Origin: Escherichia coli
Lineage (GTDB): Bacteria; Pseudomonadota; Gammaproteobacteria; Enterobacterales; Enterobacteriaceae
Length of the DNA: 1,812 nt
NCBI RefSeq assembly: GCF_003334255.1
Contig: NZ_QOWU01000148.1
Reading direction: 5' to 3' (one strand)
Shown: positions 1 to 1,812 of the stretch, piece after piece
How the letters are laid out: every line of letters starts with the position of its first letter
Numbering within the stretch: position 1 is the stretch's first letter
Made by a program: the position numbers and the translations under genes
The notes under the pieces: model-generated
The model's database searches: none
The model's input: only the letters and a program-made list of their open reading frames with translations
Told to the model about the DNA's origin: nothing

Positions 1-1
1 G

Positions 2-1812
2 AAGCACAAACGCGAGAATCCGCCCACGGTGGTATCGGAAGCCATGGCAGAACTTCGCGCCCTGCCCTCGTTTCTTGCCAGTCCGCTCATCCGGGACCTG
101 GCTCGCCTGAGCCGCAAACAGGAGAGCGCACGCCGGGAAGGGCTTAAGAATAACAGCGCATATGCGGCGGATAACTTCGTTCGTCATGGGCTGCGTGCCC
201 GCCTGAAACGTATCGCCCGTGTGAATGAACGCTTTGCCACCCCGGCCTTTAAGGCCACCGCCGCCCGCGAACGGCTGGATGAACTGCTTATACTGCCGCA
301 GCTGAGCCGTGACGAAATCCAGCACCTTGCCACCCTGACCGCCACCGCGTTTTCCGCCGCACTGGAGCGCGCATGTGATGAGATCATCGAAAAGACCGGC
401 AGGGGTGACGATGACCTGTTCACCTGGTTACTGACCTACCAGTCACTGGCACACATGGCGTTAAAACTGGGTATCACGCCACCCTGCTGGCCGTCGCTGG
501 AAATCAGGCCAGACCGCCGCACCGCCCCCAACCCGGAACGGGTGCCGGGTGCGGTCATGCGCCTTTCCTGTGCGACATGGTGGAACAGTCAGTTAAGACA
601 CCTCCGGGACATCTGGCGTGAAGAGCTGTTACGCGCCGCAGGTCTGGTGTCACGTAAGACATCGGTATATATCAGCCATGAAGCGTTACTGGACTGGCGC
701 GAAAAACGCCAGCGCACCCGCGATTTTCTGAAGGCCTGGGACATCGAGAACGAAGAGGGAGAACGGTTCAGCCTTGAGGATATCTACTGGGCAGGTCTCT
801 CTAATCCGCGTAACCGCCGTAACGAGATGATGACCTGCGCCCGGGGAATGGAGCAGGTCGCCGAAGCACGCGGCGACGTGGCGTTTTTCGTCACCGTCAC
901 AGCCCCTTCCCGTTTTCACAGCGTGAACGATGACGGCAGTCTGAACCCGAAATACTGCGGGGCAACGGTACGCGATGCCAGTGATTATCTGGTTTACCGC
1001 TTTTTCGCCGCCGTCCGCAGGGCCATCGACAAGGCCGGGCTGGGCTGGTACGGCGTGCGCACAGTGGAGCCCCACCACGACGGTACACCGCACTGGCACA
1101 TGCTGGTATTCACCAGCCAGGAAAACGAAGCCCGTATCACTGAAATCATGCGCAACGCCGCCATCAGGGAGGACCGCGCAGAGCTGGGTGATGATATCTC
1201 CCCGCGTTTTAAATGCGAAAAAATCGACCCGGCAAAAGGCACACCGACAAGCTATATCGCGACCTATATCGGTAAGAACCTGGACGCCAGCGCCTTCATG
1301 GGAAATGACCCGAAAACCGGCAAACCTTACATCGATAAGGAATCAGGCAAAACCATGGCCGAAACCGTGGAGAACGCCATCGGCTGGGCAGGCCTTCACC
1401 GCATCCACCAGTTCCAGTTCTTCGGTATCCCGCCCCGCCAGGTATGGCGCGAACTCCGCCGCCTTGCCGGGCAGATGGCCCGTAACCCGACTGCCCCACA
1501 GCGTCTGGACCATGACGACATTGACGCCATACTGGCCGCCGCCGACGTGGGATGTTTTGCCACCTATATCACCCGCCAGGGTGGTGTGCTCATTCCCCGC
1601 AACACGTACCTGGTCCGCACCGCATACGAAACTGCCGAAGAGGCCAACGACTACGGCGAATTCCCGCAACGCATTTACGGCGTCCGCGCCCCGTTACTCG
1701 GGGAGCGCTACACCATATGCACCCACCCGGACACCTGGAAACTGGTCAGAAAAGAAGCGAAAGCCGACAACAGCACGGACGAGGATTTTGACGTTGGGGG
1801 CGGCTTCGCCGC
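2..1812 (+). CDS. Replication initiation protein, rolling-circle HUH nicking endonuclease of the phage P2 gpA / 186 A family ('replication endonuclease'); partial, open at the 3' end and probably at the 5' end
   Basis: Seen in sequence: frame 2 is open for 603 consecutive codons with no stop (manual translation begins KHKRENPPTVVSEAMAELRALP and ends TDEDFDVGGGFA). It contains, in canonical order, motif 1 FFVTVTAP (881-907), the HUH motif HWHMLVF (1091-1111) and the paired-tyrosine motif YIATYIGK (1253-1276). Every ORF in the supplied track overlaps this frame on the other strand or in another frame. Established knowledge: this motif order with a Y-x-x-x-Y catalytic pair is characteristic of superfamily I rolling-circle initiators (phiX174 gpA, P2 gpA). 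Inference: P2 gpA is ~760 aa with the catalytic tyrosines around residue 450 (from memory); the pair here is at window codons 418/422, so the true start is likely a few tens of codons upstream and the stop a few hundred nt downstream. An in-frame ATG at 44-46 is a possible but unproven start. Confidence 0.9.
1091..1111 (+). other. HUH metal-binding motif (His-hydrophobic-His followed by hydrophobic residues) within the replication initiator CDS
   Basis: Codons cac tgg cac atg ctg gta ttc translate to H-W-H-M-L-V-F in the CDS frame, preceded by EPHHDGTP. The position between motif 1 and the tyrosine motif matches the canonical layout of rolling-circle Rep proteins. Confidence 0.75.
1253..1267 (+). 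other. Paired catalytic tyrosine motif (Y-x-x-x-Y) of the rolling-circle initiator
   Basis: Codons tat atc gcg acc tat translate to Y-I-A-T-Y, followed by I-G-K-N. Two tyrosines separated by three residues and followed by a lysine two residues later match the phiX174 gpA / P2 gpA active-site arrangement (established knowledge; alignment not run). Confidence 0.7.

Follow-up and report, generated by a model that had tools for sequence, protein, structure and literature searches.

Interior of a gpA-type replication endonuclease gene of a P2-like enterobacterial prophage, ending 2 nt before the core of a predicted replication origin

Which gene does a stretch of DNA belong to when a single frame runs through it and past both of its ends, with neither a start nor a stop inside, and is that gene likely to be functional? 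This was the question raised by the window, as we call the whole 1,812-nt stretch of DNA analysed here. Almost certainly, it is the middle part, 603 codons long, of a gene that encodes a functional replication endonuclease of the gpA type and belongs to a P2-like (Peduoviridae) prophage of an enterobacterium, most probably Escherichia coli or one of its near relatives. This gene has been described and annotated before, and the window shows no departure from its family. As a routine phage replication gene, annotated by RefSeq in dozens of E. coli genomes, it matters little by itself, and the points of wider interest (an origin core, the hairpin before it, and a possible recombination joint) are found only at the 3′ edge of the window or just past it.

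Coding status, family, and catalytic motifs

Translation of the window gave a stop-free frame of 603 codons on the forward strand, while the remaining five frames were interrupted by 9–31 stops each. At the base composition of the window (60.0% GC), any one codon is a stop with a probability of 0.031, and a run of 603 open codons would arise by chance with a probability of ~5e-9. The GC content of the three codon positions in this frame (63, 47, and 70%) is typical of coding DNA. Between the window and an E. coli allele with 80% DNA identity to it, the third codon position took 230 of the 357 substitutions, and the differing codons comprised 175 synonymous and 103 nonsynonymous ones, with both frames open. 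Because of this third-position excess, and because the frame stays open in that allele, we regard it as a coding sequence subject to purifying selection. The nearest full-length counterpart is that of locus L001 (17744–20257, 837 aa), in which the window corresponds to codons 86–688 of 837. The features located in the window are listed in Table 1, and residues are numbered along the 603-codon translation.

Table 1. Position of the features found in the window
Feature	Position (nt)	Strand	Basis or detail
gpA (replication endonuclease) ORF, interior	2–1812	+	No stop; 98.8% DNA identity to NZ_CP116067 CDS WP_271290489.1
N-terminal all-helical region, aa 1–103	2–310	+	Outside the Pfam domain, which starts at aa 104
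Phage_GPA (PF05840) domain, aa 104–429, holding the HUH nuclease core	311–1288	+	Pfam
Rep motif 1, FFVTVT, aa 295–300	884–901	+	Aligns with P2 FITLTAP and 186 FYTLTAP
Metal-binding HUH region, PHHDGTPHWHML	1070–1105	+	H364-W365-H366 at nt 1091–1099
Motif 3, YIATYIGK, aa 418–425	1253–1276	+	Y418 at nt 1253–1255, Y422 at nt 1265–1267, then K425
Conserved C-terminal alpha/beta region, aa 430–590	1289–1771	+	No Pfam cover; common to P2 and 186 gpA
Mosaic crossover interval, 15 nt common to both alleles	1736–1750	+	100-nt identity bins, 3′ ends compared
Hairpin GCGGC-ttc-GCCGC, directly 5′ of the origin nick-site core	1800–1812	.	Five perfect pairs ending at nt 1812

A preliminary description, made from the letters of the window, had proposed a gpA-like rolling-circle initiator of the HUH type, and this was borne out by Pfam, by PHROGs, and by BLASTP against P2 and 186. 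The Pfam family Phage_GPA was matched with an E-value of 2.9e-106 (score 355.6) over model positions 1–320 of 321, and the next Pfam matches were far weaker (REP_ORF2-G2P, E-value of 8e-5; Helitron_like_N, 0.11). In PHROGs, the match was to phrog_91, "nicking at origin of replication" (E-value of 4.8e-218, aa 6–590). The identity to P2 gpA was 33% over 590 aa (E-value of 2e-76) and that to 186 gpA was 38% over 509 aa (2e-96). The two results named beforehand as contrary to the proposal, namely no match to Phage_GPA or best matches among relaxases or transposases, were not obtained. No NCBIfam family was matched by the window protein, and a sequence search of solved structures gave no match.

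The structure predicted with AlphaFold (AF2; pLDDT of 85.4) contains the HUH nuclease fold, and its top PDB matches are HUH nucleases. In this model, the N-terminal part is all-helical to ~aa 245, with a pLDDT mostly of 82–96 in these helices after the first 10 residues, and is followed by an alpha/beta nuclease core and by a further conserved alpha/beta region that extends to ~aa 585, beyond the Pfam cover. The first 103 residues are weakly conserved with respect to P2 and 186, the alignment showing gaps there and residues that are extra in the window's lineage. Conservation continues past the Pfam domain, as the PHROG match covers the C-terminal region to its last residue and the BLASTP alignments to P2 and 186 reach aa 584–603. 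In this region, W462, Q470, F471, R483-E-L-R486, and Q526-G-G528 are invariant among 28 sequences, and the region presumably binds DNA or a partner.

The same alignment of 28 sequences, which includes P2, 186, P88, and Cartapus, was used to judge the conservation of the catalytic motifs. From the N to the C terminus, the window protein carries motif 1, the HUH motif, and the tyrosine motif, the order of the Rep class of the HUH superfamily; the stop-free frame and the ordered motif 1, HUH, and Y-x-x-x-Y read from the letters are thus all confirmed. F296, T298, and T300 of motif 1 are invariant. So is the stretch E356–H366 with the exception of position 363 (E356-P-H-H-D-G-T362, H364-W-H366), and P2 and 186 have the same residues throughout it. 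Y418, Y422, and K425 (Y-x-x-x-Y-x-x-K) are also invariant, the two tyrosines aligning with Y450 and Y454 of P2 (YIAKYISK) and with Y442 and Y446 of 186. The three-motif Rep organisation, with Y-x-x-x-Y followed by Lys as in the window, is also that of the phiX174 gene A protein and other two-tyrosine HUH Reps; the phiX174-type Reps differ from the gpA of the window in the types and sizes of their genomes. In P2 A, both motif-C tyrosines belong to the active site (PMC3986222, citing Odegrip & Haggard-Ljungquist 2001), and for this protein the same source cites Koonin & Ilyina 1993.

By homology with P2, the window protein would act as a rolling-circle initiator of the HUH superfamily in which the H364/H366 pair holds a divalent metal. 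One of Y418 and Y422, which are one helical turn apart, would cut one strand of the origin and remain covalently attached to the 5′ phosphate, and the free 3′-OH would prime host-driven strand-displacement synthesis. The second tyrosine would then cut the regenerated origin and close the round. The origin itself would be located inside the 3′ third of gpA, where the short hairpin of Table 1 is followed by the core CCTTGGACTCGTGGCAATAACTGTCCCC. What we infer from P2, whose gpA nicks the origin within its own ORF and binds the 5′ end covalently (PMC8537503), is the nicking, the covalent linkage, how the two tyrosines share the work, and the use of this site as an origin. Site-specific single-strand nicking, covalent 5′-phosphotyrosine attachment, and cis-preferential action are known for P2 only (PMC8537503).

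Genomic location, relatives, and GC content

By megablast, the gene was found in 62 of the 5,426 complete E. coli genomes, in all of which it is annotated as "replication endonuclease". All of the 74 places that it occupies in E. coli are chromosomal, and none is on a plasmid. Fourteen genomes carry it at 95–99% identity to the window, the best at 98.8%. In strain DETEC-S792, the full gene (2,514 nt, 837 aa) is part of a complete integrase-bounded P2-like prophage beside chpBS-ppa. Upstream of it in this prophage are an integrase, an HTH repressor, Cox, small early genes, an exonuclease, and a Dam methylase, and downstream are MarR, SSB, the portal, the terminase, the GPO scaffold, a P2-family capsid, lysis genes, and tail genes. 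This context was read from the 98.8%-identical copy, as the window carries no flanking genes, and it agrees with the P2-like phage or prophage replication module to which the preliminary description had assigned the window. The description was also right in seeing a well-described family rather than a novel system, the gene being already annotated in RefSeq. The RefSeq proteins WP_271290489.1, WP_115736862.1, and WP_152659921.1, all from E. coli prophages, are encoded by what is effectively the same gene, with 97–98.8% DNA identity over the entire window, but differ from it in its final ~60 nt, which match the L006-type allele (WP_126502581.1).

Among 50,697 phage records, megablast gave no DNA-level match to the window. 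At the protein level, there were at least 383 matches in the phage collections, and all those listed are phage replication proteins. Among the matches listed, the nearest are those of Citrobacter phage Shae_phiSM, P88, and other members of Xuanwuvirus (~57% identity), followed by Cartapus and numerous Klebsiella and Salmonella prophages (~44%). The closest deposited phage proteins, those of P88 (Xuanwuvirus, YP_009113059.1) and of the Elveevirus Cartapus, retain these identities (57% and 44%) over the entire window. Both have exactly the same 28-nt origin core as the window's lineage, with a hairpin immediately before it, and differ from that lineage in the length of the post-origin tail, the P88 gene encoding 940 aa.

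P2 gpA (NP_046795.1, 761 aa) and 186 A (NP_052289.1, 694 aa) belong to the same Pfam family and are collinear with the window to its end, from ~aa 17 and ~aa 98 of the window, respectively. They have the identical EPHHDGTPHWHM motif, the same tyrosine pair, and the same conserved C-terminal region, and their origin is at the same place in the gene, behind a small hairpin and ending in CAATAACTGT. Unlike them, the window's lineage is longer (837 aa) and shows an N-terminal insertion, an insertion of NDPKTGKP past the tyrosine motif, and a different post-origin tail; on the nick-proximal side of the origin core, it reads CCTTGGACTCGTGG where P2 reads CCTCGGAGTCCTGT. The earlier label "P2/186-type" is therefore correct at the level of the family but not at that of the genus, the identity to either gpA being only 33–38%. 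Since P88 and Cartapus are closer than P2 and 186, "Peduoviridae-type" fits better. The gene can be used as a marker for Xuanwuvirus-related P2-like prophages.

The high GC content of the window had been taken as a sign that its host has a higher GC than E. coli, a suggestion that finds no support, the gene being present in 62 complete E. coli genomes. In L001, the gene has 58.7% GC, compared with 52.7% in the rest of the prophage and 52.8% in the host flank. When 1.75 kb of gpA 5′ of the origin was compared with the surrounding 5–12 kb at 19 loci from other enterobacterial species, gpA was 3–13 GC points above its surroundings in 18 of them. The window's lineage, at 59–60%, also differs in this respect from the gpA of P2 (53%) and 186 (52%). 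The high GC is a trait of this lineage of the gene and carries little information on the host, which cautions against judging hosts from the local GC of a phage gene.

Alternative readings of the window

As the window shows no start and no stop, its copy of the gene could be an inactive remnant: a gpA pseudogene, in a prophage undergoing decay, whose truncation or frameshift is located beyond the window. Damaged relatives that keep the exact origin core do occur, such as those of Raoultella (L039, with a frame change), Regiella (L027, with 52 open codons upstream), and Fukatsuia (L023, with a stop 11 codons downstream), and the deposited record of phage 503458 splits gpA into three CDS. Nevertheless, the window has 603 codons without a stop and every catalytic residue intact, its nt 100–1700 are 99–100% identical to full-length 837-aa genes in complete prophages, and its substitutions are distributed as in coding DNA under constraint, all of which makes a pseudogene very unlikely. 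It is extremely unlikely that the window conceals an additional gene or RNA, such as the antisense ORF of 137 aa at 686–1099. Several antisense ORFs of 79–137 aa do exist, and three of the four that were tested, including the one at 686–1099, stay open in the 80%-identical allele, while the fourth (184–423) acquires an internal stop. However, long antisense frames are expected opposite a gene of 60% GC with 70% GC3, the antisense peptides vary heavily between alleles, the substitutions fit the sense frame, and no E. coli record annotates a gene there. These ORFs were therefore rejected as hidden genes, being the default of a 60% GC gene, unannotated, and unconserved as peptides between alleles. 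Scans of the window for Rfam families (E-values up to 1), tRNA or tmRNA, promoters, terminators, and repeats gave nothing above chance.

That the window encodes some other HUH enzyme (a conjugative relaxase, an IS91/Helitron-type transposase, or a plasmid Rep) is so improbable as to be practically negligible. Phage_GPA beats every alternative by ~100 orders of magnitude in E-value, the places in E. coli are without exception chromosomal, the copy inspected is in a P2-like prophage, and the phage-collection matches described above speak for a phage replication protein. In the HUH superfamily, relaxases carry their catalytic tyrosine or tyrosines N-terminal to the HUH motif, and Reps carry them C-terminal to it; in the window, the HUH motif precedes the tyrosines, which is the order of the Reps and not of the relaxases. 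A conjugative relaxase (MOB) was rejected on this order, together with the lack of any relaxase match in Pfam and of any plasmid location, and a Helitron or IS91 transposase was rejected because the Helitron_like_N match is negligible and the structural likeness is confined to the shared HUH core. The annotation of the 837-aa protein includes no helicase domain.

Allelic mosaic and origin core at the 3′ edge

The gpA-type gene is mosaic around the origin core, and alleles reassort there. The window is 99–100% identical to the L001 allele over ~nt 100–1700, the positions that distinguish the alleles are still of the L001 type up to nt 1735, and nt 1751 to the end match the L006 allele without a difference. 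None of the 5,426 complete E. coli genomes has this recombinant 3′ end (the best shows 93% identity over nt 1600–1812), and an exact search of IMG/VR with a junction-specific 45-mer found nothing. The full-length alleles show the same kind of structure: L001 and L004 are 97.7% identical upstream of the core and 68% downstream of it, and L001 and L006 are 81.8% identical upstream and 99.3% downstream. Across intact lineages, the tails that follow the core range from ~120 to 280 codons.

In P2, the nick is annotated at NC_001895:29892, within GCGCCTCGGAGTCCTGTCAATAACTGT, at codon ~620 of 761 and thus inside gene A, a position given by the NC_001895 annotation and by secondary literature. The record of 186 has the origin at the homologous spot, also inside gene A. 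The homologous sequence in the window's lineage is GCACCTTGGACTCGTGGCAATAACTGTCCCC, at codons 689–698 of 837, and its first two bases are the last two of the window (GC). The nick site is predicted ~5–6 nt further on, just outside the window, and by analogy with the P2 nick at GCGCCTC/GG it is expected within CCTT/GGA. The 28-nt core starts 2 nt past the window, which itself holds only the preceding hairpin, and 2 nt after the window's end the source contig should read ACCTTGGACTCGTGGCAATAACTGTCCCC. In L001, L004, and L006, the core is found at codon 690 (of 837) and lines up with the nick annotated for P2, and in every full-length relative it falls within the 3′ third of gpA.

The 28-mer is identical in L001, L004, L006, P88, Cartapus, and phage 503458, which constitute unbiased evidence because they were fetched independently of the core pattern. 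A pattern scan with one genome per species found it exactly in 34 species of Enterobacterales, a count ascertained on exact matches and therefore silent on the frequency of variant cores. The genera include Escherichia, Citrobacter, Klebsiella, Raoultella, Enterobacter, Buttiauxella, and Kluyvera, and also Pantoea, Erwinia, Tatumella, Edwardsiella, Regiella, and Fukatsuia. In intact genes with enough upstream DNA, the 28-mer is ~660–700 codons into a gpA-like ORF that is 41–57% identical to the window. Column conservation drops to 40–80% a few bases to either side of the core. Conservation of the nick site among Peduovirinae was reported previously (PMC8537503); here, the predicted embedded origin keeps the same DNA sequence even between proteins whose identity has fallen to ~42%, and the mosaic breakpoint falls at the same place.

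The place homologous to the hairpin of the window is occupied in P2 by GCGGC-atc-GCCGC. In 20 of the 23 distinct upstream contexts, a perfect stem of 5 bp or more ends no further than a few bases from where the core starts, and in 19 of those 20 the stem ends on the first base of the core; as a background, 3.1% of 4,003 positions in the same genes reach a perfect stem of this length. The test was anchored on position, since the differing stem and loop registers of the lineages defeat a single structure on the ungapped MAFFT alignment. One of the three contexts that failed, that of the Fukatsuia locus, shows by eye a 5-bp stem whose 7-nt loop is outside the limits of the scan.

The stems include the compensated forms GTGCGGC/GCCGCAC, GGGCGGC/GCCGCCC, GGGCGAC/GTCGCCC, GGACGGA/TCCGTCC, and GGGCG/CGCCC, with AGGGCGC/GCGCCCT in 186, and the encoded peptide varies along with them (GFAA, GPAA, DPVA, GFSV, and GACA). 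Such compensated changes, as read from the aligned genes, point to selection on the DNA structure. In the protein, the proposed consequence of stem compensation is that G-G-x-A-A would become G-D-P-V-A or D-G-F-S-V.

A tentative reading, which we put somewhat on the doubtful side, is that the hairpin and the core define an initiator–origin specificity class apart from that of P2 and 186 (CCTCGGAGTYCTGTCAATAACTGT), that this site may double as a joint for recombination where prophages swap the nuclease body and the variable C-terminal tail of gpA, and that the DNA structure may dictate the protein sequence there. If true, this would leave the identity of the gene unchanged and would be a modest addition to the biology of P2. 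When ~100 nt around the origin were folded as single-stranded DNA, the overall energy was not unusual (z of −0.7 to +0.4), and the small local hairpin alone stood out.

Origin core and adjoining hairpin

The predicted replication-origin nick-site core, a 28-nt sequence embedded in the 3′ third of gpA, starts 2 nt past the end of the window. At the DNA level this core is 100% identical in the phages P88, Cartapus and 503458 and in 34 enterobacterial species, while the gpA proteins of these same phages and species share just 41–57% identity with the gpA of the window. Next to the core, a stem of 5–7 bp was retained in 20 of the 23 distinct contexts, as compared with 3.1% of background positions. 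Substitutions in the hairpin stem are compensated, and the encoded amino acids change with them.

Features of the window and of L001, the closest full-length E. coli prophage copy
Feature	Location	Strand	Remarks
gpA-lineage nick-site core, CCTTGGACTCGTGGCAATAACTGTCCCC	window 1811–1812 and beyond; L001:19808–19838		aligns in register to the P2 nick annotated at NC_001895:29892
Hairpin GCGGC-ttc-GCCGC	window 1800–1812		adjoins origin core
Mosaic junction	window 1736–1750		window switches from L001-type to L006-type allele
Antisense ORFs, 82–137 aa	window 686–1099, 994–1242, 1343–1669	(−)	remain open in the 80%-identical E. coli allele
MarR-family regulator and SSB	L001:20254–21562		downstream of gpA
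DUF6645 gene, 657 aa	L001:30616–32586		between lysis and tail genes of the prophage

Mosaic structure of gpA

The segments of gpA located 5′ and 3′ of the origin core were found to be reassorted across the E. coli alleles L001, L004 and L006. Between L001 and L004, identity is 97.7% upstream of the core versus 68% downstream, whereas for L001 and L006 the corresponding values are 81.8% and 99.3%. The latter two alleles are near-identical over the first ~300 nt of the gene, with ~75–80% identity in the middle.

Base composition and gene content

In 18 of the 19 species loci compared, the GC content of gpA was 3–13 points above that of the adjacent DNA, and in L001 it was ~6 points above that of its own prophage. 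The antisense ORFs, which are not annotated anywhere, are most likely a by-product of the high GC3 of the sense frame. No gpB homologue is annotated in the L001 prophage.

Disrupted and unusual copies

In some loci gpA appears to be disrupted, with the exact 28-nt core kept: that of Raoultella sp. (L039) has a frame change, that of Regiella insecticola (L027) only 52 open codons upstream, and that of Fukatsuia symbiotica (L023) a stop 11 codons past the core. In the deposited record of phage 503458 (L009, NC_049341.1), gpA is represented by three CDS (1504–3702), apparently as a result of frameshifts or sequencing errors; despite this split, the core is intact (L009:3247). A P88-like gpA fragment (L026), which shares 67% identity with the window across 221 aa and carries the enterobacterial core, was also found on a 3.7-kb contig (JAIJJM010000298.1) of a MAG labelled as the actinobacterium Collinsella sp., in which this contig was probably mis-binned.

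Follow-up and report, generated by a model that had tools for sequence, protein, structure and literature searches.

A probable P2-like prophage replication initiator gene segment in Escherichia coli with an intact catalytic core

An open frame of the P2 gene A family

The DNA analyzed here, referred to throughout as the window, is a stretch of 1,812 nucleotides of contig NZ_QOWU01000148.1 from the E. coli assembly GCF_003334255.1. Frame +2 is open from nucleotide 2 through nucleotide 1810, with 0 stops in 603 codons, and each of the other five frames is interrupted by 9 to 31 stops. The alignment with close relatives runs ungapped over 1812 columns and reveals neither a frameshift nor an indel anywhere in the window. 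By using hmmscan, we were able to match the encoded protein to the Pfam family Phage_GPA (PF05840) with an i-Evalue of 2.9e-106 over model positions 1 to 320 of 321. A second profile match, to PHROG 91 ('nicking at origin of replication'), has an E value of 4.8e-218 and spans profile positions 65 to 626 of 852, which places both ends of the gene outside the window. These results bear out two claims of the first-pass annotation, namely that the 1.8-kb frame is uninterrupted and that the gene is correctly labeled as a replication gene of the P2/186 type. Relative to its closest relatives, the window covers codons 86 to 688 of 837, or 72% of the gene, and approximately 85 N-terminal and 149 C-terminal codons lie beyond it. 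The gene is of an ordinary, already annotated kind and is already known. Coordinates of the features are collected in Table 1.

We also considered whether the frame and its motifs might have arisen by chance in GC-rich DNA, with no real gene present. The window is 60% GC, and long spurious open reading frames do occur, as exemplified by the antisense frame at nucleotides 686 to 1099. However, the probability of 603 stop-free codons estimated from the base composition is only about 5e-9, and the profile matches have E values from 1e-106 to 1e-218. Furthermore, GC3 is 0.70 versus a GC2 of 0.47 in frame +2, as in a real coding frame. The antisense frame itself, which could encode 137 aa, contains a stop codon in relatives of the 80% allele class and was therefore rejected as spurious. 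We give the chance explanation no credence.

Additional searches of the window yielded few other features. No NCBIfam model matches the window protein, and Rfam has zero matches in the window at E values up to 1. Repeats in the window are restricted to short two-copy matches at the level expected by chance, and promoter-like and terminator-like sites in the window show no excess over shuffled controls.

Table 1. Features of the 1,812-nucleotide window
Feature	Position (nt)	Strand	Basis or comparison
Internal part of a P2 gene A-type replication endonuclease gene	2-1810	+	Open frame, PHROG 91, alignment to P0001
Phage_GPA (PF05840) domain, aa 104-429	311-1288	+	Pfam hmmscan
Rep motif 1, FFVTVTAPSRFH, aa 295-306	884-919	+	Aligned on P2 ITLTAPSKYH 324-333
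Rep motif 2, EPHHDGTPHWHMLVF, aa 356-370	1067-1111	+	Identical to P2 391-402 and 186 378-389 over EPHHDGTPHWHM
HUH histidines H364 and H366, within motif 2	1091-1093 and 1097-1099	+	Align with P2 H399/H401
Rep motif 3, YIATYIGKN, aa 418-426	1253-1279	+	Aligned on P2 YIAKYISKN
Tyrosine pair Y418 and Y422, followed by K425 and N426	1253-1255 and 1265-1267	+	Align with P2 Y450/Y454 and 186 Y442/Y446
Thr421 between the tyrosines, +3 from Y418	1262-1264	+	Column count: Lys in 139 of 144 (P2 K453)
8-residue insertion DPKTGKPY, aa 436-443, after motif 3	1307-1330	+	Compared with P2, 186 and most of the family
Last 11 nt, GGCTTCGCCGC, matching the flank immediately 5' of the P2 nick site	1802-1812	+	P2 alignment

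Catalytic motifs, their conservation and the predicted fold

The first-pass annotation had located an intact catalytic core in nucleotides 881 to 1276, with all three Rep motifs free of frameshifts and stops. This interval begins and ends on codon boundaries and encodes 132 in-frame residues, AFFVTVTAPSRFH...EPHHDGTPHWHMLVF...SYIATYIGK, and the last residue of motif 3 (N426) is encoded by the 3 nt past position 1276. We aligned the window protein with P2 gpA (NP_046795, 761 aa) and 186 A (NP_052289, 694 aa), whose sequences were taken from the annotated phage records, and found that the histidine pair and both tyrosines are kept at the corresponding positions (Table 1). The HUH motif reads H364-W-H366 and is followed by the hydrophobic residues M-L-V. 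No catalytic histidine or tyrosine is substituted, and H306, D360, H364, Y418 and Y422 are all present, so the description of the core as intact proved accurate.

The two reference proteins share with the window protein the PF05840 domain, the order of the motifs and an identical EPHHDGTPHWHM segment. However, their overall identity to the window is just 35 to 37%, and the full-length relatives of the window, at 837 aa with an N-terminal extension, are longer than either P2 gpA or 186 A. In addition, P2 gpA carries K453 where the window has Thr, and neither P2 nor 186 has the 8-residue insertion. The same three motifs, and an origin located inside gene A, are described in PMC3986222, which cites Odegrip & Haggard-Ljungquist 2001 for Y450 and Y454 of P2 as the active-site tyrosines.

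To define conservation across the family, a HMMER search of 1.84 billion cluster representatives was used, which recovered 2,417 family members at E values up to 0.001. A 144-sequence alignment was assembled from 141 of the representatives listed by this search together with the window, P2 and 186. In this alignment H306, D360, H364, Y418 and Y422 are each present in 144 of 144 sequences, and the neighboring motif residues are nearly as constant (E356 and K425, 143 of 144; H366, 142 of 144; H358, 136 of 144). The columns of motif 1 are likewise strongly conserved, with T298 and T300 each present in 142 sequences, P302 in 141 and S303 in 131. All of these residues occur in the window, as do three hallmarks of the family: motif 1 (uFuTuTxPSxxH), the HUH pair of motif 2, and the two active-site tyrosines, three residues apart, followed by K-N. 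A separate core comparison of 13 sequences, drawn from Peduoviridae of Enterobacteria, Pasteurellaceae, Vibrio, Burkholderia and Pseudoalteromonas plus CTXphi RstA, revealed that E284, T300, P302, S303, H306, E356, P357, D360, H364, H366, Y418, Y422, K425 and N426 are invariant.

Of 56 alignment columns with a conservation of 90% or more, the window agrees with 51 and departs from the other five at C279, P415, T421, G461 and H469. The first four of these residues also occur in relatives within the core alignment (L005, phage P88, Cartapus or Fels-2). H469 lies just beyond the end of that alignment, and the close relative L001 has H469 as well. Because all five departures are found in relatives, none of them represents a private lesion.

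The departure at position 421 falls between the two active-site tyrosines. Phage P88 (L006), the 80% allele class (L005) and the cluster representatives P0121 and P0122 all share the YIATYIGKN sequence with the window, and an insertion at the DPKTGKPY site is common to the P88-like clade. Judged by this distribution, Thr421 is a clade-specific trait and not a product of decay. P88 is a mitomycin-inducible, plaque-forming phage (PMC5285337), and because it has the same YIATYIGKN, Thr421 appears to be compatible with function. A more far-reaching proposal would be that the P88-like clade, in which YxxK-YxxK has become YIAT-YIGK and the 8-residue insertion is present, constitutes a mechanistically distinct two-tyrosine subtype whose tyrosines are chemically non-equivalent in a manner other than that of P2 gpA, and that it is also a Peduoviridae lineage lacking a deposited phage genome at the nucleotide level. 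We regard this proposal as unlikely.

A sequence search of the PDB detected no solved structure for the window protein. We therefore examined an AlphaFold2 model of residues 170 to 600, built on the 144-sequence alignment, which is very confident (mean pLDDT 94.7, pTM 0.91). In the model, a beta strand carries the HUH histidines and a helix carries the two tyrosines, and the protein is confidently predicted to adopt an HUH-like nuclease fold. Foldseek comparison of the model with the PDB gave weak matches with E values no better than 0.02, several of which are HUH domains. When a viral structure library was used instead, the model matched replication initiators of Microviridae as well as a replication protein from a Vibrio phage (E = 7e-29). 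These model-based matches fit the established placement of gpA with the two-tyrosine Reps of the phiX174 type.

The two-tyrosine (Y2) branch of the HUH superfamily includes gpA of phiX174 and other Microviridae, CTXphi RstA, and the Helitron (Helraiser) transposase. Compared with these Y2 members, the window protein has large additional N- and C-terminal regions that are specific to the gpA family, and its similarity to Helitron and parvoviral domains is insignificant (Pfam Helitron_like_N, E = 0.11; best Foldseek E value against the PDB, 0.02). The encoded protein is a two-tyrosine HUH endonuclease and, by analogy with P2, would have nicking activity.

Relatives, selection and prophage context

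A megablast search of 50,697 deposited phage records yielded no match at the nucleotide level. The best matches among deposited phage proteins belong to P88 and other Xuanwuvirus (Peduoviridae) and to Citrobacter phage Shae_phiSM, with 56 to 57% identity over 98 to 99% of the window. P88 resembles the window in its YIATYIGKN motif, in the insertion after motif 3 and in a near-identical origin core. Nevertheless, P88 differs in that its protein is 940 aa long, ParM-type partition genes lie downstream, and megablast similarity is absent.

Relatives are more readily found in bacterial genomes. Among 5,426 complete E. coli genomes, 62 contain a megablast relative, and all 74 matching places are chromosomal. 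The 57 E. coli relatives listed are each in a single piece and annotated 'replication endonuclease', and the relatives fall into three identity bands of 95 to 99%, 80 to 90% and 60 to 80%. The closest relative (L004) is on a Logan assembly contig from SRR12206293 and is 99.2% identical in nucleotide sequence; its 837-aa protein (P0001) is identical to the window protein at 596 of 603 positions, over residues 86 to 688. The next closest, from strain DETEC-S792 (L001; WP_271290489.1), has 98.8% nucleotide identity. Replication endonuclease genes of E. coli P2-like prophages such as these two are colinear with the window without gaps, at 97 to 99% protein identity and with 15 to 19 nucleotide differences. 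Three IMG/VR contigs containing the exact core 44-mer are relatives at 97.0 to 98.5% identity, and the 'replication endonuclease' matches in P2-like prophages of E. coli have 96 to 99% protein identity. The same 44-mer gave no match among the GTDB species-representative genomes, and a 46-mer across a private SNP gave none in JGI metagenomes. The protein searches likewise yielded no sequence identical to the window protein, P0001 with its 596 of 603 positions being the best.

Comparison with the 80% class (L005) over the whole window gave a dS of 0.89, a dN of 0.105 and an omega of 0.118, and the value for nucleotides 881 to 1276 is nearly the same (omega 0.117). In this core interval the window is identical in nucleotide sequence to L001 and L004. 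The gene has evolved under purifying selection. Compared with its close relatives, the window has just five nucleotides of its own, three of which match the 80% class. The changes that are truly private to the window are R108H (nt 324) and V444I (nt 1331), both of which are at columns that vary within the family. There is no sign of decay within the window.

Note that the dN/dS value against L001 is 1.19, although just 24 differences underlie it. The majority are located in a tract at the 3' end (nucleotides 1751 to 1807), in which L001 stands apart from the window and the 80% class alike. Because the differences cluster in this manner, we rejected relaxed selection as the cause and took the value to reflect a recombination mosaic. 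Both ends of the window (nucleotides 1 to 70 and 1733 to 1807) carry short tracts that are common to other allele classes, again indicating mosaicism by recombination.

In L001, L004 and L005, the gene resides in a complete-looking P2-like prophage. Genes for an integrase, an HTH repressor, Cox, a 3'-5' exonuclease and a Dam methylase are located upstream, and those for a MarR-type regulator, SSB, portal, terminase, scaffold, P2-family capsid, lysis and tail proteins are located downstream. Given these near-identical 837-codon genes in complete-looking P2-like prophages, the window gene probably lies in a prophage as well.

A gpA-type initiator could in principle be carried by another kind of element, such as a filamentous-phage or RstA-like element, a phage-plasmid, a satellite or a domesticated host copy. 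The family does include CTXphi RstA, with 41% identity over the core, and two records from a plasmid collection match the window at 97%. However, at lengths of 1.0 and 1.2 Mb both 'plasmid' records are almost certainly pieces of chromosomes, and we discounted them. The inspected relatives with identities of 97% or higher all reside in P2-like prophages on chromosomes, in the company of head, tail and lysis genes. No match in the complete E. coli genomes lies outside the chromosome, and a PADLOC search for defence systems matched nothing. We consider a different element to be highly improbable. Rather, we conclude with a probability of about 0.9 that the window comes from the interior of a gene A-type replication initiator gene, intact over this segment, which is carried by a temperate P2-like phage (Peduoviridae) that has integrated into an E. 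coli chromosome.

Predicted origin, proposed mechanism and implications

In P2, the nick is annotated at position 29892, inside gene A, within the context GGCATCGCCGC GCC^TCGGAGTCCTGTCAATAACTG (GCC^TCGG), and by similarity the 186 nick is at the corresponding place inside its own gene A. The alignment of the end of the window with this flank places the expected nick 3 nt past the window, and the origin core is consequently outside it. The relatives continue after the window-end position with ACCTTGGACTCGTGGCAATAACTG, which is identical in the 97 to 99% and the 80% classes. The corresponding P88 sequence differs from this continuation at only 1 of 33 nt even though its protein is only 57% identical, which is consistent with constraint at the DNA level. 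At the origin core the relatives have ACC TTGGACTCGTGGCAATAACTG, whereas P2 has GCC TCGGAGTCCTGTCAATAACTG. The predicted origin is GCCGCACC/TTGGACTCGTGGCAATAACTG.

General HUH enzymology (PMC5714925) and the specifics of P2 (PMC3986222) suggest how such a protein might operate. Literature cited in PMC3986222 attributes to P2 gpA site-specific nicking of a single strand, covalent attachment to the 5' end and action in cis. By analogy, H364 and H366, probably with a further conserved acidic or histidine residue of motif 2, would hold a divalent metal. Either Y418 or Y422 would then cut one strand at the origin, inside the coding sequence of the gene itself and a few bases past the 3' end of the window, and would become covalently joined to the 5' phosphate. 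The free 3'-OH would prime rolling-circle synthesis by host enzymes. After one round, the second tyrosine would cleave the regenerated origin, and strand joining would resolve the first linkage and release a circle. The nicking chemistry, the cis action and the roles of the individual tyrosines in this scheme are all extrapolated from P2 biochemistry.

The gene might instead belong to a defective remnant, in which the core has been kept but replication is no longer driven, owing to a truncation or frameshift of the gene beyond the window, a mutated origin or a cryptic surrounding prophage. The window contains only part of the gene and ends just short of the expected nick, and at approximately 1% divergence from intact relatives a recent inactivation would leave no trace within it. 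However, all 603 codons are free of lesions, the private amino acid changes are limited to the two at variable positions, and the relatives listed from complete E. coli genomes are all full-length, single-piece genes in complete-looking prophages. We therefore consider a defective remnant quite unlikely. The first-pass annotation had proposed a functional, rather than decayed, replication gene, and it is through the relatives that such a reading would gain its support.

With the window read as an intact segment of a P2-like initiator gene, the consequences are modest, and the importance of the finding beyond correct annotation is small. The substitution of Thr for Lys between the tyrosines offers a small testable point for specialists in HUH enzymes. 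A bona fide, selectively maintained initiator makes the element likelier to be replication-competent than to be a decayed remnant, and this is useful for judging whether a strain may carry an inducible prophage or may support P4-like satellites.

Residues around catalytic motif 3

The residue that lies between the two catalytic tyrosines is Lys in 139 of the 144 members of the family alignment (141 cluster representatives, the window, P2 and 186) but is Thr in the window, such that the usual YxxK-YxxK arrangement becomes YIAT-YIGK. The same change is carried by the allele class that is 80% identical to the window, by two cluster representatives recovered with HMMER (P0121 and P0122), and by the plaque-forming phage P88, and therefore Thr421 is a clade trait. 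Besides this residue, the window departs from columns conserved in at least 90% of sequences at four further positions, all of them common to related sequences. Directly past motif 3, the window also carries an eight-residue insertion that is absent from P2 and 186 and from most family members, whereas the P88-like clade shares it.

An antisense open reading frame was considered as a candidate gene and rejected. Because it is interrupted by a stop codon in the 80% allele class, it was judged to be a by-product of GC-rich coding sequence.

Features of the window and of related prophages (nucleotide positions are those of the window unless a relative is named; A2 is an alignment of 13 phage core sequences)
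Feature	Position	Setting	Basis
Antisense ORF, 137 aa, GTG start	686-1099, minus strand	overlaps motifs 1 and 2	
C for R	836-838 (aa 279)	≥90%-conserved column	C279 also in related phages or allele classes (A2)
P for A	1244-1246 (aa 415)	≥90%-conserved column	P415 also in related phages or allele classes (A2)
Thr421	1262-1264 (aa 421)	between both catalytic tyrosines	column count, 144-sequence family alignment
Insertion DPKTGKPY	1307-1330 (aa 436-443)	directly past motif 3	alignments
G for A	1382-1384 (aa 461)	≥90%-conserved column	G461 also in related phages or allele classes (A2)
H for R	1406-1408 (aa 469)	≥90%-conserved column	H469 also in close relative L001
Origin-like core ACCTTGGACTCGTGGCAATAACTG	L004 12056-12090; also L001, L005, L006 (P88)	beyond window 3' end	relatives' sequence
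Early region	L001 16183-17387; L004 6444-7648; L005 8190-9394	upstream of gene A	related prophages

A lineage found in prophages

When the whole window was compared with the phage collection, no deposited genome gave a nucleotide-level match, and its protein shares only 57% identity with the best phage protein, yet 62 of the 5,426 complete E. coli genomes have a relative, within complete-looking P2-like prophages. Thus, this Peduoviridae lineage is apparently known from prophages alone. Two PLSDB "plasmid" records (CP061270.1 and CP061233.1) each hold a 97% relative; their sizes, 1.0 and 1.2 Mb, suggest that they are chromosome fragments deposited as plasmids.

In the prophage copy from DETEC-S792 (L001), a Logan assembly contig (L004) and the 80% allele class (L005), the early region upstream of gene A includes a 3'-5' exonuclease gene followed directly by a small ParE-family toxin-like gene, which overlaps the beginning of the gene for a Dam-type DNA adenine methylase. 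Genes for a MarR-type regulator and SSB lie downstream of A.

Origin surroundings and mosaic ends

The P2 origin nick site is located within gene A, and the homologous position falls 3 nucleotides past the 3' end of the window (1802-1812 plus the bases beyond). The origin-like core found there in relatives is the same across allele classes that are otherwise 20% divergent, and that of P88 is almost identical.

Both ends of the window (1-70 and 1733-1807) are mosaic, and most of their variable sites match L005 rather than most of the 97-99% relatives. The dN/dS value of 1.19 for the window versus L001 is raised by these ends. Their agreement with L005 points to recombination among the A genes of P2-like prophages, including the surroundings of the origin.

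Follow-up and report, generated by a model that had tools for sequence, protein, structure and literature searches.

The three copies of the AT-rich heptamer CTATATC found in the window (here, the whole stretch of 1812 nt that was analyzed) are very probably a coding by-product of Tyr-Ile residues in a phage replication endonuclease and not a DNA signal; the repeat is ordinary and already explained. A word search located exactly three copies, at 1252–1258, 1264–1270, and 1564–1570, all on the + strand, and two copies of the extended 9-mer ACCTATATC, at 1262–1270 and 1562–1570, 300 nt apart. These are the positions given in a sequence-only reading of the same DNA, which also described the surroundings as a GC-rich coding sequence (the window is ~60% GC) and the encoded peptides as ATYIGK and ATYITR, as they indeed read in frame 2. 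A related word listed there, GTATATATC, is present in the window, but its true position is 665–673, one base off the 664–672 that had been given. Each copy of CTATATC is in frame as xxC-TAT-ATC and encodes Tyr-Ile, with a tyrosine that is invariant in 92 homologues. The interpretation that accompanied the word counts is partly supported. Its cautious version, that the repeat is a coding coincidence arising from T-Y-I or Y-I codons, agrees with our analysis, and two of the copies correspond to the codons of the putative catalytic tyrosine pair. Its two other suggestions, an internal peptide repeat and recognition or nick sites of the initiator, are considered below. The features used throughout are the following.

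2..1810, + strand: 603 codons (frame 2, open at both ends, no stop) from the interior of a gene for a rolling-circle replication endonuclease of the P2 gene-A family (assigned from sequence)
665..673, + strand: GTATATATC, GTA-TAT-ATC encoding V222-Y223-I224, where Ile follows another invariant tyrosine, the fourth
1091..1099, + strand: HUH metal-binding motif H364-W365-H366 (CAC-TGG-CAC), invariant in a 55-sequence alignment
1244..1282, + strand: codons of the predicted helix 415–427, peptide PTSYIATYIGKNL, carrying Y418 and Y422 (rolling-circle motif 3, Y-x-x-x-Y)
1252..1258, + strand: CTATATC copy 1, AGC-TAT-ATC encoding S417-Y418-I419; the heptamer starts at the last base of the S417 codon
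1264..1270, + strand: CTATATC copy 2, ACC-TAT-ATC encoding T421-Y422-I423; the heptamer starts at the last base of the T421 codon
1564..1570, + strand: CTATATC copy 3, ACC-TAT-ATC encoding T521-Y522-I523, within a short predicted helix, 519–525
1800..1812, + strand: GC-rich hairpin GCGGC-TTC-GCCGC, directly 5′ of the nick sequence that is conserved in the P2-family ori

The 603-residue product matched the Pfam family Phage_GPA (PF05840, “Bacteriophage replication gene A protein”) with an E value of 2.9e-106 over amino acids 104 to 429, which correspond to model positions 1 to 320 of 321. It also matched PHROG 91 (“nicking at origin of replication”) with an E value of 5e-218, while no NCBIfam model matched it. 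The HUH motif is located on a predicted strand (residues 363 to 372) and aligns to HWH 399–401 of P2. The profile match, the HUH motif, and the Y-x-x-x-Y pair are all present and together point to membership in the P2 gpA family, and the window encodes the middle portion of an HUH rolling-circle initiator of the P2 gene-A type. The protein is 35% identical to P2 A and 37% identical to 186 A; P2 A is a member of the same Pfam family, and its HUH motif likewise lies upstream, at the corresponding place. At the DNA level, the closest relatives are prophage genes of E. coli that carry the annotation replication endonuclease (up to 98.8% nucleotide identity); among named phages, P88-like Xuanwuvirus come closest, with 57% protein identity. 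Megablast with the window as query matched nothing in the phage collection, and a scan of genome contigs for exact 45-mers likewise gave no match. An exact 33-mer scan of IMG/VR matched only contigs that are 80 to 83% identical at the nucleotide level (the 83% protein-identity clade plus loci L097 and L098), and among complete E. coli genomes the best identity to the 213 nt at the 3′ end of the window is 93%. On these results, the 3′ end of the window is mosaic.

In enzymes of the HUH type, the standard arrangement places the HUH histidines on a strand and the tyrosine pair on a helix, and in the two-tyrosine class the tyrosines alternately form a covalent 5′-phosphotyrosine link to the nicked origin strand. 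In an AlphaFold2 model of the window protein (mean pLDDT of 89.5), from which the strands and helices named here are taken, Y418 and Y422 would lie on the same face of one helix. They align to Y450/Y454 of P2 A (numbering that is our own count on the P2 protein and is not taken from a paper) and to Y442/Y446 of 186 A. The P2 A motif G-Y450-I-A-K-Y454-I-S-K-N can be aligned column for column with S-Y418-I-A-T-Y422-I-G-K-N of the window, and the 186 A counterpart is Y442-V-A-K-Y446. The two motif C tyrosines belong to the active site of P2 A according to the part of PMC3986222 cited here, which refers to Odegrip and Haggard-Ljungquist (2001). By analogy with the family, Y418 and Y422 are probably the catalytic pair. 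The window protein is much larger than the phiX174 gene A protein and the Helitron Rep domain (Helraiser) and differs from them in having long helical N- and C-terminal regions. Sequence comparison detected no similarity of the window protein to any solved structure, and a Foldseek search with its model returned nothing significant.

The positions and spacings of the three heptamers follow from these residues. Codons for Tyr (TAY) and Ile (ATH) are unavoidably AT-rich, and Tyr-Ile dipeptides therefore stand out in a gene of ~60% GC. Wherever the preceding codon ends in C and the dipeptide is written TAT-ATC, the string xxC-TAT-ATC would appear. Copies 1 and 2 would be the codons of the Y-x-x-x-Y active-site pair, and copy 3 those of Y522-I523, an invariant tyrosine on a short helix. 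Since Y418 and Y422 are four residues, or one helical turn, apart, copies 1 and 2 are exactly 12 nt apart; since Y522 comes 100 codons after Y422 in the clade of the window, the remaining distance is exactly 300 bp. The residue before the second tyrosine is Thr in the window and Lys in P2 and 186, and it is because of the Thr codon ACC that the second copy reads CTATATC. The Tyr-Ile dipeptide is itself enriched in the protein, with 5 observed against 0.85 expected (P of ~0.001). All four tyrosines (Y223, Y418, Y422, and Y522) are invariant among the 92 usable homologues, and the residue that follows Y223 is Ala, Val, or Ile.

The conservation of the heptamers as nucleotides was followed in a codon alignment of 92 homologous genes (80 IMG/VR loci, P2, 186, four phages, and six E. 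coli prophages); one locus, L092 (CP025874, unannotated), was left out of the counts because of frameshifts in the gene. Of these 92 homologues, 24 carry the exact heptamer at site 1, 11 at site 2, and 4 at site 3. The four carriers at site 3 all have at least 94.5% protein identity to the window, and all three copies occur together only in relatives at or above that level. The 83% clade has between none and one copy, with TAC at the site of copy 1, and in the 78% clade the third site has TAC, so that this copy is absent. The choice between TAT and TAC at the Y522 site is close to even (39:45 in the 84 sequences of the first alignment), and each tyrosine is followed by ATC, ATT, ATA, GTN, or ACN. 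Most homologues read AAA-TAC-ATT at site 2, so that the leading C of the heptamer is lost to the Lys codon AAA before the tyrosine. The 300-nt spacing is likewise restricted to the clade of the window and is 249 to 288 nt in other clades. A scan of third-codon-position conservation along the whole gene, in 82 distinct homologues and 898 scan windows, gave values of 0.62 and 0.58 for the two heptamer regions, or ranks 76 and 140. Across the homologues, then, the amino acids are kept, the codons vary, and the nucleotide repeat is not kept; judged from the alignment, the heptamers do not appear to be conserved as nucleotides beyond what the protein requires.

How unusual the repeat looks depends on the null model. 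Dinucleotide shuffles of the window predict 0.04 copies of CTATATC, and 3 are observed. When synonymous codons were permuted with the protein kept fixed, the expectation rose to 0.65 copies of CTATATC (3 observed, P of ~0.012) and 0.35 copies of ACCTATATC (2 observed, P of ~0.027), both P values being post hoc and for one hand-picked word. In the window, ACCTATATC is one of 16 exact 9-mers occurring twice, and CTATATC belongs to a set of 14 heptamers that have at least three copies; both totals agree with codon permutation, which predicts 17.7 and 17.2, respectively. The residual excess of CTATATC, ~5-fold over the permuted expectation, arises because TAT is favored at the Tyr-Ile sites, where it is used in four of five cases compared to 2 of the 12 other tyrosines of the window (Fisher P of 0.03).

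This excess could reflect a lineage-specific mutational or translational bias toward the TAT-ATC codon pair, which would keep the heptamers in place with no protein-binding role for the DNA. Besides the codon counts in the window and the excess that survives synonymous permutation, such a bias would fit the clade of the window (at least 78% identity), where TAT makes up 59% of tyrosine codons before Ile and 13% (13 of 96) elsewhere; however, the sequences of this clade share common ancestry, and the counts are not independent and come from a sample of four sites. The 83% clade has reverted to TAC at three of the four tyrosine sites. In distant homologues, the bias is reversed, with TAT at 32% before Ile compared to 55% elsewhere, and this opposite trend argues against a general TAT-ATC preference in the gene family; a family-wide codon-pair preference was ruled out on this ground. 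Overall, we consider the lineage-specific bias unlikely as an explanation of the heptamers, while formally a weak lineage-specific effect on TAT-ATC at the nucleotide level retains a small probability.

A more specific version, in which the TAT-ATC pairs at invariant tyrosines are held by nucleotide- or translation-level selection in the prophage lineage of the window, is very unlikely. The mechanism might be programmed slow or fast decoding during folding of the active-site helix, or the cis-acting A protein might make a weak secondary contact with the strand that encodes it. If true, such selection would account for TAT at four of five Tyr-Ile sites when TAC is preferred in the rest of the gene; however, the TAT-ATC state is lost in the sister clade at 83% identity, and the preference is reversed in distant homologues.

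The sequence-only reading had also proposed the heptamers as recognition or nick-site candidates of the initiator, as parts of an ori embedded in gene A. Its premise is correct: P2-family origins are located inside gene A, as described in the part of PMC8537503 cited here, and a portion of the ori, the hairpin at 1800–1812, lies within the window. The words are also rare by dinucleotide shuffling, which speaks for the proposal. However, the origin aligns elsewhere. GenBank rep_origin features place the nick of P2 at 29892 of NC_001895 (experimentally mapped) and that of 186 at 28576 of NC_001317 (placed by similarity with P2), both within ...CTC-GG-AGT(C/T)CTGTCAATAACTGT. Both nick sites align just past base 1812, beyond the end of the window; copy 3 lies ~250 nt upstream of them, and copies 1 and 2 lie ~550 nt upstream. 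In P2 coordinates, the heptamers align to codons 449–455 and ~548, and the nick aligns to codon 620. At the boundary itself, GGCTTCGCCGC of the window (1802–1812) aligns with GGCATCGCCGC of P2, which continues with GCCTC-GG-AGTCCTGTCAATAACTGT; the window end corresponds to the junction of GCGGCATCGCCGC and GCCTCGGAGTCC in P2, with the annotated nick at GG. All close relatives of the window (L003 to L009 and L083 to L088) continue past this point with A or C followed by CCTTGGACTCGTGGCAATAACTGT. Judged from these alignments, the nick is expected 6 to 7 nt beyond base 1812, and the cis-acting origin would be the conserved nick sequence that starts just past that base, after the hairpin.

CTATATC does not resemble the conserved nick sequence, which reads CCTYGG-AGTTCTGTCAATAACTGT or CCTTGG-ACTCGTGGCAATAACTGT. 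That this nick sequence is conserved among P2-like phages has already been published, as stated in the parts of PMC3986222 and PMC8537503 cited here. In the window, the 24-nt nick consensus had no match with up to three mismatches, and the 11-nt nick core had 5 matches compared to 4.1 expected, a chance level, with none of them at the heptamers. The third-codon-position scan, which ranked the heptamer regions 76th and 140th, picked out the true ori, whose stretch has the highest conservation in the gene (0.96, ranks 1 and 2 of 898). The heptamer regions showed no hairpin or other unusual DNA fold (z of 0.17 and −1.38), and no promoter or terminator was found at the heptamers, the sole promoter-like match being at 1219–1191 on the minus strand, at chance level. 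Nor do the words resemble iteron-type direct repeats: their spacings are 12 and 300 nt, they are not retained at 83% protein identity, and short repeats are not in excess. The two observations that the sequence-only reading had named as refuting its proposal were both made: the homologues keep the residues without the DNA repeat, and the nick sites annotated in P2 and 186 fall at another place. It is thus extremely unlikely that the heptamers serve as initiator recognition or nick sites.

Several features of the origin itself were observed in the same alignment. Most homologues have a GC-rich hairpin just 5′ of the nick sequence, with a stem of 5 to 8 bp and a loop of 2 to 4 nt, ending 3 to 5 nt before GG. 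Perfectly paired stems of 5 bp or more were present in 32 of 44 distinct sequences compared to 4.6% of 24-nt windows elsewhere in the same genes. There are 14 distinct stem sequences across the homologues; the hairpin thus co-varies, with compensatory changes that preserve the pairing even though the encoded amino acids differ. When folded as single-stranded DNA, the hairpin has a predicted energy of −8.2 kcal/mol in the clade of the window, −6.0 in P2, and −9.9 in 186. The nick-proximal sequence exists in two versions. One, AGTTCTGTC (AGTCCTGTC in P2), is found in P2, 186, and most IMG/VR loci; the other, ACTCGTGGC, is found in the clade of the window, P88, Shae_phiSM, and Cartapus. Correspondingly, P2 and 186 read GG-AGT(T/C)CTGTCAATAACTGT, while the clade of the window and the latter three phages read the variant GG-ACTCGTGGCAATAACTGT. 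The split between the two versions tracks initiator clades.

Last, there is next to no chance that ATYIGK and ATYITR are relics of an internally duplicated protein module: the two sites do agree over 12 nt except at one position (GCGACCTATATC and GCCACCTATATC, both encoding A-T-Y-I), but BLASTP of the two 83–amino acid segments gave an E value of 1.7 with the TYI motifs unpaired, the predicted contexts differ (the long helix 415–427 after a strand compared to the short helix 519–525 between helices), and most homologues read AKYISKN and AGYVNAQ at the two sites, so that the common A-T-Y-I is specific to the clade of the window.

Reading the heptamers as a by-product of Tyr-Ile codons removes a false ori candidate from this gene; the AT-rich word is the DNA footprint of a known two-tyrosine active site. 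It is also a caution for scans made from sequence alone, since catalytic motifs rich in Tyr, Ile, Asn, and Lys make AT-rich “repeats” in GC-rich genes. Such repeats far exceed dinucleotide-shuffle nulls and shrink to a marginal post hoc excess under codon-aware nulls. A synonymous-site conservation scan, in turn, recovers the P2-family ori with no prior knowledge of its location. The hairpin and the two nick-sequence variants could guide origin-specificity experiments in P2-like phages and prophages.

At the tyrosine codons of the window, TAT was used at four of five Tyr-Ile sites versus 2 of 12 other positions. The same bias was seen in the clade of close relatives (78% protein identity and above), where TAT accounted for 59% of codons at Tyr-Ile sites and 13% (13/96) elsewhere, although these sequences are related to one another. 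Distant homologues showed the opposite trend (32% versus 55%). Tyrosine codon choice is thus context-dependent in the window's lineage, and shared ancestry probably explains this dependence.

Two invariant tyrosines of the gene A protein are part of neither of the known motifs (HUH and Y-x-x-x-Y):

window 665–673 (amino acids 222–224), Y223 region, motif Y-[AVI]-S
window 1556–1576 (amino acids 519–525), Y522 region, motif A-A-A-D-x-G-x-[WF]-A-x-Y-x-x-x-Q-G-G

The Pfam Phage_GPA match (amino acids 104–429) includes Y223 and excludes Y522, which is located on a short helix in the predicted structure model. To our knowledge, no function has been assigned to either residue. In one homologous locus, L092 (CP025874.1, Escherichia phage 503458; a record without annotation), gene A carries frameshifts or in-frame stops around the first catalytic tyrosine; it is likely that this gene is defective or that the record contains sequencing errors.

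The 3′ end of the window enters a GC-rich hairpin that directly precedes, on the 5′ side, the nick sequence conserved in the P2 family, with counterparts at homologous positions of other gene A loci (L-numbers):

window 1800–1812, hairpin, running off the 3′ end
L001 2875–2887, hairpin
L002 4556–4571, hairpin
L004 3234–3246, hairpin

A stem of at least 5 bp was present in 32 of 44 unique sequences, compared to 4.6% of background windows. Fourteen distinct stems were found, and the residues encoded across the hairpin vary from clade to clade; the hairpin was absent in a few homologues (L011, L014, L020, L038, and L069). The hairpin next to the nick sequence is thus preserved through compensatory changes.

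Over bases 4–1812, the window is 98.8% identical to the E. coli prophage locus L083, but identity falls to 93% over the last 213 nt. Exact matches to a 33-mer at 1754–1786 were found only in contigs that are ~80 to 83% nucleotide-identical overall, namely, the sister clade at 83% protein identity (L004 to L006) together with L097 and L098. The window is therefore mosaic in the region of about 1740–1812. By implication, recombination has left a junction in the vicinity of the ori, toward the 3′ end of gene A.

Just beyond window position 1812, the nick-proximal sequence exists in two versions, both of which contain the CAATAACTGT portion. P2, 186, and the majority of IMG/VR loci carry GG-AGT(T/C)CTGTCAATAACTGT; the window's clade, P88, Shae_phiSM, and Cartapus carry GG-ACTCGTGGCAATAACTGT:

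L003 3370–3389, GG-ACTCGTGGCAATAACTGT version
L004 3252–3271, GG-ACTCGTGGCAATAACTGT version
L090 and L091 2978–2997, GG-ACTCGTGGCAATAACTGT version
L093 2930–2949, GG-ACTCGTGGCAATAACTGT version
L001 2893–2912, contrasted with the GG-ACTCGTGGCAATAACTGT set
L002 4576–4595, contrasted with the GG-ACTCGTGGCAATAACTGT set

Since initiator protein clades parallel this split, the comparison suggests that origin specificity co-evolved between the initiator and the nick-proximal sequence.

Follow-up and report, generated by a model that had tools for sequence, protein, structure and literature searches.

The window, i.e. the whole stretch of 1,812 nt that was analysed, is the middle of a P2-family rolling-circle initiator gene, which encodes a nuclease of the HUH/two-tyrosine type. 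Only frame +2 was open over all 1812 nt; the other frames were interrupted. The window protein matched the Pfam family Phage_GPA (PF05840) with an E-value of 2.9e-106 over the full model (positions 1-320 of 321), and the original prediction that the stretch codes for a homologue of the A protein of P2 and 186 was thus borne out. For the closest E. coli copy (locus L001), the full-length protein matched phrog_91 ('nicking at origin of replication') with an E-value of 2.8e-234. A search of the protein against NCBIfam returned 0 family matches, and a sequence search of the PDB returned 0 relatives with a solved structure. Both the HUH motif and the Y-x-x-x-Y tyrosine pair of the Phage_GPA module were present in the window protein. 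Gene A of P2 belongs to the same protein family and carries the same two motifs; its counterpart of the tyrosine motif reads YIAKYISKN, with tyrosines 450 and 454. Variants of the HUH motif (TVHWH) were present among A-gene relatives. A study of the 'two active-site tyrosines' is cited in PMC3986222. The features of the locus are given in window positions, those beyond 1812 as window-equivalent positions:

1-1812, + strand: internal fragment of a P2 gpA-type replication endonuclease gene, frame +2; both gene ends lie outside the window.
1067-1102, + strand: HUH metal-binding motif EPHHDGTPHWHM, invariant in the alignment of P2, 186 and L001.
1253-1279, + strand: YIATYIGKN, Y-x-x-x-Y motif with the two catalytic tyrosines, aligned with Y450/Y454 of P2 A.
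1786-1796, + strand: TTTTGACGTTG / TTGACGTT box, codons F-D-V, conserved left flank of the origin (covariance-model positions 1-11).
1800-1812, + strand: GC hairpin GCGGC-TTC-GCCGC, stem 1800-1804 / 1808-1812, loop 1805-1807, supported by covariation.
1813-1839, + strand, outside the window: nick core (A)CCTTG^GACTCGTGGCAATAACTGTC, from 11 contigs and L001 and by gapless alignment to P2 position 29892.

Of 5426 complete E. coli genomes, 62 gave a megablast match to the window, on the chromosome every time, and these copies were annotated as 'replication endonuclease'. L001 (E. coli DETEC-S792, NZ_CP116067), the closest copy, was 98.8% identical to the window. Its CDS (5744..8257, 837 aa, RefSeq 'replication endonuclease') sits within a P2-like prophage, with DUF4761/DUF4754 early genes and portal, large terminase and GPO scaffold genes as neighbours. 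The window corresponds to L001 5998-7809 and the CDS spans window-equivalent positions -253 to +2260; judged from L001, the gene starts 253 nt 5' of the window and stops 448 nt past its end. The closest isolated phages were Peduoviridae with merely 68-70% nucleotide identity. The window was mosaic, being 99.5% identical to L001 until approximately position 1750 and identical to a second lineage, loci L004-L007, from 1736 on.

Reference origins were taken from annotated phage records. In P2, a rep_origin feature ('nick site at ori') is annotated at 29892, within gene A (28034-30319); the nick-site sequence is AGCGGCATCGCCGCGCCTCG^GAGTCCTGTCAATAACTGT, with the cut context CCTCG^GAGTCCTGTCAATAACTGT. 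The exact phosphodiester bond in P2 was taken from GenBank annotations for P2 and PM2 and from secondary citations. The PM2 record gives the cleavage site as AAGCTTG^CAGAGTTCACAATAAAT with a spacing of 10 nt from cut to AATAA, as in P2, and a P2 cut after G29892 is consistent with this spacing. The 186 record places the origin at 28576 inside A, assigned by similarity to P2, and the sequence at this position is GGGCGCTTCTGCGCCCTCTCGGAGTTCTGTCAATAACTGT. In P2 and 186, A acts preferentially in cis, a property known from genetics. From the literature, gpA of P2 is known to cut the ori strand and to become covalently bound to its 5' end. According to PMC8537503 and PMC3986222, gpA of P2 nicks an ori located within its own ORF, the nick-site sequence is conserved among Peduovirinae, and a P2-like nick site is conserved within the gpA homologue of the Vibrio phages PV94 and K139 and of Salinivibrio Smhb1. 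The comparisons consulted in these two papers (PMC3986222, PMC8537503) aligned the nick core alone; the sequences compared included neither this E. coli lineage nor the Xuanwuvirus, Felsduovirus and Kapieceevirus records, whose entries lack a rep_origin feature.

The 3' end of the window reads ...TTTTGACGTTGGGGGCGGCTTCGCCGC. The homologous stretch of L001 reads GCGGCTTTGCCGC up to the position of the window's final base and ACCTTGGACTCGTGGCAATAACTGTCC after it. What follows base 1812 was taken from relatives and not from the contig of the window itself; it was ACCTTGGACTCGTGGCAATAACTGTC in 11 of 11 contigs. These were seven metagenome contigs carrying the last 71 nt of the window as an exact match (0 genome contigs carried it) and four viral contigs carrying the last 32 nt; none was identical to the window.

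Alignment with the ori regions of P2 and 186, which had been suggested as a check, gave a gapless match at syntenic codons, in which P2 GCCGCGCCTCGGAGTCCTGTCAATAACTGT was aligned with GCCGCACCTTGGACTCGTGGCAATAACTGT of this lineage; the corresponding peptides are AAPRSPVNNC and AAPWTRGNNC. The nick is predicted between window-equivalent positions 1818 and 1819 (ACCTTG^GAC; L001 7815/7816), 6 nt past the window, and ACCTTGGACTCGTGGCAATAACTGT is the predicted cleavage substrate of this lineage's A protein. The strand nicked and the exact bond are those expected when the annotations of P2 and PM2 are carried over. The relative position of the origin in the gene was 0.82 here and 0.81 in P2. A homologue of the P2 nick site was found inside the A gene of every relative examined, in agreement with the claim that the origin lies inside the A gene as in P2 and 186; the ori homologue mapped within the gene, and the nick site was conserved across relatives. 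The other location that had been considered, downstream of the coding sequence, did not hold, as the CDS continues for approximately 440 nt past the predicted nick. The interval originally given for the origin, 1100-1812, was correct for 27 of its 713 nt: positions 1786-1812 form the left flank of the origin, 1100-1785 is free of origin signal, and the core lies past 1812.

Further searches were made within and around the window. A degenerate nick-core pattern gave 0 matches in the window with up to 3 mismatches allowed. The covariance model described below scored in the window only at 1786-1812 (positions 1-27 of the 58 in the model, truncated by the 3' end of the window), and with filters off only the hairpin at 1800-1812 scored. 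A search for iteron-like repeats across window-equivalent positions 1003-2403 gave only short two-copy matches at chance level. GC skew, another of the suggested checks, was uninformative: in the related complete phage P88, the cumulative skew showed no extremum at the core (7993); its minimum was at 33377, and the curve appears to track gene orientation.

The origins of P2 and 186 differ from that of this lineage in several respects. P2 has the same layout, in which the core is preceded by a GC hairpin with 5 bp in the stem and 3 nt in the loop. Within the core region, 25 of 30 bases are identical to this lineage, including CAATAACTGT, and 5 of 30 differ; the P2 core is TCGGAGTCCTGTC, compared with TTGGACTCGTGGC here, and the peptide is PRSPV in P2 and PWTRG here. 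The proteins are 32% identical, and the C-terminal tail differs. In 186, the origin is likewise inside A, its core belongs to the same family, and a hairpin (GGGCGC-TTCT-GCGCCC) lies just 5' of the core. The core of 186 is of the P2 type (TCGGAGTTCTGTC), the loop has 4 nt, the hairpin lies in a different codon phase, and the protein is 34% identical. P2 and 186 thus have the core TCGGAGTYCTGTC, whereas this lineage has TTGGACTCGTGGC. Intermediate cores were found in SI7 (TTGGAGTTCTGTC), in a Burkholderia phage (TTGGACTCGTGTC) and in Mannheimia and Pasteurella phages (TTGGACTTGTGTCAGTAAC). The Rep protein P12 of PM2 (gene XII) is related to P2 A (tblastn, E 3e-58). In PM2 the annotated site lies towards the 5' end of the gene, and the syntenic 3' position holds another P2-like site, a weaker one of 29 bits.

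Constraint on the core was analysed with 80 A-gene loci drawn from IMG/VR, whose products share 37-95% amino-acid identity with L001, and with 12 annotated phages. The 26-nt core CCTTGGACTCGTGGCAATAACTGTCC was nucleotide-identical in almost every sequence of the clade with the peptide APWTRGNNCP, although the proteins have an overall amino-acid identity to L001 of only 37-50%. A codon alignment of 19 representatives with less than 90% amino-acid identity was used to determine the fraction of sequence pairs with the same codon, given the same amino acid. This fraction was 0.52 +/- 0.10 per 10 codons along the gene, with a sole peak in the whole gene at window-equivalent positions 1760-1880. It was 0.75 at 1760-1789, 0.81 at 1790-1819 and 0.94 at 1820-1849, and reached its maximum of 0.99 in the 9-codon window 1814-1840. 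Across 1100-1760 it stayed at 0.44-0.67, and no other constrained element was present in the interval originally given. An exact scan of IMG/VR for the 24-nt core gave at least 120 loci. Among the core matches listed (n=120), 106 fell within A ORFs that carry the HUH motif upstream of the core, 9 were truncated by the locus end, 4 were in frameshifted A genes, and in one (L127, IMGVR_UViG_2671180868_000008) the A ORF passes through the core in another reading frame. The A ORF of L127 is intact and homologous on both sides of the core, and the identical 24 nt are read as SLGLVAITVP instead of PWTRGNNCP. The constraint therefore acts on the DNA and not on the peptide: L127 is a natural experiment which shows that the DNA was kept rather than the peptide. 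As judged from these alignments, the origin site is under selection as a DNA cis element and not only as codons. The dual constraint on coding sequence and cis element that had been anticipated was thus recovered, both in the same-codon fraction (0.94-0.99 compared with 0.52) and in the frame change of L127.

Two other readings of the frozen stretch were considered. It could be kept since the peptide APWTRGNNCP is essential, with the DNA not a cis-acting site. The clade does show a near-invariant peptide, of which NNC is retained unchanged even by P2 and 186, but an essential peptide does not account for the freezing of synonymous positions as well (0.99 against 0.52 gene-wide), nor for the different reading frame in L127. 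Moreover, the annotated P2 nick maps exactly onto the frozen stretch, and the protein sequence beside it is poorly conserved, with an amino-acid identity of approximately 0.2-0.3; an essential peptide as the sole cause is regarded as very improbable. The functional origin could also lie elsewhere, in 1100-1785 or in non-coding DNA downstream of the gene, with the core as a relic. The PM2 cleavage site, annotated in the 5' part of the rep gene, shows that the position can differ in distant relatives. However, 1100-1785 was devoid of synonymous constraint, of any core-like match and of any covariance-model match, and no iteron-like repeats were seen in the region searched. A relic would not remain nucleotide-invariant among genes whose products share only 37-50% amino-acid identity with L001, and an origin at another place is considered very improbable. 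The intragenic origin at the core is retained as the preferred reading.

The left flank of this origin lies in the window and consists of the box and the GC hairpin. The box sequence TTGAC(G/C)TT was found at the same offset in 186, PSP3, YenM56.17, Kp4871, SEN4, L014, L051 and others; it is common to many lineages and not universal. The constraint on the box at 1786-1796 may be on the protein or on the DNA. A GC hairpin with a stem of 5-7 bp and a loop of 3-4 nt was present directly 5' of the core in every lineage:

L001: GTGCGGC-TTT-GCCGCAC
P2: GCGGC-ATC-GCCGC
YenM56.17: GCGCC-TCT-GGCGC
Kp4871: GGCCGC-GCA-GCGGCC
186: AGGGCGC-TTCT-GCGCCCT
L036: GGGCGAC-CCC-GTCGCCC
SI7: CGTCGCC-AACC-GGCGACG
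Mannheimia phage: GGGGAG-CTTG-CTCCCC

In the window, the 3' arm of the hairpin ends 6 nt before the predicted nick. Across lineages this distance was 4-6 nt, with 8 nt in a Burkholderia phage. The peptides encoded at the hairpin differ (GGFAA, SGIAA, SASGA, GASAP, GACAP, GRAAA, GDPVA, PSPTGDA), and the codon phase of the stem varies between lineages; one conserved peptide therefore does not account for the pairing. Only 2.3% of the positions in these genes had a perfect hairpin with 5 bp or more 1-5 nt upstream.

When all origin variants were aligned without gaps by MAFFT, the stems fell out of register; an in-register subset of nine sequences and a covariance-model alignment were used instead. 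In the nine in-register sequences, the five inner pairs were paired in 9 of 9, three pairs were changed on both sides, and 0 of 500 shuffles reached the covariation score. In each of 44 loci, the covariance model built from these nine sequences gave a single site on the forward strand, with scores of 29-74 bits. Every site fell towards the 3' end of its A gene, including those of K139 (K139/Kappa, 67 bits) and of Burkholderia, Mannheimia and Pasteurella phages. In the model-fitted alignment of 41 distinct sequences, which leans towards structure, 92.6% of the cells paired and 7 of 7 pairs had double changes; slid controls fell to 30-77% paired, and 0 of 500 shuffles reached the score. Folding of the origin strand also predicted the hairpin, with z-values of -1.3, -0.7 and -2.6 that are not significant alone. 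As the folding energy by itself is unremarkable, the case for the hairpin rests on covariation. The hairpin lacks a T-run and is therefore not a terminator. Across Peduoviridae, a conserved inverted repeat near the cut is thus kept by compensatory change. No mention of the covarying hairpin was found in the literature covered; the primary P2 ori papers lay outside this coverage.

The hairpin is proposed as an origin recognition or extrusion element, and by analogy with relaxases and other HUH nucleases its most likely role would be recognition of the site or assistance in making it single-stranded. Alternatively, the hairpin at 1800-1812 might be no origin element at all but a side effect of Gly (GGC) and Ala (GCC) codon use or an mRNA structure. 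GGC and GCC are reverse complements, and many variants encode G-G-x-A-A, from which GGC GGC nnn GCC GCC follows automatically; the unexceptional folding energy fits this as well. A codon by-product would nevertheless not be expected to persist as the peptides change, yet the stems do so, with Gly/Ala swaps and Asp/Val pairs that retain complementarity. Changes on both sides of 7 of 7 pairs, the lower pairing of the slid controls (30-77%) and a distance to the nick fixed at 4-6 nt (8 nt in the Burkholderia phage), at a chance of 2.3% per position, likewise speak against it. An origin of the hairpin in codon usage or mRNA folding is considered unlikely, although it retains appreciable weight. 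A function of the hairpin in the origin is preferred. The stronger proposal, that the hairpin is required in all P2-family origins, for gpA recognition or for exposing the nick site, and co-determines specificity together with the two core variants, is put forward tentatively and at somewhat less than even odds.

Conjugative relaxases such as R388 TrwC and F TraI are HUH/tyrosine nucleases that read an inverted repeat located a few nt to the 5' side of nic. A hairpin a few nt 5' of the cut is used for recognition by relaxases and by other HUH nucleases. On paper, the relaxase nic sites would resemble the origin described here in the HUH nuclease, the paired tyrosines and the hairpin 4-8 nt 5' of the cut. 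They differ in that the origin here serves vegetative rolling-circle replication and is embedded in the gene of its own nuclease.

Taken together, the window probably belongs to the initiator gene of a P2-like enterobacterial prophage with an intragenic rolling-circle origin, located approximately 82% along the gene and homologous to the origins of P2 and 186; a probability of about 0.88 is assigned to this reading. On the sense strand, the origin would consist, from 5' to 3', of the TTGACGTT box, the short GC hairpin, 1-3 nt, and the core CCTTG^GACTCGTGGCAATAACTGT. The window would hold the box and the hairpin (1786-1812) and stop 6 nt short of the predicted nick. By homology with P2, the A protein would cut the origin strand at TTG^GAC once this is single-stranded, a state that would arise from supercoiling, possibly aided by extrusion or binding of the hairpin. 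One of the two tyrosines encoded at 1253-1267 would link the protein to the 5' end, and the 3'-OH would then be extended by host helicase and polymerase in rolling-circle mode. After one round, the regenerated site would be cleaved by the second tyrosine. The nick chemistry and the strand cut in this lineage would be as expected by homology with P2, and cis-action of A would be expected by analogy with P2 and 186; the part played by the hairpin is a proposal.

The intragenic arrangement of the nick site has already been described for Peduoviridae and is ordinary biology, and the significance of the result beyond annotation is small. The records of P88, SEN8 and ST11-OXA245phi3.1, isolates with this core variant, contain no rep_origin feature. 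The result places the origin to the base in common, unstudied P2-like prophages of E. coli, Klebsiella and Salmonella, and it is a clean case of an intragenic cis element that dictates the peptide encoded there (APWTRGNNCP). Through the covarying hairpin and the two core variants, origin choice by gpA becomes open to simple tests, with possible uses in the construction of P2-type mini-replicons and in the prediction of cross-replication between co-resident prophages.

Between the window and L001, the closest E. coli prophage copy (NZ_CP116067), 8 mismatches were counted in positions 1-1750 and 16 in positions 1751-1812. From position 1736 to its end, the window is identical to the L004-L007 lineage, to which it is 80% identical elsewhere. 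The window is a mosaic, and its recombination joint at 1736-1750 precedes the predicted nick by approximately 70-80 nt. The following features were located in the window and in the comparison loci:

Window 1800-1812 and the equivalent place in L001-L099: short GC hairpin, immediately 5' of the nick core
L127 (IMGVR_UViG_2671180868_000008), site region 560-660: A-like ORF 59..1000, with A homology on both sides of the site
L098 (PM2) 1789/1790: cleavage position annotated in the PM2 record, towards the 5' end of gene XII
L098 (PM2) 3015-3072: second P2-like site CCCCTTGGAGCACTGAAAATAACTGT, detected with the origin covariance model (29 bits, weak hairpin)
L227 (phage P88) 8856-10131: ParM-like and partition genes, directly downstream of the A gene

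The GC hairpin is preserved by compensatory changes across the Peduoviridae, and the amino acids encoded there vary. No description of this covarying hairpin 5' of the nick core was found in a limited literature search. The A protein 3' of the origin (window-equivalent 1850-2260; L001 7850-8257) is very poorly conserved, with an amino-acid identity per 10 codons of about 0.13-0.43, compared to 0.5-0.95 upstream. The conserved nuclease body of A gives way to a variable C-terminal tail at the origin.

In four viral contigs (L170, L173, L200 and L211), the exact core lies within an A frame that is broken upstream, and the HUH motif is absent from the core-bearing ORF. These may be A pseudogenes keeping an intact origin, or sequencing frameshifts. 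The L127 ORF carries an identical 24-nt origin core read in a different frame, encoding SLGLVAITVP instead of PWTRGNNCP; its upstream hairpin comprises 3 bp only. This frame change reflects either two frameshifts that compensate each other or an error of assembly.

The second PM2 site, CCCCTTGGAGCACTGAAAATAACTGT, occupies the 3' position that is syntenic with P2. The ParM-like and partition genes of P88 hint at plasmid-like maintenance in this P2-like phage.

Core variants were grouped using loci L088-L097, L002 and L003:

TCGGAGTYCTGTC: P2, 186, PSP3, SEN4, K139, Kp4871 and YenM56.17
TTGGACTCGTGGC: window clade, Felsduovirus SEN8, Kapieceevirus and Xuanwuvirus P88
Intermediate cores: SI7, Burkholderia SBP8, and Mannheimia and Pasteurella phages

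The occurrence of two core variants together with intermediates suggests that origin specificity changed stepwise.

Follow-up and report, generated by a model that had tools for sequence, protein, structure and literature searches.

Bacteriophage P2 is the best-described counterpart of the locus considered here. Its A protein nicks the replication origin, attaches covalently to the 5' end by a tyrosine, and primes rolling-circle synthesis. The nick lies inside gene A itself: the GenBank annotation from which we took its position (AF063097, rep_origin) places it at 29892 (gene nt 1859), with 427 nt left to the stop codon. The genes after A in the P2 record are orf91, tin, and old, and cos comes next. 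The interval between gpA and gpQ is a diversity hotspot of E. coli P2-like phages, with 1,650 arrangements among 18,150 loci (Rousset et al. 2022, PMC9122126). An origin inside gene A and a cargo hotspot between A and Q are both already-known P2 biology, and it is against this background that we describe a further A gene and the region that follows it in its relatives.

The window, as we call the whole stretch of 1,812 nt of Escherichia coli DNA that was analyzed, is an ordinary fragment from the interior of gene A of a P2-like prophage of this species. Its frame +2 is free of stop codons throughout (603 codons, by a six-frame stop count), a run whose chance at the base composition of the window we estimate at ~3e-9. 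Stops number 9, 15, and 23 in the three minus-strand frames, and the two other plus-strand frames (1 and 3) are likewise stop-rich. A mechanical list of open reading frames contains short ORFs only, because the real ORF runs off both ends of the window. The product matches the Phage_GPA family (PF05840, E = 2.9e-106) over model positions 1 to 320 of 321 and retains both catalytic motifs (Table 1). The sequence HWHML lies within the metal-binding motif, which aligns column for column with P2 gpA, and the Y-x-x-x-Y spacing is present (YIATY, nt 1253 to 1267, aligned with YIAKY of P2). The role of the two tyrosines in P2 gpA goes back to Odegrip and Haggard-Ljungquist (2001), as cited in PMC3986222. 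Judged by these motifs, the window protein is a gpA-type HUH rolling-circle initiator, with nicking and covalent attachment as its predicted activities.

Table 1. Features of the 1,812-nt window, with positions counted from its first letter
Feature	Position	Strand	Basis
P2-family replication initiator (gene A, "replication endonuclease"), internal fragment, codons 86-688 of 837	2..1810	+	Open frame, Phage_GPA, homology
Phage_GPA (PF05840) catalytic domain, window residues 104-429	311..1288	+	Pfam
HUH metal-binding motif EPHHDGTPHWHMLVF	1067..1111	+	Aligns with P2 gpA EPHHDGTPHWHMMLF
Twin-tyrosine motif SYIATYIGKN	1250..1279	+	Aligns with P2 gpA GYIAKYISKN (both active-site tyrosines)
Variable linker patch adjoining the 5' side of the origin, encodes KEAKADNSTDEDFDVGGGF	1751..1807	+	Comparison with L010, L009, and L002-L005
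Left part GCGGCTTCGCCGC of the P2-type origin core	1800..1812	+	Alignment of P2, P88, and this lineage
Terminal 77-mer common to a second, ~80%-identical A allele (L002 type); first mismatch at nt 78	1..77		Exact sharing
Terminal 77-mer common to the L002, L003, L004, and L005 alleles; mismatch at nt 1735	1736..1812		Exact sharing

A megablast search of the window against 5,426 complete E. coli genomes found matches in 62, every one of them chromosomal and annotated as replication endonuclease, and 14 genomes matched at 95 to 99% identity. The nearest complete genome is that of E. coli DETEC-S792 (98.8% DNA identity), in which the match (locus L001, 15001 to 16809) is enclosed by a replication endonuclease CDS at 14744 to 17257 (2514 nt, 837 aa). 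With this CDS as reference, window nt 1 corresponds to gene nt 255 and nt 1812 to gene nt 2066. Loci L001, L006, L009, and L010 are 98.5 to 99.2% identical to the window, the window protein has 99% amino acid identity to the 837-aa proteins, and nt 1 to 1750 are 100% identical to L010, where the A allele is full length (837 aa). The preliminary description had taken this gene for a P2-type gene A that is interrupted by the window end, and the frame open to its last complete codon, the Phage_GPA domain, the two aligned motifs, and the 837-aa homologues all bear this out. The end of A that it expected a few hundred base pairs past position 1812 is placed, by homology only, 448 nt past the window end, as in L001, L006, L009, and L010. 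Its further statement that nothing accessory lies within the window is also right, with no Rfam match at E<=1 and repeats at chance level, but nt 1740 to 1812 hold a linker patch and the edge of an origin.

The surroundings of the gene, as seen in relatives, are those of a P2-like prophage, as that description had also supposed. In close relatives the order is integrase, an HTH repressor (C-like), Cox, DUF4761, DUF4754, an exonuclease, a Dam methylase, a derepression protein, and A, and A is followed by several small genes, the portal gene Q, terminase, gpO, the P2-family capsid, and gpM. P2-like synteny (int, repressor, cox, early genes, A, then Q, P, O, N, M, and L) was present in every relative examined. 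This prophage lineage is one without a close isolate among 50,697 phage records: megablast of the window against these records gave zero matches, and the best tblastn matches (57% amino acid identity) were to Citrobacter phage Shae_phiSM and Escherichia phage P88 (Xuanwuvirus, Peduoviridae). Both phages have DUF4761, DUF4754, and the derepression protein ahead of A, as in this lineage, and their origin core is the same. However, the A-Q interval of P88 holds ParM and a partition protein and not the set of SSB and membrane protein found in relatives of the window. P2 gpA itself (AAD03306.1) belongs to the same Pfam family, has the same HUH and twin-tyrosine motifs, and has the origin in the 3' quarter of its gene; we estimate its amino acid identity to the window protein at ~44%, P2 being outside the tblastn matches listed. 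It is shorter (761 aa, compared to 837 aa here), the protein of this lineage having a longer N terminus and a different C-terminal tail. The 19-nt cos of P2 is also unlike that of this lineage, the best match in the A-Q interval of L009 being unconvincing (6 of 19 positions mismatched). Promoter and terminator scans gave background levels.

The last nucleotides of the window reach into the putative origin. Residues 665 to 688 of A, encoded by nt 1740 to 1812, would form a poorly conserved linker that runs into the phage origin inside the gene. Alignment of P2, P88, and this lineage gives a conserved origin core, GCGGC...GCCGC.CCT.GGA.TC.TG.CAATAACTGT, which encodes AAP(R/W)(S/T)(P/R)(V/G)NNC and is invariant across all 13 loci examined in this lineage, including those with divergent flanks. 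The base aligned with the P2 nick is gene nt 2072, or virtual window position 1818, ~443 nt before the A stop codon. As in P2, the origin thus appears to sit inside gene A in this lineage. The nick by the A protein is predicted to fall within ...GCCGCACCTT/GGACTCGTGGCAATAACTGT, 6 nt past the window end, and the predicted cleavage target is GCCGCACCTTGGACTCGTGGCAATAACTGT. At this site A would nick the origin, bind the 5' end covalently via its active-site tyrosine, and prime rolling-circle synthesis. We found no sign of an origin hairpin, as the region folds no better than shuffles (z = -0.30).

The linker patch adjoins the origin. Here 16 of 57 nt differ from L010, whereas nt 1736 to 1812 are 100% identical to L009 and to the lineage of L002 to L005, which is only ~80% identical overall. 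The patch exists in two main forms. The usual partner of the backbone of the window is RKPENEDRTDEGFDVECGF, whereas the window encodes KEAKADNSTDEDFDVGGGF, a form that among 837-aa proteins belongs to the other lineage (P0050/P0051). On the backbone of the window this form otherwise occurs only in P0001, and P0016 is a hybrid; the crossover in L009/P0001 lies upstream of nt 1733 and that in P0016 inside the patch. The last 54 nt of the window match four IMG/VR contigs, all of the ~80%-identical lineage. The 57-nt patch has very probably been acquired from the other lineage through short-tract recombination. Because the form of the other lineage is found in both the window and P0001, and a hybrid in P0016, short-tract exchange next to the origin happens repeatedly. 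That the A nick promotes this exchange is speculation.

Both ends of the window coincide with a change in what is shared with a second A allele. The only 77-mers of the window that occur in L002 are those starting at nt 1 and nt 1736, and the identical prefix with L002 and the identical suffix with L002 to L005 are each exactly 77 nt long; this is the signature of a k=77 graph edge. In SPAdes, 77 is a common choice for the largest k. Both A alleles are present, in separate prophages, in each of the two complete genomes nearest to the window (DETEC-S792 and JNEC-KY204), and when the two DETEC-S792 prophages are compared by shared 77-mers, a similar stretch of A remains unique. We infer from these coincidences that the window represents a single edge of a k=77 de Bruijn graph, namely the stretch of this allele that a second, related P2-like prophage in the sample does not share, bounded on either side by one shared 77-mer. 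Its end would thus be technical, a break in a short-read assembly. A repeat-bounded edge of this kind would account for the odd length of the window and for the failure to extend it, and in a host with two related prophages the window would be a dead end for extension.

What lies beyond the window can be read from relatives. Their A-Q interval is 2450 bp in the closest of them, and at least 80% of it is present in 22 complete genomes. In L001, L006, L009, and L010, the A stop codon overlaps the start of a 134-aa gene (phrog_14984), which is followed by a 56/69-aa gene (phrog_14672), a gene for a 112-aa winged-helix protein (phrog_142, "Ren-like exclusion protein"; MarR family according to PGAP), and a gene for a 105-aa SSB-like protein, all co-directional with A. 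Next comes an island of 40 to 44% GC with a convergent gene for a 178-aa membrane protein, and then the portal gene. The 134-aa gene was considered as a homologue of P2 orf91 and ruled out, as the comparison shows no homology (E = 18). On the model of these relatives, the window would be followed by the A stop codon, four small co-directional genes, and a small variable slot, which in the closest relatives holds the convergent low-GC gene for the 178-aa protein, and then by the cos region and portal gene Q.

The content of the slot varies. In other relatives it contains the 178-aa protein gene with a 167-aa ORF, DUF4760 with the same 167-aa ORF, a TumE/HVO_A0114 toxin-antitoxin pair, ogr only, or nothing, so that relatives of this A gene show six arrangements or more. 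The slot is a real hotspot in this lineage, and the suggestion that the locus downstream of A is variable agrees both with these arrangements and with Rousset et al. 2022 (PMC9122126). A relative with an ogr-only or empty slot comes close to what the preliminary description would have counted against its proposal of inserted cargo; some relatives are of this kind and others carry cargo. As differences in cargo are already seen among relatives at 97% A identity, the similarity of the A gene is no reliable predictor of it. The resemblance to the tin/old locus of P2 lies in the position adjoining cos, in content that varies among close relatives, and in low-GC cargo transcribed opposite to A. In contrast to P2, however, the cargo of relatives is a single small membrane protein, a small toxin-antitoxin pair, or nothing, and four extra lineage-conserved early genes stand between A and the slot.

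The 178-aa protein of the slot (WP_000801013.1), outside the window, has a GTG start, set by its homologues, and belongs to a small family with 46 representatives at 50% identity among 1.84 billion proteins. Members have three helices in the N-terminal part, predicted to be transmembrane, and two invariant cysteines mark a C-terminal domain of ~75 aa. The confident AlphaFold model (mean pLDDT 93.3) has three helices followed by a five-stranded beta domain (beta-barrel). The positive-inside rule and the conserved pair of cysteines suggest a cytoplasmic N terminus and a periplasmic beta domain. Structure searches of the PDB returned nothing specific, and a Foldseek search of AFDB50 returned uncharacterised membrane proteins of Enterobacterales and Pseudomonas, along with one distant match to an S-2TMbeta (SMODS-associated 2TM beta-strand-rich) effector, A0AAU6U6D7 (E = 3.5e-7, TM-score 0.59/0.50). 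Both proteins have transmembrane helices at the N terminus and a small beta-rich domain after them, but identity is 17% and three helices are predicted here, compared to two. None of 27 family members has a Pfam match, and no cyclase or other partner gene adjoins the 178-aa gene in the neighbourhoods examined. We therefore rejected membership in S-2TMbeta, there being no profile match and no cyclase neighbour, and treat the similarity as a resemblance of fold only. A 51%-identical Salmonella homologue occupies the same slot between A and the portal gene in different P2-like prophages, and a 41%-identical homologue is chromosomal with no phage genes nearby.

An alternative view of this interval, advanced in the preliminary description, is that a novel anti-phage or accessory system lies just beyond the window, in the tin/old position. 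It draws on the documented hotspot and the variation of the slot, and on the 178-aa protein, which is uncharacterised, is encoded in a low-GC island in the orientation opposite to A, like tin and old, and turns up again in this slot in unrelated P2-like prophages of Salmonella. However, the interval of the closest relatives holds four small genes and this one membrane protein, and the slot measures at most about 1.1 kb in the four nearest. The defence prediction proposed for the downstream ORFs, run on those of relatives, returned no recognised system: PADLOC gave no match for the 178-aa, DUF4760, 167-aa, and TumE proteins of the slots, the regulators in the A-Q interval had only weak winged-helix or CARF-like PADLOC matches, and the cargo proteins had no meaningful match in PADLOC, NCBIfam, or Pfam. 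Homologues of tin or old were absent from the A-Q intervals of relatives by annotated products, and PADLOC was negative for them. No recognised defence system is thus present downstream of A in close relatives. The arrangements are, moreover, already catalogued: Table S5 of Rousset et al. 2022 lists them as "hypothetical + SSB + hypothetical...", and WP_000801013, WP_001537149, and WP_096122283 occur in that table only and not in the table of tested systems (PMC9122126). Since the slot content is outside the window and seen in relatives only, we regard a new system at this place as unlikely.

Other alternatives concern the window itself. The junction at nt 1736 to 1750 might be a chimera made by the assembler or by PCR and not a real allele, as the exact combination of backbone and patch occurs in none of the collections searched. 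Junction-spanning patterns of 53 and 37 nt had no matches in IMG/VR, JGI metagenomes, or GTDB genomes; the junction is absent from complete E. coli genomes (the best is 93.5% identical over nt 1690 to 1812); and six guessed full-length chimeric A proteins are absent from a set of 15 billion proteins. However, the two parental forms share just 15 nt (1736 to 1750) at the junction, far below the usual k, so it cannot be an artefact of the graph, and a de Bruijn join would need reads spanning both sides. A real allele is also favoured by natural recombinants that arose independently in this region (L009/P0001 and P0016), and we consider a chimera improbable. Still harder to credit is a physical DNA end, such as that of a nicked replicative intermediate, which the closeness of the predicted nick to the window end might suggest: the window stops 6 nt short of the nick and not at it, and the 5' end has the same 77-nt sharing with no origin nearby, so that one assembly explanation covers both ends. 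We give equally little weight to the idea that the gene is a decaying remnant (pseudogene) of a cryptic prophage. Only a fragment of it is visible, and the neighbouring 178-aa gene is frameshifted in one relative (L001), but the frame is open for all of its 603 codons with both catalytic motifs intact, the backbone is identical to the full-length allele of L010, and relatives carry complete P2-like gene sets. We therefore hold it very likely that the account as a whole is correct, that is, a P2-like gpA that reaches the edge of its origin, cut out as a k=77 assembly edge, with an exchanged patch and with downstream content as in its relatives.

For the biology of this prophage lineage, the only remaining lead is the small conserved family of membrane proteins in the slot, outside the window. 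One proposal combines the two less conventional ideas, namely that the 178-aa protein is a new single-gene superinfection-exclusion or abortive-infection protein and, separately, that the patch is a gene-conversion hotspot between co-resident prophages started by the A nick; taken jointly, these seem doubtful to us, if somewhat less so than the alternatives weighed above. On its own, a role in exclusion or abortive infection is plausible for the 178-aa protein, which may be viewed as a candidate for such a function.

The prophage lineage represented by the window seems to be without a sequenced phage isolate, since megablast of the whole window against 50,697 phage genomes returned no record similar enough to match, even though at least 62 complete E. 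coli genomes carry the lineage. The best protein identity to the window among the phage records was 57% (P88 and Shae_phiSM). The early region of related prophages, 5' of gene A, includes a gene for a ParE-like small protein adjoining those for a Dam-type adenine methylase and a 3'-5' exonuclease. These three genes are accessory content. Two antisense ORFs lie within gene A, one of 137 aa and the other of 108 aa; ORFs of this kind are expected by chance in a coding region of 60% GC.

Coordinates of features in the window and in loci of related prophages (L-numbers)
Feature	Location	Strand	Remark
ParE-like, Dam-type methylase and 3'-5' exonuclease genes	L009 6444-6671 and 6668-7648; L001 11183-12387		early region
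Antisense ORF, 137 aa	window 686-1099	-	within gene A
Antisense ORF, 108 aa	window 1343-1669	-	within gene A
Linker patch	window 1751-1807; L009 12005-12061; L010 2776-2832		immediately 5' of origin
112-aa winged-helix protein	L009 13131-13469	+	PGAP name "MarR family"
105-aa SSB-like OB-fold protein	L009 13502-13819	+	
TumE-family and HVO_A0114-family proteins	L012 2775-3523		toxin-antitoxin-like pair; A-portal slot of a relative
DUF4760 (phrog_2284) and 167-aa ORF (phrog_5091)	L013 2857-3354 and 4075-4578		A-portal slot of a relative

Downstream of A, the gene for the 112-aa winged-helix protein, which matches phrog_142 ("Ren-like exclusion protein"; E = 1.1e-28), is kept in both A lineages. 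The 105-aa SSB-like protein scores 45.9 bits, below the NCBIfam cut-off of 53.95, and is not long enough for the usual acidic C-terminal tail. Its gene holds in L009 the position occupied in P2 by tin, the target of which is the SSB of T4.

The cargo of the slot between A and the portal gene in the closest relatives is the 178-aa membrane protein. In E. coli DETEC-S792, the copy in the window-type prophage carries a 1-nt frameshift and is unannotated (L001 18562-19703 compared with L009 13819-14960), and an intact copy resides in a second prophage (L015 8369-8905). A 51%-identical homologue occupies the same slot in Salmonella P2-like prophages (L016-L018 5001-5522), the A genes of which are different (818-840 aa), and a 41%-identical homologue is chromosomal, flanked by sucrose-utilisation genes and a LysR-family regulator (L019). 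PADLOC gave no matches for the alternative cargo proteins of this slot in L012 and L013 (TumE-family, HVO_A0114-family, DUF4760 and 167-aa).

Comparison of the loci and proteins of relatives revealed two main forms of the linker patch, distributed independently of the A-gene backbone, and natural hybrids such as the A protein P0016, with RKPENEDRTDEGFDVGGGF. This pattern suggests that prophages residing in one host have repeatedly exchanged the patch, which directly adjoins the predicted nick site, by gene conversion over short tracts.

Follow-up and report, generated by a model that had tools for sequence, protein, structure and literature searches.

The A protein of phage P2 (NP_046795.1, 761 aa) carries a HUH motif and a Y-x3-Y pair, Tyr450 and Tyr454, which we take to be the catalytic tyrosines of the P2 literature. 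The nick site on which it acts is annotated in the P2 record at position 29892, inside gene A itself. A literature search on the P2 A protein returned nothing that bears on its start codon or on an internal start. Escherichia phage PhiR44_2 encodes a larger relative, GpA (XSB42701.1, 946 aa), and P2-like prophages of E. coli carry a “replication endonuclease” of 837–839 aa (WP_271290489.1 in NZ_CP116067.1; WP_152659921.1 in NZ_CP035498.1). The same HUH nickase superfamily includes the gene A product of phiX174, in which an internal in-frame start gives rise to a shortened protein, A*.

The window considered here is the whole stretch of E. coli DNA that was analysed, 1,812 nt in length. Judged by its sequence, the fragment comes from the replication-initiator gene of an E. 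coli P2-like prophage, whose product would be an 837-aa HUH rolling-circle nickase of gpA type. Frame 2 of the plus strand is free of stops in all 603 codons, corresponding to codons 86–688 of the 837, with the third position of codon 85 falling on base 1 of the window. The gene is thus cut at both window ends. The initial annotation had noted an open frame from base 2 onward and a start that may lie upstream. Both points hold, as the frame stays open through base 1812 and, in the related contig L004 (Logan, SRR5657837), for 323 nt further in the 5′ direction. The preferred reading, to which a probability of about 0.92 is given, is that the window would be an internal gpA fragment whose start ATG lies 254 nt upstream, that Met100 is an internal residue, and that the boundary is a technical one, the edge of a contig assembled with k = 77. 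The feature itself is an ordinary P2-type prophage nickase gene that has been annotated before, and there is nothing new in it. The coordinates of the features are collected in Table 1.

Table 1. Features of the 1,812-nt window (positions in window coordinates; residues numbered on the 837-aa protein).
Feature	Position	Strand	Basis or remark
gpA-type replication endonuclease gene, internal segment	2..1812	+	Open frame, PF05840, PHROG 91, RefSeq name
5′ terminal 77 nt, probable k-mer overlap	1..77		Identical to L003; first mismatch at base 78
GGTGGT, imperfect SD-like hexamer	28..33	+	10 nt before ATG 44; anti-SD duplex −6.4 kcal/mol
In-frame GTG (Val95)	29..31	+	Other in-frame start-type codon before ATG 44; without SD, best duplex −3.0 kcal/mol
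GGAAG	37..41	+	2 nt (CC) before ATG 44; spacing too short for a Shine–Dalgarno sequence, not conserved
In-frame ATG, internal Met100 of 837 aa	44..46	+	85-residue offset in full-length close homologues
HUH motif, His449-Trp-His451	1091..1099	+	CAC TGG CAC; aligned with HWH of P2 gpA
Y-x3-Y pair, Tyr503 and Tyr507	1253..1267	+	Aligned with P2 gpA Tyr450 and Tyr454
3′ terminal 77 nt, second k-mer overlap	1736..1812		Identical to L003 and L008; last mismatch at base 1735

The full-length protein used for the profile searches and for the alignment to P2 is the 837-aa product of L004 (772–3282). Residues 189–514 of this protein match the Pfam family PF05840 (Phage_GPA; E = 6.5e-106) over model positions 1–320 of 321, and residues 4–826 match PHROG 91, “nicking at origin of replication” (E = 2e-235). 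The family profile, the HUH motif, the Y-x3-Y pair, the location in a P2-like prophage and an N-terminal W-N/Q-x-P motif all place the gene in the P2 gpA type. The translation of the window is up to 99% identical to E. coli proteins named “replication endonuclease”, nearly all of the complete ones being 837 aa long. Megablast of the window found a match in 62 of 5,426 complete E. coli genomes, chromosomal and under a “replication endonuclease” CDS every time, with 98.8% identity in the top match. None of the NCBIfam models matches the 837-aa protein, or the ORF upstream of it, at E ≤ 0.001, so the RefSeq name must come from another source of evidence. Megablast of the window against the phage collection gave no match; the phage relatives were reached by tblastn.

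The RefSeq relatives (WP_271290489.1, WP_152659921.1) share 97–99% DNA identity with the window across its whole length and in the same frame. They differ by few substitutions, such as a lysine at residue 86 where the window encodes arginine (2–4). Their neighbourhood is also shared, with a 138-aa ORF upstream that overlaps as ATGA, a 134-aa ORF downstream, and MarR-family, SSB and portal genes. Near-identical loci are flanked more generally by genes for the portal, the large terminase, an ogr/Delta-like protein, a Dam methylase, SSB and a MarR-family regulator, together with small ORFs. There is a 4-nt overlap between gpA and each of its neighbours, the 138-aa ORF upstream (L004 359–775; PHROG 3237, of unknown function) and the 134-aa ORF downstream (L004 3282–3686). 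Because of these overlaps on both sides, gpA and its two flanking ORFs are probably translationally coupled.

The relationship to the phage proteins is more distant. P2 gpA shows 32% identity over approximately 690 residues, with the HUH motif and the Y-x3-Y pair in register. The protein here is 76 residues longer, and its residue 102 aligns with P2 residue 46. The W-N-A-P motif of P2 gpA lies at about residues 27–30, whereas the equivalent W-N/Q-x-P motif is found here at residues 12–15. P2 has some 20 extra residues before the motif. Between the W-N-x-P and L-P motifs, it is the protein here that has about 55 extra residues, largely charged and falling at residues ~30–95 (L004 860–1056). PhiR44_2 GpA is 52% identical and has a longer C-terminal part, and its gene has the same 4-nt overlap with the ORF upstream. 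In its alignment, residue 6 here corresponds to residue 2 there, and the N-terminal part encoded 5′ of the window is therefore shared with a bona fide phage.

The true start was sought in contigs that extend beyond the 5′ end. L004 is identical to the window over positions 1–1750, L005–L007 show one to three differences over the same interval, and the reading frame continues upstream of the window in L001–L005 and L008. The initial annotation had proposed that the first in-frame stop and the candidate starts be located in such sequence. Followed upstream from window base 1 in L004, the frame meets its first stop, a TGA, at a distance of 323 nt. Going downstream again, the first codon of start type is an ATG, 22 codons past this TGA; it sits 254 nt before window base 1 and 85 codons ahead of the codon at 2–4. 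A conserved GGGGAG stands 7–8 nt before this ATG, with a Shine–Dalgarno duplex of −7.6 kcal/mol, and is kept in six alleles of 73–99% protein identity despite divergence of the surrounding bases. The 138-codon ORF in front of it ends in a TGA that shares bases with this ATG, in the form ATGA, an arrangement that suggests translational coupling to that ORF. In more distant alleles the stop of the upstream ORF falls between GGGGAG and ATG, and the close arrangement is kept. The same start is annotated by RefSeq in 837-aa genes that are 97–99% identical. Taken from this sequence context, the upstream ATG is read as the initiator in this lineage. A GTG three codons before it, seen in L002 and L008, was rejected as a start, as it is missing from the L004/L001/L003 type. 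The upstream sequence of the window's own copy would be that of contigs identical to it over the 5′ 77 to 1750 nt. The 255 nt upstream of the window are identical in L001, L003 and L005–L007 and differ by one base in L004.

The 85 codons outside the window read as coding sequence by several measures. All of the approximately 45 near-full-length E. coli homologues of 93–99% identity carry 85 extra N-terminal residues relative to the window, and full-length homologues of 88–89% identity carry 87. The earlier expectation that the window lacks some tens of codons at the N-terminus, made with P2 gpA numbering in mind, is borne out; the number is 85 in this lineage and about 30 if counted by P2 gpA. 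Among six alleles, the variable sites in these codons number 19, 18 and 53 at codon positions 1, 2 and 3, and stops are present in the other two frames. The W-N/Q-x-P motif is conserved in all aligned homologues, including P2 gpA. Taken by themselves, residues 1–188 give a match to the N-terminal portion of PHROG 91 (E = 1.2e-11).

Between the upstream ATG and window position 130, the only in-frame ATG, GTG or TTG codons in L004 are GTG 29 and ATG 44. The first of these was rejected as a start, having no Shine–Dalgarno sequence (−3.0 kcal/mol) and being absent in L002 and L008. The second was named as a possible start in the initial annotation and is indeed present in the frame of base 2. Alignment of the N-terminus with homologues suggests that it codes for an internal residue, Met100, at a hydrophobic position of a conserved N-terminal region and is not the initiator. 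Across homologues, the residue in the Met100 column varies among M, I, L, F and V: Ile and Leu in E. coli alleles of 79% and 73% identity, Phe in PhiR44_2 and Leu in P2 gpA. A stop immediately upstream of the window, together with homologues starting at the equivalent of this Met, had been named as the finding that would speak for a start here; there is no such stop, and the column varies as described. The same note had placed GGAAG about 3 nt before the ATG. The motif is there, but the spacing is 2 nt. The second purine-rich element, GGTGGT at 28–33, went unmentioned in that note. In alleles L002 and L008 (~3% and ~1% diverged), ACG GTG GTA TCG has become ACA CTG GTA TCT, so that GGTGG is gone and GGAAG is changed to TGAAG through the synonymous TCG>TCT. 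At the site of the GGTGGT hexamer L002 reads ACACTGGTATCT, and the duplex weakens to −2.8 kcal/mol from −6.4 in the window. Because the column varies and the SD-like bases are lost in these alleles, neither the Met100 codon nor a ribosome-binding site is under selection; the purine-rich stretches before ATG 44 are incidental to the protein-coding sequence. With Met at 11 of the 603 codons, the first 43 would include one or more with a probability of 0.55. Of all codon positions in the window, 4.7% reach a duplex of −6.4 kcal/mol or better, and by our own arithmetic there is a chance of about 65% that at least one of its 22 in-frame ATG, GTG or TTG codons does so. The Met and the SD-like features near ATG 44 are within chance expectation.

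It could still be argued that ATG 44 is the true and sole start of a 738-aa protein, with the open frame upstream being untranslated read-through. The imperfect SD-like hexamer and the homologue P0095 (837 aa), whose annotated start corresponds to residue 96 and lies four codons ahead of the Met100 column, are in keeping with this. The start of P0095 is, however, probably a gene-caller start on a 5′-damaged or mis-called copy of the 830–946-aa type. The 85 upstream codons vary in a coding pattern and are conserved in a phage protein of 52% identity, with a motif common to P2 gpA. At the proposed start, Met100 is replaced by I, L, F or V in homologues, the SD-like bases are lost in alleles of 97% identity, and GGAAG is too near. 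A sole start at ATG 44 is hardly credible and would count as already refuted as far as sequence allows. A milder version is that both starts are used, the full-length gpA being accompanied by a shortened product from ATG 44 without the W-N-x-P region, in the manner of phiX174 A*. This codon does have the best SD-like complementarity among the 22 start-type codons, and A/A* offers a precedent within the superfamily. The likeness is confined to formal layout, an in-frame ATG inside a rolling-circle initiator gene. Unlike phiX174, the gene here shows no conserved Met or ribosome-binding site: the Met and the SD-like bases vary even among alleles of 73–97% identity, GGAAG and GGTGG being lost. The complementarity is what 22 candidates would yield by chance, and the P2 record annotates no such product for gene A. 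Regular dual initiation would therefore be very unlikely, although low-level fortuitous internal initiation at ATG 44 may occur in the window allele.

A different explanation of the 5′ boundary is that the source copy is a truncated remnant, its canonical start removed by an insertion or deletion immediately 5′ of the window. Databases contain many partial gpA entries, and the upstream sequence is known from related contigs, not from the window's own copy. Against this, the partial entries come from contigs of 1–4 kb and are assembly fragments as well, and all six of the six loci that are identical or near-identical over the 5′ end keep an intact upstream part. L003, which is otherwise 80% identical, matches the window exactly over 77 nt at either end and differs from it at 357 positions between these runs. 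Since the 77-nt identities coincide to the base with both window ends, an assembly break is indicated and not a genomic breakpoint. A truncated remnant is very unlikely on this evidence.

A de Bruijn assembler run with k = 77 leaves exact shared runs of 77 nt at the ends of a branch contig. The window is most probably the whole of such a short-read contig, a reading drawn from the two exact 77-nt identities. Window-type and L003-type alleles can share one chromosome, as they do in NZ_CP116067.1 (at 4.05 and 5.34 Mb, respectively) and in NZ_AP045180.1 (at 4.69 and 2.06 Mb). In each of these chromosomes, stretches of over 200 nt spanning the gene start are the same in the two copies. The window would then cover the region of divergence between its own allele and another, related gpA allele present in the same sample, and the source DNA upstream would be a shared stretch carrying the ATG. 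As both ends consist of exactly 77 nt common to two co-resident alleles, the 5′ boundary left undecided by the initial annotation would be technical.

Near the 3′ end, the window departs from the L004/L005 type, to which it is otherwise identical, in a mosaic patch at 1751–1807, where 16 of 57 nt differ and 11 amino acids are changed. The patch is identical to the L008/L003 type, and the combination of an L004-type body with an L008/L003-type patch sets the window apart from its RefSeq relatives. An exact 61-nt pattern covering this combination (window 1729–1789) had no match in metagenome contigs. The patch marks a recombination boundary just upstream of the equivalent of the origin. From 1797 to the last base and beyond (L008 5058–5095), the sequence reads GGCTTCGCCGC followed by ACCTTGGACTCGTGGCAATAACTG and resembles the nick-site region of the P2 ori, GGCATCGCCGCGCCTCGGAGTCCTGTCAATAACTG. 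The corresponding place in relatives reads GGCTTCGCCGCACCTTGGACTCGTGGCAATAACTG, approximately 78% identical to P2 at the nucleotide level when compared by eye. This is high for proteins that are only 32% identical. The window stops within the nick-site-like stretch, 7–8 nt before the equivalent of the nick.

For annotation, the consequence is that a gene caller given the fragment alone could wrongly place the start at Met100 or label the protein as complete. The fragment should be called as a gpA-type replication endonuclease gene, partial at both its 5′ and 3′ ends, that is without its first 84 codons and 2 nt. Windows of this kind can each amount to a complete short-read contig that ends in repeats shared by co-resident prophages, in which case their boundaries are technical and not biological.

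Follow-up and report, generated by a model that had tools for sequence, protein, structure and literature searches.

An acidic and glycine-rich linker peptide of a P2-type prophage replication endonuclease is probably in large part a by-product of an origin embedded in its gene

Results

The window is an internal fragment of a P2-type gpA gene

The stretch of DNA analysed here (the window) comprises 1812 nucleotides from an E. coli prophage, and frame 2 of the + strand is open across all 1812 bases. Window positions 2–1810 (+ strand) are an internal fragment of gpA, the gene for the P2-type replication endonuclease, as identified from the translation, nucleotide identity and assignment to PHROG 91, and they correspond to aa 86–688 of an 837 aa protein, with 149 aa of the protein remaining past the window end. 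The window shares 98.8% nucleotide identity with a 2514 nt CDS annotated as 'replication endonuclease' in a P2-like prophage of E. coli DETEC-S792, and 99.1% (17 mismatches) with the E. coli Logan contig L091. Both encode the 837 aa protein, and the full-length protein P0001 is 99% identical to the window protein.

The Pfam Phage_GPA catalytic domain (PF05840) was found by hmmscan (E = 2.9e-106) at window residues 104–429, encoded by positions 311–1288 (+ strand), and in a profile search the full-length protein matched PHROG 91, 'nicking at origin of replication', over aa 4–826 (E = 2.2e-235). Two catalytic motifs can be read from the sequence. The HUH metal-binding motif, H-W-H within EPHHDGTPHWHM, is encoded at 1091–1099 (+ strand); alignment A1 shows it without variation, and alignment A5 with a conservation of at least 90%. 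The active-site tyrosine pair lies in Y-I-A-T-Y, encoded at 1253–1267 (+ strand), which has the pattern Y-x-x-x-Y, and both tyrosines (Y503 and Y507 of the full-length protein) are invariant in A1; two active-site tyrosines have also been described for P2 protein A (PMC3986222). The neighbours of gpA in L001 and L091 include genes for an SSB, a portal protein, a large terminase and a GPO scaffold, which is the early/replication region of a P2-like prophage. The profile matches, the HUH and tyrosine motifs and the gene neighbourhood together show that the window is a piece of a P2 gpA-type replication endonuclease gene. Site-specific nicking with covalent attachment to the 5' end is known biochemically only for P2 A (PMC8537503; PMC3986222).

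The nearest deposited phage proteins, those of the P88/Xuanwuvirus type and of Citrobacter phage Shae_phiSM, are likewise annotated as replication endonucleases, and are 56–57% identical over 98–99% of the window protein. A megablast search of the window against deposited phage genomes gave no nucleotide-level match, and E. coli prophages are the only known source of the window type. An NCBIfam search returned no family and a sequence-profile search of the PDB returned nothing meaningful, while a Foldseek search of the PDB with the model described below gave weak HUH-like matches only (best E = 0.045; Helitron, AAV Rep), which support no claim.

A predicted disordered linker follows the folded region

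The structure of P0001 was predicted with AlphaFold2 using 148 diverse sequences of the family, which a search of 1.84 billion representative proteins had supplied, giving a model with a mean pLDDT of 87.3 and a pTM of 0.75. An initial run with eight sequences, in which pLDDT fell below 50 even for the conserved aa 542–664, was too shallow to inform. In the deeper model pLDDT is 94–98 for blocks covering aa 100–670, and the last beta strand of this high-confidence globular region, KLVR, spans aa 665–668 (window 1739–1750, + strand). The region that follows, aa 669–727, is modelled without secondary structure, with pLDDT block means of 62, 46, 45, 39 and 51 and values below 50 at aa 678–687 and 694–716, low pLDDT being a proxy only for disorder. 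Its start, which contains the acidic and glycine-rich peptide, is encoded by window 1751–1810 (+ strand). C-terminal to it the model has helices at aa 728–751, a low-confidence stretch at 753–777 and a small alpha/beta domain at 779–830, with pLDDT rising to 78–87 at aa 721–750 and 81–88 at aa 781–830. Alignments of homologues show indels of up to about 10 residues in the same region and poor conservation, except for an island that is encoded by the origin (see below). The model and the alignments together show aa 669–727, about 58 residues, as a predicted intrinsically disordered inter-domain linker between confidently folded parts.

It had originally been predicted, from the sequence alone, that the segment at the 3' edge of the window is a flexible linker, a reading that burial of the segment inside a folded domain would contradict. 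The AlphaFold2 coil, the low pLDDT, the indels and the low conservation all agree with a flexible linker, and the segment is not buried in the model. The accompanying proposal, that the segment marks the boundary between the nuclease domain and a C-terminal domain, stands in part. The protein does continue past the window into a small C-terminal domain, but about 155 conserved, well-folded residues separate the end of the Pfam catalytic domain (window aa 429) from the linker, and the boundary is not simply one between a nuclease and a C-terminal domain.

The linker segment has been exchanged between divergent gpA genes

The codons at 1751–1812 read AAA GAA GCG AAA GCC GAC AAC AGC ACG GAC GAG GAT TTT GAC GTT GGG GGC GGC TTC GCC GC, and translate as K E A K A D N S T D E D F D V G G G F A. 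Within them, AKADNSTDEDFDVGGGFA is encoded in frame 2 by window 1757–1810, and STDEDFDVGGGFA corresponds to window 1772–1810. An acidic and then glycine-rich segment is therefore present at the 3' edge as had been proposed, with an offset of one base, position 1756 being the last base of a Glu codon and the in-frame range being 1757–1810. The segment holds the only 13-residue stretch with at least five Asp/Glu and at least three Gly in the 603-residue translation, and also the sole GGG. By itself a single stretch of acidic residues plus glycines is statistically unremarkable, and its significance comes from comparison with relatives.

Such a comparison shows that the segment is part of a mosaic patch. 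The window differs from L001 at 24 positions, 16 of them within 1751–1807, while against L003 there are 353 mismatches overall and none in 1736–1812. Positions 1736–1812 are accordingly identical to the otherwise ~80%-identical L003/L004 type within an otherwise L001-type gene, and the IMG/VR contigs L003 and L004 carry a linker/origin allele identical to that of the window. The same swap is found in P0001 at aa 663–686, where the left junction is slightly different. This pattern of mismatches indicates that the linker just upstream of an invariant core (see below) has been exchanged between otherwise divergent gpA genes.

One explanation of these observations is that the segment is a flexible acidic and glycine-rich protein linker and nothing else, selected for flexibility and solubility, and that the DNA has no role of its own. 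The low-pLDDT coil, the variation of the linker in length and sequence among homologues, and the free swapping of two alleles in nearly identical backgrounds would all fit it. What it would have to account for beyond this is the DNA that encodes and directly follows the segment.

The nick core is constrained at the nucleotide level

The origin of P2 lies within the gpA ORF, and its nick sequence is conserved among P2-like phages (PMC8537503; PMC3986222); work on the P2 origin and nick by Liu and Haggard-Ljungquist (1993, 1994) is cited in PMC3986222 and PMC5694545. P2 is the only phage with an experimentally mapped nick. In the P2 GenBank record it is entered as 'nick site at ori' at nt 29892, a position within gene A that falls in GCGGCATCGCCGCGCCTCG/GAGTCCTGTCAATAACTGT (the slash marks the nick, here and below). 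The surroundings of the P2 nick are GGC ATC GCC GCG CCT CG/G AGT CCT GTC AAT AAC TGT, which read as G I A A P R S P V N N C.

In the nearest relatives of the window a core, CCTTG/GACTCGTGGCAATAACTGT, starts 2 bases past the window end, which puts the predicted nick 6 bases past that end. L091 is identical to the window over 1736–1812 and then continues ACCTTGGACTCGTGGCAATAACTGTCCCC, and the relatives' continuation after ...GGC TTC GCC GC is A CCT TG/G ACT CGT GGC AAT AAC TGT CC. The core, in its general form CCTYG/GASTNNTGKCAATAAC, is outside the window; in L091, L001 and L003 it immediately follows the window's last bases. To judge from relatives that are 98.8–99.1% identical, the source gene probably has the core as well, and by analogy gpA of the source prophage would nick at the position homologous to that of P2.

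All 82 gpA loci compared, namely two E. coli/P2 records and 80 IMG/VR viral contigs whose proteins are 38–87% identical to P0001, have the core within gpA and always in one reading frame. An in-gene, in-frame core is likewise present in Vibrio, Salmonella PSP3, Yersinia, Mannheimia, Burkholderia and Pasteurella phages. An origin embedded in gene A is long known in P2, and it is recognised across the family.

Codon use was analysed in an alignment of 86 non-identical genes, which contains about 170 degenerate columns with at least 90% amino acid conservation. It can be seen that codon entropy is typically 0.5–2 in those columns, catalytic motifs included, whereas P, R, G, N, N and C of the core are each encoded by a single codon (entropy 0) across the 86 genes, unlike all other conserved columns. 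Eight of the nine variable columns in the 24 nt core are at codon positions 1 or 2, and seven of its eight third positions are invariant. Variation at codon positions 1 and 2 with fixed third positions is the opposite of what protein-level purifying selection produces, and fits a DNA recognition sequence. We conclude that the core is constrained at the nucleotide level, beyond what the protein requires. An overlapping gene was dismissed as the cause of this invariance, the invariant stretch being only about 26 nt and one alternative frame containing TAA.

The conserved peptide might instead be what is selected, with AAPWTRGNNC and the preceding GG forming a short linear protein motif, for instance one that docks a host replication factor, and with nucleotide conservation being secondary. 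The peptide is nearly invariant among proteins that are about 55% identical, 34 of 148 distant representatives of the family contain variants of the form [AGSC]PW/R/S-x3-[NS]N[CY], and pLDDT at aa 688–693 is slightly above that of the neighbouring residues. A protein motif does not account for six consecutive degenerate codons that each use one codon in 86 genes, in contrast to every other conserved column, those of the catalytic motifs among them, nor for variation that is mainly non-synonymous (W/R, T/S, R/P/C, G/V), and we consider it an unlikely explanation. The protein-motif and DNA-origin roles are not mutually exclusive.

A covarying hairpin lies directly 5' of the nick core

The bases directly 5' of the nick core, window 1800–1812, form a hairpin, GCGGC-TTC-GCCGC. 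The 5' arm, GCGGC (1800–1804), was delimited by covariation and stem scans and consists of the last two bases of Gly codon 2 and the whole of Gly codon 3. The pairing leaves the Phe codon, TTC (1805–1807), as the loop, and the 3' arm, GCCGC (1808–1812), identified from pairing and from relatives, is made up of an Ala codon and the first two bases of the next Ala codon.

Hairpins at this place differ widely in sequence. That of the window is shared with L003, while the L001 allele has GTGCGGC-TTT-GCCGCAC, so that both of the swapped alleles keep a hairpin, and P2 has GCGGC-ATC-GCCGC. Further versions are GGGCGGC-CCT-GCCGCCC (L005), GGGCG-CTTG-CGCCC (L031), GGGCGAC-CCC-GTCGCCC (L034) and GGGGCGG-TCCTT-CCGCCCC (L030), together with GCGCC-TCT-GGCGC in a Yersinia phage, GGGAGC paired with GCTCCC in a Mannheimia phage and GCGCG-GCAAG-CGCGC in a Pasteurella phage. 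The distance from the end of the 3' arm to the nick is 3–6 nt in nearly all lineages, with Burkholderia as an outlier at 8 nt. A perfect stem of 5–7 bp that ends 3–8 nt (mostly 4–6) before the nick is present in 29 of 30 unique upstream sequences; in the lone exception, L010, a 6 nt duplication in the core shifts the anchor. Chance levels of the stem are 0.0005–0.1 per sequence, and the window's own stem, which is only 5 bp, has an individual p of about 0.04–0.05. Bases beyond the window would give this stem two further G:C pairs on the far side of a G-A mismatch.

Covariation was scored in successive alignments, as a gap-free MAFFT alignment (A2) misregistered hairpins with different loop lengths and was replaced by a same-register alignment (A3) and then by a covariance-model alignment (A4). 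In A3, with 10 sequences, 88.6% of cells are paired and two pairs show compensatory changes. In A4, with 27 distinct rows, 89.8% of cells are paired compared with 78.4% in shuffles (0/500), five of seven pairs have changes on both sides (3/500 shuffles), and the covariation score is 0.247 against 0.097 in shuffles (0/500) and at most 0.081 in slid controls, although A4 was fitted to the structure and its sequences are related by descent, so that these shuffle statistics overstate independence. The covariance model gave one match per locus.

An independent sample was obtained by scanning IMG/VR with a pattern that lies wholly 3' of the nick, which yielded 70 unique upstream sequences. Of these, 55 have a perfect stem of 5 bp or more at the expected distance from the nick, compared with 5% at random anchors and 5% in composition-preserving shuffles, and the sample contains 23 different stem sequences of at least 5 bp. 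The other 15 unique origin regions have no perfect 5 bp stem. For 46 of 71 unique sites in this sample the surrounding ORF matches a strict HUH pattern, and most others are in ORFs with several hundred upstream codons that the HUH pattern missed. Among seven stemless sequences, three (L096, L116 and L118) come from very short ORFs, and the search pattern may have matched them by chance.

The folding stability of the 71 nt region is not exceptional relative to shuffles (z = −0.76), so that what supports the hairpin is its covariation and its position and not its stability. These results show that a hairpin covaries 5' of the nick. We infer that, either in single-stranded DNA or as an extruded cruciform, it helps gpA to recognise or expose the nick site.

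Since transcribed inverted repeats also form in RNA, and this repeat is in a coding region, it could in principle act in the mRNA, as a ribosome pause, RNase site or transcription terminator, and not as an element of a DNA origin. Several observations make this improbable. An Rfam search of the origin region gave no match. A scan for promoters and terminators around the origin in L091 found none and there is no T-run after the repeat, which together rule out an intrinsic terminator. G-U pairs occupy only 2 of 186 cells in A4, and such near-exclusive Watson-Crick pairing is expected if both DNA strands must pair. The repeat is also held at 3–6 nt from the nick core in nearly all lineages sampled. 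We therefore favour a role for the repeat in the DNA origin.

The peptide largely reads out the DNA elements

Gly codons 2 and 3 (GGC GGC, 1799–1804) supply the 5' arm of the hairpin, TTC the loop and GCC GC(A), encoding Ala-Ala, the 3' arm. The peptide encoded by the arms varies by clade (GGxAA, GACA, GDPVA, GELAP, SASGA, SAASA) while the pairing persists. As the arms covary and the core keeps its synonymous sites, Gly-Gly-x-Ala-Ala can be understood as GGC GGC nnn GCC GCn, the arms of a hairpin read as codons, and the hairpin explains the glycine-rich composition at least as well as a need for flexibility does. In taking the composition as the mark of a linker, the original prediction was right about the structure but missed the reason that lies in the DNA, where the Gly and Ala codons are hairpin arms.

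Part of the acidic stretch may be constrained by the DNA too. A semi-conserved DNA motif upstream of the hairpin, TTGACGTT (1788–1795), encodes part of D-F-D-V and belongs to a TTGAC(N)TT motif, whose reading frame in the P2 type is not that of the window type and which is occasionally present twice. Of 114 unique origin regions, 54 have a TGAC in the 22 nt that precede the hairpin on its 5' side, compared with 7% of random 22-mers. In the L091 scan TTGACGTT gave no sigma-70 promoter-like match, and its TTGAC does not belong to a consensus promoter.

A linker without any role for its DNA leaves three things unexplained or ignored: the compensatory base-pairing of Gly and Ala codons while the residues change; an adjacent peptide whose codons change at positions 1 and 2 but not at synonymous sites; and the mapped nick of P2, which is in homologous sequence. 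We accordingly give this explanation little credence. The segment ...DFDVGGGFA(APWTRGNNC) is, on the evidence of the hairpin and the core, largely a passive translation of DNA elements, of a kind that a disordered linker can tolerate.

Discussion

The reading that we prefer, at a probability of roughly 0.85, is that the window encodes a P2-type rolling-circle initiator, gpA, whose origin is placed in the DNA for its own disordered linker, and that the acidic and glycine-rich peptide is largely a by-product of the origin DNA. The folded part of the protein would end at about window position 1751, where the long disordered linker is predicted to begin. The putative origin in the linker-coding DNA would consist of the TTGAC-type motif (1788–1795), the hairpin (1800–1812) and the core CCTTG/GACTCGTGGCAATAACTGT. 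By analogy with P2, gpA would cut one strand at CCTTG/G in its own gene and become linked through a tyrosine to the 5' end, and the free 3' end would prime rolling-circle synthesis. The anatomy of the site suggests that the hairpin may be recognised as a structure, or may extrude in supercoiled DNA and so expose the nick site, while the core of about 21 nt on the 3' side would supply sequence specificity. Placing the origin in linker-coding DNA could minimise the conflict between the two codes, and would keep the origin beside the site of gpA synthesis, fitting a cis-acting gene A. That P2 gene A is cis-acting is noted in the title of Liu et al. (1993).

A more specific version of this arrangement is a composite origin, in which a covarying G+C-rich hairpin 3–6 nt 5' of the nick is combined with the core of about 21 nt, GG-x-AA-PWTRGNNC, which is the best conserved peptide in the C-terminal third of the protein, is a translational by-product with no function as a protein motif, and the hairpin is an undescribed element for recognition or extrusion by gpA. 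We regard the odds for and against this version as even. Literature searches for a hairpin at the P2 origin found no description, the primary P2 origin papers being outside the scope of those searches. The window itself represents an E. coli prophage lineage that carries the already known arrangement of an origin embedded in gene A; the hairpin with its covariation and the analysis at codon level may add new detail.

For annotation, AAPWTRGNNC and the Gly/Ala run that precedes it mark the replication origin of P2-like prophages, and should not be taken for a protein functional site or a domain boundary alone. The locus is also a clean example of overlapping codes, in which a DNA element that is constrained both in structure and in sequence is in a coding region where disordered protein absorbs the constraint. 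If the hairpin is functional, it provides a testable model of how gpA finds or exposes its nick site on double-stranded, supercoiled DNA, and it would also agree with the cis-preference that is known for P2 gene A.

The closest experimentally studied system is P2 itself. The P2 gene A protein and the window protein belong to the same Pfam family and share the HUH and two-tyrosine motifs, but they are only 31% identical and differ in length (761 aa and 837 aa, respectively). Their cores are in the same reading frame and at the same place in the protein, after the conserved region and about 140–150 aa from the C-terminus, and the P2 hairpin is at the same distance from the nick as the hairpin of the window type. 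The two cores differ at 4 of 21 bases (CCTTGGACTCGTGGC against CCTCGGAGTCCTGTC), giving APRSPVNNC in P2 and APWTRGNNC in the window type, and the linker upstream of the origin, which is acidic in the window type, reads PLTLKSGI in P2. A more distant homologous initiator is P12 (gene XII) of the corticovirus PM2, which is 33.5% identical to P2 gpA over 58% of P2 gpA. The PM2 cleavage site is annotated inside the gene, as it is in P2, but at 2253/2254, within the 5' part of gene XII. Near the 3' end there is another core-like sequence (DAPWSTENNC), where the hairpin is only partial.

HUH nuclease chemistry is common to conjugative relaxases, phiX174 gpA and Rep proteins of the pC194 type. The nic sites of MOB-F relaxases have an inverted repeat a few bases 5' of the cleaved phosphodiester, as does the window type, and the CTTG/ context of the window type resembles the nick sites of phiX174 and pC194. 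In contrast to the nic sites or origins of relaxases and HUH initiators, which are usually intergenic, that of the window type is translated within the linker of its own initiator.

A conserved folded region beyond the PF05840 match

The folded core of gpA appears to be under-represented by the Pfam model PF05840. Approximately 155 residues that follow the end of the PF05840 match on the plus strand (window ~1289–1750, aa 515–668 of the full protein) are covered by no Pfam model; they are strongly conserved across the family, including the motifs FQFFGIP.RQVWRELRRL, AADxGxFAxYI and QGG, and have pLDDT values above 94 in the predicted structure model. Outside the window, C-terminal of the linker, full-length relatives carry a helical pair (aa 728–751) and a small α/β domain (aa 779–830). 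Neither could be matched to a known family, and this C-terminal part is highly variable in length among homologues, which range from 761 to 963 aa in total.

Sequence elements and variation around the origin

A semi-conserved DNA motif, TTGAC(N)TT, is found at window 1788–1795, 9–12 nt 5′ of the origin hairpin, and may be an additional origin element. The same motif lies upstream of the hairpin at loci L002, L005, L085, L127 and others, and TGAC is present upstream of the hairpin in 54 of the 114 unique origins, where 7% would be expected. The reading frame in which the motif is translated differs between clades, and the motif is occasionally doubled.

The nick core itself also varies. An IMG/VR gpA gene (L010, 3546–3579) contains a 6-nt tandem duplication within the core (GGACTC GGACTC), giving the peptide APWTRTRGNNC; as read from the sequence, the nick site in this gene would be either duplicated or displaced. 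At two further loci, L074 and L079, TAT replaces TGT, converting the Cys of NNC to Tyr, and this is among the few changes seen within the AATAACTGT portion of the core.

At five loci (L096, L116, L118, L130 and L204), the 3′ core pattern is matched exactly within a very short ORF rather than within a long one of the gpA type. No hairpin was found at the first three of these, and the matches at L130 and L204 have stems of 4 bp and 6 bp, respectively. These matches could be due to chance, could mark decayed genes or could represent origins located outside a gpA gene.

The last 77 bases of the window (1736–1812) are identical to the type found in the IMG/VR contigs L003 and L004, which are ~80% identical to it elsewhere, while the remainder of the window is of the type of the E. 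coli DETEC-S792 prophage locus (L001). Judged from these identities, window 1736–1812 is a short recombinant patch. Relative to the E. coli Logan contig L091, 10 of the 17 mismatches are concentrated in window 2–68, a clustering indicative of another mosaic boundary at the window's 5′ edge (1–68).

Comparison with phage PM2

In the record for the corticovirus PM2 (L083), a cleavage site is annotated at 2253/2254, within the 5′ portion of gene XII. Another sequence resembling the P2 core, GCCCCTTGGAGCACTGAAAATAACTGT (DAPWSTENNC), is present at 3507–3533, with only a partial hairpin. It lies near the 3′ end of gene XII, the position in the gene at which P2-like phages carry their origin.
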